Shown one piece after another: positions 1 through 64,000 of a stretch of DNA of 64,000 nt. The stretch comes from Promethearchaeota archaeon. GTDB taxonomy: Archaea; Asgardarchaeota; Thorarchaeia; Thorarchaeales; Thorarchaeaceae. How positions within the stretch are numbered: the stretch's first letter is position 1; the number at the start of each line of letters is the position of its first letter. Under the pieces are notes generated by a model. That model saw only the letters and a program-made list of their open reading frames with translations, searched no databases and had not been told where the DNA came from. The position numbers and the translations under genes are program-made. Where the stretch lies: contig WJMJ01000079.1 of the NCBI GenBank assembly GCA_014728035.1, positions 1 to 64,000 of the forward strand, in the 5' to 3' direction.

Positions 1-1065
1 AACCACAACCACTCCCTTTCTCTATCTCGTTCTGATCTATGTTCTCATGGGTTTTGGAAACTCTCAAATGAGTGGCTCTTTCAACGCTTGGTTTGACAAT
101 AATTATCGGGTTGCTATGCCTGGTGATACTGACCGTAAGCAATACGGCGTATTTTGGGGAAAGGTAGGCATGCTATTCCAGGTAGTTGCTACAGCTTCGT
201 TGATTCCTGGTGGAGTTCTTGCGGTTGTATTAGGTCGTCCTTGGGTCTTTCAACTTCAAGCAATTCTCAGTGTTGTAATCGCAGTAGTTGTTATGATTGT
301 TGTTAAAGACTTCCCAGAAGTTGAAGCAATGCGAACAAAACGCCCATCAATGAGTGAATATACTAAACTACTCGGTTCGGGTGTGAACTTTCTATTCAGC
401 AGTAAATTTGTCAAACATTTAGTCATCGGTGGTTGCATACTAATGTCTACTGCCATGGTTTGGGGTCAACTAATCTTGTTCCCCATATACTTCAGCTATC
501 TCCTTACTGATGTAGCAGTTTCTAGCTTTAGAACAGTTCTATTCCTCCCTGGTGTAGCAACTGCAGAACGTTCAGGGGTTTGGGCAAAACGCTTTGAACC
601 AAAGAAGTGGATTCCACGCTTCAGAGCACTTCAGTCTGGAGGTTTCATATTCTATATGGCCTTTGCAATTATCATGTTGGTTCTACCACCAACAAATACT
701 GGTATTATGCTTCAACTCATAATTCCTTTTACTCAGATTGTATTTCTTGAGTTACCTGCTTCAAATGTTCTACCAATTTTATTCATGACAATGACCTTCG
801 TATTCACAGGATTATTTGGTGGAATCGCTGAGATACTTACTCAGGCACTGTTCTGTGCACCATTGCGACAATCATTGCAATTCCGCAGATAGCACTCTTC
901 GGGTGGTTGATTTCAGTGGTGGGCTTTCCCATAACTCTCGCACTAGTTAGTATGATATCCCTAATTGGGGTCGTTCTTGTGAGAGATGGATTAAGCCATC
1001 CAAAGCCGCTTATTGAAAACGAAACAGAAACAACTCTTATCTCCAAAGAGGTTCCAGCGGAGTAA
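1..1065 (+). pseudogene. MFS transporter, 5'-truncated by the window edge, with a frameshift/deletion near 845-860
   Basis: The frame is open from base 2 (TTTTPFLYLVLIYVLM...) and has multiple TM helices. It runs into non-membrane sequence and stops at 892, while another frame continues with TIATIIAIPQIALFGWLISVVGFPITLALVSMISLIGVVLVRDGL...EVPAE* (TAA 1063-1065), typical of the final MFS helices. Confidence 0.6.
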
Positions 1066-1102
1066 TTCGCTGGACCTCAACTAGCCATTTCGGAGAGTAA
1101 TC

Positions 1103-1768
1103 TTACTCGATGGAGCTAAGATTACTTCTCCACCTCTCCTCTCTTTCTTCAATTATACCGTAATATCCATTCATTGCCGGACCAGGATTTACAATCAAAG
1201 TGTCTTGAATATAATCTGAGTTTCTACTCTCGTGGATATGTCCGCAGAGGAAAGCTACAGGATTATAGATTTCAATTATTTCTCTCATGGTCTTACTTCC
1301 CACCTGATCACCCGTATAGAGCCTATCAGTACTAGTCCCAAATGGAGGCACATGTGACACAATTACGAGTTGCTTAGATTTGTTAACTTGACCTAATAGC
1401 GAATGAGCTTTTTCTAGATAGTAAGACTCTGAGAATTCGTACATTCCTGGGAATGGTGTCGGTGTTGATCCTCCGAATCCAACAAAAACATAGTCATCCA
1501 TTTCTGTTATGGCGAAATGGATAGATTTTGGAGGCATACTGCTGTGGTCATTCATTTCCTTTAAATCGCAATTTCCGGGAATCCAGTATGTAGGCACACC
1601 TACGACTAATAATCCCCTAATAATTTGGGATGCAGTAGAGATAGGACCAAAATTAGTAATATCGCCAGCAATCACTATAGCATCAACTTGCTCTTGCTGT
1701 GCTATCCTTGCTATTTTTGGAACTACAGGATACGTACCATGAAAATCTGTCAAGGTAATAATTCGCAT
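1103..1768 (-). CDS. Calcineurin-like metallophosphoesterase (Icc-like)
   Basis: Motifs DFHG, AGDIT, PGNCD, SHVPP and CGHIHE. Confidence 0.9.
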   Translation of the reverse strand: MRIITLTDFHGTYPVVPKIARIAQQEQVDAIVIAGDITNFGPISTASQIIRGLLVVGVPTYWIPGNCDLKEMNDHSSMPPKSIHFAITEMDDYVFVGFGGSTPTPFPGMYEFSESYYLEKAHSLLGQVNKSKQLVIVSHVPPFGTSTDRLYTGDQVGSKTMREIIEIYNPVAFLCGHIHESRNSDYIQDTLIVNPGPAMNGYYGIIEEREERWRSNLSSIE

Positions 1769-1822
1769 TTTGCCTCAGATTGCATAGCTCTACTTCATGA
1801 TATAAGCTAACTGGCAATCTGG

Positions 1823-2596
1823 TCATCGAAATAAATCTTCATCGTCAGTACGAAAAATATCCAAAGATGATTCATCGTGATTTGCAGTAAACACATATCC
1901 GCGAACAAGCACGATGGGTGTTCCCTCGGCACCTTGTCCCATCATTGGCTCTGCAGCAGAAGCAATCTCATCAATCTGACAAATTGTTGATCTCTCCAAT
2001 TTTCTACCATATAGGTCTCGTTTTCCTATATTATATTTGAAAACATCAATTCCTGCACAACCAATGGCAATATTTACGCCTCCTCTTCTCCAAGGTCTCC
2101 CCTGAGTGTCTGTAATAACCACAGCAATTTTTTTCCCAGTGGCTTCAGATATTGTTTCTAGAATTCTTCTAGCACTTTTATCAGGGTCTTCTGGAAGCAA
2201 TACATAGTGTCCTTTTTGAACATTTGATTTATCTACTCCTGAGAAATTGCAAATAAGGCCCGTCTTTGTGATTGTGATAAGAACTCTTTCATCTCTAAGA
2301 ATTTCTTTGCTCTCTTGTATAGCTAATTCCACTTGTACTGGATCGAAGTCGTTTCTTTTTGCAATTTCGATTGCTTGTGGAGTAACCTTGATTGATTTTC
2401 CATCAATAACTCTCCCTTCTGATTTTGATACTATTTTGTGAGCAATGACCAAGATATCTCCATCTTCTAGACGGATGTCAGAATCTGCTAATGCACACAT
2501 GATATTATCTTCAATTGAATTCGTTTCTGTCGTGAGAGGATAATTTTGAACTGATATTACCTCAATTCCCTGTTGATTGTCTTCACCACGACTCAT
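1823..2596 (-). CDS. cofE: Coenzyme F420-0:L-glutamate ligase
   Basis: DGDILVIAHKIVSKSEGR, SGVDKSN, LLPEDPDKSA, ITDTQGRPWRRG and DEIASAA match the CofE pattern. Confidence 0.9.
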   Translation of the reverse strand: MSRGEDNQQGIEVISVQNYPLTTETNSIEDNIMCALADSDIRLEDGDILVIAHKIVSKSEGRVIDGKSIKVTPQAIEIAKRNDFDPVQVELAIQESKEILRDERVLITITKTGLICNFSGVDKSNVQKGHYVLLPEDPDKSARRILETISEATGKKIAVVITDTQGRPWRRGGVNIAIGCAGIDVFKYNIGKRDLYGRKLERSTICQIDEIASAAEPMMGQGAEGTPIVLVRGYVFTANHDESSLDIFRTDDEDLFR

Positions 2597-2807
2597 TTTA
2601 CGGCACCTATACTTACCAACATGGCTTTTTTACTTATAAAGCAATGAATTATTACGCGCAAATACCTAATCGCACGGGAAATACTAAATAAGATAGCTAT
2701 TCAATCTTTGATTGCAATACTATATGTTGCGCATTATACAAAAAACTCTGGAACTATAAACACTAGTCTAGATATATACTTGCTACCCATAATTGGAGTG
2801 TAAAACA

Positions 2808-4727
2808 TTGAGCGGATCAGGCGATATCAAACAGGGAACCATTGCCAAATTTATGAGAAAAAGGACTCAGTTAGTAGGTTTTGAAACGGGTCTAAACAAA
2901 CATACACAGTATGCAATTGAGTTTTTGGATAATGCAATTGATGCATTAGAGAGTTGGTGGTGGAAAACCAAGAAGAAACCGCGATTACCTGACCAACTAG
3001 ATGAGAAATACATAGAAGAGATTCGCGAAAAAATAAAGGATGATGTATATGATTCTATTTCTCTAAGTAAGAAATTAGAGAAAAAAGTTCGTGCGGGAAA
3101 ACCTGTTGATATACCCGTTAGGAAAAAAGAATCCCTTGACGATAGAGTAACTAGATTTAGGAAATTCCTTGTACCTTTTAGAGGATTGATAAATCGACGT
3201 GAACCCCTTGTGGTGATGCAACTTACTGAAGTTTTCATGCCTGACCTTGTTCCACTTGATGACGAAGAAGGTTTCAAGGTATACGAATTTACTTGCTTTG
3301 ATAATGGGGTAGGAATGGTTCCTTCTGATCTCGAAAAATTTGGTATATATCTTGCATCAAGCAAATCTGAGAAACTCCGTCAGACACGTGGTAGTCAGGG
3401 ATTTGGTTCACCATCTGCTTTTAGTGATGCTCAGAATACAACAGGAAAACCGATTTTCACAATTTCACAAAGATTTACCGCTAAGAAAGCAACTGTAGCT
3501 GACTTTTACACTACTACCTCTAACACAAAGGATTACGTGGCCGGACCTATTCAAATGGAATTGCCGTTTAAACATGGGACGTATATTCGTTTGAATTATC
3601 TGAATATCCAATATCGGAGAGGTTATGCAGATACATACGCCGAGATGGCATCATTGTTGAACTCACATGTTACAATTGTCTTCATTGATCCTTATGGCGA
3701 TGTGTACATCTATCCTCGTAGAGTCAACAAATTCCCTGAAGAACCAAAATATGCACAACCACATCCTGCAAGCATTCGAATAGGAGAATTTCAAGATTTA
3801 CTGCGAGAAACAACTGAAGATTCCTTGTACGGTTTTCTCACTCGTGCATTTACCAGACTGAGTGCTGCGAAAGCAAAATCGATTATCAAGGCAACAAATA
3901 AGGAGTTACGAAAACGACATAAAGATACAATATCTACCCGTACGCCAACAGAATCGCTGTCAAAACTTGAGGTCGAACTACTTTACAAGAATTTCTCAAG
4001 TGAAGATTATATTGCGCCTCCAACAGACACGGTTGTTCCTGTAGGTGAAGAGGTCTTTGAACAGACAATTCAGATGGCCTATAATCCTGAATTTGTTTGT
4101 GCTGTTACACGAAAACCAACATCTGGAAAAGGCCTTTCGTTTGCGGTTGAAGTTTGTATTGCCTATGGGGGCGATATCAAACCTGCGACTTCTGCTACAA
4201 TGGTCCTGTGGCGATTTGTAAACAGAGTACCAAAATTACGTGATAATAGTGATTGTGCTACTTGGAAAGCTTCGGCAATGGTTAATTGGCGAAATTACAA
4301 AGTGAAGACTTTTGATAATGGAATACCTCGTGGTCCAATAATGGTATTCATTCACGTATGTGGTGCCTATGTGCATGTTATGTTTAAAGGACAAAGCAAA
4401 CAAGCTTTGGCTGAAGATGAGGTACTCCTAAAAGAAATTAAATTAGCTTTGGAACAAGCTGGTAGAAAGTTCCGTCGGTTTATTACAAAACGAGAACGCG
4501 CTAAACGAAAAGCAAAACGGGCTGGAGTTCTTTCAATGTATGCTGACCAGTTTGCTGAAAGCTTAGTGTCCATTGTGAATGCAGCTGATCCAAAATCGAA
4601 ATATGATGCTGAGGTTGTGGCTAGTAGACTTAGAAGTTCAATTGCTGGGTATGATAGTCATCCTGAAGATGAAGAGGATGAAGAAGAGGAAGAAGAAAAA
4701 GAGCTTGTTGGAGATGATTCTGATTAG
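2808..4727 (+). CDS. top6B: DNA topoisomerase VI subunit B (GHKL ATPase), with an insertion and an acidic tail
   Basis: GHKL motifs EFLDNAIDA, DNGVG and TRGSQGFG, then PHP, an H2TH region and RFVNRVP. Lies directly upstream of top6A. The start may be TTG 2793 or TTG 2808. Confidence 0.9.
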   Translation: MSGSGDIKQGTIAKFMRKRTQLVGFETGLNKHTQYAIEFLDNAIDALESWWWKTKKKPRLPDQLDEKYIEEIREKIKDDVYDSISLSKKLEKKVRAGKPVDIPVRKKESLDDRVTRFRKFLVPFRGLINRREPLVVMQLTEVFMPDLVPLDDEEGFKVYEFTCFDNGVGMVPSDLEKFGIYLASSKSEKLRQTRGSQGFGSPSAFSDAQNTTGKPIFTISQRFTAKKATVADFYTTTSNTKDYVAGPIQMELPFKHGTYIRLNYLNIQYRRGYADTYAEMASLLNSHVTIVFIDPYGDVYIYPRRVNKFPEEPKYAQPHPASIRIGEFQDLLRETTEDSLYGFLTRAFTRLSAAKAKSIIKATNKELRKRHKDTISTRTPTESLSKLEVELLYKNFSSEDYIAPPTDTVVPVGEEVFEQTIQMAYNPEFVCAVTRKPTSGKGLSFAVEVCIAYGGDIKPATSATMVLWRFVNRVPKLRDNSDCATWKASAMVNWRNYKVKTFDNGIPRGPIMVFIHVCGAYVHVMFKGQSKQALAEDEVLLKEIKLALEQAGRKFRRFITKRERAKRKAKRAGVLSMYADQFAESLVSIVNAADPKSKYDAEVVASRLRSSIAGYDSHPEDEEDEEEEEEKELVGDDSD

Positions 4728-4741
4728 GAGGCTAGCAAATA

Positions 4742-7282
4742 ATGGCCAGGAAACGGGAATCAACAACTATTCAATCAACGCTTGGCGACTTGGTAGAGGC
4801 CGAGTCTAAAACCATTTCAAAGAAGGGGAAAAAAACGACAAAACGAAAGAAATCAACAAGATCAACGAAATCCTCATCCAAGCTTGACATGAAGGACTTG
4901 CCAGGAGTCGGAGCTAAGACCAGAGATAGCTTGATCGAAGCTGGATTCAAGACAGTGGAGAAGATAGCTAAATCTAAACCTACTGCAATTTCCAAGAAGG
5001 TCGATGGGATTGGTGAATCCACTGCTGAAACAATTGTTGAAGCTGCGAAAAAGATGGTACAAGCTAGCAAGCCAAAGAAATCTCGGAAGAAGAAATCAAC
5101 AGAATCCTCATCTAAGCTTGATATGAAGGAGTTACCAGGAGTCGGAGCTAAGACCAGAGATAGCTTGATTGAAGCTGGATTTGAAACGGTTGAGAAGATA
5201 GCAAAAACAAAACCTACTGCAATCTCCAAGAAGGTCGATGGGGTTGGTGAATCCACTGCTGAAACAATTGTTGAAGCTGCAAAAAAGATGGTAAAAGCAA
5301 GTACACCAAAGAAGACACGAAAGAAGAGCAAACCTACGAAGAGAACACCTTCTGCAGAAGAAGTATCAATTGGATTGGACGAGTTACCTGGTATCGGACC
5401 AAGCACGAAGGAGAAACTTATCGCAGCTGGTTATGACTCTCTATCTAAAATTGCATCTGCAAAACCGGCTACACTTGCCAAAGAAGTAGATGGTGTTGGG
5501 AAGAAGACTGCAAAAGATGCAATTGGTGAAGCTAAGAAACTCACAAAAAAGAAGCAACCAAAGACTCGTAAAAAGAAACCTAAACCTACTACTGTATCCG
5601 GTGATGAGCTTCGTTTGAAAGATTTACCGGGTATTGGAAAGAAAACAGCTGAAAAAATGGAAGAAGCTGGTTATGATTCAGTAGCACGGGTTGCTCGTTC
5701 AACTCCTGATTCAATTGCTAAAAGAGTCAGTGGGATAAGCACATCGAAAGCTAGTGAAATTATTGGTGTTGCAAAAGAGATGGTCAAAGCACAACAGATA
5801 CGAGAAATTGATAGGCCGGATATTACTGAGAAAGAAGAAATATCAGAATCTGAAGATACTGAACCAGCTAAGAAGGAAGAGAAGAAGAAACCAAAGTCAC
5901 AGAAAACTAAGAAAACCACGAAGACAAAGAAGACAAAAGAAAAAGAGAGTGATAAATCCAAAGTGACACCAAAAAAGAAGACTAAGAAGCGATCTAGAAA
6001 GAAAAAGAAGACTACTAAAACTCCACAACAAATTCTAGAAGAAAAAAGAGCGAAAATTGTCAAGAAGAAATCTGGATTACCCGTCCCGAAAACCATTATT
6101 GCCCTTACAAAAGAAATGAAGGCGAAATGGGACGCTGCCGATGCTCGTGAAGCGGCATATCAGGCTGGAGAATTATCTGAAGAAGAAATGAATGAAATTG
6201 AAGAAACCATAGAAGTTCTAGATTTAACTCGTAACGAAACCAAGGATAAAGTAGTTGATGTAGCTAGAGAGATACTCCAAGAAACTATGGTGACCGGCCG
6301 TCCTGCTTTTGAAATTCCTAAGAGGTCTTCTAGCAATATTGTATGGGATGAAATTCGAGATTTGCTTTTGTTAGGTATGGATACAGTTTCGAGACCATAT
6401 CATTCTCTTGGAAGTGTAGTGGATGCTACACGTACTGCAAGAGTGATGGAAATCATCTATCAACTGCTTGAATCGAATTTGCATGCCACAAAACGTGAGG
6501 TTTTCTATAGTGACGTAAATCTCTTCCGCGACCAGAAATATAGTGACCGCATACTTGAGGATGTTGCATCAATGTTGCATACTACTCGTGATAGTATCCA
6601 TGTTGTAGCATCTGCTAGAGGTTCTGCAATGGGTCGTGTTGTAATTCGAGATGGAGGTGACCGTATCGACCTTACTAAGATGGGTACGGGTGGTTGGGCA
6701 ATCACACCATTTCTAGACCAGGTGGAAATTATCGAAAGCGATGCTGAATACATTCTTCTTTCAGAGAAGGACGCAGCTGTAATGCGTCTTGCAGAAGCTA
6801 AATACTGGAATCGAGAACCATGTATTGTTCTTACTGGGAAGGGTTCAGGAGATATAGCAACAAGAGCCTTTCTTAAGAAACTGGTTAAGGAACTTGAAAT
6901 TCCTGCTTTTGCGTTAGTAGACTCGGATCCGTATGGGCATTATATTTACTCTGTATTTCTGCGAGGAAGCAAACGACTGAGTTACGAATCGCCATTTATT
7001 GCCACACCAGAGCTAAAATTACTTGGTGTACTCTCTAGAGATCTTGATGAATACGATATTCCAAAAGCGGTTCGAATACCAATGGAGCAGACTGACATTA
7101 AACGAGTCAAGGATATGATTGATGAACCATTTGTAAAGGCGAACAAAGAATGGGTTAAAGACCTGAAACTGATGCTTAAAATTAAAGAAAAGGCAGAAAT
7201 ACAAGCTTTTGCAAGCCACTCATTCAGCTTTCTAACAGATGAATATATCCCAACAAAACTAGAAACTGGGGACTGGATTTAG
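4742..7282 (+). CDS. top6A: DNA topoisomerase VI subunit A (Spo11 family) with a long N-terminal extension of four HhH domains
   Basis: The C-terminal ~360 aa contain TKREVFY (catalytic Tyr codon 6506-6508), Toprim SEKDA and DSDPYG, and KAEIQA. The N-terminal part has four LPG(V/I)G HhH units. Confidence 0.92.
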   Translation: MARKRESTTIQSTLGDLVEAESKTISKKGKKTTKRKKSTRSTKSSSKLDMKDLPGVGAKTRDSLIEAGFKTVEKIAKSKPTAISKKVDGIGESTAETIVEAAKKMVQASKPKKSRKKKSTESSSKLDMKELPGVGAKTRDSLIEAGFETVEKIAKTKPTAISKKVDGVGESTAETIVEAAKKMVKASTPKKTRKKSKPTKRTPSAEEVSIGLDELPGIGPSTKEKLIAAGYDSLSKIASAKPATLAKEVDGVGKKTAKDAIGEAKKLTKKKQPKTRKKKPKPTTVSGDELRLKDLPGIGKKTAEKMEEAGYDSVARVARSTPDSIAKRVSGISTSKASEIIGVAKEMVKAQQIREIDRPDITEKEEISESEDTEPAKKEEKKKPKSQKTKKTTKTKKTKEKESDKSKVTPKKKTKKRSRKKKKTTKTPQQILEEKRAKIVKKKSGLPVPKTIIALTKEMKAKWDAADAREAAYQAGELSEEEMNEIEETIEVLDLTRNETKDKVVDVAREILQETMVTGRPAFEIPKRSSSNIVWDEIRDLLLLGMDTVSRPYHSLGSVVDATRTARVMEIIYQLLESNLHATKREVFYSDVNLFRDQKYSDRILEDVASMLHTTRDSIHVVASARGSAMGRVVIRDGGDRIDLTKMGTGGWAITPFLDQVEIIESDAEYILLSEKDAAVMRLAEAKYWNREPCIVLTGKGSGDIATRAFLKKLVKELEIPAFALVDSDPYGHYIYSVFLRGSKRLSYESPFIATPELKLLGVLSRDLDEYDIPKAVRIPMEQTDIKRVKDMIDEPFVKANKEWVKDLKLMLKIKEKAEIQAFASHSFSFLTDEYIPTKLETGDWI
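4869..5293 (+). repeat. Intragenic tandem duplication (~190-nt unit, 234-nt period) encoding HhH domains 1 and 2
   Basis: 4869-5059 and 5103-5293 are near-identical. Both contain ccaggagtcggagctaagaccagagatagcttgat and ggtgaatccactgctgaaacaattgttgaagctgc. Confidence 0.95.
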
Positions 7283-7305
7283 AACCAGTCCAATTTTCTT
7301 TTTTT
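7270..7305 (+). terminator. Hairpin plus T-tract at the end of top6A
   Basis: ggactgg (7270-7276) pairs with ccagtcc (7285-7291), followed by ttttctttttt. Confidence 0.55.
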
Positions 7306-7398
7306 ATACTCTATCTATTGCAGGCAATAATTTCCTATTGAGATACTATGATAAGGAATGGTGATATTGTTAAACTATTGTGAAATGAGGTTGGATAT

Positions 7399-8319
7399 AT
7401 GCCTGTTAAAGATTTGGATAATCTTGAAGTTATTGATGCGCATGCACACTTTTTTACACACTCTATGCTAAAAGAATGGTTTTCAGATCCGGAAAATCTT
7501 GAGCGTATGAAGGCTCGTGTTAAATACCAAACTGATGTAGGTACTTTTGAGTTTCCTGAAGAACCGTGGGATACTGGAAAAATGTGGATTGATGAAATGG
7601 ATAAATACGGCATATCCGCCATGGGAATGATGATTAGCCCTCAAGCATGGGATGAATTCAATGAAGCAAGGAACCGATTCCCAGGACGATTTCTGGGTTA
7701 TGCTCACGTTGATCCTGAAGATAATCCTGTTGAAACCGTGAAACGAGCTGGAAGAGATGGATTTCAAGGAATCAAACTTTATCCTAGTTCTGGTAGTCAT
7801 CATGTCTATGATAAGCTGTTATTCTATCCAATTTATGAAGAAGCTAGGAAACATAATCTCCTAGTAGTTATCCATTTTGGAATTACCATCGGGAATGAGG
7901 CAAATCTTCGGTATGGAAATCCTCTAGACATCCAGAAGCCTGCACTGGATTTTCCAGAGCTAAACTTCATGATTGCACATTTTGGTGCTGGTTTCTTTCG
8001 TGAAACACTGATGTTAATGTATCAAACTGAAAATGTAGTCATGGATAGTAGTGGTAGCAATAGCTGGATGAAATACCTACCTTACGATCTCTCAATACAG
8101 AAAATATTTGAAAAAGCTCTTCGGGCGGGAGCTGCTTGTAGAGTAATATTTGGAACAGATTCCTCATTCTTTCCAAGAGGATTCAGATACAATATATTAG
8201 AAGAACAATACAAGGCAGTTAAATCCCTCTGTCCACAATTATGTTATTCGGAGGATGATGTTTCACTTATATTCAAAGAAAATATCCTTCGACTTACAGA
8301 TTTCGAGCTAGCAAAATAG
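7399..8319 (+). CDS. Amidohydrolase family protein (Amidohydro_2 TIM barrel)
   Basis: Motifs IDAHAH, GIKLYP, IHFG, IAHFG and FGTDS. Confidence 0.88.
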   Translation: MPVKDLDNLEVIDAHAHFFTHSMLKEWFSDPENLERMKARVKYQTDVGTFEFPEEPWDTGKMWIDEMDKYGISAMGMMISPQAWDEFNEARNRFPGRFLGYAHVDPEDNPVETVKRAGRDGFQGIKLYPSSGSHHVYDKLLFYPIYEEARKHNLLVVIHFGITIGNEANLRYGNPLDIQKPALDFPELNFMIAHFGAGFFRETLMLMYQTENVVMDSSGSNSWMKYLPYDLSIQKIFEKALRAGAACRVIFGTDSSFFPRGFRYNILEEQYKAVKSLCPQLCYSEDDVSLIFKENILRLTDFELAK

Positions 8320-9600
8320 CTAAGCTTCCATTATTTTCTTGTCGAGCTTACCGATTCTCTTTTCCTCGCCACCCAGTTTATATTTCTTTGCAGCCTCTTT
8401 ATATTTTTTCAGAGCTGCTCTACTTTCACCTTTCTTAGCAAAATCATCGCCCTCTGATTCAAGTAATTTGCCCCAATCTTTGTAGCTTTCTCGAATTTTC
8501 TCTGCGCATTTGGCTCTCTTTTTGGCATCGGTAGTAAACATGAATATTTCCCGAGCTTTTCTATATTGTATTACCGCCCATTCATATTCATCTGATTTTT
8601 TATGTCTCTCAGCAAGATCATAATGGTCCTGAGCCATCTCACTATATCCTTTATCTATAAGATATCTACATTCTTCTACCATTTTTTCGTTCTCGGCTCT
8701 TTCATAGAGCTTCATAGCTTTTTCAAACGATTCTATTCCAGCTTCGAATTCTCTTTCTTCTAGGAATTTTTCTCCAGCTTCGATTCTAGCTTTTCCCATT
8801 GCTTCGTATACATACGGTGGATAGACAAATTCATCACCAGTTAAAGAAATGCCACAATTTGGACATGAAGGGGTATCAAGCTCTCGCATGGGATCCTCAA
8901 TTTTGACTCTTTCAGGTTTTCCTACTACGACATCGATGAAATCTCTACTTACTCCTCTTCCCTCTGGGAATAGATGTGCAACAGCGTCTCGTGTTTCGTC
9001 CTCTTCACGTTTATCTGTGAATAGATGACTGGGCAATGATTCGGGTGTATCTACTACTTTTGGTGGTTCTACTTCTTTGAATGGCATACCTTCTTTGGGT
9101 TCTGATTCAACAGATTCCCATGTCAAATCCTCTTCTGCATGGTCATATTCTTTTACAACAAAATCTGGAGGTGTGTCAGAAACCTTTGGAGGTTCGATCT
9201 CTTTAAGACCTCCCATTTCTCCTTCCACCTCATCGACTTCCCATTTCAACTCTTCAGCAGAAGCGGGTATGGTAGGTTCGTCCAATGGTTTATCTTCGGG
9301 GAGAACTGGTTCGTCTTCTACCGTTAGCAAGTCCTCTGGAATATCCGGTAGAATTTCTTCAGGTTCTTCTTTTTCTGAAAGCGGTTCAGTATCATCATCT
9401 AAAAGCAATAATGCATCGGCCATTAACTCCTCATCACGCTCATCAAATCCCATTTCGTCAGTTGAGAGGTCGGGTTCACCTTTCTCGTCACTATCATGAG
9501 ATTCAACATCTTCTGGAATTCTTGCACCACATTTTATGCAAAACGTTGATCCTTTTCCTATTTTTTGACCACATTCTGGACACAGTATTGATGAAGGCAT
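8320..9600 (-). CDS. Zinc-ribbon / acidic linker / TPR-like helical repeat protein
   Basis: Likely ATG at 9600 (MPSSILCPECG...FCIKCG), a long D/E-rich region, a further CPNCG, then TPR-like helices (AGIESFEKAMKLYE, AVIQYRKAREIF, ALKKYKEAAKKY). Confidence 0.8.
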   Translation of the reverse strand: MPSSILCPECGQKIGKGSTFCIKCGARIPEDVESHDSDEKGEPDLSTDEMGFDERDEELMADALLLLDDDTEPLSEKEEPEEILPDIPEDLLTVEDEPVLPEDKPLDEPTIPASAEELKWEVDEVEGEMGGLKEIEPPKVSDTPPDFVVKEYDHAEEDLTWESVESEPKEGMPFKEVEPPKVVDTPESLPSHLFTDKREEDETRDAVAHLFPEGRGVSRDFIDVVVGKPERVKIEDPMRELDTPSCPNCGISLTGDEFVYPPYVYEAMGKARIEAGEKFLEEREFEAGIESFEKAMKLYERAENEKMVEECRYLIDKGYSEMAQDHYDLAERHKKSDEYEWAVIQYRKAREIFMFTTDAKKRAKCAEKIRESYKDWGKLLESEGDDFAKKGESRAALKKYKEAAKKYKLGGEEKRIGKLDKKIMEA

Positions 9601-9679
9601 AATATGACCTGCTTCAGTTCTATTTAGAGCTTGAAGGTTCTGTATATGAACAAATTTAGTATAATTACATGAGCTCACT

Positions 9680-10315
9680 TTACAAATGCACAATTGGAAC
9701 ATAAAGAGTTACATATGTGGCTGTTGTGATTATCATTCCTAAAGCTACTCCTCCAATCGCTTGAGGGAGCGAGTGCTGTTTGAGTTTTACCCGCGACCAG
9801 ACTACTAGTATCCAAAGAACAATGACAGGTAAGGCAATTAATCCATAATAGAATATGAGTGCTGTACCAGGACCTCCTACCCCAGCTCCATGAACTGATA
9901 TTTTCGATATTGTATTTGATAGAAGAACACCAGTTGTTACAGTTATGTAGGCTGCTGAAAGAATCCGCATAACATCGCATTGAAAGATTGCGTATACTAC
10001 ATATGATAAAACATAACAAAGTATAGCAAATATGAAAAATCCGTGACGATTTACCCTTTCTGAAACGTCCAAGTCTGTACTACCACGCATTGCTGAAAAG
10101 ATGATTGGGGAAACTGGCAAGATAACCATGAACACTAAGCAAATTATAATACTCCCGCTCGGGTCGAGGATTGGTCCTAATCCTATGGGTGATGTATAAG
10201 CAATAATAATTCCTACATAAAGATTGATTAATGGAGCAGGAGTTAATCTTGAGATTATTCGAGCTGCTTGAATATGTTCTCCTTCTAGACCGATTATTTG
10301 GTCATTATACTGCAT
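9680..10315 (-). CDS. PAP2-like membrane phosphoesterase
   Basis: Multi-TM protein with KISVH and SRVKLKQHS motifs (C2/C3-like). Confidence 0.65.
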   Translation of the reverse strand: MQYNDQIIGLEGEHIQAARIISRLTPAPLINLYVGIIIAYTSPIGLGPILDPSGSIIICLVFMVILPVSPIIFSAMRGSTDLDVSERVNRHGFFIFAILCYVLSYVVYAIFQCDVMRILSAAYITVTTGVLLSNTISKISVHGAGVGGPGTALIFYYGLIALPVIVLWILVVWSRVKLKQHSLPQAIGGVALGMIITTATYVTLYVPIVHL

Positions 10316-10471
10316 ATAATTCTCAATCCTGATTAAAGTGGTGTAGTATCTTATTATTTGACTCTACTATTTGTTTAAAATATCTACATTTCGTAGTAGG
10401 TGTTTGTTACAGCAAACCTTTTTTTATCCTTTCACCAGTGTTCTGAATAGACGGGGTTTACAATAGAACCC

Positions 10472-10798
10472 TTGGGGATGTGCAAAAACATGCCAGCGAT
10501 GCCAAAAAGAGAGATCTTCGAACAGATTATTCAGAATATCACAAGTAAATATCCTGACGTTTATGCTGCTTTATTCATTAGCCCCGAAGGATTCCCAATT
10601 AACAGCTGGGGTTTGTCAATGGAACGAGCTGAAGAAGTATCAGCACTGCTAAGTTCTTTAATTGGAAAAACAAAGGAAATTATTTTCCAGGTTAAAGAAG
10701 GAGCGGACATGCAATTTATTGATGTGCAAACAACTCAAGGGAGAATACGTATTGCTCCCCAACCAGAGTATATTTTGGTAACAATGGCACATGCATAG
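10472..10798 (+). CDS. Roadblock/LC7 domain protein
   Basis: AALFISPEGFPI...VSALLSSL...IDVQTTQGRIRI fits the roadblock pattern. The true start may be a later ATG. Confidence 0.8.
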   Translation: MGMCKNMPAMPKREIFEQIIQNITSKYPDVYAALFISPEGFPINSWGLSMERAEEVSALLSSLIGKTKEIIFQVKEGADMQFIDVQTTQGRIRIAPQPEYILVTMAHA

Positions 10799-10887
10799 AT
10801 TGTATAGAAATGGCATTTCCAATAGCCATCTCCAAACTCCTCAATATTTATAGAGAATCTTCGCATCATTTCTTATGGGGATGATAT

Positions 10888-11817
10888 TTGGTCGATATTG
10901 CCTTCTCTACAGCAGGACTTAGTAAACGATATGGACTTACGACTGCATTAGATGATATTGATACTGAGGCACCATTGCGTTCTGTTGGTCTTCTAGGGCC
11001 TAATGGAGCAGGAAAAACAACTTTAATTCGTATCTTATTAGGAATTATTACCCCCTCATCCGGATCATTCAACGTATTAGGTCTTGATGCAAAGGATTCT
11101 ATGAATGAGATTAGAGACCGAGTCGGTTATTCCCCTGAATTCTCTCCTATGATTCCAGATGTAAGTGCAATGAAATATGTTGCGTTTATGGGTCGTCTTT
11201 CAGGACTTCGTGGAGTTGAGGCTTCACAACGAGCTCATGATACACTTCATTATGTTGGTTTGGGAGAAGAACGATACAGACCTCTGCGTGAATTTAGCAC
11301 AGGTATGATGCAAAAATGCAAACTAGCAGCTGCTCTTGTTCATGATCCTGATTTCATCATTCTCGATGAACCAACTGATGGACTTGATCCTAAGGGGAGA
11401 AAGCAGATGCTCAATCTGATTAAGCGTCTTTACACCGAGGAAGAAAAGAGCATCATGGTTTCATCACACCTTCTTTTTGATGTTGAGAAGGTTTGTGATT
11501 ATGTTTTGGTTTTGGGCCAGGGAAAATTAATATCAGCGGGGAATATTTCCGACCTTTTGTTAGCTGACTCGGAAGTTTTACGAATTCGAGTCAAAGGCGA
11601 CATTAAGCTTTTTGCTGAACACCTTAGATCTAGAAATCTAGAAGTTACAATTGAGAATTCATTTGTCGACATTACTAGAGTGGAAAATGTAGAGATGATT
11701 GTACTTGAAGAGATTCACAAAGATCCTGAGATAAGTATCCGATATATGGGTCGAAAGAGTAAGTCTTTGGAGGATGTTTTTGTATCAATTGTAGATGGGA
11801 GAAGTGATATGGAATGA
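10888..11817 (+). CDS. ABC transporter ATP-binding protein
   Basis: Walker A GPNGAGKTT, signature FSTGM, Walker B ILDEP and H-loop SSH. Confidence 0.93.
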   Translation: MVDIAFSTAGLSKRYGLTTALDDIDTEAPLRSVGLLGPNGAGKTTLIRILLGIITPSSGSFNVLGLDAKDSMNEIRDRVGYSPEFSPMIPDVSAMKYVAFMGRLSGLRGVEASQRAHDTLHYVGLGEERYRPLREFSTGMMQKCKLAAALVHDPDFIILDEPTDGLDPKGRKQMLNLIKRLYTEEEKSIMVSSHLLFDVEKVCDYVLVLGQGKLISAGNISDLLLADSEVLRIRVKGDIKLFAEHLRSRNLEVTIENSFVDITRVENVEMIVLEEIHKDPEISIRYMGRKSKSLEDVFVSIVDGRSDME

Positions 11818-12803
11818 CTCAAGATGACCATGGCGAAGAAACTTATGTTCGCAAATTCGGATTCAGACGCTTTTCTGGAATTAGGCAGAACCGAATTTAC
11901 AGGGTATTTTCTGTATCATGGTTCAATCTGATTGAAGCCATTAAGCGTTCGGGTTTTACCAAAATGCTATTGATTTTCATGTTTTTCTCATTACTCATTC
12001 AAGATGTTATACTCATTCTATTCAGTTCATTTCTTCCTTTCGGACTATTTGGAGAACTGACTATTGAAGAATTGTTTCGTGGTGGTTACATCGATTCGGT
12101 TTTAGGGATGGTTTCGTTGACCAATCGAGTTACAAGTCCATTGACAAGTGCCCTTGGCTTCTTTACCTCTCTTACCACTGTGACAACTAGCTTCATCTGG
12201 TTACTTCTTCTTGCTCAGATTGGAGGTGGCTTAATTGCTGATGACCGGTTGTATATGACAACCGAGATGTATTTGTCAAGGATTTCAAGATTAGAATATA
12301 TTATTGGGAAATTAGGTAGTTTAGTAATTTTTTCGGCTTTGATTGTAGTGTTACCAGCTTTAATTCAATTCTTTTTGTTAGGAGGTGGATTAGGACTCAA
12401 TTTACTCCCTCACTTGGACCTGCTAGGTTGGGCTTTAGGATTTACAATCAGTGCAGCTATTTTTCTAAGCTTATTCGTTCTTTCTATATCAAGTCTTACG
12501 ACGAGAAGAAACTTTGCTAGTCTAGCCACTTTTATCTTCACCCTATCAATGTCGATTCTTCCCACTGCATTAGGTGGTGCCATTTCTACAACCTCGGTAT
12601 TCTTAGCTTTGGATTTCGTCGGGTGTCTTGCAATTCTATCTCTTGTTGTCCTTGGATTTGATTCTGTATTGGTAAATAATAGAACTATTGCACTTTTTGA
12701 TGGAAATGGATTTGAAGCAATTTTAGCAGTAATTAGTATATCTTTGGTTATTTGTGTTAGTCTACTGATTATTATCAACTTCTTGTTCAGGGAGGATAAC
12801 TGA
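11814..12803 (+). CDS. ABC-2 type permease
   Basis: Multi-TM with GGLIADD...YLSR...EYIIGK. ATGA overlap with the upstream ATPase. Confidence 0.85.
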   Translation: MTQDDHGEETYVRKFGFRRFSGIRQNRIYRVFSVSWFNLIEAIKRSGFTKMLLIFMFFSLLIQDVILILFSSFLPFGLFGELTIEELFRGGYIDSVLGMVSLTNRVTSPLTSALGFFTSLTTVTTSFIWLLLLAQIGGGLIADDRLYMTTEMYLSRISRLEYIIGKLGSLVIFSALIVVLPALIQFFLLGGGLGLNLLPHLDLLGWALGFTISAAIFLSLFVLSISSLTTRRNFASLATFIFTLSMSILPTALGGAISTTSVFLALDFVGCLAILSLVVLGFDSVLVNNRTIALFDGNGFEAILAVISISLVICVSLLIIINFLFREDN

Positions 12804-13747
12804 TGAATGTAATAGAACTTGAAGATGTTTCAAAAGCTTACGGTGAGATAGTCGCTATTAGTAGGTTTACTATGAGGGTAAAATCTGGCTCTATTACTGG
12901 CTTTGTGGGACCCAACGGTGCAGGGAAGTCCACAACGATTCGAATCATAACCGGATTAGCGCGACCAGACGAAGGTACGATAAGAATCTTTGGAGAGGAT
13001 CCATATGATAATCCTGGTGTGAAATCGCGTATTGGTTTTGTTTCAGAACATGATGACCTCTATCCTTGGGCTAGAGTTAAAGAATCTGTTAGTCTTCTAG
13101 CTCGCTTGTCACAACCTTTGAAAAGGGAGATTTCTTCAGACATTGATTGGGCAATATCTGCCGTTGGAATGCACAAATTCAAAGAACGTCCCGTTTCACA
13201 GCTATCAAAAGGAATGCGGCAAAGAGTAAAAATTGCAGCTGCCCTAGTCCATCATCCAGAACTCTTAGTTCTTGATGAACCAATGGGTGGTCTTGATCCT
13301 TTGGGTAGGAAAACTGTAATGGATTTACTTAAACGTTTGAACAAAGACGAGCAAGTTTCTATTCTGGTTTCAAGCCATGTTCTTGAGGAGCTAGAATATT
13401 TTGTGAATCGTCTAACTTTAATTCATAGAGGACAAGCTTTAGCAGAAGGAGCACCCGATCAGATTCGTAGTTTTATTTTCTCTTACCCTCATGAAATTAC
13501 GTATTCAGCTAAGGAATCAGATATGAGTGAGATAAATAGTCAAGTTATTACGAAATCTGACATAGTTAGAACGATGTCGTTGAACCGATTAGAAGATGAT
13601 ATAATGGAGTGCAAAGTTATCACATCAAATCCAGAAGAATTCTATGATGAATTAATTAGAATCGCTGTTGAGTTGAAAGCTCCAATACTGTCAATTGATA
13701 CTGAATCCGAAAGTGTAGAAAAGCTCTTTGAATTTCTTGTTTCTTAG
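12803..13747 (+). CDS. ABC transporter ATP-binding protein
   Basis: Motifs GPNGAGKST, LSKGM, VLDEP and SSH. Confidence 0.93.
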   Translation: MNVIELEDVSKAYGEIVAISRFTMRVKSGSITGFVGPNGAGKSTTIRIITGLARPDEGTIRIFGEDPYDNPGVKSRIGFVSEHDDLYPWARVKESVSLLARLSQPLKREISSDIDWAISAVGMHKFKERPVSQLSKGMRQRVKIAAALVHHPELLVLDEPMGGLDPLGRKTVMDLLKRLNKDEQVSILVSSHVLEELEYFVNRLTLIHRGQALAEGAPDQIRSFIFSYPHEITYSAKESDMSEINSQVITKSDIVRTMSLNRLEDDIMECKVITSNPEEFYDELIRIAVELKAPILSIDTESESVEKLFEFLVS

Positions 13748-13760
13748 TGGAGGAAGAATA

Positions 13761-14582
13761 TTGGTCGAATCAGATACAAGTTTTATAGAAAACCAGTCTT
13801 TCATTGATAAGGGGAAACAAGTCATTGCTAGGGGATTCATTTTGGTTTTCACATTCATGAAGAGCTTTATGAAAGATCGGAAGAGTCAAATTCTTATCTT
13901 ATTGGGAATCGCACCATCGATTCTTCTAATATTAATGGATATCAGTTTTCCTAGTTATTACGTTGCTGCTATTTTCTTTACAGATACTGTACAAACATTG
14001 TATATCGCGCTACTATTACCGTTGTTCGGATTATTATTGGGGACAGCAGCCTTATCGGAAGAGATTGAATCTCATACGATTGTTCAACTGGTAAGCCGCC
14101 CTATTCGCAGATTTGAACTAGTCTTCTGGAGATATTTTTCTACCGTCATCGCAAGTTTGCTAGTTGCAATTATTTCCCTAAGTTTCCTTTTCGTTGCTAC
14201 TGGTAGTTGTGTCCTTCCAGATGGAAGTTTACATAGTAACTGGGGATTACATTTACTTCCAGGAAGCTGGTTGCTTTCATTGATATGTAGTGCTGTTTAT
14301 TGTGCAATCTTCTCTTTGTTGGGAGTCGCTCTAGAAAAGCCTCTATTTTGGGGGGTAGTTATAACATTATACGAACAATTGTTGGGTGTTATTTTTTCAT
14401 TCTTTGGAGGGGGTTTATTTTCACTCAGTGGACACATTTTTCTCGTAGGAGAAGATTTGCTTCCTTATGTCTATTCAATCCCTGATTGGTCAGTTGAAGG
14501 ATCTGTTGCTTTGTTGTTGATTATTTCTCTGGTATCATTCATACTATCAGTAATCATCTTTCAGGAAAAGGATTTGTCTTGA
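13761..14582 (+). CDS. ABC-2 type permease
   Basis: Multi-TM with SEEIESHT...SRPIRR. Start placed at TTG 13761 after GGAGG; the ORF track start is 13728. Confidence 0.82.
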   Translation: MVESDTSFIENQSFIDKGKQVIARGFILVFTFMKSFMKDRKSQILILLGIAPSILLILMDISFPSYYVAAIFFTDTVQTLYIALLLPLFGLLLGTAALSEEIESHTIVQLVSRPIRRFELVFWRYFSTVIASLLVAIISLSFLFVATGSCVLPDGSLHSNWGLHLLPGSWLLSLICSAVYCAIFSLLGVALEKPLFWGVVITLYEQLLGVIFSFFGGGLFSLSGHIFLVGEDLLPYVYSIPDWSVEGSVALLLIISLVSFILSVIIFQEKDLS

Positions 14583-14720
14583 TAGTAGCTGGAGATAGAT
14601 AACTATATCATCAAAACACTCGGATTCTTCCTTAGTGTCATTTTTATATCTTTGAATATCACTAAAATATGCCTTAGGCATGGTAAGAAGTGAGCGATAA
14701 TCCATGCAAAGAGGGAGGTC

Positions 14721-15752
14721 TTGAAGATTTCACCGAAAAAAGATGAATCCGACGATGAAGTTGATTATGAGGATTTTGAAGAAGAAGAAGAGGAAGATGA
14801 GGAAGAAGAACTACCAGATTTCGAAATAACTGATTTGCCTGGTGTTGGTCCAGCTATAGGAAAACGCCTTAGTGAAGCAGGATTCAAGACAGTTGAAGCT
14901 GTTGCCGTCGCATCCCCTGGTGAGCTGGCTGCAGCAGGGTCAATTGGAGAAACTACTGCAACTAAAATTATCAAAGCAGCTCGTGAGATGCTCGATATTG
15001 GATTCGAAACTGCAGACCTCCTATTAGATAGACGAAGGAACGCAGGAAGAATTTCTACTGGTGCAAAGTCCCTTGATGACTTATTAGGTGGTGGTATCGA
15101 AACTCAATGCATTACTGAGATGTATGGATCATTTCGATCTGGAAAGACTCAGCTTGCTCATCAATTAGCCCTCAATGTGCAACGTCCTCCAGAAGATGGT
15201 GGATTAGGAGCAACTGCGATTTATGTTGACACTGAAGGTACATTTCGACCTGAACGTCTTGTGGATATGGCTGAAGCTGTTGGTATGGATGTGGCAAAAG
15301 TATTGAAAAATGTAATCTATGCTCGAGCCTATAATTCAGACCATCAGATTTTACTATGTGATCAGGCAATGGAGATGGCTCCCGAAAGAAATGCTAAACT
15401 TCTGGTCGTGGACTCTGTCATGAGCCATTTCCGAGCAGAATATACTGGAAGAGGAACACTTGCTGCTAGACAACAGAAATTGAATAAGCATCTACACCAT
15501 CTGCAAAGAGGTGCAGAAATCAACAATCTTGCAGTATATATTACTAATCAGGTAATGTCCAAACCAGATGCATTCTTTGGAGACCCTACTGCTCCTGTTG
15601 GCGGTCATGTATTAGCACATGTTCCACAGACTCGTTGTTATTTGAGAAAATCAAAAGGCGAACGCAGAATATGTCGTTTAGTTGATTCACCAAATCTCCC
15701 AGAAGGAGAGGCAGTATTCTCAATCCTCAAAGAAGGAATACGTGACGTATAA
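14721..15752 (+). CDS. radA: DNA repair and recombination protein RadA
   Basis: N-terminal HhH domain, GFETA polymerisation motif, Walker [27 protein letters not shown] and GGHVLAH. Confidence 0.97.
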
Positions 15753-15756
15753 GATT

Positions 15757-15797
15757 GATTGACCGGGAATCAACCCGGCTCAGTCTTCTTTTTATTT
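15757..15797 (+). terminator. Hairpin plus T-tract between the convergent radA and GGR genes
   Basis: gattga-ccggg pairs with cccgg-c-tcagtc, followed by ttctttttattt. Confidence 0.55.
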
Positions 15798-17144
15798 GAA
15801 ATCAGCAGATTGAACTATTTCTAATACTCGGTTATTCCACTGTTCTAGACCTTCTGGATTCGAAGGATATTCTCTGTAAACCTTAGACATTTCTTTCATC
15901 AGTGAAGCTGCTCGCTGCAATTTTCTAAGAAGTCTAATATTACCAATTCCTCTTTTTACTCTCTTCAATTTTTCGAACATACTAAAAGACAAACCGTCAC
16001 CACGATTGGCAGCCATGAGATCATCAGCCTCTAAGAGTCTTTTCTCAAAACCAAAATTCATCTCTTCGTCTGATACATCTTGTAATAGTCTCTTGAATAT
16101 TTCTAGAGAAGCAAGTCTCTGTCCAAAGCCTGATTGAAATCTTAGGTTGTAATGCCAAAGACCCTTTGCAGTGAGTTCTCGTCTGGCAATCGCACGTTTT
16201 GCTACTTCCCCAAGAATAATCCCTGCTCTCATACCAGCTCCAATTCCGCCTCCATGAATTGGATTAACCTGTAGAGCACTATCCCCAACAAAAGCAATTC
16301 CATTTGCAACAAGACTCTTTAGTGGTCTACGAACAGGTACTGCTCCACCTCCTGCTTCAAGTACTTCACAATCAGCTAGGAGTGGATATTCATCCTTGAA
16401 TCTGAAGTAGTATGGTTTTGGAGACCCTTTTCCTTCTCCGCCAGTAATACCAACTCCAACATTTACTTCCTGCAACCCCTTTGGGAATACCCACGCATAT
16501 CCAGAGGGAGCATATTTGCCTCCAAGAAATACACCTGCAATTTCAGGTTCATCCATAGGTGATTTGAGTTTGACAATTTCACGGTAACATAGAGCTACAT
16601 CAGATTTCTCGATTTTCTTCTCTATGAGGTCTGAGTCGATTTTTCTCTTGATGACACCTGCAAATCCACTAGCATCGATAACTAATTTACAGTCTATTTT
16701 CTTCTCCTCTTTTTCATCGAGTTCCTTGTACTCTATGCCAACAACTTGGTCACCTCGCATCATTGGCATTGTTGCGTGACAGTCGGAAAGAAACTCTACA
16801 CCTGCTCGCATGGCATCATTTAGTAGTCTTTGTCCAAAATTTAAACGATGAACAGTCCAACCATCAAAATCAGTCCACCCTCTTACTCTTAGTTCGTTGT
16901 CAAGGCTTGGAGGATATACGTCTGCACCATCAATACTTGATGAAATCTCATCCAATTCTGGGTAATCTATACCAGTCGCATCGAAATGTGATTTACTTAT
17001 CTCATCCCCACATACTTTTTGCCCTACCAAAAATCTGGGCTTTCTGTCCATGAGAACTGTTCTTAATCCCATTTCTGCACATCTTCTTGCAGTAACTGAT
17101 CCTGCTGATCCTGCTCCAATTACAACTACATCGGCTTTTTTCAA
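15792..17144 (-). CDS. Geranylgeranyl reductase family (digeranylgeranylglycerophospholipid reductase-like)
   Basis: Motifs GAGSAG, KVCG, IDASG, PSGYAWVFP and VGDSALQVNPIHGGGI. Confidence 0.9.
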   Translation of the reverse strand: MKKADVVVIGAGSAGSVTARRCAEMGLRTVLMDRKPRFLVGQKVCGDEISKSHFDATGIDYPELDEISSSIDGADVYPPSLDNELRVRGWTDFDGWTVHRLNFGQRLLNDAMRAGVEFLSDCHATMPMMRGDQVVGIEYKELDEKEEKKIDCKLVIDASGFAGVIKRKIDSDLIEKKIEKSDVALCYREIVKLKSPMDEPEIAGVFLGGKYAPSGYAWVFPKGLQEVNVGVGITGGEGKGSPKPYYFRFKDEYPLLADCEVLEAGGGAVPVRRPLKSLVANGIAFVGDSALQVNPIHGGGIGAGMRAGIILGEVAKRAIARRELTAKGLWHYNLRFQSGFGQRLASLEIFKRLLQDVSDEEMNFGFEKRLLEADDLMAANRGDGLSFSMFEKLKRVKRGIGNIRLLRKLQRAASLMKEMSKVYREYPSNPEGLEQWNNRVLEIVQSADFK

Positions 17145-17255
17145 GGTGGGTCAATCTTTGATTGAACTTCTCCAATATAAACTCAAGTGTAGTTTGGTGT
17201 GTCTTTCCAGTCGCAACTATTATCAATGAACTAATTTGGCTGATGTTGTGATTGT

Positions 17256-18566
17256 ATGAACTCGTTAGTAGTAACAGGTCTCCAATGGGGCGATGAAGGA
17301 AAAGGTAAGATTGTTGATTTTTTATCTGACCGTTTTGATATTGTTGCACGCTTCCAAGGTGGCAGTAATGCTGGACATACTGTCATAGTTGGTGATGAAG
17401 TCTTCAAATTTCGTCTTATGCCTACTGGTGCTGTTAGGGGAAAGAAAGCTGTCATTGGTAATGGAGTAGTACTTGATTTAGAGGTATTAGACAAAGAATT
17501 CGATAGTCTTAGAGGAGCTGGAATTACACCTGACCTCCGTATCAGTAATAGAGCACATATAATTACGCCTTATCACATTCAGATTGATGCTTTGCAAGAA
17601 GAATTGAAGGGTTCTGACAAGGTTGGTACTACTAAGCGTGGAATTGGTCCTACATATTCTGATAAAATATCTCGAACTGGTATTCGTGTACAGGACCTTT
17701 TGGATGCAACCGAAACTAATACTTGGGAACGTTTTATCAAGCACACAAAGCATCGCTTGAAGAGCTTTTCATCATCTGATCTTTCAGTTTCTCAAGAAGA
17801 TGCATTTGAATCTTTAAAATTACTTATGGAAAAATACGCATCATATGTATGTGACACGGGTCATTTTATATCTGAAGCATTGACCTCCGGAAAGAGCATT
17901 CTTTTTGAAGGTGCTCAAGGTACACTACTTGATATTGACCATGGAACTTATCCTTTTGTAACCAGTTCCAATTGTATATCTGCTGCTGCTGCAATTGGCA
18001 GTGGCATATCGTACAAGTCACTGGGATTCGCGCTAGGAATTTGCAAAGCATATACTACTAGGGTTGGTGCAGGCCCCTTCCCGTCTGAACTTGATGATGA
18101 AATAGGAATAACTATGCTTGAACGTGGTGGTGAATATGGTACAGTAACAGGTCGGGCAAGACGGTGTGGTTGGCTTGACTTGGTTGCATTAAAATATGCT
18201 ATTCGAATCAATGGCACTGAATTTCTCGCTTTGACTAAGATTGATGTTCTATCTGAAATTGACACACTCAAACTATGTGTTGGATATGAAATTGATGGGT
18301 GTGAATTAGACACATTTCCAGCAAGCACTTATCAATTACAAAAGGTTAGACCCATCTATCGTGAGTTCTCTGGTTGGGGGCCAATGAAAACTGATGATTG
18401 GGACTTGATGAAATCACATGGTATCAGTATGCTTCCTAAAGAAACTCAAAGATACATAACCTTCATTGAGAAGTATACAGAAACCACCATTGGGATTATT
18501 TCGTATGGCCCTGATCGTAGTGAGACTGTAATCCTCAATGATGATTATCTTCCTAAATATGCCTGA
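17256..18566 (+). CDS. purA: Adenylosuccinate synthetase
   Basis: QWGDEGKGK, GGSNAGHT, GTTKRGIGP, EGAQG, GTYPFVTSS and TGRARRCGWLD. Confidence 0.97.
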   Translation: MNSLVVTGLQWGDEGKGKIVDFLSDRFDIVARFQGGSNAGHTVIVGDEVFKFRLMPTGAVRGKKAVIGNGVVLDLEVLDKEFDSLRGAGITPDLRISNRAHIITPYHIQIDALQEELKGSDKVGTTKRGIGPTYSDKISRTGIRVQDLLDATETNTWERFIKHTKHRLKSFSSSDLSVSQEDAFESLKLLMEKYASYVCDTGHFISEALTSGKSILFEGAQGTLLDIDHGTYPFVTSSNCISAAAAIGSGISYKSLGFALGICKAYTTRVGAGPFPSELDDEIGITMLERGGEYGTVTGRARRCGWLDLVALKYAIRINGTEFLALTKIDVLSEIDTLKLCVGYEIDGCELDTFPASTYQLQKVRPIYREFSGWGPMKTDDWDLMKSHGISMLPKETQRYITFIEKYTETTIGIISYGPDRSETVILNDDYLPKYA

Positions 18567-19119
18567 ACTCCATAATAACGATTGATATTATGATAAACAA
18601 AAGAATGATTCCAATGAAGGGTGGCATCCAGTTCAGAAAGATTCCAAAATATTGAGTAATTATCTGTGGAGTAAGTACTACTGCGATGAGATGTGCATAT
18701 ACTGCAAAGAATCCATATATTGCAAAGATTGGATAAATGAGAGGCCCACCTCCAATTACAAGAAGCAATATAATCACTGCCAATTTGCTCTTTGTTGGAT
18801 CTAACAATGGAATTGGTATTGCATCTTCATCGTCAATCCGAAAGTAGTAATATGGTAGAAATGTCGGCATTCTTATTCTTATCAATTCCAATATCTGTAT
18901 TCCTAGTTGAACTGAGAGAAGAATTAGAGTGTGCCCAATCATGTATCCAAGGATGAATAGATTAAGAAAGGGAATGTTATCAAACGGAACTTGGAGACTC
19001 TCTATAACCCCTACTAATACGCAAAAATTGATGAAAAAAAGAGTAATATGTCCTAGAAATCCTTTCAGTATCTGATTTGTAGTAGCCATTTGATTCAATC
19101 CCTGCTGGCTTTCATTCAT
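18553..19119 (-). CDS. Hypothetical integral membrane protein
   Basis: About four hydrophobic segments. Its start overlaps the GTPase stop (ATGA). Confidence 0.75.
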   Translation of the reverse strand: MNESQQGLNQMATTNQILKGFLGHITLFFINFCVLVGVIESLQVPFDNIPFLNLFILGYMIGHTLILLSVQLGIQILELIRIRMPTFLPYYYFRIDDEDAIPIPLLDPTKSKLAVIILLLVIGGGPLIYPIFAIYGFFAVYAHLIAVVLTPQIITQYFGIFLNWMPPFIGIILLFIIISIVIMEFRHI

Positions 19120-19703
19120 GTCATCTTAAAGGGTTTTGATGAAGAACTTCTAGAATCAATACCAAGCTGTTTCTGTTTTTCAATGGTTCTACTTACCAAA
19201 TCAGTGAAAAGTTCTGTAATGTTTTCTCCCGTTTTTGCTGATGTTTCATAATGTTTAACGCCAAGCCAATTACTAATCATTTCTCCGGCTTCTGGTGGCA
19301 CTAATCTGTCTGACCTATCTATCTTATTAGCTACAACTGATACAGCAGCATTGGGACAGACTGTAATAAACTTTGTATACCATTCTCCCAAATCAAGAAA
19401 AGTTTGGGGCCGAGTTACATCATAGACAATTATTGCCATTGTTGCACCAGCCATATACCTTCTACGCAATTCATTATAGGTGGGTTGACCAGCGAGATCC
19501 CAGAGAACAATTCTAGCAGACACTCTGCTTCCATCGGGCATTTCAACATCTACATTCTTTACAGCAAAAGTGGTTCCGATGGTCATAATGTACCGTTCAC
19601 TGAAACTATCTTCTGTATATCGCTTGATACAGGATGTCTTGCCTACAGCACCATCTCCAAGAGCTACTAGTTTGAACATGTGGGAGATTTGTTCTGTTGA
19701 CAC
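19116..19703 (-). CDS. Rab-like small GTPase
   Basis: G1 GDGAVGKT, G2 TIG, G3 WDLAGQ, G4 NKID and G5 ETSAK. Confidence 0.93.
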   Translation of the reverse strand: MSTEQISHMFKLVALGDGAVGKTSCIKRYTEDSFSERYIMTIGTTFAVKNVDVEMPDGSRVSARIVLWDLAGQPTYNELRRRYMAGATMAIIVYDVTRPQTFLDLGEWYTKFITVCPNAAVSVVANKIDRSDRLVPPEAGEMISNWLGVKHYETSAKTGENITELFTDLVSRTIEKQKQLGIDSRSSSSKPFKMT

Positions 19704-19925
19704 GGCAGATTCATCCTAGACTGGTTCAAGTTATTAGAGTTGCAACCAACATTTAATCATTCTGGATAATGTATAAATGATATATGAATATTCATTGCTT
19801 GTGCATAACTATTGCAATTGCTAATGAATTACACTGTTTGAGCGAATTTGAGAGTTAAAGCACCAAAGGCTTTTCTTGACGGTTTGCTACCTCATCTTGA
19901 GTATAGGTATTATTGGTGATGAATT

Positions 19926-20588
19926 ATGGCTGAAGAATTTCTGGGTCGTTTAACTGAAATTGAAAAGAGTATCCAAGGGCTTGGAGAAACGCTGAAAAGA
20001 ATGGTAACAATCCTTACTACTGTTACAGAGGTCAAGTCTGAATTAAGAGTTGCAAAAACTGAGATTATTGACGCAATAAATTCTAGTGCTACTAGTGTTA
20101 CTCCCCCTCCATCTACCGAAACCATCAGTAGTGAAGATATAGCACAAACTGTGAAGGGTGAATTCGAAGAACTTTACACATTCATTGAAACTTCTATCAA
20201 GAGTATGAAGGAGGAGATAATGGAAGAAATAGACAATCTACCTACTCCCGCTCCTGCCCCTACTGTTACTTCTGAGGCAAGCAGCATCCCAGCACAAACT
20301 CCAGCTGGCGTTAGTACTCCGCCAGATAAAGCAATGAAAATTGCTGATTTACTTGATGATATTATTGGATCATTGAAGATGGGCTGTGTTGCAGGAGAAG
20401 TATTAGAACTCATGAATGAAACCAAGGGGGAAATCCAGAAGCTTGTTGAAAGCGATCCAATTACCGTGAAAATTGACAAGTGGGCTGGCATCGTCAGTAG
20501 TTATAGCAAAAGACATGAAGTTAAAGCTAGAGATGTATTGGCTATAAAGAAAGAGCTCCGTGAGGAAATTAAGAAATATCGTCCGTAG
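19926..20588 (+). CDS. Hypothetical protein (coiled coil, Pro/Thr linkers, C-terminal helical bundle)
   Basis: GGTGA upstream of the ATG, a heptad-rich N-terminus and a PTPAPAPT linker. Confidence 0.75.
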   Translation: MAEEFLGRLTEIEKSIQGLGETLKRMVTILTTVTEVKSELRVAKTEIIDAINSSATSVTPPPSTETISSEDIAQTVKGEFEELYTFIETSIKSMKEEIMEEIDNLPTPAPAPTVTSEASSIPAQTPAGVSTPPDKAMKIADLLDDIIGSLKMGCVAGEVLELMNETKGEIQKLVESDPITVKIDKWAGIVSSYSKRHEVKARDVLAIKKELREEIKKYRP

Positions 20589-20615
20589 TCAATTTATCCC
20601 ATAATGTACTCTTAT

Positions 20616-21047
20616 CTATTCCTCAGAGTCCTCGGAAGGTTCGAAGGCCTCCGAGGCTCCATCAGCTATCATTTTCATGGTAGCTAGAACACGAAGGAGG
20701 TCTCCTGCAGTTACAATCCCTACCATTACTTCTCCATCAATTACTGGGATGTGTTTATTTCCAGTATTATTCATCAACAAAACCACTTGGCCCAAGTCCG
20801 CATCGGGCCCAATCGATACAACCGGTGAGCTCATTATATCTTCTAGATTCAAAGAGTGATAAACGTCATCTGAGAGTAATTGTGCTGCTATAATATCACG
20901 TTGTGTTACTATTCCCGTTACAACCTCATTCTTAGTAACAACCAGACTGCCAATATCCTCAGCAGCCATTAATTTTGCAGCTTTCACAACTGGTGTATCC
21001 ACTTCTGCAGTGATGATAATTTCGGTCATGAAATCTTGGACTTTCAT
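20616..21047 (-). CDS. CBS-pair domain protein
   Basis: Two CBS units (IGSLVV...GIVTQRDI and HIPVID...GIVTAGDL). Confidence 0.9.
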   Translation of the reverse strand: MKVQDFMTEIIITAEVDTPVVKAAKLMAAEDIGSLVVTKNEVVTGIVTQRDIIAAQLLSDDVYHSLNLEDIMSSPVVSIGPDADLGQVVLLMNNTGNKHIPVIDGEVMVGIVTAGDLLRVLATMKMIADGASEAFEPSEDSEE

Positions 21048-21085
21048 TGATCATTCTCCAATGGATCTTGATTATGATATCGTTA

Positions 21086-21688
21086 TTATAACTCGGTTCG
21101 CGACTTTTCAATTAGTGTTCTCTTCAAAATTTTTTCAGCAAGTGTTTTGAACACAGAATCTACAGATTCACCGGACTTTGCTGAAGTTTCATAATAACTA
21201 GCTTGGAACCAGTCTCGCAACATTATACCTGGCTCAACCGGAACCATTCTACTATCTTTCAAATCAATCTTATTTGCACAAATACATACGTCGGCCTCAG
21301 GACATGCTTCCCGAAATGATTCAAACCAGTTATTCATCGCCATGAAGGTTTCCGGACGTGTTACATCATATACTATAACTGCTCCTGCTGCACCATTCAT
21401 GAATTGACGTCTTAATTCTCTATATGTTGCCTGTCCGCCCATATCCCACAATACAAGTCGTACGTTTCTTTTCTCACCGTCATCGGCTATTACTACTTCA
21501 TCATTTGTGGCAAAGGTTGTTCCAATTGTTTGTTTATATTCCTCATCAAATACATTTTCAGTGTAACGTCGGATTAATGCTGTTTTTCCAACAGATGCTT
21601 CTCCTAATAGAACTACTCGAAACTTATATCCATCAAATCCTTCCCCGTATGAAACACCTTTACTTGAGGTTCTATCATTGTCCGACAC
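21086..21688 (-). CDS. Rab-like small GTPase
   Basis: GEASVGKT, TIG, WDMGGQ, NKID and ETSAK. Confidence 0.93.
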   Translation of the reverse strand: MSDNDRTSSKGVSYGEGFDGYKFRVVLLGEASVGKTALIRRYTENVFDEEYKQTIGTTFATNDEVVIADDGEKRNVRLVLWDMGGQATYRELRRQFMNGAAGAVIVYDVTRPETFMAMNNWFESFREACPEADVCICANKIDLKDSRMVPVEPGIMLRDWFQASYYETSAKSGESVDSVFKTLAEKILKRTLIEKSRTEL

Positions 21689-21832
21689 GAGTATATCTCC
21701 CTATCTTACGGTTAGTCAAAAGCGTTCTATATATTTTTTTTAGTTTTGACTATTTGTGGCAGTTTCTATTCCTTAGTATCTTTCTTAACCCTAAAAAGTA
21801 TACGTGGGAGAGAGTCTCTCTCCCCAATAGTA

Positions 21833-23506
21833 TTACCATTGATTATTTCTTGGCAGATTCAATTCAAATCCGACGACAGGCATTCCAATTTTAAATGCTT
21901 GGAGAACTTCGGGTGCGATTTCTCCAATAATACCTCTTGATTTCTCCTTGATTATAATTTCAGCACATCTACCAGCAATAAATGAGGGGTCTTCTTTTCT
22001 CTTGAATTCAAAGTGGCCCCGAAGACCGAGATTTCTCAATAGGAAACCCACCTCATTAATCAAATCTGTTACATTCACAGTGGTGTCACTAGTAATACCA
22101 CATATTGCAGGAATCTGTTGACATCTTGTTTCTGCTCTTTGGTCAGGAATTACTATATCTCCCACTTCGAAGACTTTCTGTGGATAATCTGCATGTTGAT
22201 TTTGTGATGTGAAATCTAGTAGAACTGGAAGCAAGGAATTCCGTAAGATGGAATAGTCTCTGCTTTTTGGATTTGAAGTTTTCACCAAGGCTCTATCACG
22301 ATTCATCTTTTCGTTCATAATCTCAGGAGAACTCATAATGAAACTGAGAATCTCTTGATATCCGATTCCAATCATTAAGTCTCGTGTTTTATTTTTTAGT
22401 CGAGATATGGGAAGGAGTTTTCCAGTTGTCATTGTTTCTGGCATTGTTGGCTCAATATTATTGAATCCATAACCAATAGCAATATCCTCAATGATATCTA
22501 CGTCATGAAGGATATCCGTTCTATATGCTGGTACCTTTACTTCAACAGATCCATTTCCAATTGATTTTGCACCATAACACATTCTTTTGAGTGCTTTGAC
22601 AATTTGAGTTGATTTCAAATCTAAACCCAGTAAATCTCTTACTTGATCCCGATGAATCTCTCTAATCTTAGGTGAAAGATCGGGGGTTTCCCATATATCA
22701 CCATCAGGATATCTGATGGTTACGGATTGTACTTTTCCACCTCTTTCTGCAATAGCAGCAGTGATGATATTCAATGCTTGATTAACGGTTGGTATATGGG
22801 TTCCTGTTACTTCTACAAAGATATCTTGGGTTGTTTCTGTAATCCTACCTAAGTCATTACTATTGATTACTGGGGGTAAACTAAGAATCCCATCATCAGA
22901 ATCGATGAGGAGTGGCCATTTCTTGAAATCAGAAATAATTGGACCAAATATTATTCCTTTATCATGTTCTTTCATGATAGTCGGACCGTTCATTACTTTT
23001 TCATGACCTAATGGCACGAATTGGATTTTCTTTGGACTTTCAAGCCGGTAATGAATTGGGAACTTGATATCTTCGTACACATACAAACCAATACTAGCTT
23101 TCTTTCTGTTTCTTCCATGAGTTGCAGTCAAACTCTCTTGCAGGTGCATATACTCCTTTACAAGTTCTTCATCAATTATAGCACCTTTGATGATACTACA
23201 TGCAATATATGGACGAATCTTCTCTAACCCCTCACCTACAACTATCTCCTTTCCTGACTTTGTTACTTTCATTTTAGGGAGTCCTTTCTGGATTCCCATG
23301 AAAGATTTTACTGCTCTTGCAATACCCTCTGCAGAAAGCATATCCTGTCTATCTGGATTGACTTCTATCTCTATATTATTCCCGTCTATTTTTTCTATCT
23401 CTGCTTTTATCAAGAATAACGTATCTTCTAATTCTTCTATTGATAGTTTTTTTCCAATTAGGTCAAGGAGACTATCTAATCTACATTCTACAATCATATC
23501 GCTCAC
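21833..23506 (-). CDS. pheT: Phenylalanine--tRNA ligase beta subunit (archaeal type)
   Basis: NPDRQDMLSAEG, RNRKKASIG, PPVINS, PAYRTDILHDVDIIEDIAIGYG and LRNSLLP. Confidence 0.96.
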   Translation of the reverse strand: MSDMIVECRLDSLLDLIGKKLSIEELEDTLFLIKAEIEKIDGNNIEIEVNPDRQDMLSAEGIARAVKSFMGIQKGLPKMKVTKSGKEIVVGEGLEKIRPYIACSIIKGAIIDEELVKEYMHLQESLTATHGRNRKKASIGLYVYEDIKFPIHYRLESPKKIQFVPLGHEKVMNGPTIMKEHDKGIIFGPIISDFKKWPLLIDSDDGILSLPPVINSNDLGRITETTQDIFVEVTGTHIPTVNQALNIITAAIAERGGKVQSVTIRYPDGDIWETPDLSPKIREIHRDQVRDLLGLDLKSTQIVKALKRMCYGAKSIGNGSVEVKVPAYRTDILHDVDIIEDIAIGYGFNNIEPTMPETMTTGKLLPISRLKNKTRDLMIGIGYQEILSFIMSSPEIMNEKMNRDRALVKTSNPKSRDYSILRNSLLPVLLDFTSQNQHADYPQKVFEVGDIVIPDQRAETRCQQIPAICGITSDTTVNVTDLINEVGFLLRNLGLRGHFEFKRKEDPSFIAGRCAEIIIKEKSRGIIGEIAPEVLQAFKIGMPVVGFELNLPRNNQW

Positions 23507-25012
23507 CTATGGTATGAAATATTTCCTTCTTATCCAACTCAGGTCTCGGGAGTAGAGTTCTCTAATATCATCTATTCCCATAGCTGCCATGTATAATCTA
23601 CCTGATCCAATTCCCCACGCAAGAACTGAATCTTTGATTCCCAGAGGATATGTTACTTCTGGCCTGAAAATTCCTCCAGGTGCAACTTCAATCCATCCAA
23701 GTTTATCGTGTTTTGCAAATCCTTCTATGCTTGGCTCTGTGAAAGGAAATTGACCTGGTTTGAATTTCAACTTCTTAATTCCTACACGGGTACAAATTTC
23801 TCTGATATATCCCATTAGGTCTCGAAGAGTGAGTCCCTTATCCATTATAATACCTTCACATTGATTGAATTCCTGTGCATGTCGTGCACTAAGGGTCTCA
23901 GATCTGAAATTTCGTTCAATAATGAACATCTTCTGAGGTGACTCTCTATGTTCTGATAAATATCTGAGAGAAACTGGAGTTGTGTGTGAACGAAGACAGA
24001 GTCTAGTAGTTACTTCTTTACTGAATGGGGCCTCCCAACCAATAGAACCTGTATCTCCTCCGTCTTCGTGAACTTTCTTCACCTGTTTGTAATGTTTCTC
24101 GTCGATGATGGAACCATGGTCATAGGGTTTGTGCACTCTGAATTGGTCCTGTTCTTCTCTTGCAACATGATCTTGTGGTACAAAAAGAACATCGTTATTC
24201 CAGAATTCTGTTTCCACATACGGTCCAAACCACTCTGTGAATCCAAGACCAATGAGAATTTCTCGAAGCCAGTCATTGAATTCCGCATAGGGGTGTTTTC
24301 TTCCATAATTGATGTGAGGTGGTTGAATTTCTACATTAAATGGTTTGAAATCCTTTCCTTTCCATTTTCCTGTTTTAAGAATCTCTGCAGACAGGTCCGC
24401 AATGCCATCAATTGTATCTTCAAGAAGATCGGAGATTTCTTCTTCTTTATCTTTGATGATTTCTGTTTCAAATTTCTTGGTAATACTAGACAAGATGAGC
24501 TTTCTATCCTCGGCAGTTTTAATGCCTTTTGCGAGTGACTTTGGGATTTCTTCTTTTGAACTCAGCTTTGTCAATATTGCTTCGACATCTGAATTTGCTT
24601 CATCAGTATTTGTTTGAAAGAGGGTTTTCCCATCAGACTTTGTAATTTTTAGCCAACCATTTTTTCTTGACCAGCTTATTGCGATTCCTTTCTCTTTTTG
24701 AGATATTCCTGCTCTTGAAACTGCTTCATCCATGGTTGCCTGCCCTCCAAGTTCCTTAACGGCCTTGAAGAGACGAACTTCAGGAAGTCCTTTCTCTGCG
24801 TATGTTCTTCCTTCATCTGTCAGTGAGTAAGATACTATCTCAATGATTTCCAATTCCACAAGTTCTCTTTGAGCAAGTGAATTAAGAATCGATACGATGC
24901 GTTCTTCTTTTTGTCCAAGATGTTCAGCCAGTTTTGAAGCCTCGATTCTTTTACTTATCTCAGTTAGTTGAGTTAGAACCGACCTCTCTCCTTCTGTCAG
25001 CTGCTCATTCAT
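23507..25012 (-). CDS. pheS: Phenylalanine--tRNA ligase alpha subunit (archaeal type)
   Basis: FWNNDVLFVPQDHVARE, LRSHTT, FNQCEG, FPFTEPS and GIFRPEV. Abuts pheT. Confidence 0.96.
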   Translation of the reverse strand: MNEQLTEGERSVLTQLTEISKRIEASKLAEHLGQKEERIVSILNSLAQRELVELEIIEIVSYSLTDEGRTYAEKGLPEVRLFKAVKELGGQATMDEAVSRAGISQKEKGIAISWSRKNGWLKITKSDGKTLFQTNTDEANSDVEAILTKLSSKEEIPKSLAKGIKTAEDRKLILSSITKKFETEIIKDKEEEISDLLEDTIDGIADLSAEILKTGKWKGKDFKPFNVEIQPPHINYGRKHPYAEFNDWLREILIGLGFTEWFGPYVETEFWNNDVLFVPQDHVAREEQDQFRVHKPYDHGSIIDEKHYKQVKKVHEDGGDTGSIGWEAPFSKEVTTRLCLRSHTTPVSLRYLSEHRESPQKMFIIERNFRSETLSARHAQEFNQCEGIIMDKGLTLRDLMGYIREICTRVGIKKLKFKPGQFPFTEPSIEGFAKHDKLGWIEVAPGGIFRPEVTYPLGIKDSVLAWGIGSGRLYMAAMGIDDIRELYSRDLSWIRRKYFIP

Positions 25013-25253
25013 ATATCACTCAAAACTCCTGTTACTCTATAATGGTGATGGGGAATAGCCATTAACGGTTTATCAACTGGATAGAAAGAATCACTTACTA
25101 GAGTGATGTAAATTGGCGGTACATCCCTTCTTCACCTGTTAAATGGAATCAAATATGTTTCCTTTTAAAATCTTCTTACAAGGTAGGTTTTCACGTACAT
25201 AGAAGAATTAATCATATTTTGAAAAGGGATAAAGAAAACTCTGAGGTTGACAC

Positions 25254-25811
25254 ATGGTTAAACTGTTGGATGCTATCGTTGTCGTGGATGTAGAAGCGAC
25301 TTGTTGGGAAGGTAAGGCACCCCAAGATCAACAAAGCGAAATTATAGAAATTGGACTATGTTTACTAGACTTGGATAGTCTTTCGCTTTCTGAGAAATGT
25401 GGCATCTTAGTTAAACCAATCATGTCCAGCGTTAGCGATTTCTGTACTAAGCTAACAACACTAACGCAAAAACAAGTAGATAAAGGAATATCCTTCAAAG
25501 AAGCGTGTGAAATACTAATTGAGAAATACCATACTAAGAAACGAACATGGGCGAGCTATGGGGCTTACGATCGGCTGCAATTCGAACGTCAATGCAAATC
25601 TTTTGGTATCCCCTATCCATTTGGTTCAAATCATATTAACGTGAAGAATCTTTATGCTTTATTAACCAAAAAATCACGTGAAGTAGGAATGAAAAGAGCT
25701 TTGGATGAATTAGGTATCTCTTTGGAGGGAACTCATCATCGAGGACAGGATGATGCCTGGAATATTGGTAAAATTCTTCTGAAGATATTAGATACTGCTA
25801 GGTCTTTGTAG
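25254..25811 (+). CDS. DEDDh 3'-5' exonuclease (KapD/ERI-1-like)
   Basis: VDVEATCWE, EIIEIG, SDFCTKLT, YDRLQF and HHRGQDDAWN. Confidence 0.88.
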   Translation: MVKLLDAIVVVDVEATCWEGKAPQDQQSEIIEIGLCLLDLDSLSLSEKCGILVKPIMSSVSDFCTKLTTLTQKQVDKGISFKEACEILIEKYHTKKRTWASYGAYDRLQFERQCKSFGIPYPFGSNHINVKNLYALLTKKSREVGMKRALDELGISLEGTHHRGQDDAWNIGKILLKILDTARSL

Positions 25812-25943
25812 CGGTGCAATCGCTAATTGTATAAGACATAATGTTAAAATACCGTCCCAGAAGCTTCTAATCCGATTACAGTCGGAGACCTCTTATTCTT
25901 GACGTTATCCGTCCTACAGCTTTGATTAGAAAGGTGAAACATA

Positions 25944-27020
25944 CTGAATATACAACGACATCAACTGAAACGCAAAATTGCGAAACTAAAGGCGTACAAA
26001 GGTCGACATAGTTCATTTACCACATTGTATATTCCACCATCCAAAAATTTGATTGATGTAATCAGTTTTGTTCGTGATGAATTGGCTGGCGCTGAGAATA
26101 TCAAAAGCAAAGCAAATCGCAAAAACGTTCAAGATAATTTGAATGCTATTCTTACTGAACTTACCACTATCTCCGACCTTCCTGAAAATGGGATTGCTTT
26201 CTTTTTTGGTATTATCGAAGAAGGCGGAACAACTGAAGAGATTCGTGAAATCGTAGTCCCTCCAGCCCCAATTTCTCAGTTTATCTATCTATGTGGTAAA
26301 GAGTTCATCACGGAAGAACTCGAAGATATGGCTCAACCAAAAAGTCTGGTAGTTATTGTTCTTATTGAAGGTGGAAAGATGACGATTGGATATCTTCGTG
26401 GAAAGAGTATCGAGCTAATTCGGGATGATGATTTCTATATCATTGGGAAAACTCGTGCTGGAGGTCAGAGTGCAAAGAGATATCTTCGTTTAAGAGAGGA
26501 ACGTATGGATGCGTTCTTCAAGCATGTAGCTAAGACACTCAATGAATTACTTGTTGATAATGTTGACAATGTGGATGCTATCGTTTTGGGAGGAAATACA
26601 ATTCGAGCTCAAGAGTTTCTTGAACGAGGTGATCTTGACTATCGTCTTCGAGAAAAGGTTGTAGAGAATATTATTCCAGTGAGTGTCATTGACGAAACTG
26701 GCCTTTATCAAGCAATGAAAGAAGCATCAAGGCTCTTACGAGAAACGGAGATTTATGCAGAACGTGAGATGTGGGAAAGTTTCATGCAAGATTTGATGAA
26801 AGGCCATTCTACAGCTGCATACGGTGAAAAGGAAGTCATGGATGCATTACATCAAGGACGTATTGATACAATTCTGATATTGGAAGGAGACCCACGAATT
26901 GATGAATTAATAGATGAGGTAGAAAATTACGGGTCTGAAATTATGATATTCTCCCCTCAAACTGAGTCTGGTGCCCAATTGAAATCCTTTGGTGGTATAG
27001 CTGCAAAATTGAGATGGTAA
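25944..27020 (+). CDS. prf1: Peptide chain release factor aRF1
   Basis: NIKS, YLCGKEF (YxCxxxF), GGQS and FGGIAAKLR. The conserved N-terminus (KLKAYKGRHSSFTTLY) extends upstream of the ORF-track start at 26025 to CTG 25944 or ATA 25941. Confidence 0.9.
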   Translation: MNIQRHQLKRKIAKLKAYKGRHSSFTTLYIPPSKNLIDVISFVRDELAGAENIKSKANRKNVQDNLNAILTELTTISDLPENGIAFFFGIIEEGGTTEEIREIVVPPAPISQFIYLCGKEFITEELEDMAQPKSLVVIVLIEGGKMTIGYLRGKSIELIRDDDFYIIGKTRAGGQSAKRYLRLREERMDAFFKHVAKTLNELLVDNVDNVDAIVLGGNTIRAQEFLERGDLDYRLREKVVENIIPVSVIDETGLYQAMKEASRLLRETEIYAEREMWESFMQDLMKGHSTAAYGEKEVMDALHQGRIDTILILEGDPRIDELIDEVENYGSEIMIFSPQTESGAQLKSFGGIAAKLRW

Positions 27021-27022
27021 CA

Positions 27023-27439
27023 CTACCTATCTTTTGGTACCTTTGGGATGTCCTTCAGAGTCTTAATATCTTCAGACCATTTAGTAATTTCTTCAAGAAT
27101 AGTTTCCATGTATTGGCTAAGTGCATCATAGAATCTATGTAGATGTTCTGAACGTAATTTTCCAGACTTTGATCTATAATCATCAACTCGTTTTGGTAAT
27201 CCTTTTTCCCACTTTTTTAGAAGCAATTCAGCTTTTCTATCTTTTAGCAATTTTCTCGCAAGTCTGCTTTTTGAAGCTAATTCTATTAATTCTTCAATAC
27301 CTCTTTGTATTGATATTGTATTTACCACTAATTGCTTTGCATCAGCTTTCTTATCAGCACTACGAGAAGAATAGTATACATACTTGAGGTCTCGTTTTAC
27401 TAGTAATACTTGGTTTTGGAAGCTCCTCAATTCGCGCAT
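27023..27439 (-). CDS. Hypothetical basic helical protein
   Basis: 138-aa ORF with GAGGT upstream of the ATG. Last gene of the minus-strand run. Confidence 0.7.
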   Translation of the reverse strand: MRELRSFQNQVLLVKRDLKYVYYSSRSADKKADAKQLVVNTISIQRGIEELIELASKSRLARKLLKDRKAELLLKKWEKGLPKRVDDYRSKSGKLRSEHLHRFYDALSQYMETILEEITKWSEDIKTLKDIPKVPKDR

Positions 27440-27475
27440 GGTATTACCTCTGCATACAAAGACATTATTCTTTTG

Positions 27476-28126
27476 CTAATAGATTGAATATTGGCAAATT
27501 CCGTTTTTAGAATATGGGCACGGTCTGCACTTTTCGCCTGGTTCTGCTATTGGTTTTCTAGAACCAAACCAAATCTCATCCAAGCGTTTCAGTTCTCTCA
27601 GTATCCATTTTTGGTCATACTTCTGGGTGAAAGCTTCTCCAAAATCACATGATATACAATCTGTTGTATTTCTATTGTTTTCACAACGAGCGGCATGCTG
27701 TTGCAAACAATATATTATTACTAGTTTTGTTTTCGAGCAGGAGGCGCCGCTTTCTTGAATCGCTTGAGCATATAATGCAGCTTGGAACATGTCTTCTTTT
27801 CGAGCTTCTCTTGGTAGGTATTTGATTGGAAACTTTCTTTCTATCATCAGGTCAAGAATTGGTGCCTCTTCAAAATGAAGAACGGCCTGGTCAAATCTAC
27901 CTTTGTATCTATGGCCAATTGAAATTACTGATTCTTCACTAAACAAAAAATATTGCTTATCCCTGACCTTGGAGGGTGTTTGTTTGAGAAATGAATTGAG
28001 ATCTATACGTGCTGGTCTAGCTCGGAACATAATGGATTTAACCGAACCTGGGATACCTCCTGAAATCAGAATTATAAGAATGATAGTGCATATAATAAAT
28101 AATCCAAGGAACAATGCAGACGACAA
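27476..28126 (-). CDS. Cas4-like PD-(D/E)XK nuclease, C-terminal part with an N-terminal TM anchor
   Basis: N-terminal hydrophobic helix, RecB-like motifs SEE, GRFD, IERK and QAALY, and C-terminal CRPCPYSKNGIC. Confidence 0.8.
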   Translation of the reverse strand: MSSALFLGLFIICTIILIILISGGIPGSVKSIMFRARPARIDLNSFLKQTPSKVRDKQYFLFSEESVISIGHRYKGRFDQAVLHFEEAPILDLMIERKFPIKYLPREARKEDMFQAALYAQAIQESGASCSKTKLVIIYCLQQHAARCENNRNTTDCISCDFGEAFTQKYDQKWILRELKRLDEIWFGSRKPIAEPGEKCRPCPYSKNGICQYSIY

Positions 28127-28130
28127 GTAA

Positions 28131-28382
28131 TCACATCCAAATCCAAAATATTGCAGAAATAATAATGATGACCAATAGCAGTATGAGAATCGTCCTGTTT
28201 GCAGCTGATTTTGATACTTCTACAGCAATTTTACTGTGTAAACGTGTTCCTCCACGACTTGCTTCCGATGAAGTTCCACCGTGTAATTGTTTAAGAAACA
28301 AACGGTATTCACAATAGAATTGAATCCTAAGATCGGATACATTTCTAAATGAAGATATTCCTTTTCGATCTGTTTTATTCAC
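28131..28382 (-). CDS. Cas4-like nuclease N-terminal segment with a C-terminal TM anchor
   Basis: VSDLRIQFYCEYRLFL (first Fe-S Cys motif) and GTRLH, then ILILLLVIIIISAIFWIW. Confidence 0.72.
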   Translation of the reverse strand: MNKTDRKGISSFRNVSDLRIQFYCEYRLFLKQLHGGTSSEASRGGTRLHSKIAVEVSKSAANRTILILLLVIIIISAIFWIWM

Positions 28383-29605
28383 GAACTTGCACCTTCTTTT
28401 TGTGTGGATATCCCTTGAAAAGGTACACTACTATTTTCGTTGATATATTTGAGAGTTGGAATGCTCAGAATTACGAATATTAGTGGAACAACTAAAGCTA
28501 ACTGCAAATTCCATCCTGGCAAATCTGCAAAGAATCCAGTTAGTACTGGCCCAACTGCCCCACCAAAGAAGGTAAAAATAGCTGAGATACCAAATAGTCT
28601 CCCTTCCATTCCAACCGGAATTATTTTCGCATAGAGTGCTCTAGTAAGAGTAACATTCCCACCTAGTGCAAAACCAGCAACGCATGTAACCGCGATAATT
28701 GGCATTAGCGCACCAAAAATAACAATGCTAGCAAATCCAACTGCCCACACTCCTAAGTTAATCCCTTGAATTCTAACTATTCCATATTTATCTCCTAAAT
28801 GTCCTTGAGCGTATCCCCCAATTATTGCAAAAGGTAATGCTAATCCTACGACAAAAGCAATATTGTCCAATGGAATTAATAGTACCTGATTTGCAATCAA
28901 TGATGCAAAAGTCATAATAGTTGAAATAGCATCCCCCCATAGAATTGAACCTAGCAAGTACATTTTGATTGATGTGTTATCCTTAATCTCATGAAGAATC
29001 TCTGCCAAGTTTGGATTTTCTATTTGGGCTTCCTTCGGTAAATCTTTCAATAACACTGCTGGAATTAGTGCAAATAGGATAAGAAATAATCCAATGAAAA
29101 TCAATGCATGATTTCTTGATGCCAATCTTTCTATTATGACTGCTCCTCCCGCGCCAATTGCACCACCAATATATCCGAATACTATACCAATTCCTGAGAG
29201 CGCCCCCATATTTTTCTCTTCTCCTTCAGATGCTAGGTATGAATTTACTGCAGTCCAACCAGTCTGGATTCCTATTGACATCAGAGTGAACAACAGGACA
29301 AGACCCGAAAGAGAAGTGTTCAATCGCGTCATCATTATTATTGATAGACCTGCAACAAGCACAGAAATCAAAATCAGTATTCTTCTGCAAAAAGAATCTG
29401 AAGGAGCTCTATCTATTAGCAAACCAACTATAGGTGTCCACAACGCAGCGATTGACCCAGTAACCAAAGGTAATACACCAACCAGTGTATTAGTTCCCCC
29501 TGCACCAATAATCATCAAAGGCAAATATAACGCATTTATTGCAAATGCAACAGGTGTTGATGCAAAGTCATAAAATGCCCAGATTATTTTTTCGCGCTGA
29601 CGCAT
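28379..29605 (-). CDS. MFS transporter (UMF1/ATG22-like)
   Basis: WAFYDFA N-terminus, about 12 TM helices and RALYAKIIP...FG. Confidence 0.85.
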   Translation of the reverse strand: MRQREKIIWAFYDFASTPVAFAINALYLPLMIIGAGGTNTLVGVLPLVTGSIAALWTPIVGLLIDRAPSDSFCRRILILISVLVAGLSIIMMTRLNTSLSGLVLLFTLMSIGIQTGWTAVNSYLASEGEEKNMGALSGIGIVFGYIGGAIGAGGAVIIERLASRNHALIFIGLFLILFALIPAVLLKDLPKEAQIENPNLAEILHEIKDNTSIKMYLLGSILWGDAISTIMTFASLIANQVLLIPLDNIAFVVGLALPFAIIGGYAQGHLGDKYGIVRIQGINLGVWAVGFASIVIFGALMPIIAVTCVAGFALGGNVTLTRALYAKIIPVGMEGRLFGISAIFTFFGGAVGPVLTGFFADLPGWNLQLALVVPLIFVILSIPTLKYINENSSVPFQGISTQKEGASS

Positions 29606-29764
29606 GAGTTTAAGTCTCCATCACTTTTTCTTCTTATTGTCGATTTTTAATTGCTTTCCAGGGGGGAGAAACGAGAGAGCTTTATTTATATGAGACTAAA
29701 GAGAATTCATAGAATAGCAGACTTCCTCAAGGAGTCAAAGGGGAACCGAACAGGTGAAATAATA

Positions 29765-30187
29765 ATGTCTGATACTGACTATGAAGGAGCCACTGCGGGA
29801 CGAGTACTTGTGTACGATGATAGCGAAACCGTGACCTTTCCAAAGAAGTTCAAGGAAGCAATGGGAACTGAAAGAGGTCTTATGGTTCTCGTGTATAAAG
29901 ATCGCTTAATCAAACTCTTCCCTCTCGAGACCGAAGATGTAAAATTCCTCTCTCTTGAGATTGGCAAACTAACTAATGATTTCTTAACAACACTCTCAAA
30001 GATTTTCAAAGAGAGTGGTCTTGTAGATTTACTATTCTCGACTGGTGTGTGTTTGCGTGGCACTAGATGTTTTTACGAGTGTTACTTCAACCCAAAACAG
30101 CTTAGTACTGATATTGACAGTTTAAGACAGAAACTTGAAGGTCTTAGTGGAGTCAAAAATATCATCATTGAGGATGTTCCAGTATAA
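29765..30187 (+). CDS. Putative AbrB-like plus ACT-domain regulator
   Basis: ATG 29765 follows AGGTGA. VTFPKKFKEAMG is AbrB-like, and the C-terminus has an ACT-like beta-alpha-beta pattern ending LEGLSGVKNI. Confidence 0.55.
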   Translation: MSDTDYEGATAGRVLVYDDSETVTFPKKFKEAMGTERGLMVLVYKDRLIKLFPLETEDVKFLSLEIGKLTNDFLTTLSKIFKESGLVDLLFSTGVCLRGTRCFYECYFNPKQLSTDIDSLRQKLEGLSGVKNIIIEDVPV

Positions 30188-30219
30188 GCTCTAGTACCTT
30201 ATTTTGAAGGAAAGTCTGC

Positions 30220-30248
30220 GGGCGATATTCGCCCCTATCTTTCTTCTT
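30220..30248 (+). terminator. Hairpin plus pyrimidine tract
   Basis: gggcga-tat-tcgccc followed by ctatctttcttctt. Confidence 0.45.
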
Positions 30249-30341
30249 CAGCATGTCGAAAGATATTTCTAAAAACCACCTCTGAAAATTCCAAGGGATT
30301 CATACTATCGTTCACTAAGAAGAATAACAGAGGATTCGGAT

Positions 30342-30980
30342 ATGCAAGAGATTGTGCAAATTATTACAGATCTTATTTATCAGGGTTATCTTGGTCTGTT
30401 TATTGCTTGTTTTATCATTAACATGATACCTTTCCTATCCCCCTCCAATATGGTTCTCGCTGGTGTTGCTTCGTTATTAGTTCCTTCAATGCATTGGGTT
30501 CCTATTGGTATAATTGTTGCAATCTCTGCGACTATTGCAAAATCTATTCATTATTATGTAGTACGTGGTTCTCGAATGGTTCTCTCAGAAGAGAGAGTTC
30601 AGATGTTGGAGAAAGAGAAGGAACGGGTTGAAAAATATGGAGCTTTAGCTCTATTCATCGCTGCTGCTTCTCCAGTTCCCGATGATCCACTAATCGTTTA
30701 TGTTGGTCTCACCAAATATAATTTCGGAAAATTCCTAATTAGTTATTTTGTAGGAAAAGTGGCAGTAACACTTGCAGGAGCATTAATTGGGTATTCAATT
30801 GGTTCATATTTCGAATCAGCTCCAATTGTAATCGCATCGATTGCATTGACCGCTCTTATTACTGGTATTCTATTCAAACGGAAAACTGAAGATGAAGAAT
30901 CAGACATGTTGCAAGATTACGTTGAATCTGCGACACAACCTCAGTCTAAAGATTCCAAACAAGATTTGGAATATGAATGA
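30342..30980 (+). CDS. DedA/VTT-domain membrane protein
   Basis: GYLGLF...NMIPF and LFIAAASPVPDD...GK follow the VTT pattern. Confidence 0.82.
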   Translation: MQEIVQIITDLIYQGYLGLFIACFIINMIPFLSPSNMVLAGVASLLVPSMHWVPIGIIVAISATIAKSIHYYVVRGSRMVLSEERVQMLEKEKERVEKYGALALFIAAASPVPDDPLIVYVGLTKYNFGKFLISYFVGKVAVTLAGALIGYSIGSYFESAPIVIASIALTALITGILFKRKTEDEESDMLQDYVESATQPQSKDSKQDLEYE

Positions 30981-31049
30981 AAACAAGAAATGTTCACGGT
31001 TCGTAACTCTTAAGAACCTTACAAGATTCATTTCCTCAGATGGTGTTTT

Positions 31050-31445
31050 ATGACTGGAACTAGCACAACTGAAGTCACTTGTGTCAAATGCAAACGAGTT
31101 TATGAAACAGAAGTCATTGACCACATTGACCTTTCAGAAGATCGCGAACTCATCAGAAAAATAAAATCCGGAAAAGCGAATCGGGTGCAGTGTCCAAAGT
31201 GCAAAAAAGTCATGTATCTTGATCGCAGCTTTGTGATAAATTTCGAACCTCAGAATCTAATTGTTCTATTTGACCCTCATTTGAAGAATAAAGCAGATAT
31301 TGATAATATCATGAGGAGTTATGAAAGTATAATTAGCTTCAATGAGATTTTCGTAGAAGTAGGAGCTGAGACAGAATTTAAAGTGATAAGCGACCTCAAG
31401 AAATTGAAATCACTTATCACTAATTATGCTAAGTTGTATATGTGA
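31050..31445 (+). CDS. CpXC-type zinc-binding domain protein
   Basis: CVKC...I.SG..N...CPKC...DP spacing is typical of CpXC. Confidence 0.7.
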   Translation: MTGTSTTEVTCVKCKRVYETEVIDHIDLSEDRELIRKIKSGKANRVQCPKCKKVMYLDRSFVINFEPQNLIVLFDPHLKNKADIDNIMRSYESIISFNEIFVEVGAETEFKVISDLKKLKSLITNYAKLYM

Positions 31446-31447
31446 TC

Positions 31448-32551
31448 TCAGAGTTTTCTCTTTCCCAATAGGAATTCTTCAACCCATCTCTCTGCACGGT
31501 ACATTGTAGTGGGTGTTGGAGGCATTTTGAATCCGTAAGCTGATATCGATTCTAATGCACCTCCTATCCCTCTTTTTAGGGCTAGTTTAGTTCCACGAAT
31601 GGCATCCATGAGGATTGGTCCAGCGTTAGGACCATCAGTGACCTCCATTCGAATATCAATTTTTATTGGCGCTCCACCAAATTGTCTTCCATGAATGTAG
31701 AAATACGAATCTCTTGCATTGTCCATGAACGGTACAAAGTCAGATGATCCTGCTACCAGTGGTGCATCATAAGGAAGATCCTGGCTTATCGCCCCACTCT
31801 TTACACCCCTTTTTCTCATTCGCCCTCGATAATGTGAGTCCAGCGATTCTGCTCCACCTCCAACATCCAACTGGTAACTTTTGTCAACTTTTACCCCGCG
31901 TGCAACTAGTAACTGCAGAATATTTCTGTGAAGAACAGTTGATCCAAGTTGGTCCTGAATATCATCTCCGACCAATGGGATTCCTTTTTCTTCAAATTTC
32001 TTTGCCCATTCTGGGTCAGAAGCAATTCTAATTGGCACTCCATTTATGAAAGCTATACCTGCATCAAGACATGCTTGTGCATAGAATTTTGTTGCTTCCT
32101 CTGCAGAACCTGGAAGAAGACAAATTCCCATTTCTGCACCAGAATCTTTCAGAATTTTACCTACATCCTCCTCAGATTCTTTTGAGACCTTAGCTAAGAC
32201 CTGAAGCTTCTCATCAACTCCATCTTTGATTGGACCCTTTGAAACCTTCAATCCCATCTTTCCAATTTTTGCAAAACGCATTACATTGTTGGGGTCTGCA
32301 AAGATTGCTTCAGATAAATCTACTCCAACTTTGCCTTCAACAACGTCAAAGGCAGCAACGAACTTGATATCTTCAACATGATATCCTGCAAAATCTGGGT
32401 GATTAAGTCCTATACTGTCGTCTCCCGCTCGTGTGTTCTTATAGTATTCCACTCCCTGGATGAGAGCGCTAGCGCAATTTCCTATACCAAATAATGCTAC
32501 CTTTATTCCGTTCAATTGTATAACCTCTTTTATGATAGAGGAATCTAACAA
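31448..32551 (-). CDS. ino1: Myo-inositol-1-phosphate synthase
   Basis: GIGNCASALIQG, FVAAFDV, FINGVP, GDDIQDQLGST and DGPNAG. The real start is probably a TTG ~12 codons further in. Confidence 0.9.
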   Translation of the reverse strand: MLDSSIIKEVIQLNGIKVALFGIGNCASALIQGVEYYKNTRAGDDSIGLNHPDFAGYHVEDIKFVAAFDVVEGKVGVDLSEAIFADPNNVMRFAKIGKMGLKVSKGPIKDGVDEKLQVLAKVSKESEEDVGKILKDSGAEMGICLLPGSAEEATKFYAQACLDAGIAFINGVPIRIASDPEWAKKFEEKGIPLVGDDIQDQLGSTVLHRNILQLLVARGVKVDKSYQLDVGGGAESLDSHYRGRMRKRGVKSGAISQDLPYDAPLVAGSSDFVPFMDNARDSYFYIHGRQFGGAPIKIDIRMEVTDGPNAGPILMDAIRGTKLALKRGIGGALESISAYGFKMPPTPTTMYRAERWVEEFLLGKRKL

Positions 32552-32713
32552 ATTGACGATGGCACATCTTTTAAAGTTTTATGACCATAGAATAGTCGAG
32601 TTATCAAGTAATCTCCAATTACACCGTCAACTGTAGAATTCTTGTATGAGCTAATATCATTGAATATGTTGTACTGGTTAATTGATATTTTTAGCTAATT
32701 GATTGTGGATAGC

Positions 32714-32727
32714 TAACACTTATAGAG
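32714..32727 (+). promoter_or_regulatory. Archaeal BRE/TATA element for the downstream RNA
   Basis: TTATAGAG at 32720-32727 begins 29 nt before the first paired base of the structured element. Confidence 0.55.
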
Positions 32728-32748
32728 ATATGATTCCATACTATACAT

Positions 32749-32963
32749 GGACGCACGGATGATCCCGTTGCTCTTCATATCGTTCAATGAATGATATGAC
32801 CGATTTGCAGAAGTCTATGTGAATGTCCTGGATGGAGATTTACCTCTCACCTGATGGTTCAGAGAAGGATGGCAGCAAGTTGGTAACGAGCCTTTACGTT
32901 CATAATGAGGGTGGACCTCAAGTCCATAAATGGACTACCAAGTTTGTGGGATTGCCTGCGTCC
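32749..32963 (+). ncRNA. Unclassified structured non-coding RNA (~215 nt)
   Basis: Terminal stem GGACGCA/TGCGTCC, several nested helices, an upstream TATA box and a downstream TCTTTTT, in an interval with no long ORF. Confidence 0.7.
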
Positions 32964-33032
32964 TCTTTTTGTTGAAATGCAATTTCTAAAAAATGATATA
33001 TGATGCACCGAAAATACAGTGCATCGTTTCTT

Positions 33033-34193
33033 CTATTCTAGACTCTTGGCTAAAAGGTCAACCACATCGACAACACCAATGCTGCTTTCGGCCATCTTCT
33101 TCCCAGAAAGTAGGTTATTTTCACAAAAAGGACAAGCTGTCGCAATGATGGATGCACCAGTGTCTTCTGCTGAACGTATTCTATCCGCACCTATTTTTTT
33201 CGAGAGTTCTGAATCGTATGAACGTAGGCCTCCACCTGCTCCACAGCAAATAGCAGTTTCACGAATTGTGTCCATCTCAACAAGCTCAACGCCAGGTATA
33301 GCTTTGAGAACTTCTCTTGGACTATCATAAACACCAAGTTCTCTACCCATGTGACACGGGTCGTGATATGTAACTGTCACATTCTCAATCTCTTTTGGTT
33401 GCAATTTCCCTGTTTTGATTAATTCTTCTGCGTATTCCAAAATATGCAAGGTTTCAGGGAGTTCAATATCAAATCGTTCCGGGTAATCTTTGCGAAGCGT
33501 TTTCAAACACCCTGCACAGGAAACAATGATTTTTTCAGCTCCTGATTCTTTAATTGATTGTTCTACTTTCTCTGCGTTTCTCTTTGCTTCATCAACTTTT
33601 CCAGTTCTGATCATAACCGAGCCACAACAAGGTTCATCCTCTAGTATTGCAAAATCTACGTTACTAGCTTTAAGGATGGTAGCTGTATGTCTAGCTGCTG
33701 CTGGCAAGCGCATTCCTGCTGTACAACCGACGTAATAGAGAATCTTTCCAGTTTTAGGAACACTAAATCCTAATTCTTCAATCCATCTTCTTTTTTCTGA
33801 ATTATCCTCAGAATATGGATTATCATTAATGAGGATTTTTTCAGTTAGGCTATCACGGATTTCGTTTGGGATGTCACTTAGCACCTGTCTGACCTGTTCT
33901 AGACTCTCAGCAGGATTGAATTCAGCAGCACAAATCTGAGTGCAGTTCCCACAAAGTGTGCATTGAAACAATGATTCCGCATTTTCAGGAGTCTTATCAA
34001 GCTCACCATTCAATAGAGCAAGGGCCACCTGAATTTTGCCACGCATAAAACTGGTTTCAAATCCGCTGGAATTCTTCCAAACCGGACAAATACCATCAAA
34101 TCCTTTAGCCTCATACACTGCATTTCTGCAAATACCACATCTTCTGCATTGCAAAAGTTCTTCCTTAAGATATTCTAGGTCTATCTCAGTCAT
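33033..34193 (-). CDS. Fe-S oxidoreductase (GlcF/HdrD-like, CCG domains)
   Basis: CRRCGIC, CTLCGNCTQIC, CCG, YHDPCH, CCGAGGG and ACPFC. Confidence 0.92.
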   Translation of the reverse strand: MTEIDLEYLKEELLQCRRCGICRNAVYEAKGFDGICPVWKNSSGFETSFMRGKIQVALALLNGELDKTPENAESLFQCTLCGNCTQICAAEFNPAESLEQVRQVLSDIPNEIRDSLTEKILINDNPYSEDNSEKRRWIEELGFSVPKTGKILYYVGCTAGMRLPAAARHTATILKASNVDFAILEDEPCCGSVMIRTGKVDEAKRNAEKVEQSIKESGAEKIIVSCAGCLKTLRKDYPERFDIELPETLHILEYAEELIKTGKLQPKEIENVTVTYHDPCHMGRELGVYDSPREVLKAIPGVELVEMDTIRETAICCGAGGGLRSYDSELSKKIGADRIRSAEDTGASIIATACPFCENNLLSGKKMAESSIGVVDVVDLLAKSLE

Positions 34194-34194
34194 C

Positions 34195-35601
34195 TCAAAG
34201 ACCTCCTAATACTCCAGGATTCATTATTCCATTTGGATCAAGTGTTCTCTTCAAAGACTCAATAAACTTCAAGTAATCCTTCATCTCTTCAACACCCTCA
34301 ATCCAATATGGTGCCAATTTGAATGGTACTGCACCAGTTTTGAATAACCTCTTTGACAATTCCACATGAGCTTTCTTCACTTTCTCCTCTTCTTCTTTAT
34401 CTGTTGGATCAAAATAGAGATGCGGATAGAAATTGTAACTGGCATGGCCTGTTTGGAAACCAGCAGTATGACCTAAGAGTCCGTATTCATCCATTACTTC
34501 CCAAATTGCTTTAATTGAGGCATGCCAATTTGATGGAGTTTGATGATGGTATAGTATTCTCCAGTGCCATCCGTGAGCATATGATGATCTGGCAAATGTA
34601 CGCATTCTATCATCCCATTCACCTCTAGGTAGTTGAGATATTCCAATAACATGCCCTTCCAGCTCTTTACAGATTTTTGAGGCTATGACAACATCTGATT
34701 CCAATTGGTCTTTTCTAATTCTTCCAATGGTCATTGATACTGTATAAGCAGGCCATTCATGCTCAGGAATTTCATATTCCTCTCCCAACATATCCATGAA
34801 AAAGTTCAGAATTCTGCCTTCATATATTGACGCAAATACTGTATTAACATCGTTCTCTTTCAATTCGATGAGAAACTTTTCAGCTTGTTCAGATGAATCA
34901 AAACCATATGTTTCATAGTGAAAATGTTTCATACGTCTCTTGATTTTCATTGATACATTTGTTATTATACCTAGGCTACCCAAAGAACCGATGAAGAGTC
35001 CAGTCACATCTGGCCCAAAAGCATATCTAAGAAAGGGACCTGGTGCATCTGGGTTTGCTTCTGAGCCTGTCTGAATTATTGTTCCGTCTGGCAATACAAC
35101 TTCTAATCCAAGAACAAGTTCAGCAATACATCCTTCTGATGAAGAGCCCGGACCAGCTCCATTTACTGCAACATTTCCAACTATAGTACATACTAATGAC
35201 GATTCAGGATAAACTGGCAACCACAAGTTGTGTTTGTTTAGATATTTATCAAGCATTCCAAAGGTCACTCCAGCTCCGACCTTAATGGACCTAAGATCTT
35301 CAAATAGCTCGATATCATCCAATCTCATTAGCTCTACAACAATGCTGCCTTTCTTTGGTATAACTTCACCTTGAAGGCTTGAACCTCCTGACCTTGCAAC
35401 CACTGGTATTTTGTGTCTATTTGCAAGTTTTAGTATAGCTGCTACTTGTTCAGTATTCGCTGGTCTCACAACTGCATCTGGTAATACCGAGTCATATCCT
35501 GTTGATGCAGAAGCTGAATATGTAAGCAGAACATCGGGACGTGTTGAAACATAATCTGTTCCTACTATCTCGATTAACTCCGAAATAACTTTTCCATCCA
35601 C
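34195..35601 (-). CDS. FAD-binding oxidoreductase (GlcD / D-lactate dehydrogenase / VAO family)
   Basis: PDAVVRP, RSGGSSLQG, GLEVVLPDG, GSLGSLGIIT and LDPNGIMNPG. Confidence 0.9.
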   Translation of the reverse strand: MDGKVISELIEIVGTDYVSTRPDVLLTYSASASTGYDSVLPDAVVRPANTEQVAAILKLANRHKIPVVARSGGSSLQGEVIPKKGSIVVELMRLDDIELFEDLRSIKVGAGVTFGMLDKYLNKHNLWLPVYPESSLVCTIVGNVAVNGAGPGSSSEGCIAELVLGLEVVLPDGTIIQTGSEANPDAPGPFLRYAFGPDVTGLFIGSLGSLGIITNVSMKIKRRMKHFHYETYGFDSSEQAEKFLIELKENDVNTVFASIYEGRILNFFMDMLGEEYEIPEHEWPAYTVSMTIGRIRKDQLESDVVIASKICKELEGHVIGISQLPRGEWDDRMRTFARSSYAHGWHWRILYHHQTPSNWHASIKAIWEVMDEYGLLGHTAGFQTGHASYNFYPHLYFDPTDKEEEEKVKKAHVELSKRLFKTGAVPFKLAPYWIEGVEEMKDYLKFIESLKRTLDPNGIMNPGVLGGL

Positions 35602-35619
35602 ATGGAAACCTCCTTTTAC

Positions 35620-35946
35620 CTAGAAAATGTGACGAATCTTCATTAAATCGCTGGCGGATCCCTTGACCTTAAGCTTTCGTCGAAGTAATGCTGAAGCTGC
35701 ACTCATCTCTTCAAGGAATAGCTTTCTAATTGTTTTTTCATCACTTTTAATTCGCATATCTGGGTTGTCTATTGGACCTTCATCCACCATTATAGTATTA
35801 TCTTTGACAGTGAAGTGGAATTTCTCCCCACTTTTGAGAGTGAGTAATGCTACTCGTTCCCAACCATCGATAGCTTTGATTGTTTCCTCTCGTTCCAGTC
35901 CGATAGTTATTCTTTCTCTCATTAATTCAAGAAGTTCTTGGCTCAT
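35620..35946 (-). CDS. SCP2 sterol/lipid-binding domain protein
   Basis: PDMRIKSD...SAASALLRRKLKVKGS is the SCP2 C-terminal pattern. Confidence 0.85.
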   Translation of the reverse strand: MSQELLELMRERITIGLEREETIKAIDGWERVALLTLKSGEKFHFTVKDNTIMVDEGPIDNPDMRIKSDEKTIRKLFLEEMSAASALLRRKLKVKGSASDLMKIRHIF

Positions 35947-36114
35947 TATGGTATCACCTTGTGAATGCCAAACCTTGCATTGGAGGTTTTAGTTGTTTTG
36001 CTATGAACTGATAAAGATTCGACATTTGCCGAATTATTTCATCTATGGTATATCTTTTTTATTAGAGCCATAATAACAGTGATAAGAGCTTGATAGATTT
36101 CCAGAGTGAGCTAA

Positions 36115-36654
36115 ATGGCATCACATGATACTACCGAAGAGCGTCCAGATGAGTTAGAAGTTGAATTGAGTGAATGGTCAAAGGCCGATAGTCTAAAAGA
36201 GTCCATTCATATGTTTATTTCTCATCACCCTCCTTCACTCTATAGTCATTGTCTCCGAGTACAGGTATTAGGTCGGTCAATCTATTTTTGTGGTCGGTGT
36301 ACGGGAATTTATGGTGGGCTTGGATTGGGAATTCTTGGACTAGTCATGCTGAATATTCAATTAACTCCAGACTGGCTTTGGTTTCTTGTAGCTCTTGTGT
36401 TTGGTCATGCAACAGTTGTAGACTGGATGAGTCAAAGATTAACCCCAAGAAAAACAACTAATTTGATCCGTGCTTCAACTGGTTTTTTGAGTGGGTTGGG
36501 GTTAGCTATCGTTTTCCTTCTTGCTAATCTTTTCTTCATGCTGGCAGCCTTAGCTGTAATGAGTGCATCAATTGGTATTGTTAGTATTCTTGAAAACAGG
36601 ATGAAGTCGAACTCTGAGAAAACGCAGTTCCAAGAACCTGAAATCCTAGAATAG
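36115..36654 (+). CDS. DUF2085-like membrane protein
   Basis: HH...CGRCTGIYGG, DW.SQ and N..R..TG. Confidence 0.78.
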   Translation: MASHDTTEERPDELEVELSEWSKADSLKESIHMFISHHPPSLYSHCLRVQVLGRSIYFCGRCTGIYGGLGLGILGLVMLNIQLTPDWLWFLVALVFGHATVVDWMSQRLTPRKTTNLIRASTGFLSGLGLAIVFLLANLFFMLAALAVMSASIGIVSILENRMKSNSEKTQFQEPEILE

Positions 36655-36718
36655 GTACAATTTTGAAGTATAGTAAAAGATTTTATCATAAAACCTGTCG
36701 AAACTCTTGTGAGTCGCA

Positions 36719-37855
36719 TTGATTTATGTTGCAAAACCAATCGTAGAATCTGAAGAGATTCAAGCAGTTAAGGAAGTTCTGAAATCTGGGATGTTAGCTG
36801 AAGGCAAAGTATCGAGAGAGTTTGAGAAAAAATACTCGGAATATATCGGTGTTAAATATTCCACCGTGACGAGTAATGGAACAACTGCATTGCATACTGC
36901 ACTTGAAGCCATGAATATACAACCTGGCGATGAAGTGATTACTTCTCCATTTACTTTCATTGCCTCAGCAAATACAATTGCAATGATTGGTGCTATTCCT
37001 ATATTCGTGGATATTGATCCTTTCACTTATAATATCGACCCGGAGTTGATTGAAGCAGCAATTACACCAAAAACGAAAGCAATCATGCCAGTTCATATTT
37101 TTGGAATGCCAGCTGATATGAAACAAATCATGGAGATTGCTGAAAAACACGATTTACTTGTTTTGGAGGATGCATGTCAAGCACATGGGGCTGAAATTGG
37201 GGGGCGTAAAGTTGGTTCATTTGGTGATGCTGCAGCTTTCTCATTTTATGCAACAAAAAATATGATGACTGGCGAAGGTGGAATGATTACCACAAATAAC
37301 GAGGAGCTTTATGATAATGCTACTATGGTGAAAAATCATGGTAGAGGAAAGAAGGGAGGATATAGTCATTTCCAGATAGGTTATAATTTCAGGATGCTCG
37401 ATATAGTTTCTGCCCTTGGTATTGTTCAGCTAGAACGGCTTCCGGATGTAATCCGTGCTCAACGAAAGAATGCTGAAGAATTCTCCAAAGTAGTGAATGA
37501 AATTGATGTCCTTACCCCTCAAAAAGAACTTGATGGAATGAAATCTGCCTATCATGTTTACGCACCTGTTCTAGACTCTGATTATTTAACTCGTGATGAT
37601 GTCATCGACAAATTCAGAAACCATGATATTGGTGCTCGGAGTGTTTATACACTTCCTTGTCACAAGCAGGATACATATCTCAATATCTCTTCTTGGCGAT
37701 GGGCAAAATTTGTTGATTACCCTGACTATTCAAAATTACAGTTACCGAATTCTGAAAGAATTGGAAATCAACATTTCCAAATTCCTTCTCATGCAAGTAT
37801 CAATGAGGATGAGCGTAAACAAATTCTAACAGCTATTCAAGACATCTTCTGTTGA
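36719..37855 (+). CDS. DegT/DnrJ/EryC1/StrS PLP-dependent aminotransferase
   Basis: NGTTALH, EDACQAHGA, SFYATKNMMTGEGG and GYNFRM. Confidence 0.94.
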   Translation: MIYVAKPIVESEEIQAVKEVLKSGMLAEGKVSREFEKKYSEYIGVKYSTVTSNGTTALHTALEAMNIQPGDEVITSPFTFIASANTIAMIGAIPIFVDIDPFTYNIDPELIEAAITPKTKAIMPVHIFGMPADMKQIMEIAEKHDLLVLEDACQAHGAEIGGRKVGSFGDAAAFSFYATKNMMTGEGGMITTNNEELYDNATMVKNHGRGKKGGYSHFQIGYNFRMLDIVSALGIVQLERLPDVIRAQRKNAEEFSKVVNEIDVLTPQKELDGMKSAYHVYAPVLDSDYLTRDDVIDKFRNHDIGARSVYTLPCHKQDTYLNISSWRWAKFVDYPDYSKLQLPNSERIGNQHFQIPSHASINEDERKQILTAIQDIFC

Positions 37856-38500
37856 TTATGAGAAATATTGTAGAACATCTCGAAGATTCTTTGAGCGAAC
37901 TGTTACACTTGCAGCTTCGCTCACTCTATCATTCTCAGGATTGAATGCAATACTGAATTTCGCAAATCTGAAGAGTTCAATGTCATTCTCTCCATCGCCT
38001 ATGCAAGCAAGATTTTCCTGTGATAATCCTCTTTCTTCAAGTACTTCCTTTGCCTTCTGAGCCTTCTGTGGACCCCCCATCACATAGTGTACCTTGCCAT
38101 CATGCTTTCCATCTAATTCACCAAGCACATTGGAGTAAGCAAAATCAAGTCCTAATCTGCGTTGAAAAGGTTCCAAAAAGAACTGACTTACTCCACTAGA
38201 TATGCACCCTACGATATAGCCTCTTTCTTTTAATTCATGAATTGTTTCTACTGAACCTTCCATAAGAGGTATTGATTCAACAATCGGGTTTAATGTGCCA
38301 TCAACCGGAATTCCCTCCCATATCTTAGAGCCTTTGATTATCGATTGTTCTAGAGTTAATCTTTTTGTTTGATTTTCTTTCATTATAGCAATGAATTTCT
38401 CTCCCAATCCTAAGGCATGTGCAACTGGAAATACTGCACTTGGACCATCATATAATACCCCATCAAGATCAAAAGCAATTACTTTGATATTTATCGCCAT
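37856..38500 (-). CDS. HAD-IB hydrolase, phosphoserine phosphatase-like
   Basis: FDLDGVL, ISSG, a conserved Lys and GDGEND. Confidence 0.85.
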   Translation of the reverse strand: MAINIKVIAFDLDGVLYDGPSAVFPVAHALGLGEKFIAIMKENQTKRLTLEQSIIKGSKIWEGIPVDGTLNPIVESIPLMEGSVETIHELKERGYIVGCISSGVSQFFLEPFQRRLGLDFAYSNVLGELDGKHDGKVHYVMGGPQKAQKAKEVLEERGLSQENLACIGDGENDIELFRFAKFSIAFNPENDRVSEAASVTVRSKNLRDVLQYFS

Positions 38501-38517
38501 ATCTCAACATTCCTCTC

Positions 38518-39747
38518 ATGTTACCGACATCGAAGGTTAGCAGGGGAAACAATATTATCCCTTTTGGAATATACAATATTGATTTCGCCATGAATATTAT
38601 CAGAAAACAAAAGAAAGGATTTGGTTCAATAAATCAAGTCAAAAAAAGATTCCAACAGGACAGAAAGGAACGTGACTTATCTTTTGATGTTGGTCGTATG
38701 CCTCGTGATATTCTGGAGAAAATGTTAGTTATTTGTGGCCGAGTTGGGAAAGATAATAGCGACATTTATAGGAAAAAGGCCAAAGCATTAGGTGCAGACT
38801 TTTTAGTTGAAGATTCTGGGTCATGGGTTTTTACTCATAGAACTATCCGTGATAATTATCAACCTGACTTTCATGAAGGTGTCTTACTTATTGGAACCGC
38901 AAAAGAACTACCGTCTACAAGAATTGGTTATCAAGACTCGTATGCATTTACAGACTGGTTTCTTCAAGATATAGAAGGTGATGGTCTACCTGATATCCCG
39001 ATAGGTCGTGTATATGGTCCATCTGAAACCGTCCTTTTCCATATGGATCCGACAATAATTGATAGTGATATTGCAGTTGTTTTTGACTCAGAACCAGGTA
39101 GGTCTATGCGTCACGTGGAAGGTCTAGCTGCGCTTGGATTTGATGTTGAGGTGCTTGAAAGATTTCATGATGACGATAATGAACTCATGGGTGCTAGTGA
39201 ATTCATACTACAATTTTCGGATGGAATGTATACAAAACGAATTCATGGCACACCAGACCGATGGGCATCTCATAATTCAGTAATATTGTCGCATACTCAA
39301 GCAGAGAGTATTGTCTTCAAAGGATATCCTGTGATATTCTCAGAGGCTTGTAGTACTGCCCAGGAGGGACCTTTACTTAGTGCCTTTCTTAATGGTGGTG
39401 CATGTTACATTGGATCCACTCTCGACACCATGAATAACATCGACGAGTATGATGACTGGAAAGATTGTCCTTATGCGGATGGGTGGAAATTTGGATTCTT
39501 GGACTTGTTAGACTCTTATGATCTAATTGGTCAAGTCAAAACACAGGTTGATAGAGAACTATTTTCTAGACTATCTCAGCCTGCAAAGTTACAAATTGAA
39601 GCAATTCGAAGAAGTGATTCCCATGAAATCACCGATGACACTGCTTTATCTGTTGTTGAGTGGGTGTTATATGGAAATCCTCTACGTCGTACAACTGTTG
39701 GTCCGGATGCAGATTATACACCGGGTAGGCTATTAGTTGACACTTAA
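38518..39747 (+). CDS. Peptidase C25 (gingipain-like, clan CD) domain protein
   Basis: DW...DGLPDIPIGR, His-Gly (IHGT), SEACS, GG..YIG and WVLYGNP. The start is uncertain. Confidence 0.6.
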   Translation: MLPTSKVSRGNNIIPFGIYNIDFAMNIIRKQKKGFGSINQVKKRFQQDRKERDLSFDVGRMPRDILEKMLVICGRVGKDNSDIYRKKAKALGADFLVEDSGSWVFTHRTIRDNYQPDFHEGVLLIGTAKELPSTRIGYQDSYAFTDWFLQDIEGDGLPDIPIGRVYGPSETVLFHMDPTIIDSDIAVVFDSEPGRSMRHVEGLAALGFDVEVLERFHDDDNELMGASEFILQFSDGMYTKRIHGTPDRWASHNSVILSHTQAESIVFKGYPVIFSEACSTAQEGPLLSAFLNGGACYIGSTLDTMNNIDEYDDWKDCPYADGWKFGFLDLLDSYDLIGQVKTQVDRELFSRLSQPAKLQIEAIRRSDSHEITDDTALSVVEWVLYGNPLRRTTVGPDADYTPGRLLVDT

Positions 39748-40112
39748 TTGATAACAACTTGTCTACTCTGGTGAAATGACCTCTCACCAATCACACCTCC
39801 TATGAAACCTCCTATCATTGAGAGACCACTCATCATAAGAGCTGCAAATAATAACGTGACAATATCTAGATATTGACCTGTCATAACTTCAGTTATCGCG
39901 AAAATTAAGGTGTATGTTACTAATGAGCTGATGAATGATACTTGTATGCCTTTGTTTCTTGAAGCCAGGAAGTATCCACCTACTAGACCAGCTATTATTG
40001 GTGTGAAGTAGAACAATATGAAAAATAATCCGATATTAAGAAGGATTTGTGAGAAAATCATCGAAACAATCTTTGACCTTGGAATATTTTTTCTAGTATA
40101 ATCGGTTGACAT
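39744..40112 (-). CDS. Small Gly-rich membrane protein (DUF5518-like)
   Basis: Four TM helices with PIIAGLVGGY and IGGFIGG. Confidence 0.72.
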   Translation of the reverse strand: MSTDYTRKNIPRSKIVSMIFSQILLNIGLFFILFYFTPIIAGLVGGYFLASRNKGIQVSFISSLVTYTLIFAITEVMTGQYLDIVTLLFAALMMSGLSMIGGFIGGVIGERSFHQSRQVVIN

Positions 40113-40270
40113 CTTTTTCAGAGCTACCTACCTATTTATGGATATAATAGTATAGTCTTTTGTTTAAAATCCCCCCCAAATATCAGGATAATTCATATAG
40201 CTTTGTTACTCATTAGATGATATATCTGCACGTTCATTATTTTGTAGCGTGGAAAGAGAGGCGAAAAAAA

Positions 40271-40390
40271 TTGTCAGAAGAGAAAGAATCAATGTCCGAG
40301 AAATTAAAGAAAGTATTTGGTGTTAAAATCTCTAAACCCAAAAATCCTTTCAAAGGAAATCCCTATAAAAAAGAGGAAAAAGAGGAGTAA
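40271..40390 (+). CDS. Small charged protein (39 aa), absent from the ORF track
   Basis: TTG-SEEKESMSEKLKKVFGVKISKPKNPFKGNPYKKEEKEE-TAA, preceded by GAGAGG, filling an otherwise empty gap. Confidence 0.5.
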   Translation: MSEEKESMSEKLKKVFGVKISKPKNPFKGNPYKKEEKEE

Positions 40391-40440
40391 TCACCTCCCA
40401 ATTATTTGCCTGTTATCACGCAGGCATCATCTTTTTTTGG

Positions 40441-41358
40441 TTGGTGTTTGTCATAAAATTTTCAATATCAGTCCCTAGAAGGTATAACCTACTATCCTCC
40501 ATCCATGCTTGGATCTATCCAGATATTCAACCAGTTCCAGAAAGAACTGGTGAACAGTGGTTTGGTAGATTGTTTACATTTGATGAATCAGAAGTTCCTT
40601 TGTACATATCCCAACAATCCCCTGGTGAGGATTTAGAAATCCATTGTATTGAATCTGAGGTACCTAAGCAAAAAATCATAGAAAAAATAGAGTCTATCTT
40701 GTCGCTAAATTATGACATCCGACCATCCCTAGATATCATATCTGAGGAATTTGAATTTGATAAGCTTGAAGAGGAAATTTCCGGAATTAGGCCGTACCTC
40801 TCAGATACACTATATGAAGCATTAGTGAAATCAATAATTCAACAGCAGGTTTCATATAGAGCAGCAAATGTTTTGACAAAACGATTAGTTGAGTTCGTCG
40901 CAAGTCCGATAACCTTTCATAGTCAAGATTTGTTTGGATTTCCAAAATATACTCAACTTCTAAAGCTTGGAGAGAATGGTCTTAGAGAGCTAGGTATTGG
41001 ATTCAAATCTCCATATATATTGCAGATCTCTGAAAAAATAAGATCCGGTGAGTTAAATTTAGAAACTTTGAAAGACAGTTCATACCATGAAATCAGTAAA
41101 ATCTTGAGACCTATCAAAGGAATTGGTGATTGGACAATTCAAGCGTTATTAATTGCTGGAGTGGGAGATTTTTCACAATTTCCGTATGGAGACCTTGGGA
41201 TACAAAATCTGTTAGGCCGAATCTATAACAACGGCATACGCATAAAAAAGCAAAAAGTAATAGAAATATCATCAAAATGGGGTGAATCCGGCCCTATGGT
41301 CTTGTATTTGCTTATGTGTGCAGATGTATTGGGACTTCTTGGAGATTTGTCTCGTTAG
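40441..41358 (+). CDS. HhH-GPD DNA glycosylase (AlkA/Ogg1-like)
   Basis: YEALVKSIIQQQVS, FP, IKGIGDWT and FPYGDLGI. Confidence 0.88.
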   Translation: MVFVIKFSISVPRRYNLLSSIHAWIYPDIQPVPERTGEQWFGRLFTFDESEVPLYISQQSPGEDLEIHCIESEVPKQKIIEKIESILSLNYDIRPSLDIISEEFEFDKLEEEISGIRPYLSDTLYEALVKSIIQQQVSYRAANVLTKRLVEFVASPITFHSQDLFGFPKYTQLLKLGENGLRELGIGFKSPYILQISEKIRSGELNLETLKDSSYHEISKILRPIKGIGDWTIQALLIAGVGDFSQFPYGDLGIQNLLGRIYNNGIRIKKQKVIEISSKWGESGPMVLYLLMCADVLGLLGDLSR

Positions 41359-41403
41359 AAAAGGAATAAAAGACTAGACCATGAAGAATTATCAAACTAG
41401 AGT

Positions 41404-42564
41404 GTGAATCATTTGTCGAAATCAAAGAAGAACTCAAAACTTTGGCGAATCTATTCCATGTTTTTGAAGGAGCTCAGATTGATTTCCAATGACAAATTCG
41501 CTCTATTACTGGTATTTGTTTTACCTGCCATGATTATGGGCACCATGTATGTTGCTATCAATCAGAATCAGGCTTTTGCTCCTGTTGATGATAGTGGCAA
41601 ATCTGAAGATGCACTCACTTTGGGATTAGTTGATAGAGACCCTACAGATACTTTTCCTGGAGAAGATCTATCTCAAAATTTCACTTGGTATTTACAAAAC
41701 AGTCCAAATTTCATAGTCATATTATATGAAGATGAAGCGGCTGCTCGTGACGCATTATATCGGGATGAAGTTAATGCATACGCTGTTATTCCCTATGGCT
41801 TTGAGGGAAACATCACTGGTGACATTCCTGCATTTGTGGATGTTCATATCAGCAGTACTGATTTCGAAAGCCAAGCTGATGTATTCTCTTTCTTTAGTGA
41901 AGTTGTTCAGGACTTTCGCTATGATCATGGTTGGATAAAAGGAGAAATTGCTACTGAACGAGTCAGAGAATTTGAACCAACTGGTAATTATACTGCCGCA
42001 ACTTTTGGTGTTTTTATGCTGGTTTTTGCAGTTTTCATTGCAACTTCTGCAACTGCGGCACAAGCTATTGTTGGTGATATTCCACTAAATAGAATGCTAC
42101 TTACACCTGCAACAAAAATGGAGGCAATACTTGCAAAAACAGCTGCATATTTTATCGTGGGTGTAATACAGACACAGTTTCTTCTGATATTATGGATGGG
42201 ATTGTTTCAAATTGTGCCAAATACTGATTATTTGACTTTGAATGCAATACTTGGCCTGATGTCCCTTTCAGGGTCCGCTCTTGGTGTAGTAATATCTACA
42301 CTAGTAACTACGCGCTTACAAGCAAATCAATCTTTTCTCTTTCTATTATTTGCTTCAGTGATATTTGGGACTGGTTTTGTACCCGTTGGAATTGTAGATG
42401 AAGTTTTTCCACTCAATCTGGGAAGAGTAATGATTATTGATTGTGCTTTCAAAGGAATACTCCTATCAAACTTCATGAGTGAGATTGGCATTATTTTGGT
42501 TTTCTCTCTTTGTCTCATTCTCGTTGCTTGGATTATATTTTCACGACGGCAAAGTCTCGCCTAA
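41404..42564 (+). CDS. ABC-2 type permease with an extracellular domain
   Basis: KELR...D, an extracellular loop with AVIPYGF, RMLLTP...AK and six TM helices. Confidence 0.85.
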   Translation: MNHLSKSKKNSKLWRIYSMFLKELRLISNDKFALLLVFVLPAMIMGTMYVAINQNQAFAPVDDSGKSEDALTLGLVDRDPTDTFPGEDLSQNFTWYLQNSPNFIVILYEDEAAARDALYRDEVNAYAVIPYGFEGNITGDIPAFVDVHISSTDFESQADVFSFFSEVVQDFRYDHGWIKGEIATERVREFEPTGNYTAATFGVFMLVFAVFIATSATAAQAIVGDIPLNRMLLTPATKMEAILAKTAAYFIVGVIQTQFLLILWMGLFQIVPNTDYLTLNAILGLMSLSGSALGVVISTLVTTRLQANQSFLFLLFASVIFGTGFVPVGIVDEVFPLNLGRVMIIDCAFKGILLSNFMSEIGIILVFSLCLILVAWIIFSRRQSLA

Positions 42565-42638
42565 TTCTTAATTCATGTGTAATAGTCTTAAGGTATGGAT
42601 GTATAGTACTAAACACTTCATTAAAGGAATTGAATTCA

Positions 42639-42842
42639 TTGAGTGTTGTAAAAGTAATTGAACTAATCGGAGAGAGTCCCACGAGCTGGGAAGAAGCCAC
42701 AAAGAATGCACTAGCTGTTGCAAACAAGACCATAAGAAACATTGTTGGTATTGATGTTGATCACTTCACAGCAAAGGTCAAAGAAGGCAAAATTACTGCT
42801 TTCCGTGCGAATGTTAGAGTGGCTTTCAAATACGAAGAATAA
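42639..42842 (+). CDS. Dodecin (flavin-binding protein)
   Basis: KVIELIGESPTSWEEA...KTIRNI...VAF, with TTG start at 42639. Confidence 0.92.
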   Translation: MSVVKVIELIGESPTSWEEATKNALAVANKTIRNIVGIDVDHFTAKVKEGKITAFRANVRVAFKYEE

Positions 42843-42852
42843 TATCGTTATT

Positions 42853-42883
42853 GGAGTATCCAATGATACTCCCTCATTTTTTT
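42853..42883 (+). terminator. Hairpin plus T7 after dodecin
   Basis: ggagtatc-caat-gatactcc, then ttttttt. Confidence 0.65.
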
Positions 42884-42935
42884 GGATATAGAATTATTAG
42901 TGGTGCCTTAATAGCACGCTGAAATATGATATTAC

Positions 42936-43493
42936 ATGAGGGACCGATATCCATCTATGTTTACAGGTGCTACATCCGAAAATGGCGAACGTCCATATTC
43001 AGATATCGATAGCACAAATCTTTGGAAGATTGCATCTGACTCTTCTATATTGCTTATACTACGTGAGAATCCCCTATTGGAATTGGCTATAAGAGCAGAT
43101 TCAAAGATATTACTTGTCTGTGATACACTCCTAGAATCGGGAGAATTAGATGAATGGTATCTTGCAATTCAACTATTATGTACTTTGGGTACAAAAAATG
43201 CGGTTCAAAGATTACTTGTGTTATATGAGATATCTGATGCAACTGACAAAGAACTAATCGTTCGAATGCTATCTAGAATAATCATTCGAAGGCGAGCAAA
43301 ACGGTTTAGAAAAACCTTGAAGTCTCTCTCTTTTACTGAACCAATGGATTCTGTCGACTGGAGAAAGATAGCTATCAGAATGCTAACAGAAGTCTGTTCT
43401 GTGTTTGGAACTTCTCCGTTGATGATTCCCCTGGATTCTCCTAAAACGGAAGAAGATAATATGTATTCCAGAAAACCAGTCCGAAATTATTAA
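42936..43493 (+). CDS. Hypothetical protein with a possible HEAT-like helical repeat
   Basis: AIQLLCTLGTKNAVQRL resembles a HEAT unit. The 3' end overlaps the convergent gene by ~50 nt. Confidence 0.5.
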   Translation: MRDRYPSMFTGATSENGERPYSDIDSTNLWKIASDSSILLILRENPLLELAIRADSKILLVCDTLLESGELDEWYLAIQLLCTLGTKNAVQRLLVLYEISDATDKELIVRMLSRIIIRRRAKRFRKTLKSLSFTEPMDSVDWRKIAIRMLTEVCSVFGTSPLMIPLDSPKTEEDNMYSRKPVRNY

Positions 43494-44280
43494 TTCCATG
43501 TGCAATTATTGGACTTACTAATGAATAATTCCTCCATTGTGCTAGTAATCCAAGGATAACTCCAAGAAGGAATCGAGTTGGAACCCCGAGGATATCCAGA
43601 TGTAAAACTGCAAAAATCAATGAAGTAACTACTACTGCCCAATCTTTGTATTTTTCTTTTGATGAGCTAAAGTATATTTCAAACCTTCTTTGTAGAAAAC
43701 CTCTGAATAGTATCTCTTCAGTGACTCCTATTACAAAGATCATACACACTGCCCAACCTACTAATTCAAGGGGATCATGCGCAATTAGCATCTGGTCTTG
43801 ATAGAGGGGTTCCCCAGTGGTTTCAACAGTAATGAGTGTTAGAATAATACTTAGAGCCAGCATCCCAATTCCTGCAATAATTCCAATTCCAATTTCTATT
43901 GCAGGTTTTTTTGCCTTGATTCCAATTGCTCCAAGATGTAATCCTTTATTTTTCACATATCTAATAGGAATTATAATGAAACCAAACTGGCCAATACTGA
44001 TGAAAATAAACGCCCAAGGCTCAAAGATAATGGATAAACTCGATGAAATCGTTATTAGACCCGTTACTATGGCTATCAAGGTTGTTACTGCAGTTACCGC
44101 CATTCCCAGAGCAAAAGCTGCCCCTGTTTTCAGTAATATCTTGAACATTCTATCCCAATCGATGTCACGTTCCAACCACGTACCTGGTTCAAAGATCCCT
44201 ATGCTTGAATCAGCTTCTTCCATTTCCAAACGGTCGGGATCATCCATTACCATTTTGAGGTACCTCTTATCGTCCTTCAC
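43441..44280 (-). CDS. CPBP (Abi / CAAX type II) intramembrane glutamic protease
   Basis: EEILFRG, FAVLH and AHGINN. Confidence 0.9.
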   Translation of the reverse strand: MKDDKRYLKMVMDDPDRLEMEEADSSIGIFEPGTWLERDIDWDRMFKILLKTGAAFALGMAVTAVTTLIAIVTGLITISSSLSIIFEPWAFIFISIGQFGFIIIPIRYVKNKGLHLGAIGIKAKKPAIEIGIGIIAGIGMLALSIILTLITVETTGEPLYQDQMLIAHDPLELVGWAVCMIFVIGVTEEILFRGFLQRRFEIYFSSSKEKYKDWAVVVTSLIFAVLHLDILGVPTRFLLGVILGLLAQWRNYSLVSPIIAHGINNFGLVFWNTYYLLPF

Positions 44281-44397
44281 TAAGTCTAAGATAAGCCTTT
44301 AGTTCTAAGTTGTTAATTTGCTGCATTAGTAGAATCTAAAACAATATTTGCGAATAATATCTAAGATGTATCTATACTAAATTCAGGTGAAATCCAT

Positions 44398-46395
44398 TTG
44401 GAAAATTTTGATGCTCCAATGAATCCTAGACGTGGGACAGCTATTCTAATTGCTACAATAATCGTAGTATCTGGAATTGCAGCAATCGTGATTGTTCCAC
44501 GTGGATTGAAAATAGTCGGTTCTTCTGTTCGAATAGCTGTAATTGATTCTGGAATTAATGATATCTCAAATCTTGGGATGGCTATGGTAGCCGAGAAAAG
44601 TTTCATAAATGAATCCTATGGATATTCGTCAACTGATCCAACTACTGAAGATAGCAATCCTGATAGTATACAACATGGGACCATCATTGCAAAAATTCTA
44701 ACAGAAAATGCGGAAAATGTTGCCATAGTAAATGCAAAAGTTGTCACTTCTCGGAATCTTGCAACTGTGGCAGGTATAGTCAATGCAATAGAATGGTCGG
44801 TAGAGGAGGCTGATTGTGAAATAATTAATCTAAGCCTAGGAAGTGCAATTGTATCATCTGATTCTTTTCGTGAGATAATAAGATGGGCATTTCGGAAGGG
44901 TGTTGTTATTGTAGCAGCAGCTGGCAATAACGGGCGTGGAGGGATTGTAGGTACATCAATTGAATCACCATCTCTCTATCCTGAAGTAATTTGTGTAGGT
45001 GCAGTTGATGAAGAGGGAGATTTATACGAGTTCTCTGCTAGAGGTCCGCTTAGTGATCGTACAATAAAACCAGATATTTGTGCAGTTGGAGTGTATAACA
45101 GTAATGATGGTATCGTTTTTGGTACGAGCTTTGCTACACCACGTGTGACTGCAGCTGCAGCAGAAATCATTAGATATTGTAAAATAAACGAGCTGAAATG
45201 GACTCCTGGAATGGTAAAAGCTGTACTTATGCAAGGGGCAAAGCAATCGCATTATGAACCTTGGGAAACTGGAGCTGGCTTGGTTGATTTAGAGTATTCA
45301 CTACGATTTGTTGAAAGTGTTTCCAAAATGGATGGATTGCCCATGATTGCTTATGCAACCCCCAGACTCAATCCATTTGAGTTCGAGAGGTGGTATGTTA
45401 ATACCACTATTTATCTTACTATATCCCTTTTTTGTTCAGGATACGGTGAATTTGGTATAGAATATGCTGGTTCTGCAAAGGACTATATTATAGGACCATC
45501 GGAAATTGCTATAAATCAATCAGGCACTGTTGAAATCCAGCTTTATGTGAACTCCACTAAGAAACTACTCAACCTTCAAGGAGTAGTTTACTTCTCAGAA
45601 GATAATTATCGGAATGTTTGGTCACAGTTTCAATTTGATGCATATGTTCAACGGGCATCTGTTGCTTTTGATTTCACCCATACCTCTTGGAAAATGGATT
45701 CGATTTATGGTCAATTTAGAAATCTCTATACTGCATTGTCTATCCTGAATATTTCGGTAGAATCTATTCAAAATCGAGGTGATATTACAATTAGTAATCT
45801 TCAACGATTTGATGGAGTCATTGTATTTAATCCGTGTTCTTGGTCTATATCCGGAATTGGTAATTCTCTTTCATTAAATGAATCAATCCAATTCACTGAA
45901 AACGAAATTGCAACATATTTTAATTATTGGAACAATAGTGGAAATCTAATGATTCTAGGACTCTCTCCAGAGTATTCAGATATTCAATCAGCAAATTTAC
46001 TCTTGAATTCTTTTGACTATTCATTCATTAACATTTCAATTCCACTAGTCACCACATTTCTTAATGGTGTTCCTTCAACCTATTTGGTTGATTCATTAAG
46101 TCCACATCCCATTATGGATGGTATAAATTCCTTTGACTTTAATGGCTGCCCATTAGAAGTTCCATCACAGGCAGATGTTCTTGCTACTGCTGAGGTGATT
46201 ACTTCAACAGATAATGGAACCATAACTGAACAAATGAATCTCATTTCAACTTACAATACATCTGTATCTGGTAGAATTGTCGTATCAGGTAGCAATTTCT
46301 TCATGGATAACTATGCACTTGAGGGATTTTATCAGTCAAATCAAAATATCCAATTAGCATATCAGTCTATTTACTGGTTGTTAGGAATCATCTAA
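44398..46395 (+). CDS. Membrane-anchored S8 subtilase with a C-terminal GATase-like/GIFT-like domain
   Basis: N-terminal TM, catalytic motifs IDSG, HGT, AAGN and GTSFATP, then C-terminal FDFTH...GNLMILG...GRIVVSGS. Confidence 0.88.
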   Translation: MENFDAPMNPRRGTAILIATIIVVSGIAAIVIVPRGLKIVGSSVRIAVIDSGINDISNLGMAMVAEKSFINESYGYSSTDPTTEDSNPDSIQHGTIIAKILTENAENVAIVNAKVVTSRNLATVAGIVNAIEWSVEEADCEIINLSLGSAIVSSDSFREIIRWAFRKGVVIVAAAGNNGRGGIVGTSIESPSLYPEVICVGAVDEEGDLYEFSARGPLSDRTIKPDICAVGVYNSNDGIVFGTSFATPRVTAAAAEIIRYCKINELKWTPGMVKAVLMQGAKQSHYEPWETGAGLVDLEYSLRFVESVSKMDGLPMIAYATPRLNPFEFERWYVNTTIYLTISLFCSGYGEFGIEYAGSAKDYIIGPSEIAINQSGTVEIQLYVNSTKKLLNLQGVVYFSEDNYRNVWSQFQFDAYVQRASVAFDFTHTSWKMDSIYGQFRNLYTALSILNISVESIQNRGDITISNLQRFDGVIVFNPCSWSISGIGNSLSLNESIQFTENEIATYFNYWNNSGNLMILGLSPEYSDIQSANLLLNSFDYSFINISIPLVTTFLNGVPSTYLVDSLSPHPIMDGINSFDFNGCPLEVPSQADVLATAEVITSTDNGTITEQMNLISTYNTSVSGRIVVSGSNFFMDNYALEGFYQSNQNIQLAYQSIYWLLGII

Positions 46396-46790
46396 AGAAT
46401 GGGTGCAATATTCTCACAGGCAGCTTTCGCTGCATATACAAGAAGACCTGATTTCAATCCTTTATTAGCTGCTAGTACAAGAATAGCTTTTTCTCCTGCA
46501 CTCTTCATAATCATTTGACCTTGCTGATTGGTGAGTAGAATTTCTTCTAGCATGCCTTGATCCATTCTTTCTGCAGCCAAATCCGCGACTCCAAGGATTG
46601 ATGCTGCCATAGCTGCGATTTCCGCCTCCTCAAGACCTTGTGGTACCGCTGAGGCGATTGGAAGACCCTCCTTTGAAAGAAGCATCCATGCTCTTATGCC
46701 CGTTGCAAGTGACGTGGCCTCTTCCATAATCTGCCTTAGCTTTTCTTGTAACTGTTCAAAGTTCGGGTCAAACATAATAGCCACTCTCAT
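46392..46790 (-). CDS. Roadblock/LC7 domain protein
   Basis: LLSKEGLPIAS...IAAMAASILG...LEEILL...AILVLA. The likely start is ATG 46775. Confidence 0.9.
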   Translation of the reverse strand: MRVAIMFDPNFEQLQEKLRQIMEEATSLATGIRAWMLLSKEGLPIASAVPQGLEEAEIAAMAASILGVADLAAERMDQGMLEEILLTNQQGQMIMKSAGEKAILVLAANKGLKSGLLVYAAKAACENIAPIL

Positions 46791-46868
46791 TACGGCAGTT
46801 ATCTATCCTTCTTGTGATATTCCACATTAATAAACTTTGATTAGTTGAAGTCACCTGTGATTAAGTCA

Positions 46869-48077
46869 TTATTTTACTTTTCTTGCAAACCTTCTTCCGT
46901 AGTTTCGAGCTTCCTCTAATTCTTCTTCGGTTGGGACCCACTTTACAGTGAATGGCTCTTCGACAATATCCATCTTCCCTTTCTTCATACTTTCTTGAAT
47001 CTTTTCAACTGCTCCACCTGCCCATCCATAAGACCCAAAGGCTGCAGCTTTTTTGTCGACTGGTTTCAAGGCTTCAAAGTCGGACAGCAATGGTGCCACC
47101 GTTGGAAGAATTTCATTGTGTAAAGTAGAACTTCCAACTAGAATTCCTTTTGCTTCTAGTAAATCTGCCATTATGTCTCCTCGATCACTATGTGGTATCA
47201 ATCGTAGAAGCGGTTCTAATCCTTCATCATCAATTCCCTCAGCTATTGCTAAAGCAATTTTTGTTGTGCTTTCCCACATAGTATCCCAAGCAATTATGAT
47301 TTTATCTTCCATGAGTTCTCCTTTTGCCCATCCTAGGTACTTCTGGACTATCTCAAGAGGGTTCTTTCGCCAGATGACACCATGAGAAGGTGCAATGATT
47401 TTTATCGGAAGTTTCATTTCTAAGACCTCTTCAATTTTCTTTTTGACCATTCTACTCAATGGCCAGAGTATATTTGCATAGTACTTTTCTGCCTCACGCC
47501 ACAAAGTTGTCTGGTCTACTTCATCAGCAAATCTTTTTGCTGTTGCGAGATGTTGACCAAATGCATCATTTGGCAGAAGAACTTGTTCTTCGACATAATA
47601 GGTGAACATTGTTTCCGGCCAATGTAACATGGGAGCTTCAAAGAATTTCAATGTCTTTTGACCTAAATCAAGCTCATCACCAGTTTCCACTGTGTGGATA
47701 TTCCATCCATCAGGATAATGCTTCTTTAATGGCCCAACTGCTTTTTCTGTACAGACTAATGTGGCATTAGGCACCATTTCTAATACTTCTGGTATTGATC
47801 CCGAATGGTCCATTTCAGTGTGATTAGAAACAACATAGTCTATTTTTTCCGGATTGATTACAGATTTTATTCTTCTAAACATCTCATTACTAAATGGTCC
47901 AAAAACAGCATCAATCAATGCAATTTTCTCATCCACCAATAAGTATGCGTTGTACGTTGTACCGTGATGCACTGTATAACTGAACCCATGAAAATGTCTA
48001 ACATTGTAATCAACTGCTCCGACCCAGTATAGGTCTTTTACTATCTGTTTTGATTTCATTGTGATCATGTACCACAT
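46869..48077 (-). CDS. fprA: Flavodiiron protein (FprA, O2/NO reductase)
   Basis: GTTYNAYL, NHTEMDHSG, HWPE, DAFGQH, PSHG and flavodoxin FGSYGW. Confidence 0.94.
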   Translation of the reverse strand: MWYMITMKSKQIVKDLYWVGAVDYNVRHFHGFSYTVHHGTTYNAYLLVDEKIALIDAVFGPFSNEMFRRIKSVINPEKIDYVVSNHTEMDHSGSIPEVLEMVPNATLVCTEKAVGPLKKHYPDGWNIHTVETGDELDLGQKTLKFFEAPMLHWPETMFTYYVEEQVLLPNDAFGQHLATAKRFADEVDQTTLWREAEKYYANILWPLSRMVKKKIEEVLEMKLPIKIIAPSHGVIWRKNPLEIVQKYLGWAKGELMEDKIIIAWDTMWESTTKIALAIAEGIDDEGLEPLLRLIPHSDRGDIMADLLEAKGILVGSSTLHNEILPTVAPLLSDFEALKPVDKKAAAFGSYGWAGGAVEKIQESMKKGKMDIVEEPFTVKWVPTEEELEEARNYGRRFARKVK

Positions 48078-48190
48078 ACAATTAACTATATTTAACTGGG
48101 TTGGTTTCCAATTGGGAAGTATCTAATGTTTTATAGGAATTATCAAGTAGGTTTGGTGTTGGATATTATAGATATACGGATACGATCGAT

Positions 48191-48799
48191 TTGAAAAAAA
48201 CAGTAGATTTGCAAGTAGAATCCAAAGAAGAGATAATACAATGGAAAAAAGGCGTTCGGGTGTTAGGTATTTCTGAGAGCTTCTCAAAGGAACAAGAGAA
48301 AAGCACCGTTGTAGGTGTAATTATGAGAGGTGATAGAAGAGTTGATGGTTTTGGGTTCTGTAGACCTGAAGTTGGTGGTATGGATGTATCGAAAAATCTT
48401 CTTAAGATGTATTCAAAGTTAGAAAGAGATGATATCCGAGCATGGATTCTTGGCGGTACTGCTATATCTTGGTTCAATATTGTGGATATCGTTTCATTGT
48501 ACGAAGAGAGTGGGATACCAGTCGTAGCAGTTTCTTATAACCCCTCTGATGGAATTGACCAGTACATTAAACAATATTTTCCTAAAGATTGGAAAGAGAG
48601 ATTAGAAGTCTTTCATAGGGGTCCTGAGAGAGAGGCTATTAATCTTCGTCATGGATATCGTGTCTTCATTCGATACATTGGCTTTTCTAAAATGAGTGCA
48701 GTAAATCTCATTAACGCGTTTACAATAGATGGTAGAATTCCTGAACCAGTGAGAATGGCTCGATTAATCGCTAGCGCTATTCAACGAGATTTATTATGA
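48191..48799 (+). CDS. DUF99 family (endonuclease V-like)
   Basis: RVLGISESF, VGVIMRGD, FNIVD and GRIPEPVRMARLIA. Confidence 0.85.
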   Translation: MKKTVDLQVESKEEIIQWKKGVRVLGISESFSKEQEKSTVVGVIMRGDRRVDGFGFCRPEVGGMDVSKNLLKMYSKLERDDIRAWILGGTAISWFNIVDIVSLYEESGIPVVAVSYNPSDGIDQYIKQYFPKDWKERLEVFHRGPEREAINLRHGYRVFIRYIGFSKMSAVNLINAFTIDGRIPEPVRMARLIASAIQRDLL

Positions 48800-49453
48800 T
48801 TTATTGGCAATACAATATTTCTGATATAGCTTTTTCAATTCTATCCCGATTTCAGCAATAATATTGTAAGATTCATATTCCTCAATGAAATCGTCAATGT
48901 TTTCAAGAAAAGAATGAACTCGTTCAGTAGGAACTCCTGCTCTTACTATTGTTAATGCATGGACATACATATCAATCCTATCAGCTGCTTTCACAACGTG
49001 GGATTCCGTTGTTTCTTGTTTTAGAAACTCATGAAACAAAGAGATTGTACAACTTGTATTTTCTTTTCCAAAGAGTTCTTCTAGAGCTTTCTTTTCCGCT
49101 TCATGTTTCAACTCCAAAAACTTGCTATCAAACTCAGTTGCTTTCTTTGGAATGTCAGATATAATTGATTCACCGATATCATGGATAACCGCCATAGTGA
49201 CAGCTTTTTCTAAATCTATCATTCTTTTCTCTCTGATTAATGCTTCTGCAATTAGCAATGAGAGAACTGCTGTTCCAGTAGTGTGATCTGCAATTGACTC
49301 TCTGAAAGAGTCAGGTATTCCTGCCATAACCCAACCTGTTCTTTTCAAGTGCTTTAGTCTTTCAAAAGAAAAAACTGCTTGGATTATTTCAGAAGCAATC
49401 AAAAAATCACCAAAAAGAGATGGGAAAGGGAGGATGTTCCTCCCTATATCCAA
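48794..49453 (-). CDS. HD-domain hydrolase (YfbR/HDDC2-like 5'-deoxynucleotidase)
   Basis: LKHLKRTGW, ESIADH, HDIGES and KAADRID. The true start is probably a later TTG. Confidence 0.88.
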   Translation of the reverse strand: MDIGRNILPFPSLFGDFLIASEIIQAVFSFERLKHLKRTGWVMAGIPDSFRESIADHTTGTAVLSLLIAEALIREKRMIDLEKAVTMAVIHDIGESIISDIPKKATEFDSKFLELKHEAEKKALEELFGKENTSCTISLFHEFLKQETTESHVVKAADRIDMYVHALTIVRAGVPTERVHSFLENIDDFIEEYESYNIIAEIGIELKKLYQKYCIANKS

Positions 49454-49462
49454 AAACTCGTG

Positions 49463-50560
49463 CTACAAGTAAGCTGGCCATGTTTCATTTGCCAAATAGT
49501 ACTCATTGTAATACTTGACAGCTGCTATTGTATAATTGCTGATATACGTTGAGCTGTACTCGAAGCCAGTGATATTGACCCATCCTCCTTGAAGGCCAGT
49601 TACGTTTGATTGGATACCAGAGAATCTATTCCATAGTGTTTCATAAAGAATGTTGTATGTTGCTCTGTCAGTACGTGCAACTACACTTGTTGCAACCCAA
49701 CTGGGGTCAACTGGAATATCTGGATTAGCTGTTCCATAGTAATTCAAATCGTATTCTGCAGCAACTATGATTGGTCTCCTCTGAAGGTGATTAACATTTG
49801 GATCCAAGTACCAAGTTTGATTTACAGCTTCAAGACCAGCACGGATTCCTCTCATACTAGATCTAACAGGTGTAAATACAACTGTTGCATTATCTTCAAT
49901 AAAGAAATCATAAATCATGTCTTCTGCTGTATCATCATCATAGAAGGAATCAATATATCTGGTTGGAATGAGCGTGATGTTCAAATTATATGTTTCATTC
50001 GCTTCAATAACTCCTTCGATGAATCCATTAACAAGTTGTGTAATTTTTTCATTATCATTTACTGCAGCTAGTACTCCAACTGATTCGTTTCCAGCTCGTT
50101 CTGATGCTAAGAATGCAGCAATGATACCACCAAGATATGCTCCTTCGTTCATTAGAAAGTCTGCACTTACAATGTTATCACCGGAAACTTGTCCATTGAT
50201 TATTGCAAAATACTGGTTAGGATGTCTTTCCGCGACAGTTTCTAGTGCAGATTCAAAGAAGTTTCCTACAACTAGAATAAGCAGAAACCTTCCACTTGAT
50301 GCAAGGTTATCGAGAGTATCTTCAGCATCATCTAATGTGGTATTGAATGGTTCGTATGTTACTGAAACGTCAAATGACAGATTTTCTAATCCTTCTTGTA
50401 CTTGATTCGCCATACTTAGGTCGTTTAATCCCGGCTCCATTGTTACAATGGCAACACGAGATGGTTCATATGGATTGGCGATGAATAAAGTGGCGCCAAC
50501 TCCTGCAAATACTATTACGACGATCACTAAGGATGTCACGAGAGTCGATTTCGAGCTCAC
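49463..50560 (-). CDS. BMP-family substrate-binding protein
   Basis: GTG 50560 follows GGAGG. N-terminal anchor, GLND.S and EGAYLGGIIAA. Confidence 0.8.
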   Translation of the reverse strand: MSSKSTLVTSLVIVVIVFAGVGATLFIANPYEPSRVAIVTMEPGLNDLSMANQVQEGLENLSFDVSVTYEPFNTTLDDAEDTLDNLASSGRFLLILVVGNFFESALETVAERHPNQYFAIINGQVSGDNIVSADFLMNEGAYLGGIIAAFLASERAGNESVGVLAAVNDNEKITQLVNGFIEGVIEANETYNLNITLIPTRYIDSFYDDDTAEDMIYDFFIEDNATVVFTPVRSSMRGIRAGLEAVNQTWYLDPNVNHLQRRPIIVAAEYDLNYYGTANPDIPVDPSWVATSVVARTDRATYNILYETLWNRFSGIQSNVTGLQGGWVNITGFEYSSTYISNYTIAAVKYYNEYYLANETWPAYL

Positions 50561-50738
50561 TATGCTTCCTCCAGGGTCAATAAATCCGAAGCCTATTACC
50601 ACAGATTTAAACTTGTTGCTCCGCGAAAAATTGGTTTCAATTGACAAAAGATATAGGTAGTGGGTTGGTTTCTAACATATTATGGTGTAGATATGTTCTT
50701 ATATACGCCATTGGTAATGAGAGAAAATAACAACTGAG

Positions 50739-51464
50739 TTGGTATATATGGCAGAGGAAACTCTTAGCGAGGTAGCAGCATTACTTGAAGAAGCCTTAGC
50801 AGTTCATCATTCAGTTGAACACGTTGTTCTTAGCACTAAGGAGGGTGTGGTAGTTGCCGCTGTTTCGCGAAAAGAGAATGCTGACCCAAATGTTATAGCT
50901 ACTGTTACTGCCGCTCTGGTATGGGGTGGAAGTACTACTCTTGTCCAACTTGGTCAAGTGAAACCTTTCTATATTTCTCATGTTACAACTAATCAGGAAA
51001 TCATTACATTTGTTCAACCTAACTATAACCTTGCTGTTGTTTTACTTCATGATAAATCGTTTACTCTAAAAGCTCATATCTCCGAATTTCAATCTTTAGC
51101 AACACGAATTGAATTGCTAATGCAATCTGCAGTAATTTTTGGAGAACAGACAATTCTTGGTAGAATTGTAGAACAAGTTCCAGATATTACTCAAGCTATG
51201 CTACTCACTCAGGAAGGACTGCCACTTGGTTCTGTTGGATTCGATGAAGATATTGAAGTTGCGGCTCTTGTCAGTTCTGTTTTCGCAAACGGTCTAACAT
51301 TTTCTCCTGACACATCTAACATCACGGTTCATACAACAAATATGACCTTACTAATTGCAAGACTCGATGAAACAAGATTGGTATGTATTCTTTGTAGGGG
51401 TCAGAATCCTGATGAGATATGTACTAACGTTTTGAGTGTTATTAGAGACTACAGTGAATATTAG
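50739..51464 (+). CDS. Tandem (double) roadblock/LC7 domain protein
   Basis: Two units: VVLSTKEGVVVAA...IATVTAAL and AMLLTQEGLPLGS...VAALVSSV. Confidence 0.78.
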   Translation: MVYMAEETLSEVAALLEEALAVHHSVEHVVLSTKEGVVVAAVSRKENADPNVIATVTAALVWGGSTTLVQLGQVKPFYISHVTTNQEIITFVQPNYNLAVVLLHDKSFTLKAHISEFQSLATRIELLMQSAVIFGEQTILGRIVEQVPDITQAMLLTQEGLPLGSVGFDEDIEVAALVSSVFANGLTFSPDTSNITVHTTNMTLLIARLDETRLVCILCRGQNPDEICTNVLSVIRDYSEY

Positions 51465-52195
51465 TTCTCGGCACTTGCTTTTTGCGCCTTTGTTTCATCA
51501 GAACTTATTTCTTGATCGGAATCATCATTCTCGATAAATTCAAAATCCCAGTCTTTCAGATTGATTGTAATGTAGCAATCTTCACCCTTATCTGGGCAGT
51601 CAATCCTTATAGTGACATGGTCAGATGTGGACTCTTTAATTTCGGGGTTTAGACATCCATCCTCAAGTTTTTCCATTAGAAAAATAACATAAGATCGGGT
51701 GATAGTGTTTAGACTTCCTTCTAAAATTGACTCACCCATCTCTGCTAAATAGTGCTTTTTCTTCCTTCCTTCTCTTTCAACACGAACAAGACCAACTTTT
51801 TCCATTCGTGTTACATGCCAGCGTACAGTATCATGATGAACCCCTATATTGTCTGCCATTTGTTCTTGGTAACATCCGGGATTGTTCACAATAAAAGAAA
51901 ATATCTGCTTTGCTGTATCACTGCGAAGTGATAAATACGCTTTTTCAGCTTCTTGTGAACGTAACATTTTCGGAAAATATATTCTTTTGCCAGCAAATTT
52001 TATCGAGTTTATTAGACCTTCTTTTTCTAAAATTCTAAGATGCCATGTTAGTGTTCCTAGTGGTGATTCCAACAAATCTACGAGTTCGAGAAGATATGTA
52101 CCTGGATTCTCACAAAGAACCGTGTAAAGGTCTCTCCGAAAGGGATGAAGAAGTAAAGCTAGGCGTTTTTGCCTTCCCATATTATTTCTCCTCAA
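51461..52195 (-). CDS. Double winged-helix transcriptional regulator
   Basis: Two wHTH units (ENPG...TLTWHLRILEKEGLI and NNPG...TVRWHVTRMEKVGLV). Confidence 0.85.
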   Translation of the reverse strand: MRRNNMGRQKRLALLLHPFRRDLYTVLCENPGTYLLELVDLLESPLGTLTWHLRILEKEGLINSIKFAGKRIYFPKMLRSQEAEKAYLSLRSDTAKQIFSFIVNNPGCYQEQMADNIGVHHDTVRWHVTRMEKVGLVRVEREGRKKKHYLAEMGESILEGSLNTITRSYVIFLMEKLEDGCLNPEIKESTSDHVTIRIDCPDKGEDCYITINLKDWDFEFIENDDSDQEISSDETKAQKASAEN

Positions 52196-52323
52196 AGCTC
52201 GCTATTCTTCATGAGTGATTTCAATGATAAAAGGTCTTCGACTTGGTACAAGTACTGGCCAACAGAACTCTTTATTTTGAACTATACCATGAAGAATTTG
52301 TAAATTTCAAAATGGGAGCGACT

Positions 52324-54156
52324 ATGTGCGGAATAACTGGTATTGTTACAAAGAATAGTGAAAACATCGGAGAATTATTGGTGAAATGTAGTAGAAAACT
52401 TACCTACCGCGGTTACGATTCAGTCGGGGTTGCGGCAGTTTTGGATAATACAGTTCATCTTAGAAAAGATGTTGGCACGATTGATGACGTTGATGCACGA
52501 TTGAAATTATCTGAGATGCAAGGGGATCGAGGTATTGCTCAACTCAGATGGGCAACATATGGAGCTCCCACAAAAATAAATGCTCAACCCCATTTTGGTT
52601 GCGAACCAATTTTCTACGGTGCACATAACGGAAATATCCATAATTATGCAGAATATCGTCAAGAGCTCATCGATGCTGGACATATTGTACGTTCTGAAAA
52701 TGATGGTGAATTATGTGTTCATGCAGTAGACAAATACTTCGAGCAAACTGGTGATATGTTTGAAGCCGTGCGAAAATCAATTAATGACCTTCAAGGTGCA
52801 TTTGCCTTTGCTATCGGGCGTGCTGATGAACAAGAGATTTACGCAGTAAAGATGGGTTCTTCATTAGTAGCTGGAATTAGTTCTGAAGAAACCATTGTTT
52901 CTAGTGATTTACCATCTATCCTTCCAATTACTAATCAAGTTATATACCTTCGAGACGGTGAGATGGTCCGTCTAAGGCCGTCTGAGGTTGATGTTTTTCG
53001 TATTGAGGATGGGAAAAAACTTGATCGCCCAACAGAAACAACGGACATAGATGAAAGAGCAGCAGAAAAGGGAGGATATCCCCATTTCATGCTAAAAGAA
53101 ATCCATGAACAACCCATGGTAGCTCAAGATGTTGTTGGAGTCCTTGAAGGAAAAGAATGCGAAGACTGGCTGAAGTTAATTGAAGAATCTTCACGACAAT
53201 ATTTAGTAGCATGTGGTTCTTCACACAATGCTGGAATTGTAGGTACATATTATTTTAATCATTATGCTGGAATACCTCTTATTCCGGCAATAGGAGGGCA
53301 ATTTCTACCTATGTATTCGAATACATTGGATGAAGACAGCCTCTGTATACTGGTATCCCAAAGTGGTGAAACAAAGGATATTATGAATGTACTCAATCTC
53401 GTCGAAGAGAATAATTTTGGAAATACTCTTGGTATAGTAAACGTCATTGGTAGTACCCTCATGTTCAATGCTGACTCCTATATCCCCATGGCTTGCGGAT
53501 ATGAGATTAGTGTGCCTGCAACAAAAACATACTTCTCCCAGACAATTATCTTCGCTTATCTAGCGGCAAAGTTAGGGGAGCGAAATGGAAATCTGGATAA
53601 GAGTGAAGCAAAGACTATCCTAAAACATCTCAGCGAAGACTTACCAAAATACACCCAAACCACAATTGATAGAACTGATATACTTGCAAAGAATTTAGCT
53701 AGGACATTGATGGATGTAAAAGACCTCTATTGTCTGGGATACGGATTTACTGATGGTGTTGCAAGAGAAGGTGCACTGAAAATCAAGGAGATTTGTTATA
53801 ATCATTGTGAAGGGATGTATTCGTCAGAATTCAAGCATGGTCCATTGAGTATTGTCACTGAAAATTACCCTGTGATTTTTGTAACCACTCCCGAAGATTC
53901 TTGGATGGTAATTAATCACATAAACGAAGTCAAAGCAAGACATGGAAGAATTATAGCTGTAGGAGAGAGGGAAGAAAAAGTAGAAGCATACCTTTCTTCT
54001 CCGATGGATTATCTTGAGGTGCCAAAAGCTCCTCTTGTACTAAATCCAATACTTGACGTGATTCCTCTTCAATTATTGAGCTACTATCTTTCAGTGGATT
54101 TAGGAATAAATCCAGATCTTCCAAGAAATCTATCAAAAACCTTGACAGTTGACTAA
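52324..54156 (+). CDS. glmS: Glutamine--fructose-6-phosphate aminotransferase
   Basis: MCGI start at 52324, RGYDS, RWAT, HNG, SQSGET, EGALKIKE and PRNLSKTLTVD. Confidence 0.96.
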   Translation: MCGITGIVTKNSENIGELLVKCSRKLTYRGYDSVGVAAVLDNTVHLRKDVGTIDDVDARLKLSEMQGDRGIAQLRWATYGAPTKINAQPHFGCEPIFYGAHNGNIHNYAEYRQELIDAGHIVRSENDGELCVHAVDKYFEQTGDMFEAVRKSINDLQGAFAFAIGRADEQEIYAVKMGSSLVAGISSEETIVSSDLPSILPITNQVIYLRDGEMVRLRPSEVDVFRIEDGKKLDRPTETTDIDERAAEKGGYPHFMLKEIHEQPMVAQDVVGVLEGKECEDWLKLIEESSRQYLVACGSSHNAGIVGTYYFNHYAGIPLIPAIGGQFLPMYSNTLDEDSLCILVSQSGETKDIMNVLNLVEENNFGNTLGIVNVIGSTLMFNADSYIPMACGYEISVPATKTYFSQTIIFAYLAAKLGERNGNLDKSEAKTILKHLSEDLPKYTQTTIDRTDILAKNLARTLMDVKDLYCLGYGFTDGVAREGALKIKEICYNHCEGMYSSEFKHGPLSIVTENYPVIFVTTPEDSWMVINHINEVKARHGRIIAVGEREEKVEAYLSSPMDYLEVPKAPLVLNPILDVIPLQLLSYYLSVDLGINPDLPRNLSKTLTVD

Positions 54157-54539
54157 TCCTGGTCTCCAGTTTCACCAATACGAATAGCTCTCATAGCGGG
54201 GTCTGTAACATTTCCGGAGTCAAATCCTTCTCGGATGTCTACTATGTCTTCGTTAGACATTTCGAAAATACCAAGCAGCTCATTATGGTCCGCAAGTGCC
54301 CACTGTCCATAGATGGACACACCATCGTTTGAATGACATTCCAATAGTCCAATAGTACCTGCACTTGACCACCAATTCACGCAGTCGGTAGTTATACTGT
54401 TTTGGGTAAGAAGGGCAATCCATAATTTTTTGAGTTTTGTCGGCCCATACTTCTGCCTAAATGTAATCAAAATATTCTCTCTAGCTTTTGAGAGAGCTTC
54501 AATAATTCGAGAAATTTCATTATCAGTGAATAAAGTCAT
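54153..54539 (-). CDS. Hypothetical protein
   Basis: ATG 54539 follows GGAGGA. No family recognised. Confidence 0.55.
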   Translation of the reverse strand: MTLFTDNEISRIIEALSKARENILITFRQKYGPTKLKKLWIALLTQNSITTDCVNWWSSAGTIGLLECHSNDGVSIYGQWALADHNELLGIFEMSNEDIVDIREGFDSGNVTDPAMRAIRIGETGDQD

Positions 54540-54639
54540 AGAATCCTCCTGAAGAATCATCGTTCTAATGTTAAAAGGTGTATGAAATAGCACGCTATGA
54601 ATAAAAGTGAATGATATGTTGTGTATCTGAGGCAAAATA

Positions 54640-55536
54640 ATGACTCGTTCTCGTATTGGGCTTTTCTCGTCGGATCCGTGGTCAAAACGTGTCGAAACAC
54701 TTTCGCAAGCTCTTTCAAATTTGGCAGTTGAGATTATTCATGTTATCCCTTGGAAAGTTGCAAGAGTTGGATCCACAAAACACCATCTGATTCATTCTGG
54801 AGGTGTAGATCTTTCCACACTCGATACAATGTTCGTTCTCGACTTGGGGGCGAATGATATTGGTGCATTTTTCAATCGGATTGGATTACTATCTGCCCTT
54901 ACCGAGATGGGTGTGCGAATAATTAATTCTGTTTCATCAATACTTCTAATGAGAAATAAATCAGAGTCCATGAGAAAGTTGATTTCTGCAAAACTCCCTG
55001 TTCCAAAAACTCTGATTACGGAATCGATTGATGACGCTGCTAGATTTGTTAGAGAAAATTTTCCATGTGTGCTTAAACCAATTACGGGATTCGGTGGTTT
55101 AGGAGTCCAATTAATCGAACGAGATTTTGACTTAGAGCATGTCTATGATTATCTGAAATTTCATTCTCAGATGTTTGGCAAAGGAGCTTATATTCTACAG
55201 GAATATGTTAGAGGTCCTGGATTTGATATCCGGGCATTAGTACTCGATTCGGAAGTAATTGCTACAATGCAGCGCGTTAGTACTGGTGGGATTGTCACAA
55301 ACATTCATGCAGGAGGTACCCCTCGTCCAAATACGGTAGATGTATCTGATCTTGCTATTACTGCGGCAAAATCGGTCAAAGGGTCGTTTGTCGGAGTTGA
55401 TATCATTCCTGATGAAGATGGTAACCCTTGGGTGTTAGAAGTGAATGCTACTCCAGGATGGACTGGTATTCAGAAGGTTACAAACCTCAACATATCTGAG
55501 TGTATTGCTGAATGGCTAGTAGACCAATCTGTCTAA
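54640..55536 (+). CDS. RimK-family ATP-grasp alpha-L-glutamate ligase
   Basis: RNK, LKPITGFGGLG, QEYV, DIR, TNIHAGG, GVDI and EVNATP. Confidence 0.88.
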   Translation: MTRSRIGLFSSDPWSKRVETLSQALSNLAVEIIHVIPWKVARVGSTKHHLIHSGGVDLSTLDTMFVLDLGANDIGAFFNRIGLLSALTEMGVRIINSVSSILLMRNKSESMRKLISAKLPVPKTLITESIDDAARFVRENFPCVLKPITGFGGLGVQLIERDFDLEHVYDYLKFHSQMFGKGAYILQEYVRGPGFDIRALVLDSEVIATMQRVSTGGIVTNIHAGGTPRPNTVDVSDLAITAAKSVKGSFVGVDIIPDEDGNPWVLEVNATPGWTGIQKVTNLNISECIAEWLVDQSV

Positions 55537-55542
55537 TTACAA

Positions 55543-57183
55543 TCATTCACGTTTAGAAAGTTTATCAGCTCCTAGCCAAAGCATACAAATACCAAAAATC
55601 GGAAGTGCCCACATACTAACCAACAATGAAAGGGCTAAATTAGAATAGACTAATTCTATGTATGAAGCTATAATAATAGCACCTGTGATTCCTAACATGT
55701 TTAGGAAAAGTGACATCAATGAATTCAATTTGAAAGATGAACTCTGTTGATTCTCATAGGTTGGATTCAATGCTGTAATTCCAATTCCTAAAATCGTTCC
55801 TCCAGTGGCTGTAACGAAGATATTGATACAAACCAGAACTGATACAATAAATGAAAAACCAAATAACAATGATGTGATTATCCCTGGTAGTAATGAAACA
55901 GGTATCATTATGATTATTGCTCCGATGCTTCTTGCCCTGATAAATTTCTTTGAACCATTTGGTGATGATTTTAGAATCCAAAGATGATCTTTAGACTCAA
56001 TGAAACCGACCCCACCAATTGTTATTGCAGATATCATTGCTAATGACATATTTACTGTCATTGCCAATATAATAACAATAGAATTCTGAAATTCCATTTC
56101 AGAAAAGAATTCCATATTTAGAAGAAATGGCAGTAGGATTGCAATGAACATTCCGTAAAGAAGTCGAGATATATTATGCGCTTTTCTACCAAAATCTTTG
56201 AGCGCTGTAACTAACAATATACCACCTGCACTTGGATAAATTCTTCTAATCGTCTTGATGAAGATATTCTCTTTTCCAACTGTTACAATTGATTCTGATG
56301 TCAAATCCGATTCAAGTCTAAATATCCGATCAGCACTCATTACCCCTCCAAATACTGACACAATAAAATATATACCAAACAAGATGAGACTAGGCAGAAT
56401 TGTTGACTGTATCATGTTACTCACAGAAATGATGAGTGGATCGTTTATTGGTAATCCAGAGAAGAATAATGTTAGACCTGTTATTACATCAGCTCCCCAT
56501 GTAGCTGGCAAAACCAAAAAGATGTCCAGTCCCATTATAGCTGCCATTTGTGGTGCAAAATACATGAGTCCATATAACGGCAAAAGGAAAAGTAAAACAA
56601 AAATCATACTGAATGCTTTTGCTATATCATCTCCACGTTCAGAATTTCCTAGTTTTGATTGAATTGCGGTGCTGATGACTACTGCTAACCAAAGGGTGGT
56701 CATTGCAAAAAAGAAGATTGTCAGATATATCATTAGACTTCCAATGAATGTGACATGATATACTAGTATGAATGGTGATAGAAAGATTGGTGCAATCATT
56801 AAAGTAAGTATAAGGTAACTAGGTACTTTTCCAATAAACGTACCCAATAATATTTCTCTTGTGGTAACATTGTTGCTAAGCATAATTTCCCATTGTCCGA
56901 TTTTGATGTTTCTGACTGCATATATGATTGGATAGACTAGAAGCATCATCCAGAGTAGGAATATCACTGACCTCATAGCTCCTGGAAATGCAATCATTAA
57001 CAGTCCTTCTACATTTCCAGGTAGTAGTAGAATAATTATCGATTCAATATAGGGAACAATTTGAAATGCCCAAAAAATAGCAAAGATGGAAATAAATCCA
57101 ACCAATGGTTTTCTAAATCCTCTAAATTTTGAGGTTTGGACTAGAAACTCTGCTTTTGCAATTGCTTGCCAATTGCTTGCCAT
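55543..57183 (-). CDS. ABC exporter permease with duplicated membrane domains
   Basis: About 12-14 TM helices and WILKSSP. Lies just downstream of an ABC ATPase. Confidence 0.78.
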   Translation of the reverse strand: MASNWQAIAKAEFLVQTSKFRGFRKPLVGFISIFAIFWAFQIVPYIESIIILLLPGNVEGLLMIAFPGAMRSVIFLLWMMLLVYPIIYAVRNIKIGQWEIMLSNNVTTREILLGTFIGKVPSYLILTLMIAPIFLSPFILVYHVTFIGSLMIYLTIFFFAMTTLWLAVVISTAIQSKLGNSERGDDIAKAFSMIFVLLFLLPLYGLMYFAPQMAAIMGLDIFLVLPATWGADVITGLTLFFSGLPINDPLIISVSNMIQSTILPSLILFGIYFIVSVFGGVMSADRIFRLESDLTSESIVTVGKENIFIKTIRRIYPSAGGILLVTALKDFGRKAHNISRLLYGMFIAILLPFLLNMEFFSEMEFQNSIVIILAMTVNMSLAMISAITIGGVGFIESKDHLWILKSSPNGSKKFIRARSIGAIIIMIPVSLLPGIITSLLFGFSFIVSVLVCINIFVTATGGTILGIGITALNPTYENQQSSSFKLNSLMSLFLNMLGITGAIIIASYIELVYSNLALSLLVSMWALPIFGICMLWLGADKLSKRE

Positions 57184-57185
57184 CA

Positions 57186-57974
57186 CTAACTCCTCCAACG
57201 AAGCAAATCTTCTTTGTTTACCTTACTTCCAACAATTTTTAGATATGCATCTTGAAGATTATCTCCTCCCACTTTATCTACCACTTCTTGAGGTGTTCCA
57301 TAGGTTGTAAGAGTACCATTTGATATAATTCCAATAACATCACAGATATCTTCTGCTAAATCTGTCATATGTGTGCATATGAAAAAGGTAGTGTCTGTTT
57401 TTTCTGCCATGGCTCGAATGATCTCTTTTACTAAAGCACTTGCTGCTGGGTCTAATCTTGAAGTCGGTTCATCCAAAAAGACCAGCTGCGGATCATGCAA
57501 AATTGTTGAAGCAACCAATACTTTCTGTTTCATACCAGAACTATAACTCTCAAGCAGGTCATGCTGTCTACCTTCAAGACCTAGTAACAACAAGAGTTTT
57601 TCAATCCGTTTTAACAATCTTTCTCCAACAAAATCATTGAGGGCTCCAATAAACTCAAGAAATTCTACCGCTGAGAGTTTAGAGTAAAGACCCGGAGATT
57701 CAGGTAATAGACCTGTGACTCTTTTGATCTCCTCTCGCTGAGTATATACATCGAATCCACATACTTTCGCTCGTCCATTCGTTGGTAGCAACAGCCCTGC
57801 TAACATTCTTACAGTCGTTGTTTTTCCTGCACCATTAGGTCCGAGATAACCAAATGTAGTCCCTTTTTTTACCTTTAATTCTAAATCTTTGACAGCTTGA
57901 ACTTTCCCAAAGTCCTTTGATAACCACTCTGTTTTGATATCGAAAACTTCTGTCATATTATCCCTTTCACTCAA
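57186..57974 (-). CDS. ABC transporter ATP-binding protein
   Basis: GPNGAGKTT, YSSGM, FLDEP and CTH. Confidence 0.93.
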   Translation of the reverse strand: MSERDNMTEVFDIKTEWLSKDFGKVQAVKDLELKVKKGTTFGYLGPNGAGKTTTVRMLAGLLLPTNGRAKVCGFDVYTQREEIKRVTGLLPESPGLYSKLSAVEFLEFIGALNDFVGERLLKRIEKLLLLLGLEGRQHDLLESYSSGMKQKVLVASTILHDPQLVFLDEPTSRLDPAASALVKEIIRAMAEKTDTTFFICTHMTDLAEDICDVIGIISNGTLTTYGTPQEVVDKVGGDNLQDAYLKIVGSKVNKEDLLRWRS

Positions 57975-58187
57975 GAAATTATGGTAAGTTAAGCTTTAGC
58001 ACGAAAATATGCATTTTTCAACACTTTTTTAGACTTTTCGAACAATTAACTACGCTCTTATCCAAAAAGATTTAAGAGGGTGCAAAGGCGACTGATTCAA
58101 GTCGGACTCGCAAAAACTGAAATGCGAGCATAACGGAACCCGCACTAGTAGATAGTGCCAGCAAAACAAGTTCTGAGGTACATATTA

Positions 58188-59129
58188 TTGACAGAAGCGG
58201 CTGAAACCACGTCAGAAGATATTGAGTTCCTTCGGGCCCAGCTACGGGAATTAAAATCCCAAGCTCGTGAAGAATTGGAACAGCTTCGTCGTGACAGAGA
58301 TAAAATGCGTGAATACAAGGGTATTCGCGATGAGCATAATAAAGAAGTTCGAAGTTTAATCGAATCTGTAAAAGCAGAGCGAGAAGAACGAGATCGAATA
58401 AATGAAGAAATAAGTGAAGCTAAGGGTAAGAGAACAGCAATTCATTCCCAGCTTAAAAGTGTCTATGATGAGATTCGTGAATTGAGAAGCAATCTTGTTG
58501 GTAGTCCTTCGACAGACCAGCGAAAACTGATGCGTAGGGTTGATGAACTCGAATGGAAACAACAGACTGAGCAGCTTACGATTGACGAAGAAAGATCTAT
58601 TGTAGAGGAAATTGCTAGAATTGAAGCAAAATTAGTCAAGATTGGTCAAGAAAAAGAAAAACAAGACCGAATCAGTGAATTGCGCAGGTTAGCCCGACGA
58701 TTAAAGGATGAAGCTAGTGAGGCCCATCAGAAAGTACTAGACTTGTCGGAGCAATCCCAAATTCATCATCAAGAAGTTGTGAGAATCCGACCCCAGCTAG
58801 AACAATATAAGAAATCCGCAGACACTGCACATCAGAACTTTGTTGAATGGCTTAAGAAAGTTAAAGCTGGAGAAGCTCAACTCAAAGAAATTCGTGGTAA
58901 GATTGATGAAATCTATGGAAAGCTTCGCAAACAAGATGCAGTTGGTCACCATGACCGGCGAGGCCGCCGAAGAAAACAGAAGATTCAGGAACAAGAACGC
59001 CGTGATGCTGCTCTTGAAAAACTTGAGGCTGGCAAACGACTCACATTTGATGAGTTTATTTTAGCACAACGTGCAGCGACGGATGATAAGAAGAAGGGTA
59101 AGAGTTCCGACGACGATGAAGAAGAGTAA
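58188..59129 (+). CDS. Archaeal coiled-coil protein (COG1340-like)
   Basis: RDEHN...ERD.IN, LEWKQQT..L..DEE, SQIHH, ADTAH and GKRLTFDE. Start placed at TTG 58188 after GAGGT; the ORF track start is 58155. Confidence 0.8.
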   Translation: MTEAAETTSEDIEFLRAQLRELKSQAREELEQLRRDRDKMREYKGIRDEHNKEVRSLIESVKAEREERDRINEEISEAKGKRTAIHSQLKSVYDEIRELRSNLVGSPSTDQRKLMRRVDELEWKQQTEQLTIDEERSIVEEIARIEAKLVKIGQEKEKQDRISELRRLARRLKDEASEAHQKVLDLSEQSQIHHQEVVRIRPQLEQYKKSADTAHQNFVEWLKKVKAGEAQLKEIRGKIDEIYGKLRKQDAVGHHDRRGRRRKQKIQEQERRDAALEKLEAGKRLTFDEFILAQRAATDDKKKGKSSDDDEEE

Positions 59130-59130
59130 A

Positions 59131-59160
59131 TGAGGTCATTTTGACCTCACACTCTCTTTT
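59131..59160 (+). terminator. Hairpin plus pyrimidine tract
   Basis: tgaggtca-ttt-tgacctca followed by ctctctttt. Confidence 0.6.
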
Positions 59161-59176
59161 CTAGGGGGTCATATTT

Positions 59177-60436
59177 TTGAGTAGTGTGAGAGAGAGACCT
59201 GTAAGTAAAAGGTCTGCTTTTCGTATTTTTTACATTTTGGCTATCGGGTCAGGCGTCATGAGAACATTTTCTGTTGCCTTTGATGTGGTAGCCCTTAATA
59301 CTATGTTTTCAGACCCCCTTGCCTTTGGATTTGTATCACAATGGGTTAGTATCTTAGTCACATTCTTTCTAGTTCTGGTTTTGAGTTTCCCCAAAAAAGT
59401 AAATGGCAAAAAGCGATCCTTGGGCTTCTCCGTTGACCCCGATTTCGGTAGAATTTCGCTATTACCTCGGAAACCGATGTTGTATATTATACTCGCTGGA
59501 ATTTTTGCAGGGATCTCTACATATTCGTACTATCTACTGGTGGGTGCAAGTGATGCATCTACAATGCTACCGTATGGGCAACTTGTAATCATCTATCTAC
59601 TTCTGGGTGACTTATTTGCAGAAAAAGATACACCAACAGTAATTGAAATCCAATGTATAATTTCCATTATGCTTGGAGTCTTGTTAGTTGGTGTGACTCC
59701 TGGTGGTTTCGATTTACCTACTCTGTTTATCGTTCTTGTACCAATGAATATTTCTTCAGGGCTAGTGACATTTTACCAGAGAAAGACAAAACGGTATGAG
59801 ATATCACCTGGGCTACGTGTTGATTCGATTAATATGCGTCTCTGGACTCTATTGTTTCTGAATATCACTTACAGTATTTTTGCCATTCCGACCATTCCAA
59901 TCGGGGCTTGGAGTCTAATGGCTGATACATTCAGTTCCACCTTCTGGTTTATGGTTGGATCTTCATTGACGACGTTTTTTGCTTTGGTAATGTATGTACG
60001 TGCATTAGGCCGAGGTACAATGGCTGTAGTTAATTCTCTATCATCCGTTTCTGTCGTGCTTGGCATCCCTCTTACTTTGATTGGAAACCTTTTCGTACCT
60101 GGTGCGTTCGGCACTATCGATGCTGATGCATTCCTTTGGACTATCAAGATATTTGGCGTTATTCTTGTGATGATTGGTGTAGTAGCGTTAGAAGCATCTG
60201 ATGTTCGAGCTATTGTACTTGTTAGAGTGAAACCACAGACTGGAGATATTTTATCAGAGCTGTATGATATCAAAGGCATTCAGCGAGCAGCGGCTATAGC
60301 GGGCACCTATGATTATCTACTCACAGTTAAAAGTAGAAGTCTTGCAAAGACCAGAACGGGAATACTGAAGAAAGTTCAAGCAATACCTGAAGTATACGAT
60401 GTAGAAACCCTAGTAATCTTGAAGGAACACAGATAA
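59177..60436 (+). CDS. DMT/EamA-like membrane protein fused to a C-terminal Lrp/AsnC ligand-binding (RAM) domain
   Basis: About 10 TM helices, then AIVLVRVK...IAGTYDYLLTV...IPEVYDVETLV. Confidence 0.75.
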   Translation: MSSVRERPVSKRSAFRIFYILAIGSGVMRTFSVAFDVVALNTMFSDPLAFGFVSQWVSILVTFFLVLVLSFPKKVNGKKRSLGFSVDPDFGRISLLPRKPMLYIILAGIFAGISTYSYYLLVGASDASTMLPYGQLVIIYLLLGDLFAEKDTPTVIEIQCIISIMLGVLLVGVTPGGFDLPTLFIVLVPMNISSGLVTFYQRKTKRYEISPGLRVDSINMRLWTLLFLNITYSIFAIPTIPIGAWSLMADTFSSTFWFMVGSSLTTFFALVMYVRALGRGTMAVVNSLSSVSVVLGIPLTLIGNLFVPGAFGTIDADAFLWTIKIFGVILVMIGVVALEASDVRAIVLVRVKPQTGDILSELYDIKGIQRAAAIAGTYDYLLTVKSRSLAKTRTGILKKVQAIPEVYDVETLVILKEHR

Positions 60437-60452
60437 CAAAGGAGGATATGAA

Positions 60453-60701
60453 ATGACAAAAAATGTACAAGCTTACATTCTGATGGATATCGAACTGGGA
60501 AAGACAGACTCTGTAGTTGACAAATTACGAAGTATTGATGAAGCAATCAGAGTGTCAATTACTACAGGAATCTTTGATGTGATTGTTCTGATTGAGGTTC
60601 CTGACTTAGAAGCACTCTATGACATTACAGTCCATAAGATTCATACTATTCCAGGAATCAAACAGACTACCACGGCTGTTATTGAAAAGATGATTGAGTG
60701 A
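60453..60701 (+). CDS. Stand-alone Lrp/AsnC ligand-binding (RAM) domain protein
   Basis: AYILMDIE.G...TTGIFDVIVLIE...IPGIKQTTT, with no HTH. Confidence 0.88.
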   Translation: MTKNVQAYILMDIELGKTDSVVDKLRSIDEAIRVSITTGIFDVIVLIEVPDLEALYDITVHKIHTIPGIKQTTTAVIEKMIE

Positions 60702-60803
60702 ATATTCCCAATATCTATACTTATTAGCACACTAGATAGGTTCATGGCTGTCAAAATATGATGCTATAATTTGATTGTATTTTGATAATAAAACCATGGT
60801 AAG

Positions 60804-61757
60804 GTGGTTAAATTGGAAGCAGTAAAATCAAGCAAATTACGGAAGACCTTTGGTGACGTTGTCGCTGTTGATAGTCTTGACCTTAATGTGTCCCCTGGTA
60901 CTATTTTCGGCCTTTTGGGTCCAAATGGTGCAGGTAAAAGTACAACTATTCGTCTAATCTCTACACTATTGTATCCAGATTCAGGAACCGCATCTGTGCA
61001 TTATTTTGATATTCTAGAGGAACCTGTTGCAGTTAGACGTATAACTGGAGTCTTACCTGAAGAAGGAAATCACACCCATTATGATAGTTTAAGTGCATAT
61101 GAGAATTTAGAATATTTTGCGAAGCTCTACGATGTTCCAGAAGATAAAATTCACAGGAGGATTGAAGAACTTCTACAATTTATGGATCTCTGGGATCGGA
61201 AAGACGACAAAGCTGGTGAACTAAGTACAGGAAATCGTCAGCGACTTGCACTATGCCGAGCACTGTTACATGAACCAAAAGTGGTTCTTCTAGATGAACC
61301 TACTTCATCTCTAGATCCCATAGCCGCTAAGAGAGTTAGGGAGTTGATTCTTAATCTCTCGAAGACCTATGGACAGACCTTTTTCATCAATTCACACAAT
61401 CTTGCTGAAGTGCAGAGAGTCTGTGACCAAATTGCTATTATTAATGAAGGAAAGATTTTGATTTCTGGCTCAACAGCTGAACTCCGAGCAACATTACAGA
61501 CTGAACAAGAATATCGTATACGGATAATGGGCGATATTGAGCATGCCAAATCCATTATTGAAGCGGAAGATTTTGTAGAATCTGCGGAAGCAGAGGTTGA
61601 TACAATTGTTGTCATGATAAGAAATCCAATAGAGAACAATTCGGTTCTGATGAAGAGTCTTCTTGATGCTGGAGTTCAAATTATAGAATTTGCTGAAGAA
61701 GAAACTACTTTGGAAGATCTCTATCTTCAAGTTGTAACAGGAGGAGATGTAGAATGA
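60804..61757 (+). CDS. ABC transporter ATP-binding protein
   Basis: GPNGAGKST, LSTGN, LLDEP and NSH. Confidence 0.93.
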   Translation: MVKLEAVKSSKLRKTFGDVVAVDSLDLNVSPGTIFGLLGPNGAGKSTTIRLISTLLYPDSGTASVHYFDILEEPVAVRRITGVLPEEGNHTHYDSLSAYENLEYFAKLYDVPEDKIHRRIEELLQFMDLWDRKDDKAGELSTGNRQRLALCRALLHEPKVVLLDEPTSSLDPIAAKRVRELILNLSKTYGQTFFINSHNLAEVQRVCDQIAIINEGKILISGSTAELRATLQTEQEYRIRIMGDIEHAKSIIEAEDFVESAEAEVDTIVVMIRNPIENNSVLMKSLLDAGVQIIEFAEEETTLEDLYLQVVTGGDVE

Positions 61758-62500
61758 GTCTAGAGAAATCTATGGTCGTTGCAAAAACTGATCTTAAAAT
61801 GGCTCTTGATGTACGCTATGTGAAATACAGTATGGTTATAGCTGGAGGCTTTGGTCCAGTAATGGCTATAATCATGGTAGTAGGCTCGTTGCTTTTGGGA
61901 ATTCCTGAATTATTGAGTCTCATGGTATTATATGCATCGTCGATGATTGGTCTATTTGCGATTATGCCTGCTAGTCTAATTGCTGCAAATGCTCTTGTAG
62001 GAGAAAAAGAACAGAGAACTTTGGAACCACTGCTTTGTACACCCCTTACCGATAAGGAACTACTTATGGGAAAAGTTCTTAGTTCCTTGATTCCCAGCAT
62101 GGTGATGATTATTGTAGGTACATTTGCCACCATGATTGCTGCAAATGTGACATTGTTTCTCTTGGAAAAACCATTGATGCTCATTCCCGATATAGCTGGC
62201 TTAGTACTGATATTTGGAGCTGGCCCTCCTATGGTATTAGCTGTTATTGCAGTTATGATTCTTATCAGTGGAAAAGTGACAAGAGTCTATGAAGCTTACC
62301 AAGCTAGTGGCTCAGTCATTTTGGTTTTCTTAATCCCTATGTTTCTCCCACTTGCCAGTATGCAAAATGAGATACTCGACCCTAATGCAGTATGGCTTTC
62401 GGTTTTACTGACAGTGTTGCTAGGGATTGCCCTTATGACCATCACGTGGTTAATCGCCTTTTCGAGGTTCAATAGAAACAATATGGTCCAGCTTGTGTAA
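61754..62500 (+). CDS. ABC-2 type permease
   Basis: GEKEQRTLEPLLCTP...GK and six TM helices. Confidence 0.9.
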   Translation: MSLEKSMVVAKTDLKMALDVRYVKYSMVIAGGFGPVMAIIMVVGSLLLGIPELLSLMVLYASSMIGLFAIMPASLIAANALVGEKEQRTLEPLLCTPLTDKELLMGKVLSSLIPSMVMIIVGTFATMIAANVTLFLLEKPLMLIPDIAGLVLIFGAGPPMVLAVIAVMILISGKVTRVYEAYQASGSVILVFLIPMFLPLASMQNEILDPNAVWLSVLLTVLLGIALMTITWLIAFSRFNRNNMVQLV

Positions 62501-62504
62501 ATCT

Positions 62505-62537
62505 AGAGGGGAGCCCCTCTCCCCTTTTATTCTTTTA
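62505..62537 (+). terminator. Inverted repeat plus T-tract between convergent genes
   Basis: agagggg pairs with cccctct, followed by ccccttttattctttt. Confidence 0.5.
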
Positions 62538-63054
62538 TTCTCCTTAAGCCGACAGGATATCTTTTGGCAAGGTCTCTATAGGTTTCCTTGAATCTTGTTA
62601 ACTCTTCCATATGTTGTTCCTTTACATCAGTGATTATTTTTGCAGGAATACCAACAGCTATCTTTCTAGCAGGAACTTCAAAATGCTGCTTAACCACTGC
62701 TCCCTCGCCTACCACAGCCCACTCGCCAATCACCGCATAGTCAGAAACAATTGCACCCATACCAATAACAGCATCATCTTTGACCGTTGCATTATGAATA
62801 ATACATCCATGTCCAAGAGTGACATTATTTCCTATTGTTGTAAGCTCATTAGGTCTTGCATGGACTACAACATTGTCTTGCACGCTAGTTCCATTTCCAA
62901 TTAGTATTTCTCCGTAATCTCCCTTTACAACAGCTCCTGGCGCAATATAACACTCTGAACCAACAGTTACTTTTCCAATTACAGATGCGGAATTGCTAAC
63001 ATAACTATTATTTCCAATATTTGGTTTTCGTCCTTCAAACTCGTATATTGTCAT
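62527..63054 (-). CDS. Gamma-class carbonic anhydrase family protein
   Basis: Hexapeptide repeats, QDNVVVH and GHGCIIH. Confidence 0.9.
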   Translation of the reverse strand: MTIYEFEGRKPNIGNNSYVSNSASVIGKVTVGSECYIAPGAVVKGDYGEILIGNGTSVQDNVVVHARPNELTTIGNNVTLGHGCIIHNATVKDDAVIGMGAIVSDYAVIGEWAVVGEGAVVKQHFEVPARKIAVGIPAKIITDVKEQHMEELTRFKETYRDLAKRYPVGLRRIKE

Positions 63055-63170
63055 GTAAATTCACGTCAAAATATTGCTCATTTGACTTCAAGTATTTATC
63101 CCCCGAAATCTTAAAGATGATAATTCGCATTGTTAATCAATAAATTGACTGCAAATGGGACGTCATATCT

Positions 63171-63566
63171 ATGTCTGAAAAACAAGATGAGAATGTGTAT
63201 CCACTTTTTCCGATTCTGAAAGGGGAATCTGTGGGTGAAAGTGGAGAATTTAGTGGCAGAGTGTACATTGTCCAATCTCCTGATGAGCTTTCTACAGAAT
63301 GGGAAGCAGATCACATTGTTGTGCTACATCATGATTTAGCTAAATATCTAGATGATAATCCTGGAATCTTAGATGATCTGTTTTCCAATGTACGAGCTGT
63401 AATCGCTGAATTTGGCGAGTCAATTAGTGATTTTGCTTCATTTTCTTATGTGCGTGAAGCTATAGGGATTATCAAGGTTCAAGATGCCACACATGTACTG
63501 GAAAATGACATGCATATCCGTGTTGTTGCAGAAGAAAACATTGGCGAGATATTCTTCGTAGATTGA
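63171..63566 (+). CDS. Stand-alone PEP-utilising-enzyme mobile (swivelling) domain-like protein
   Basis: G.FSGRVYIV.SP, AVIAEFG...S and ATHVLENDMHIRV resemble the phosphohistidine domain. Confidence 0.55.
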   Translation: MSEKQDENVYPLFPILKGESVGESGEFSGRVYIVQSPDELSTEWEADHIVVLHHDLAKYLDDNPGILDDLFSNVRAVIAEFGESISDFASFSYVREAIGIIKVQDATHVLENDMHIRVVAEENIGEIFFVD

Positions 63567-63658
63567 AACTGATATAGACAATCTGAAAATATATTCTAAC
63601 AATTATATTGCAACAAATCTTTATGCTTTATCACTAGTAATTTGTAAATGGGAAGGAT

Positions 63659-64000
63659 ATGACTGAAGATATTGCAGATAATTATGTACCAATTCTTTTT
63701 GATAGAATTTCAATATTGAAACGAATATTGAAGTACATAGCTATTGGGATTCCCCTTTTTTTGGGGTATGCTATCGTTCTACTATTAATTTGTGATGAGA
63801 ATCCAGTACTGTTACTTATTCATCTCTTTCTACAGGTGACTGTAGGATTCTTTGGTATTCGATATACATATACACTAGGTCGTGATACCAGGGCAACAAT
63901 TCACATACTTGATACAACTGAAATCAAATCTTCAGAATTCCAAGACTATGCGATTACCTCAGATAGTATTTCTAAGGTATTCGAGAGGTATCTATCCAAT
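63659..64000 (+). CDS. Hypothetical membrane protein, truncated by the window end
   Basis: ATG 63659 follows GGAAGG. The frame MTEDIADNYVPILFDR... has two hydrophobic segments and stays open to base 64000. Confidence 0.65.
   Translation, partial: MTEDIADNYVPILFDRISILKRILKYIAIGIPLFLGYAIVLLLICDENPVLLLIHLFLQVTVGFFGIRYTYTLGRDTRATIHILDTTEIKSSEFQDYAITSDSISKVFERYLSN

Follow-up and report, generated by a model that had tools for sequence, protein, structure and literature searches.

In a 64,000-nucleotide stretch of a Thorarchaeaceae contig (WJMJ01000079.1; hereafter the window), we identified a topoisomerase VI (Topo VI) subunit A, Top6A, whose type IIB catalytic core is preceded by an N-terminal arm of roughly 430 aa made up of a tip motif, Lys-rich disordered tracts, and four (HhH)2 domains. 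Within archaea, this architecture is a fixed trait of a single family, the Thorarchaeaceae. On balance, we favor a model in which the arm serves as a flexible, multivalent, sequence-independent DNA tether on a conserved, eukaryote-like Topo VI, convergent with the array carried by Topo V.

The 846-aa Top6A is encoded by a single reading frame that runs unbroken across the arm-core junction (Table 1). Pfam assigned residues 563-621 to TP6A_N (E 4.3e-20) and residues 670-840 to TOP6A-Spo11_Toprim (PF21180; E 6.6e-54). The complete set of catalytic residues places the protein in the Topo VI subunit A/Spo11 (type IIB) group by both 5Y-CAP and Toprim: R585 and Y589 of the 5Y-CAP motif REVFY (residues 585-589) are invariant across 60 sequences, as are the metal-binding Toprim residues E675, D727, and D729. 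The best PDB match of the core is S. shibatae Top6A (2ZBK; 198 bits), and the core is 41-48% identical to its nearest non-Thorarchaeota representatives. An initial sequence-only reading had placed about 490 aa ahead of the core, which was a fair estimate: similarity to Thorarchaeota Top6A relatives begins at around residues 413-427, and residues 431-500 appear in the AlphaFold2 model as the additional helices that Asgard-type Top6A has at its N terminus. It had also correctly taken canonical Top6A to be 350-400 aa long, the solved archaeal Top6A chains having 301-389 aa.

Top6A lies downstream in an operon with its cognate B subunit (a GHKL ATPase plus transducer), and the Top6B stop codon is 15 nt before the Top6A start. 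The Pfam match of Top6B to the GHKL family HATPase_c_3 is weak (E 4.4e-4, below the cut-off); its N-box and G1-box motifs are present, and between these two boxes of the GHKL fold lies an insertion of roughly 80-90 aa (DNAxDA-to-DNGxG spacing of 124 aa versus 33 and 45 in two paralogous Top6B proteins). The C-terminal tail of Top6B is acidic, with a net charge of -15 over the last 40 aa. We considered its N-terminal segment QGTIAKFM as a PIP-like element and rejected it; this segment probably corresponds to the conserved N-terminal strap of S. shibatae Top6B.

Table 1. Features of the top6BA locus, with RadA as a comparator (nucleotide positions in the window; residues are those of Top6A unless another protein is named)
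Feature	Position	Strand	Description
Top6B, cognate ATPase subunit	2793..4727	+	644 aa; Topo-VIb_trans E 4.7e-43
Whole Top6A gene	4742..7282	+	846 aa plus stop; N-terminal arm, then type IIB catalytic core
N-terminal tip motif TTIQSTLGDLV	4763..4795	+	aa 8-18; PIP-box-like (QxxLxxLV), without the aromatic pair
(HhH)2 unit 1	4880..5074	+	aa 47-111; HHH_5; pLDDT above 90
(HhH)2 unit 2	5114..5305	+	aa 125-188; HHH_5; pLDDT above 90
(HhH)2 unit 3	5366..5554	+	aa 209-271; HHH_5; pLDDT above 90
(HhH)2 unit 4	5600..5824	+	aa 287-361; adjoins the core side; second hairpin degenerate (GIS)
Long disordered linker	5825..6031	+	aa 362-430; acidic patch, then 45% Lys tract; pLDDT below 50
Extra N-terminal helical segment, Asgard/eukaryote-type Top6A	6032..6241	+	AlphaFold2 model; helices 450-474, 480-485
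Top6A catalytic core	6242..7279	+	5Y-CAP (Arg585, Tyr589) and Toprim (Glu675, Asp727, Asp729)
RadA, comparator outside the feature	14721..15752	+	343 aa; Rad51 domain E 4.9e-94 plus one HHH_5

The units of the arm are bona fide (HhH)2/HHH_5 domains. Pfam recognized four HHH_5 stretches (E 5.3e-42), and AlphaFold2 modeled four confident five-helix domains (pLDDT above 90) strung like beads and separated by low-confidence segments, with pLDDT below 50 at residues 1-46, 112-124, 189-208, 272-286, and 362-430. The G-h-G signature is kept in seven of the eight hairpins, the exception being the second hairpin of unit 4. Lys makes up 30-45% of the inter-unit tracts and 23% of residues 1-430 as a whole, giving these residues a net charge of +56; the linker segment at residues 393-430 has a net charge of +16. 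The HhH fusion with Lys-rich linkers proposed from the sequence was thereby borne out by Pfam, Lys content, and structural model alike. The accompanying suggestion that these linkers are histone H1-like did not hold up beyond their similar composition: Pfam found no linker-histone globular domain in the 846-aa Top6A, the two TPKK motifs do not amount to a significant S/TPKK enrichment (shuffle p 0.08), and the motif is missing from 39 of 99 homologues.

Units 1 and 2 are recent tandem duplicates with 88% nucleotide identity, and the unit string picked out in the sequence-only reading, which begins LPGVGAKTRDS, is found at nt 4898 and again at nt 5132. The dN/dS ratio between the two is 0.10, a value reflecting purifying selection, and each copy is therefore under selection. 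In the tree, unit 4 falls with the core-side unit, the second of two, in homologues that have a pair (support 85/80 and 80/93).

The same HhH-Top6A fusion recurs in over 100 Thorarchaeota homologues from independent assemblies, some of them on contigs of up to 3 Mb. Top6A was found in 70/70 genomes of the family, and the fusion in each of the 18 same-family genomes whose frames were examined. Four units are not typical: the number ranges from two to seven, and 105 of 120 Top6A homologues have two. The nearest relative, with a 97% identical core, also has four, and the seven-unit Top6A (P0121) probably belongs to a Thorarchaeota relative, judging by its 56% identity. Beyond the family, the Top6A orthologue of the sister family is 420 aa long and lacks both arm and tip, and other Asgard orthologues measure 395-506 aa. 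No HhH array was found among the 150 Top6A frames listed from 230 non-family genomes, all of 506 aa or less, and Pfam detected no HHH_5 in the Top6A of six non-Thorarchaeota representatives. Top6A matches of 833-950 aa outside Thorarchaeota have a core split into two stretches and are probably intein-bearing rather than HhH fusions, the domain check among these long matches having covered P0121 only. A word-indexed search for short array-like proteins returned only eight matches (Thorarchaeota fragments, one Hodarchaeota HhH protein, and one Theionarchaea RadA) and was probably swamped by Lys-rich words. As to whether the architecture is already widespread and characterized, it is widespread within this one family, and we found no paper in the literature that describes or characterizes an HhH-armed Top6A.

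The genome encodes two further Topo VI operons besides the fused one, one of which is canonical. Long and short Top6A copies occur together in 18/18 same-family genomes examined, most of which also have a third copy, and this recurrence rules out contamination as the source of the extra operons; multiple Topo VI copies in Thorarchaeota have already been published (PMC12680538). We found no type IIA topoisomerase in the genome, which is 97.9% complete, and gyrase has been reported absent from Thorarchaeota (PMC9348778), so all type II activity falls to type IIB enzymes. The copy with the arm is the conserved Asgard Top6A that published trees place as sister to eukaryotic Top6A/Spo11 (PMC12680538; PMC9665070). 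Its core is 83-97% identical among Thorarchaeota, versus 61-72% for the short paralogue, a degree of conservation to be expected of the main enzyme.

From the domain family to which the units belong, we infer that the most likely function of the arm is to keep the enzyme bound to DNA. An A2B2 enzyme with two arms would bear eight (HhH)2 domains and a net charge of about +110. These arms would contact duplex DNA through its phosphate backbone, whatever the sequence, such that a weakly DNA-binding type IIB enzyme would stay tethered to the chromosome while remaining able to slide along it. Such a tether would be predicted to raise local concentration, residence time, processivity, and salt tolerance in relaxation and decatenation. 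In support of this model, the strongly positive arm is joined to a core with a net charge of -7, and the arm is positive in all Top6A homologues (net charge +13 to +66, median +40). In addition, the solved structures nearest to a unit are (HhH)2 domains that contact DNA, namely those of Topo V and of the RadA N terminus. Several observations sit less easily with it. Hosts of the same module include a membrane protein and two ribosomal proteins, for which DNA processivity makes little sense, and the module may therefore act more generally (on any nucleic acid, or in localization). In the sister family, as in every other Asgard lineage covered by the searches, Top6A does without the arm. Housekeeping decatenation, moreover, need not fall to the fused enzyme, as the genome has a canonical Topo VI operon besides. 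A DNA-tethering role is nonetheless the most economical reading of the arm.

Reuse of the module raises the possibility, which we consider rather unlikely, that the arm acts as an address tag used throughout the lineage, with a Lys-rich tract and an (HhH)2 domain forming a cassette that has been shuffled onto unrelated proteins. Such a cassette would direct its hosts to the nucleoid or to some compartment rich in nucleic acid, and its effect on Topo VI would be one of localization, not catalysis. Lys-flanked HhH modules in this genome are indeed also fused to eL32, eS25, Rpo6, HEAT-repeat proteins, and a membrane protein, and the closest within-genome relatives of the Top6A units are these very modules, specifically those of eL32, eS25, and the HEAT-repeat proteins (alignment scores of 115-157, versus an average of ~108 for the Rpo6 module and 86-117, mean 100, for RadA). 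Unit number also varies in eL32, which has two units in this genome and four in P0129. Thorarchaeaceae genomes contain 4-20 module-like domains each versus 0-6 in other Asgard genomes, but the profile used for counting was derived from the present genome, which biases the numbers toward close kin. Moreover, the HhH-eL32 fusion is old and not specific to Thorarchaeaceae, since residues 15-63 of H. marismortui L32e match an arm unit. Localization to DNA is also hard to separate from tethering.

At the tip of the arm, all 100 full-length homologues examined show the pattern [ED]-T-V-Q-[AS]-T-L-G-[ED]-[LV]-[VL], whose Q and L never vary and which stands within an otherwise poorly conserved disordered region. 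We did not find it in the Top6A of the sister family. Its one match elsewhere in the genome (contig C130), which lies upstream of a signal peptide, was rejected as a chance occurrence. An invariant tip of this kind may point to a protein partner as well. FEN1 of the same genome ends in QSSLTDFF, and the first six positions of the tip resemble this PIP box; PCNA is encoded in the same genome (L052:1042-1791). However, the tip departs from the PIP-box consensus Qxx[ILM]xx[FYW][FYW], with Leu/Val at positions 7-8 and an aromatic residue there in 0 of 100 homologues. One could combine tip and cassette in a broader and, in our estimation, quite improbable scheme, in which the Thorarchaeaceae cassette, with its RadA-N-type (HhH)2 domain, shuffled onto Topo VI, Rpo6, eL32, eS25, and HEAT scaffolds, would give the lineage its own means of keeping the machineries of transcription, translation, and DNA topology assembled at the nucleoid, while the clamp-docking-like tip would recruit Topo VI to replication forks. 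If true, this would be the first replication-fork (clamp-docking-like) link for a type IIB topoisomerase. We give only a slim chance to the narrower idea that the arm is mainly a protein-docking device, whose QxTLGxLV tip would draw Topo VI to replication forks by binding PCNA or some other partner, with HhH secondary. Conservation of the tip amid poorly conserved surroundings, its uniqueness in the genome, and its partial likeness to FEN1 are what such a device would lead one to expect; replacement of the two PIP-defining aromatics in every homologue is not, and a docking tip would leave both the purifying selection on the (HhH)2 units and their multiplication unexplained.

The sequence-only reading had also stressed how closely the units resemble the N-terminal domain of the RadA encoded in the window, and had seen in this an echo of Spo11 and Rad51 in meiosis. 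The resemblance is real at the level of fold. Archaeal RadA N-terminal domains are the best matches of a unit among solved structures, as judged by rank and TM-score, since a domain of only 56 residues yielded no Foldseek match that reached E 0.001. Over 56 columns, unit 1 shares 45% identity with the N-terminal domain of the same genome's RadA, and the RadA string originally set beside the units is located at nt 14835, inside the RadA open reading frame. Within the genome, however, the eL32, eS25, HEAT, and Rpo6 modules all score higher against the units, with eL32, eS25, and HEAT at 115-147 and Rpo6 at 108 where RadA averages 100, so that RadA is not their nearest relative. In a 55-column tree, RadA N-terminal domains cluster apart (91/99), with the Top6A units not nested there but placed in a polytomy with the eL32, eS25, HEAT, and Rpo6 modules. 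The second hairpin of RadA also has a distinct signature and is one residue shorter than in the Top6A units.

We therefore regard as highly improbable the view that the units derive from RadA and couple Spo11-like breaking to recombination by mimicking the RadA N-terminal domain, in which case they would engage RadA filaments or their partners. Besides the structural matches and the identity of unit 1, this view can draw on an AU test that gave p 0.39 for a joint Top6A-unit/RadA clade (on 55 columns only, without power to reject), on the JGI label of the fused protein ("meiotic recombination protein SPO11"), and on conserved synteny, with radA lying 2-8 kb from top6BA across the order. Yet unrelated opposite-strand genes intervene between top6BA and radA, and the same synteny is seen in the sister family, which has no arm. 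The eukaryote-like placement of the core belongs to all Asgard Top6A and not to the arm (PMC12680538). Moreover, Top6B retains its ATP-binding motifs and transducer and the complex is therefore a strand-passage enzyme. Because neither pairwise scores nor the tree reveals a specific link to RadA, the Spo11/Rad51 resonance falls away as well, and a special tie of the arm to the RadA recombinase is not supported by these comparisons. Finally, although the array is repetitive and the genome comes from a metagenome bin whose contamination is estimated at 8.5%, the fusion is almost certainly no assembly or gene-calling artifact joining an HhH protein to Top6A: the assembly chimerism about which the sequence-only reading had cautioned is ruled out by the uninterrupted frame through the junction and by recurrence in more than 100 independent assemblies, and the 97%-core relative has the same four units.

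Topo VI is the archaeal ancestor of plant Topo VI and of the meiotic nuclease Spo11, and the fused gene is the very copy that published trees set beside the eukaryotic proteins. If the arm is a DNA tether, as we favor, its variable copy number would suggest that Topo VI can gain DNA affinity in cis, as Topo V did; eukaryotic type II enzymes gain it through basic tails or partner proteins. The natural series of two to seven units could serve to relate, in a type IIB enzyme, tether valency to processivity, decatenation preference, and salt tolerance. Our analysis also removes a tempting but unsupported story, that of a Spo11 homologue with Rad51-derived domains, and the reuse of the module on ribosomal and RNA-polymerase subunits points to unexplored domain shuffling in this Asgard family.

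Among the closest known systems is the conserved Asgard Topo VI A (PMC12680538; PMC9665070), with which the protein shares the 5Y-CAP Tyr, the Toprim E and DxD, the extra N-terminal helix, and the Top6B operon; the Thorarchaeaceae protein adds the roughly 430-aa arm with its four (HhH)2 domains and tip motif. The RadA/Rad51 N-terminal domain (PDB 1PZN, 1T4G, 2BKE) has the same five-helix HHH_5 fold as the units (TM 0.79-0.90, rmsd 0.8-1.6 A, 34-49% identity), but RadA carries one (HhH)2 copy on an ATPase core, whereas Top6A carries an array in which the second hairpin is one residue longer. Archaeal eL32 with N-terminal HhH (H. marismortui L32e, PDB 1JJ2 chain X; eL32 in 9L94) has the same kind of (HhH)2 module on an unrelated host, which, unlike Top6A, is ribosomal; the two units of this genome's eL32, with their Lys-rich linkers, are among the closest kin of the Top6A units.

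Eukaryotes offer what may be a functional analogy, that of a basic, flexible DNA-binding element, in the Lys-rich C-terminal region of Topo II and in the plant Topo VI partners BIN4/MID and RHL1. BIN4 has been mentioned as a plant Topo VI partner (PMC9665070). The plant partners are separate proteins, whereas the Top6A arm is fused in cis, and there is no sequence relation between them. A comparable design is that of Methanopyrus kandleri Topo V (PDB 5HM5, 8DF7), which likewise combines a topoisomerase with a tandem (HhH)2 array. The analogy with Topo V drawn from the sequence was well chosen: searched against PDB sequences, unit 1 matches a Topo V (HhH)2 domain best (residues 626-682; E 1.6e-8), level with P. 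furiosus RadA (3.3e-8), and a unit superimposes on the Topo V (HhH)2 structure with a TM of 0.77. The two enzymes nonetheless belong to unrelated catalytic classes, type IC in Topo V and type IIB here, and Top6A has no type IC domain. Their arrays differ too. That of Topo V, which has about 12 (HhH)2 units, is C-terminal and tightly packed, whereas that of Top6A is N-terminal and has two to seven units separated by Lys-rich disordered spacers. The likeness of the two enzymes is one of convergence, not homology of architecture.

The window encodes a two-gene operon on the + strand, Top6B then a Top6A in which an arm with four (HhH)2 domains (units 1-4) precedes the catalytic core. Arg585 and Tyr589 (REVFY), Glu675, and Asp727/Asp729 (DSDPYG) are invariant catalytic residues in a 60-sequence alignment, from which we built an AlphaFold2 model of the fused protein (mean pLDDT, 82). 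The model resembles beads on a string: four five-helix domains (residues 47-111, 125-188, 209-271, and 287-361; pLDDT >90 each) alternate with segments of pLDDT <50 (1-46, 112-124, 189-208, 272-286, and 362-430), and helices 450-474 and 480-485 lie between the arm and the canonical core. Arm residues 1-430 are 23% Lys with a net charge of +56, compared to -7 for the core. Pfam domains, modeled beads, and arm composition therefore bear out the sequence-only reading, which described HhH units and Lys-rich linkers ahead of a Top6A core; its likening of the linkers to histone H1 holds for composition and goes no further.

Features of the fused operon and related loci (C-numbers, contigs of the window's own genome; L004 and L005, stretches on C25 and C94; L053, a sister-family locus)
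Feature	Location	Strand	Details
Top6B	2793..4727	+	644 aa; Topo-VIb_trans, E 4.7e-43 (Pfam)
Fused Top6A	4742..7282	+	846 aa; 15 bases downstream of Top6B ORF
HHH_5, four stretches	fused Top6A		E 5.3e-42 (Pfam)
TP6A_N	residues 563-621		C-terminal to HHH_5 stretches (Pfam)
Top6A/Spo11 Toprim	residues 670-840		E 6.6e-54 (Pfam)
Gene order to radA	4742-15752		top6B, top6A, (amidohydrolase), Zn-ribbon/TPR (minus), membrane protein (minus), (ABC transporter), radA
Canonical euryarchaeal-type Top6B-Top6A operon	C25:166216-168781 (L004 6216-8781)		503 aa + 353 aa
Divergent Top6B-Top6A operon	C94 (L005 6610-9294)	-	509 + 382 aa
Sister-family Top6B	L053 1103-3205		Lys/Ser/Thr-rich N-terminal extension
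Module-fused genes	C151:30872-31939, C37:131986-132894, C153:13473-14132, C25:122053-122781, C37:64799-66415, C96:18731-20458, C69:34060-35655		own genome
Second Rad51/RadA-family paralogue	C45:76512-77597		362 aa; outside window

An assembly chimera was ruled out as the source of the fusion, as the architecture recurs across Thorarchaeota homologues and same-family genomes. Searching with the core alone (target proteins of 465-1481 aa) gave 313 matches, the best 120 of which had 83-97% core identity, almost all with HHH_5 and, wherever named, from Thorarchaeota or Promethearchaeota. Units were counted with an HMM of the (HhH)2 module: among the matches listed, 105 proteins had two, one had three, six had four (the window's own Top6A and its nearest relative, at 97% identity, among them), and one had five, while those with 0 or 1 were nearly always N-terminally cut fragments. 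One 950-aa representative has seven. A long Top6A frame (527-954 aa, the 527-aa one cut by a contig end) was present in 18/18 same-family genomes first searched, with HhH matches inside it in 17/18, and Top6A was present in 70/70 family genomes. The sister-family orthologue (420 aa) has a basic helical N-terminus with no HhH domain and no N-terminal PIP-like tip motif; Top6A frames from other Asgard were all <=506 aa among the 150 listed (230 genomes searched), and HHH_5 was not found in six non-Thorarchaeota representatives. The full architecture appeared in only two proteins in a search of 1.84 billion representatives. This survey of Top6A length and repeat number, suggested alongside the sequence-only reading, places the arm in the family, mostly with two units, and finds it missing from the outside frames listed and representatives examined; the fused Top6A is a family trait, not a chimera. 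The first two units of the window's protein stem from a recent tandem duplication with a 234-nt period; they share 88% nucleotide identity (dS 0.49), and their dN/dS of 0.10 indicates that selection has kept both copies.

Other extended Top6A proteins were also retrieved. Representatives of 833-950 aa (e.g., P0137, P0140, and P0148) align to the core as two stretches with a gap between them and are probably intein-bearing, not HhH fusions. P0123 (461 aa) and P0130 (470 aa) have a ~120-aa N-terminal extension whose match to the ubiquitin family falls short of the cut-off (E 2e-4; 21.5 bits versus 25.4), suggesting that the ~462-489-aa Top6A class of several other Asgard families may carry a putative N-terminal ubiquitin-like domain.

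We found no description of an HhH-fused Top6A among 8.1 million PubMed Central papers and 0.36 million preprints, including papers on Topo VI evolution; PMC12680538 does not mention the arm on Asgard Top6A, and in database entries the protein goes by "helix-hairpin-helix domain-containing protein" or "SPO11." Multiple Topo VI copies in Thorarchaeia are already published (PMC12680538). This genome has three Top6B-Top6A operons, the fused one included, and relatives have the same set, so contamination was ruled out as the cause of the extra operons. The short C25 Top6A shares just 29% identity with the fused core. The C94 Top6A keeps the catalytic Tyr and has DMS where the Toprim DxD is expected, a loss seen only here. 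Of the solved structures, S. shibatae Top6A comes nearest to the fused core (198 bits), and yeast Spo11 is also matched; the M. mazei (208 bits) and M. jannaschii (197 bits) enzymes come nearest to the short paralogue. This pattern agrees with a published study that reports the conserved Asgard Top6A and eukaryotic Top6A/Spo11 as sister groups and relates a second copy, plus a third in Thorarchaeia, to other archaea (Nat Ecol Evol 2025, PMC12680538). Identity within Thorarchaeota is 83-97% for the fused core (among matches listed) versus 61-72% for the short paralogue. This genome (97.9% complete) yielded no GyrA/ParC homologue, and gyrase is reported absent from Thorarchaeota (Villain et al., PMC9348778). 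Outside Thorarchaeota, the nearest relatives of the fused core (41-45% identity) are P0124 (428 aa) and P0125 (494 aa); they have eukaryotic-looking Arg/Lys-rich or Ala/Ser-rich N-termini and a common C-terminal ...DWI, features consistent with the published sisterhood with eukaryotic TOP6A.

The best-supported reading, which we consider probable, is that the arm tethers the enzyme to DNA in a flexible, multivalent, and sequence-independent way. The earlier likening of its units to the RadA N-terminal domain stands as resemblance: unit 1 is 45% identical to that of the genome's own RadA, and the best structural matches of the unit model are archaeal RadA N-terminal domains (TM 0.79-0.90). A RadA-specific link is not supported. 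By sequence, P. furiosus RadA (E 3.3e-8) and a Topo V (HhH)2 domain (1.6e-8) are level, with eL32 next, and Lys-flanked (HhH)2 modules on other proteins of this genome are closer to the Top6A units than RadA is (pairwise scores of 115-157 versus most other modules and 86-117 versus RadA). In a tree of 70 domains, including RadA domains of ten further genomes, RadA domains formed their own cluster and the Top6A units fell in a polytomy with other modules, unit 4 clustering with the unit that lies next to the core in proteins with two units; a Top6A-plus-RadA clade was not rejected (AU test, p 0.39), 55 columns being too few to decide. A fair statement is that the units are RadA-N-type (HhH)2 domains of a promiscuous lineage module, with no special RadA tie demonstrated. 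The C45 Rad51/RadA paralogue likewise has an HHH_5 domain at its N-terminus, a more divergent one.

The module's hosts in this genome are eL32 (two units), eS25, Rpo6, three HEAT-repeat-type proteins (Pfam HEAT matches in 2/3), and a multi-pass membrane protein with HHH_5 as its sole Pfam match. In the public eL32 relative P0129 the unit count is four, and an HhH-like N-terminus on Thorarchaeota Rpo6 was noted in a 2026 paper (PMC13257274). Genomes of the family have 4-20 module-like domains each, versus 0-6 in other Asgard, a count biased towards close kin since its profile was built on this genome. Because ribosomal and RNA-polymerase subunits carry the cassette too, the main rival to a tether is that the cassette serves as a general address tag for nucleic acid or the nucleoid, a reading we regard as unlikely.

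More doubtful still is a protein-docking device centered on the tip motif (aa 8-18). This sequence, [ED]-T-V-Q-[AS]-T-L-G-[ED]-[LV]-[VL], is present at the arm's extreme N-terminus in 100/100 full-length homologues and is PIP-box-like (the genome's FEN1 ends in QSSLTDFF, and its PCNA was located), but the PIP-box aromatic pair is absent from every homologue. The Top6B partner has a ~80-90-aa insertion in its GHKL fold, where 124 aa separate the N box from the G1 box (paralogues, 33 and 45 aa), and its C-terminal tail is acidic (net charge of -15 over 40 aa); both features are common to a relative (L051). It is conceivable, purely as conjecture, that the tail contacts the arm. Sister-family Top6B has its N-terminal extension instead.

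A RadA-coupled, Spo11-like recombination role is highly improbable. Across the order, the arm-free sister family included, 2-8 kb separate radA from top6BA, with unrelated, opposite-strand genes between them; this proximity is a matter of conserved synteny and does not speak for coupling. The top6B...radA order is kept across the family (L051), in shorter form in the sister family (L053).

As a tether, the arm would keep Topo VI on the chromosome by multivalent, sequence-independent DNA binding. Topo V likewise carries an HhH array on a topoisomerase, and we see the tether of the fused Top6A as convergent with it.

Follow-up and report, generated by a model that had tools for sequence, protein, structure and literature searches.

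To our knowledge, the Fe-S nucleases of the Cas4/AddB/Dna2/EXO5 type are single chains, in which the cluster staples together two ends of one domain. EXO5 is an ssDNA-specific exonuclease that needs its 4Fe-4S cluster. The ssDNA channel of EXO5 is closed by a conditionally folded helix, alpha-4 (PMC12004521; PMC8710748), and E125, R164 and R200 are among its DNA and lid residues (PMC8710748). Roles in defence or repair have been proposed for solo-Cas4 genes (PMC5704561), and supercoiled dsDNA is the preferred substrate of the M. mazei solo-Cas4, which can cleave without its cluster (PMC12501428). Split or membrane-anchored forms are mentioned in neither PMC5704561 nor PMC12501428, and a literature search that covered few of the subscription papers returned no description of split or membrane-anchored Cas4/EXO5 proteins.

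At the locus described here, the staple and the active-site lid appear to be divided over two membrane proteins, an arrangement found in most genomes of an Asgard family. The locus lies in the window, by which we mean the whole stretch of 64,000 nucleotides analysed (Thorarchaeaceae, contig WJMJ01000079.1), and its features are listed in Table 1. The small ORF starts with a GTG that overlaps the TGA of the MFS gene (GTGA at 28379-28382). The large ORF starts with TTG, the junction between the two reads TGA-TTAC-TTG, and GGATGTGA overlaps the small-ORF stop codon at this junction. The overlap, the junction and the SD-like site were all as described in a first-pass annotation of the DNA. Upstream of its TTG, the large ORF stays open in frame for a further 31 codons (247 aa from stop to stop).

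Table 1. Features of the locus; positions are those of the window
Feature	Position	Strand	Basis or remark
MFS/Atg22-like transporter, 408 aa	28379..29605	(-)	PF07690 E 5e-23, PF11700 E 1.5e-16
Small subunit, 83 aa: C24, GxxLH, C-terminal tail anchor	28131..28382	(-)	motifs, hhalign
Translational-coupling junction: SD-like GGATG over small-gene TGA, 4-nt gap, TTG	28124..28138	(-)	
Large subunit, 216 aa: N-terminal anchor, PD-(D/E)xK core, four-Cys insert, three Fe-S Cys	27476..28126	(-)	
138-aa helical protein, no family assigned	27023..27439	(-)	downstream of pair

The small ORF carries VSDL..Q..C24E, which supplies the first Fe-S cysteine, and G45xxLH49; it ends in a hydrophobic helix (KD 3.1, about residues 65-83) with almost no tail beyond it. 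The N-terminal helix of the large ORF (about residues 3-21, KD 3.1) is followed by basic residues and preceded by almost none. Then come the core residues E64, G76-R-F-D79, E96-x-K98 and Q115-xxx-Y119, an insert with C140, C148, C157 and C160 that is probably a Zn site, and the C-terminal Fe-S cysteines C200, C203 and C211. The 1+3 Fe-S cysteine set (C24 with C200/C203/C211) is complete only across the two chains. Among the homologues (28-29 sequences, 37-43% mean column identity), C24, G45 and H49 were invariant in 28 small subunits, and in the large ORF the residues D79, E96, K98, Q115 and Y119 and each of the seven cysteines were invariant in 29 sequences. The suggestion that the two ORFs rebuild one Fe-S nuclease of the Cas4/AddB superfamily was supported. 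Pfam gave nothing useful on either ORF singly. The profile of the small subunit did align to the N-terminus of a single-chain EXO5-like family (hhalign 96.9%, E 1.5e-10), and the large ORF aligned to the same family at 99.7% (E 2.6e-25).

The small gene was present in 67 and the large gene in 66 of the 81 genomes of the family, and among 60 relatives searched neither was found in any other family. Close homologues were labelled Candidatus Thorarchaeota and mostly 'hypothetical protein', which is also how the large half appears in databases. The two genes were adjacent and never fused in 49 distinct Thorarchaeota loci (0/49 fused, counting kin that are not independent), with a frame offset of -1 in 28 loci, +1 in 19 and 0 in 2. 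Both helices and the four-Cys insert were kept in 49/49 loci, which upholds the claim that each half has its own membrane helix. The small gene stopped with TGA or TAA, ending in GGTGA in 29 of the 49 loci; the genes had their own start codons, and two loci had an in-frame TGA at the junction. Fused close homologues were found in neither of two protein libraries; the search of the word-indexed library covered records of up to 462 aa, and the exhaustive search of representatives had no length limit. Viral contigs searched with the large gene as query yielded no relative. Long database records (228-285 aa), considered as fusions, proved to be upstream mis-extensions without the small-gene motif. 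For close pairs, dN/dS was 0.38-0.40 in the small gene and 0.11-0.24 in the large gene. Both ORFs (83 aa and 216 aa) are real genes, separate and coupled, conserved and under purifying selection.

Four genomes that are 93-99% complete (G012, G026, G035 and G015) lacked both halves at an otherwise intact locus, and in a fifth (G037) neither half adjoined the 138-aa gene. In one genome (G004) just a small-gene remnant without the anchor was retained, and an 8-kb element broke the small gene of another (G214). These losses and disruptions indicate that the enzyme is dispensable, and since the halves are missing together, they behave as one unit.

The large chain alone was modelled by AlphaFold with a pLDDT of 87 and a fold like that of Cas4, EXO5 and MGME1. 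It matched 7MI4 (Cas4-Cas1) with Z 9.7 and rmsd 4.0 over 134 aligned residues, and 7LW7 (EXO5) with Z 7.8 and rmsd 4.7 over 143. The best structural match in the Atlas was an archaeal Exo5-like cluster (TM 0.72), and with Foldseek no match reached E <= 0.001 (best 1.1e-3). Modelled together, the two chains are predicted to dock, with a score of 0.77 against 0.07 for the best control. Of 80 solved complexes 58 attained this mark, as did 2 of 110 mismatched pairs, and since the halves of a split gene can pass through likeness to solved single chains, the score is read as fit and not as binding. Contact agreement between the two-chain runs was at least 72%, and the pLDDT of the partner at least 68. 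The small chain contributes C24 and H49 to the predicted interface and the large chain D79, C203 and C211, so that three of the proposed cluster ligands lie within it; neither membrane helix is named among the contacts of the confident interface. From the flanks of the helices (no tail in one, basic residues after the other) and the positive-inside rule, we infer that the small chain is tail-anchored with its N-terminus inside, and the large chain signal-anchored with its N-terminus outside and C-terminus inside. Both soluble parts would then be cytoplasmic, in agreement with the first-pass proposal that they share one face of the membrane.

Comparison with the known families points to single-chain archaeal EXO5-like proteins, and not Cas4 proper, as the nearest kin of the pair. 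This refines the label Cas4-like given to it at first; by profile and tree, the EXO5-like branch is nearer. The best PDB match of the large-subunit profile was human EXO5 (E 0.0013), and the next relatives in an exhaustive search were soluble single-chain proteins of 240-280 aa. Most of the single-chain relatives tested passed the PF09810 cut-off, and they matched EXO5 at 3e-21 against 6.7e-5 for SSO0001. With EXO5 (PF09810; human EXO5 PDB 7LW7-7LWA) and its archaeal relatives, the pair shares the V(S/T)DL..Q..CE start, the GxxxH helix, the GxxD-ExK-QxxLY core, a W...R before the last three cysteines and the 1+3 Fe-S cysteines. CE at the first cysteine was counted in 28/28 small subunits (one of them CG) and W...R ahead of the C-terminal cysteines in 27/29 large subunits. 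Some short EXO5-like relatives also have a four-Cys insert at the same place, with a different spacing. Unlike the soluble single-chain EXO5, the pair consists of two polypeptides, each anchored, and unlike EXO5 of the eukaryote type it has no long helical insert. In alignment C24 corresponds to EXO5 C92 and GxxLH to G117-H121 (numbering fixed by the T88E construct). This places GxxLH within alpha-4, the crossover helix, so the small subunit would carry the channel lid and one cluster ligand; the cut between the subunits falls just 3' of the lid-helix stretch. With a read-through homologue as query, the pair does not reach the PF09810 cut-off (12.2 against 25 bits), a PF09810 search of its own genome gave no match, and EXO5 residues E125, R164 and R200 have no conserved counterpart; it is therefore called EXO5-like and not a formal member of the family.

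Cas4 and solo-Cas4 (PF01930, TIGR00372, COG1468; SSO0001 4IC1, type I-C 8D3L, 7MI4) have the fold and the catalytic and Fe-S motifs in common with the pair, which, like solo-Cas4, sits away from cas genes. No CRISPR array was found in the window, as the first-pass annotation had stated; the cas1-cas4 genes of the assembly are on a separate contig (C104), and the extended loci showed no linkage to cas1/cas2 or an array either. Unlike Cas4, the pair is split and anchored, falls below the Cas4 cut-offs (TIGR00372, 16.7 against 65 bits; PF01930 on the read-through homologue, 12.9 against 22.7 bits) and sits on a separate branch. The tree was built from 55 of 83 rows and 171 columns of the soluble core without the helices; a 100/99 branch separated the pair and the EXO5-like side from the Cas4 side, and in this tree, which has no outgroup, the pair took no firm position within the EXO5-like side.

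This two-gene, two-anchor design recurs elsewhere in the assembly, in a Cas4-type match on contig C112. An N-terminal helix was present in 76 of 87 homologue records of this protein, and a small partner lay upstream in examples from Anaerolineae, Thermoplasmatales (Thermoplasmatota) and others. As in the pair, a small gene with a cysteine, GxxxH and a C-terminal helix is coupled to a large gene with an N-terminal helix, the catalytic core and three cysteines, and the cut is at the same position. Unlike the pair, this Cas4-type membrane family passes PF01930, lacks CE (0/6), W...R (0/41) and the four-Cys insert, and also occurs fused, with either two or four helices inside the chain.

These likenesses raise the question whether the Thorarchaeota pair diverged from within this widespread family, the anchors having arisen once, or is a chimera that acquired the helix-stop/start-helix cassette from it. 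The identical cut position, gene order and coupling in the Anaerolineae and Thermoplasmatota pairs and the existence of fused two-helix and four-helix forms are in favour of it, as is the strand of 16 columns that immediately follows the second anchor and scores -0.04 per column against the Cas4-type membrane family and -1.19 against EXO5-like proteins. The motif S-6x-GxxD occurs in 26/29 sequences of the pair, 30/41 of the membrane family and 1/30 EXO5-like proteins; canonical Cas4s share this strand motif, so it may be ancestral; alternatively, the Cas4-like strand before GxxD may point to chimerism. The other three segments score better against EXO5-like proteins than against the Cas4-type membrane family (1.16 vs 0.68, 0.85 vs 0.43 and 1.02 vs 0.22), and so do the hhalign values (large subunit 99.7% vs 95.8%, small subunit 96.9% vs 74.4%). 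In the tree, the Thorarchaeota pair (100/99), on a long stem (1.05), groups with short and long EXO5-like proteins and the membrane family (98/88) with canonical Cas4; a single clade of both membrane groups was rejected (p-AU 0.00735; 55 rows and 171 columns, with a long-branch caveat). We consider a shared origin or chimerism unlikely, and the Thorarchaeota layout quite probably arose independently of the Cas4-type membrane family.

The pair is probably a 4Fe-4S PD-(D/E)xK DNase that belongs to the EXO5-like branch, is independent of CRISPR, forms only as a heterodimer and is located at the cytoplasmic face of the membrane. Coupled translation and common anchoring would bring the small and large chains together, and only in the assembled pair would the Fe-S site (1+3 Cys) be completed. 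Assembly would also bring the GxxLH helix down as a lid on the active site. The pair would then cut DNA, with single-stranded ends as the likeliest substrate, as for EXO5, and in repair or replication it may in this way trim or clear ends and fragments of DNA at the membrane. Because EXO5 residues E125, R164 and R200 are not conserved, substrate and polarity may differ from those of EXO5, and given the behaviour of the M. mazei enzyme a preference for ssDNA and a dependence on the cluster cannot be assumed. As a tentative proposal, a soluble Fe-S nuclease may twice have become a two-subunit, doubly anchored enzyme with the same cut, once from the Cas4 lineage and once from the EXO5 lineage in Asgard archaea; its activity could be gated by membrane assembly, and an opening of the ring could allow it to load on DNA that has no free end. 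If this proposal holds, such an enzyme would represent an unrecognised membrane-localised DNA-processing step, and two origins of the layout, if real, would suggest that DNase activity at the inner membrane face was selected for. As the pair is small, it could be reconstituted from two soluble fragments, which makes the role of CRISPR-independent Cas4/EXO5-like nucleases directly testable.

The surroundings of the locus contain pheST, aRF1-like, VTT, CpXC and inositol-phosphate synthase genes. Synteny was fixed and the pair was in single copy; 21 extended loci were compared, with genes clustered by BLAST, and neighbours were annotated within the 64-kb window. The neighbour genes give no direct clue to function. 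A promoter and terminator scan, designed for bacterial promoters, performed at chance level. The likeliest job of the pair may be a non-essential housekeeping one, the processing of DNA ends at the membrane, although our confidence in it falls somewhat short of even. This role is suggested by the single copy, the fixed synteny, a defence-system search that matched nothing beyond weak Cas4 models, and one single-chain relative whose gene abuts nurA.

The same heterodimer could instead degrade or process incoming foreign DNA at the membrane, whether from viruses or taken up for food or recombination. The repeated evolution of DNase tethering fits a target that arrives through the membrane, defence has been proposed as one role of solo-Cas4 genes, and the pair is dispensable, being lost or disrupted in several genomes. 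It is, however, a single-copy gene pair in a stable housekeeping context, and none of the 21 extended loci contained a defence island, pilus or competence gene. The processing of incoming nucleic acid, as first proposed, found no specific support, and we regard this role as rather improbable.

The first-pass annotation had also coupled the nuclease to the adjacent MFS transporter, and a partnership of this kind could consist of nucleic-acid breakdown with nucleoside salvage; MFS carriers transport small solutes, not DNA. The stop-start overlap at this locus is consistent with such a link, and the arrangement is old, as the small gene directly follows the MFS orthologue in 9 of the 10 genomes, from several genera, in which it was found. 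These are only 10 of the 81 family genomes (with this query), against 66-67 for the halves, so that in at least 56 genomes with the pair this query found no MFS orthologue; an obligatory link is largely refuted. The split is conserved in Thorarchaeota and the MFS synteny is not; the transporter has the look of an ancient neighbour that most lineages have lost, and a working partnership is very unlikely.

Similarly doubtful is a pair that is no longer a nuclease and acts as a membrane metal- or redox-sensing module through its Fe-S and four-Cys sites. Eight invariant cysteines and the lack of conservation at the EXO5 DNA-contact residues would fit a sensor, but the catalytic residues D79, E96, K98, Q115, Y119 and H49 are all invariant in 28-29 diverged homologues.

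Finally, an assembly indel, a pseudogene, a programmed frameshift or read-through of a single gene can be given practically no weight: the open frame upstream of the TTG and the two in-frame TGA junctions would allow it, but the lack of any fusion in 49 loci, the three frame offsets, the TGA and TAA stops, the separate starts and the purifying selection exclude it, and with it the fusing indel and the always-single chain that had been raised as grounds for refutation. The third such ground, a small ORF that does not align to the N-terminus, failed as well. The single-sequence fold of one in-frame read-through homologue (L010, TGA read as W) reached a pLDDT of only 47.

The 138-aa protein encoded downstream of the pair had no family match in the Atlas or Pfam. 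Its gene was found at this position in nearly all loci examined and is probably co-transcribed with the pair. As it stays in place where the pair is lost, the protein was rejected as a third or obligatory subunit.

The single-chain EXO5 proteins of Asgard family f27, whose homologues carry the label Heimdallarchaeota, matched human EXO5 with an E-value of 3e-21, and in the tree they fall into a single group together with EXO5 of plants and homologues from Methanobacterium (support 100/99). No paper treating Exo5 together with Asgard archaea was found in the literature searched. The short EXO5-like relatives, nearest kin of the split Thorarchaeota nuclease pair, lie in different gene contexts; in one Asgard lineage such a single-chain gene overlaps nurA, and in another genome it is followed by a ribonucleotide reductase gene. 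Coordinates are listed in the table.

Features in the window and in the genomes compared (L, extracted locus, local coordinates; G, genome; P, protein record)
Feature	Location	Remarks
Eukaryote-type EXO5, full-length single chain	L039:1450-2394, L040, L069, L074	310-320 aa; Asgard family f27
Short EXO5-like relatives, single-chain	L065:3928-5783 and L128:4001-7672	
Element with terminal inverted repeats	L174:457-8604 (G214)	8.1 kb; inside small gene
Second split, doubly anchored nuclease pair, Cas4-type family	L031:1058-1845 (contig C112 of source assembly G000)	beyond window
Fused single-chain Cas4-type membrane form	L083:137-1150 (G172)	~4 internal helices
Fused single-chain Cas4-type membrane form	P0147	~2 internal helices
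138-aa helical protein	window 27023-27439	
DEDDh 3'-5' exonuclease (PF00929)	window 25254-25811	between pheS and aRF1
Topo VI A	window 4742-7282	long N-terminal extension

In G214 the small gene of the Thorarchaeota pair is interrupted by the element in the part encoding the membrane helix; this element codes for a 723-aa TnpB/Cas12f-like protein (PF07282) and for a 1788-aa protein that gave no match in a Pfam search. The small gene of G034 (L006) contains an internal TAA, and in G004 (L107) it is reduced to a 66-aa remnant lacking the anchor, the large gene being absent.

The start of the large gene (window 27476-28126) is mis-called by gene callers; the copy in the window is recorded from Met33 as a protein of 184 aa, with the anchor missing, and in other database records 30-70 spurious residues are added upstream. 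Counted from its TTG, the aRF1-like ORF (window 26025-27020) encodes 331 aa, compared to ~359 aa in most relatives.

The Cas4-type pair on the 5.6-kb contig C112 is found in the order eRF1-like gene, small gene, large gene, ABCE1-like gene. Since a similar order occurs in a Thermoplasmatales genome, this contig may be a contamination of the assembly. In the Anaerolineae-type loci (L075 and L076) the run is ssb, DUF3467, a 220-aa gene, the Cas4-type split pair, NAD kinase, an unannotated gene and an SMC/RecN-like gene.

Within the window, the 138-aa protein showed no match to a known family. It was present in 54 of the 59 genomes of the family and in one genome of the same order, and was not found in the other Asgard families searched; dN/dS values of 0.03-0.06 in close pairs indicate strong purifying selection. 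Among the 21 extended Thorarchaeota loci compared, only the source genome carries the DEDDh exonuclease at the pheS-aRF1 site. The 233-nt direct repeat at 4861-5327 is explained by the HhH-like repeats and Lys-rich linkers in the extension of Topo VI A.

What the first reader, a model, noticed from the sequence alone, without database searches (positions are those of the whole stretch)
32714..32970. Unannotated ~215-nt multi-junction structured RNA with its own promoter and terminator
Seen: fully nested pairings in an ORF-free gap. The outer stems are GGACGCA 32749-55 / TGCGTCC 32957-63 and ATCCC 32762-66 / GGGAT 32948-52. Domain 1 is closed by TTGCT 32768-72 / AGCAA 32874-78 and contains an 11-bp hairpin (32775-99), a small hairpin (32802-15) and TGTCCT/AGGATG. 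Domain 2 is closed by TTGGTA 32880-85 / TACCAA 32936-41 and contains hairpins TGAGG/CCTCA (32906-20), GTCCA/TGGAC (32922-35) and a short ACG/CGT stem. TTATA starts 29 nt upstream and TCTTTTT follows immediately. I could not find RNase P (GAGGAAAGUCC), SRP helix-8 or tRNA T-loop signatures. Inference: an independently transcribed ncRNA of an unrecognised class.
Basis: partly seen in the sequence, partly recalled or inferred. Interest (0 to 1): 0.8.

Follow-up and report, generated by a model that had tools for sequence, protein, structure and literature searches.

The report
New structured RNA gene in Thorarchaeota
The gene-free gap holds a real, separately transcribed gene for a ~218-base, intricately folded non-coding RNA that matches no catalogued RNA family, is kept as one copy in nearly all genera of one family of Thor-type Asgard archaea, and has no known function.

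Summary
Confirmed as a real ncRNA gene on the + strand, window 32749 to about 32966-32970.

- Fold: MFE -87.2 kcal/mol, z = -6.0 on the + strand and -1.9 on the - strand.
- Known families: no Rfam 15 family matches it or ten homologues. The genome's RNase P RNA and SRP RNA lie elsewhere.
- Distribution: covariance models find one full-length copy in 24 of 26 sampled genomes of the same family (Thorarchaeota by record titles), in 15 of its 16 genera overall. None was found in about 125 genomes of 26 other Asgard families.
- Covariation: on a structure-blind MAFFT alignment, 48 of 67 pairs change on both sides. The score is 0.350, against 0.181 for shuffles (0/500 reach it) and 0.08-0.10 for slid controls.
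- Gene signals: every homologue has a TATA-like cTTAT box about 30 nt upstream and a T-rich tail.
The two domain-closing helices and two inner stems are replaced by covarying alternatives.

The function is unknown. My best guess is a protein-binding scaffold RNA. The scan flagged the same family earlier in two other genomes (e1-5448346, e1-5549868).

The parts
32714..32727 (+). Archaeal promoter: TATA-like box CTTATAGAG (32719-27) with an A-rich stretch before it. A second AT-rich element lies near -10.
   Evidence: A (a/g)cTTAT(g/a) or cTTAAT box starts 29-32 nt before the 5' GGAC in all 13 homologues printed and all 29. It is nearly identical between G000 and G001.
32749..32966 (+). The ncRNA itself (about 218 nt; 215-250 nt in homologues).
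   Evidence: cmsearch R2 scores 160 bits over 32749-32966. The fold z-score is -6.0. There is one copy in the genome.
32749..32766 (+). 5' strands of the closing stem: P1 (32749-55), GG (32757-58) and P2 (32761-66).
   Evidence: In helix 1, 15 of 16 pairs change on both sides. GGACG/CGUCC becomes GGGCG/CGCCC in genus g8.
32948..32963 (+). 3' strands of P2 (32948-53), CC (32955-56) and P1 (32957-63).
   Evidence: Same evidence as the 5' strands.
32770..32773 (+). 5' strand (GCUC) of the long-range helix that closes domain 1.
   Evidence: GCUCC/GGAGC pairs in 89.6% of cells in helix 2. The independent MFE folds of most homologues choose it. Enforcing it in G000 costs only 2 kcal/mol.
32888..32891 (+). 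3' strand (GAGC) of the domain-1 closing helix.
32776..32798 (+). P3, a variable hairpin.
   Evidence: All 7 pairs change on both sides in helix 3. Its length and sequence differ in every genus.
32799..32816 (+). 5' strands of P4a (32799-808) and P4b (32813-16).
   Evidence: In helices 4 and 5, all 9 pairs change on both sides.
32867..32884 (+). 3' strands of P4b (32867-70) and P4a (32875-84).
32819..32843 (+). P5 hairpin, GAAU-G-UCC / GGA-G-AUUC, with a conserved G.G mismatch and a variable loop.
   Evidence: This is the most conserved block: GAAU and UU are invariant. Cells are 96.7% paired in helix 6.
32844..32864 (+). P6 hairpin, CUCUC-ACC...GGU-UCA-GAGAG, with a 3-nt bulge.
   Evidence: GUUCAG is invariant. 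The stem covaries (CUUCC/GGAAG and CUCCU/GGGAG). It is missing in both genomes of genus g2.
32895..32913 (+). P7: UAC-G-UUC / GAG-G-GUG around an A-rich loop.
   Evidence: Cells are 90% paired in helix 9, with one-sided changes only. Genera with an ACCAC or CCCCU insert use another register.
32914..32944 (+). P9 (GAC 32914-16 / GUU 32942-44) enclosing hairpin P8 (32922-35).
   Evidence: P9 is GAC/GUC in most homologues, UGU/ACA in G031/G007, CGU/GCG in G013 and CCUCA/UGAGG in genus g8 (read). P8 covaries (helix 14).
32964..32970 (+). T-rich termination tract (TCTTTTT).
   Evidence: A T- or pyrimidine-rich tail follows the stem in all homologues.

Best explanation
Window 32749-32966(+) is a stand-alone gene for a stable, highly structured non-coding RNA. 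It belongs to a previously uncatalogued family restricted to one family of Thorarchaeota (Asgard archaea).

Shown:
- It has its own archaeal TATA promoter placed so that transcription starts at the first base of the closing stem, and a T-rich terminator right after the stem's 3' strand.
- It folds into a P1-P2 closing stem that opens into a four-way junction.
- Domain 1 is closed by GCUC/GAGC. It holds a variable hairpin and a long stem tipped by a three-way junction with the two most conserved hairpins, P5 and P6.
- Domain 2 holds P7, and P9 enclosing P8.
- It is single-copy and kept in 15 of 16 genera.

Inferred mechanism: the invariant nucleotides sit in helices, mismatches (two conserved G.G) and junctions, while the loops are free to vary. 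The RNA therefore most likely works through its three-dimensional shape, as the RNA core or scaffold of a lineage-specific ribonucleoprotein that binds one or more proteins. It is unlikely to work by base-pairing with targets or by acting in cis on a neighbouring mRNA. One weak candidate partner is an Ssb-like OB-fold protein with an RGG tail, encoded just downstream on the same strand in several genera.
For: Fold and strand:
- + strand z -6.0 against -1.9 for the - strand.
- z from -2.3 to -8.6 in 13 homologues.
- 173 G.U cells against 55 A.C cells in paired columns.

Not a known family:
- No Rfam 15 hit for the window, for the region at E<=10, or for 10 homologues.
- RNase P RNA (159.7 bits) and SRP RNA (89.5 bits) lie on other contigs.
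- No tRNA was found.

Conservation:
- One full-length hit in 24/26 family genomes and none in about 125 genomes of 26 other families of the phylum.
- With model R3 and lax filters it is also present in genera g9, g15 and g2, and absent in 4 g10 genomes and in 21 genomes of 17 other families.
- A motif scan of 185,579 species genomes hit almost only Thorarchaeota records.
- 24 full-length copies were found in metagenome contigs.

Covariation.

Promoter and terminator are conserved in position.

Non-coding: 230 of 297 pairwise indels are not multiples of three.

Loops vary while helices and junction nucleotides are invariant.

An Ssb-like OB gene (PF21473) lies 170-260 nt downstream on the same strand in genera g2, g5, g11 and part of g6.
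Against: - No transcript evidence could be obtained; no sequencing run was listed.
- No protein partner is shown.
- The Ssb-like family has 1-6 paralogues per genome, occurs also in genus g10 (which lacks the RNA), and is not adjacent in G000. The adjacency may be inherited synteny only.
- P6, one of the two most conserved hairpins, is absent from genus g2, so not all of the conserved core is essential.
- A ligand-binding or catalytic role would give the same conservation pattern.
- Related sequences can inflate covariation statistics. The slid-partner control argues against this but is not an R-scape test.
Confidence: 0.7

Rival explanations
1. It is a trans-acting sensor or catalytic RNA: a free-standing aptamer for a metabolite or ion, or a ribozyme. 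The conserved junctions would form a binding pocket or active site, not a protein platform.
For: It has a multi-junction architecture with invariant junction and mismatch nucleotides, and possible alternative pairings. CACC in the P6 loop and CAC in P7 both complement GGUG, and two registers exist for P7. Its size and complexity are in the range of large riboswitches and small ribozymes.
Against: No riboswitch or ribozyme family in Rfam matches. It is not in front of a gene on its strand in G000, and it ends in its own terminator. No conserved pseudoknot could be shown, because the candidate partners never vary.
Confidence: 0.12
2. It is, or originally was, a cis-acting leader or autoregulatory binding site for the Ssb-like OB-fold gene that follows it on the same strand in several genera.
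For: The order RNA then Ssb-like gene, on the same strand with a 170-260 nt gap, occurs in genera g2, g5, g11 and part of g6, and at 1.25 kb in g9.
Against: In G000 and at least eight other genera the next gene is convergent (CCG protein on the - strand), yet the RNA is just as conserved. The T-rich terminator follows the stem also where the Ssb-like gene is downstream. The gap is long enough for the gene's own promoter.
Confidence: 0.07
3. It is a very divergent member of a known RNA class: an RNase P/MRP-like, SRP-like, tRNA-like, Y-RNA-like or box C/D RNA.
For: The paired 5' and 3' ends with a short NCC tail recall stable RNAs such as tRNA, Y RNA and RNase P RNA. GUUCA motifs recall T-loops.
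Against: The canonical RNase P and SRP RNAs are present elsewhere. ARAGORN finds nothing. There is no TROVE/Ro60 protein. I read no C/D boxes or G.A tandem (K-turn) from the sequences. UUC of the GUUCA motif in P7 is base-paired in most homologues. There are no Rfam hits.
Confidence: 0.04
4. The signal belongs to the - strand (a 3' UTR or SECIS-like element of the convergent CCG Fe-S gene), or to a small ORF, or to a repeat or mobile element.
For: The CCG gene ends 70 nt away on the - strand. A 50-codon ORF overlaps (32823-32975).
Against: The - strand folds no better than expected (z -1.9). G.U outnumbers A.C 173:55 in paired columns. The promoter is on the + strand. The CCG gene has its own hairpin plus T-run at 33025-33002. 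Indels break any frame. It is single-copy with conserved synteny. No confirmed match was found in viral contigs.
Confidence: 0.03

Closest known systems
Orphan large structured ncRNAs of prokaryotes (raiA motif RNA, OLE RNA; the Hgc RNAs of Methanocaldococcus). This comparison is from my own knowledge.
   Same: It is a stand-alone gene with its own promoter and terminator, about 200-250 nt long. It has a multi-junction fold with strong covariation, a lineage-restricted but near-universal distribution within that lineage, and no known function.
   Different: There is no sequence or structure match to any of them in Rfam 15. It is archaeal (Asgard), single-copy and limited to one family. Its helix order (four-way junction plus a nested three-way junction) is its own.
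Archaeal RNase P RNA (RF00373) and SRP RNA (RF01857)
   Same: These are stable housekeeping RNAs whose 5' and 3' ends pair. They are single-copy, protein-binding and multi-domain.
   Different: Both are present elsewhere in this genome. The universal RNase P CR-I/CR-IV/CR-V and SRP helix-8 motifs are absent, and the models do not score.
Y RNA / bacterial YrlA (Ro60-bound RNAs with a terminal stem)
   Same: It has a long terminal stem made by the two ends, a U-rich 3' tail and an internal structured module.
   Different: No TROVE/Ro60 gene was found in the genome. There is no tRNA-like module, and the RNA is roughly twice as long (Y RNA length from my own knowledge).

Membership tests
Archaeal RNase P RNA (RF00373) | Scores with the family covariance model and is the genome's only such RNA. 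| tested here: not met
   There is no hit in the window. The genome's RNase P RNA is at C151:41695-42028, 159.7 bits.
Archaeal SRP RNA (RF01857) | Scores with the family model, including the helix 5/6/8 S-domain motifs. | tested here: not met
   There is no hit in the window. The SRP RNA is at C25:14422-14731, 89.5 bits, E 1.6e-20.
tRNA / tRNA-like RNA | Cloverleaf with a T-arm (G53-T54-Psi55-C56-R57-A58) next to the 3' acceptor strand. | tested here: not met
   ARAGORN finds none in the window. The sequence before the 3' strand of P1 has no T-arm. UUC of the GUUCA motif is paired in P7.
Y RNA / YrlA | Co-occurrence with a Ro60 (TROVE) protein. | tested here: not met
   PF05731 has no match in G000 (97.9% complete). 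The control search finds it in Deinococcus and Bacteroides.
Box C/D or H/ACA sRNA | C (RUGAUGA) and D (CUGA) boxes forming a K-turn at the terminal stem, or an ACA/ANA box after a hairpin. | tested here: not met
   There are no conserved boxes in the alignments. The internal loops of P1/P2 differ in every genus. No snoRNA model scores.
Riboswitch / cis-regulatory leader | Lies in the 5' UTR of a gene on the same strand, with an expression platform. | tested here: not met
   In G000 the next gene is convergent, and the RNA ends in its own T-run. A same-strand downstream gene exists in only some genera.
Repeat / mobile-element RNA (omega RNA, bridge RNA, MITE) | Multi-copy, or attached to a transposase or recombinase gene. 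| tested here: not met
   There is one copy per genome in a conserved syntenic slot. No confirmed match was found in viral contigs.
Stand-alone structured ncRNA gene (generic) | Own promoter and terminator, a conserved fold with compensatory changes, and no coding frame. | tested here: met
   Transcription itself was not testable.

The most novel reading that the evidence does not exclude
The RNA is the catalytic or substrate-recognising core of a ribonucleoprotein unique to Thorarchaeaceae. One example would be a shape-reading RNA that docks onto another folded RNA, as RNase P or T-box stem I do through stacked T-loop-like modules; the twin CAC..GUUCA..GAG modules in P6 and P7 would be the candidates. 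That would make it a new functional RNA class in the archaeal lineage closest to eukaryotes.
Probability: 0.1. Interest if true: 0.85.

Novelty: categorically new. Interest (0 to 1): 0.62.

Why it matters
Very few large, independently transcribed structured RNAs are known in archaea beyond rRNA, tRNA, RNase P and SRP RNA, and none has been characterised in Thorarchaeota. An RNA of this complexity, with about 67 covarying pairs and two nested multi-helix junctions, is kept as a single copy through a whole family. That almost certainly marks an unrecognised cellular function, probably an RNP. It gives a concrete handle (sequence, structure model, covariance model) for pull-downs, structure work and metatranscriptome mining in Asgard archaea. 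It also warns that Asgard intergenic gaps hold undiscovered RNA genes. Against this, the family is narrow and the function is unknown, so its wider weight is still open.

Tried and rejected
- Rfam gave nothing: gathering threshold on the whole window, E<=10 on the region, and E<=1 on ten homologous loci. The exceptions are an unrelated CsrB-like hairpin at 33002-25 and a spurious HCV hit inside a neighbouring gene.
- Sequencing runs: none was listed for window 32600-33100, so no RNA holder is listed and read laying could not be used.
- Ro60/TROVE protein: not found.
- Genus g10 and the sister family f2: no RNA with R2 or R3, even with filters off next to their MIPS-like gene, and there is no gene-free gap there.
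- Viral contigs: one pattern hit, not confirmed by the model.
- Two bacterial pattern hits and five metagenome pattern hits were chance.
- Literature: four full-text searches found no description of this RNA.
- A naive all-against-all column covariation scan was too noisy to use.
- Pseudoknot CACC (P6 loop) with GGUG: it cannot be tested because both sides are invariant.
- Resemblances I noticed and rejected because they are not conserved across homologues: the U6 ACAGAGA box, an Sm site, a T-arm, a K-turn and the sarcin-ricin loop. These readings are my own.
One metagenome contig carries two identical inverted copies at its two ends, probably an assembly artefact.

Full report
**What is in the sequence**

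Window 32552-33032 is a 480-nt gap between two minus-strand genes.
- The left gene is a myo-inositol-1-phosphate-synthase-like gene (31448-32551).
- The right gene encodes a CCG/4Fe-4S HdrD/GlcF-like protein (33033-34193), followed by an FAD-linked oxidase.

Folded as RNA, 32745-32970 gives -87.2 kcal/mol on the + strand: z = -6.0, with none of 200 dinucleotide shuffles as good. The minus strand gives -61.2 kcal/mol, z = -1.9.

**It is not a known RNA**

- cmscan against the 4227 families of Rfam 15 finds nothing in the window at gathering score.
- It finds nothing in the RNA at E<=10.
- It finds nothing in ten diverse homologous loci.
- ARAGORN finds no tRNA or tmRNA.
- The genome's RNase P RNA (C151, 159.7 bits) and SRP RNA (C25, 89.5 bits, E 1.6e-20) lie on other contigs.
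- No Ro60/TROVE protein is encoded.

**Who has it**

Record titles of the nearest relatives of the neighbouring gene name the organism as Thorarchaeota, an Asgard lineage.
- BLASTN found a full-length 89%-identical copy in the sister species, and fragments in other genera.
- Model R1, built from two sequences, found full-length single hits in 31 of 61 family genomes.
- Model R2 was built from a 27-sequence MAFFT alignment. It found exactly one full-length copy in 24 of 26 sampled genomes of the family and none in about 125 genomes of 26 other families of the phylum.
- Model R3, built from the most divergent members and run with lax filters, added genera g9, g15 and g2. It still found nothing in four genomes of genus g10, in the sister family f2, or in 20 genomes of 16 further Asgard families.
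- The RNA is therefore present in 15 of the 16 genera of this family. It was not found in g10, where there is also no gene-free gap next to the syntenic gene.
- A 23-position motif scan of 185,579 species genomes returned 32 stretches. Thirty are archaeal records: most are titled Thorarchaeota, the rest uncultured archaeon or Promethearchaeota, plus one titled Hermodarchaeota. Seven of these, including the Hermodarchaeota one (188 bits), were scanned with R2 and all matched. The other two are bacterial chance hits that the model rejects.
- The same scan of metagenome contigs gave 24 full-length copies at 119-187 bits. Five pattern hits there, and the single hit in viral contigs, were not matched by the model.
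- The RNA is single-copy in G000.

**Gene signals**

In every homologue a TATA-like box, (a/g)cTTAT(g/a) or cTTAAT, starts 29-32 nt before the 5' GGAC, and a second AT-rich element lies near -10. Transcription should therefore begin at or within two bases of the first pair of the closing stem. A T- or pyrimidine-rich tract follows the last pair.

The strand call is independent of the promoter. In paired columns, G.U/U.G cells outnumber A.C/C.A cells 173 to 55. Twelve of 13 homologues fold with z of -3.3 or lower on this strand (range -2.3 to -8.6), and in all but G003 and G014 the other strand scores worse.

It is not coding: 230 of 297 pairwise indels are not multiples of three.

**Structure**

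Independent MFE folds of 14 divergent homologues give the same layout. RNAalifold on the structure-blind MAFFT alignment gives it too.
- P1-P2 form a closing stem of about 15 bp with variable defects.
- A long-range helix GCUCC/GGAGC closes domain 1.
- Inside domain 1 lie a variable hairpin (P3) and a long stem (P4a, P4b).
- That stem ends in a three-way junction carrying P5 and P6.
  - P5 is GAAU-G-UCC/GGA-G-AUUC, with a conserved G.G mismatch and a free loop.
  - P6 is CUCUC-ACC...GGU-UCA-GAGAG.
- Domain 2 has P7 (CAC-G-UUC/GAG-G-GUG). Genera with an ACCAC or CCCCU insert use another register, CCACUC/GGGUGG or CCCCU/AGGGG.
- A short helix P9 encloses hairpin P8.
- P9 is GAC/GUC in most genomes, UGU/ACA in G031/G007, CGU/GCG in G013 and CCUCA/UGAGG in genus g8.

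Counts on the MAFFT alignment:

| Measure | Value |
|---|---|
| Cells paired | 85.8% |
| Pairs changed on both sides | 48 of 67 |
| Covariation score | 0.350 |
| Score of shuffles | 0.181 +/- 0.008 (0 of 500 reach the observed score) |
| Score with 3' partners slid by 1-3 columns | 0.076-0.101 |

A model-fitted alignment of 31 sequences gives 0.408 against 0.153.

Threading the consensus onto G000 costs 5 kcal/mol relative to its MFE. Enforcing only GCUC/GAGC costs 2 kcal/mol.

Both genomes of genus g2 lack P6.

- Confirmed: the outer stems, the 5' hairpin, the last hairpin, the promoter and the terminator.
- Replaced by the pairings above: the closures TTGCT/AGCAA and TTGGTA/TACCAA, the small hairpin 32802-15, and TGTCCT/AGGATG.
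- The TGAGG/CCTCA hairpin competes with P7 plus P9, which fit the divergent genera better.

**Context**

The order CpXC gene - MIPS-like(-) - RNA(+) - [0-1 gene] - CCG(-) - FAD oxidase(-) is kept through the family. Synteny therefore says little about function.

In genera g2, g5, g11 and part of g6, and loosely in g9, the extra gene lies 170-260 nt downstream on the RNA's strand. It encodes an Ssb-like OB-fold protein (PF21473) with an RGG-rich tail.

That family has 1-6 paralogues per genome. G000 carries three copies elsewhere, and genus g10 has them too. I treat it only as a weak candidate partner.

**How it most likely works**

Shown: it is a stand-alone gene with a conserved complex fold and variable loops, and its invariant residues lie in helices, mismatches and junctions.

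Inferred: it acts through its shape, most likely as the RNA core of a lineage-specific RNP. A ligand-sensing or catalytic role is the main rival. Antisense action is unlikely because no conserved single-stranded stretch exists apart from junctions.

No transcript data could be obtained: no run was listed.

**Novelty**

There is no match in Rfam 15, and four full-text literature searches turned up no description.

The scan's own notes show the same family flagged in two other genomes. Note e1-5448346 shares 22 of 67 short words with this stretch. Note e1-5549868 describes the same helix order. Both are first-reader notes without follow-up.

I class it as a new RNA family or class whose function is unknown.

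Noticed in passing
window 33002-33025 (hairpin GATGCACC...GGTGCATC); on the - strand it is followed by a T6 run near 32985-32990: A hairpin plus T-run reads as the terminator of the convergent CCG/FAD-oxidase operon on the - strand. The two convergent transcription units therefore end about 30 nt apart. Rfam's weak CsrB hit (E 7.2) is just this hairpin.
   Followed up: partly
L151:1914-2396 (+), L169:1969-2469 (+); G000 paralogues at C20:8251-8697, C4:8909-9370, C121:76236-76685: This is a family of short Ssb-like OB-fold proteins (PF21473) with Arg/Gly-rich (RGG-like) C-terminal tails. It is present in 1-6 copies per Thorarchaeaceae genome, and one copy sits just downstream of the RNA gene in several genera. 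RGG tails are typical of eukaryotic RNA-binding proteins.
   Followed up: partly
window 31448-32551 (-): The left neighbour scores only on the C-terminal Inos-1-P_synth domain (E 1.7e-16) and falls below cut-off on the NAD-binding domain. G010, G024 and G033 hold a second copy at about 42% identity. An earlier first-reader note (e1-5421688) claims rewritten catalytic motifs in this orthologue group. I did not check that claim.
   Followed up: no
metagenome contig Ga0153915_10000040 (L244:2718-2954 - and L250:4744-4980 +): Two copies of the RNA with identical scores lie in opposite orientation near the two ends of one 121.5-kb contig. This is probably a fold-back assembly artefact and not a true duplication.
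   Followed up: no
L190 (JBHLLF010000002.1, titled Candidatus Hermodarchaeota archaeon DZ1M.409), 232-459 +: A full-length copy (188 bits) sits in a record labelled Hermodarchaeota. Either the MAG is mislabelled or contaminated, or the RNA reaches outside Thorarchaeota. I did not examine the neighbouring genes.
   Followed up: no
P5 loop, e.g. G019/G006/G032/G080 homologues (loop GUCUGCAG / AUCUGCAG): In several genera the P5 loop contains the palindrome CUGCAG, which could allow loop-loop self-association. It is not conserved (G000 has UGGAU), so I did not build on it.
   Followed up: no
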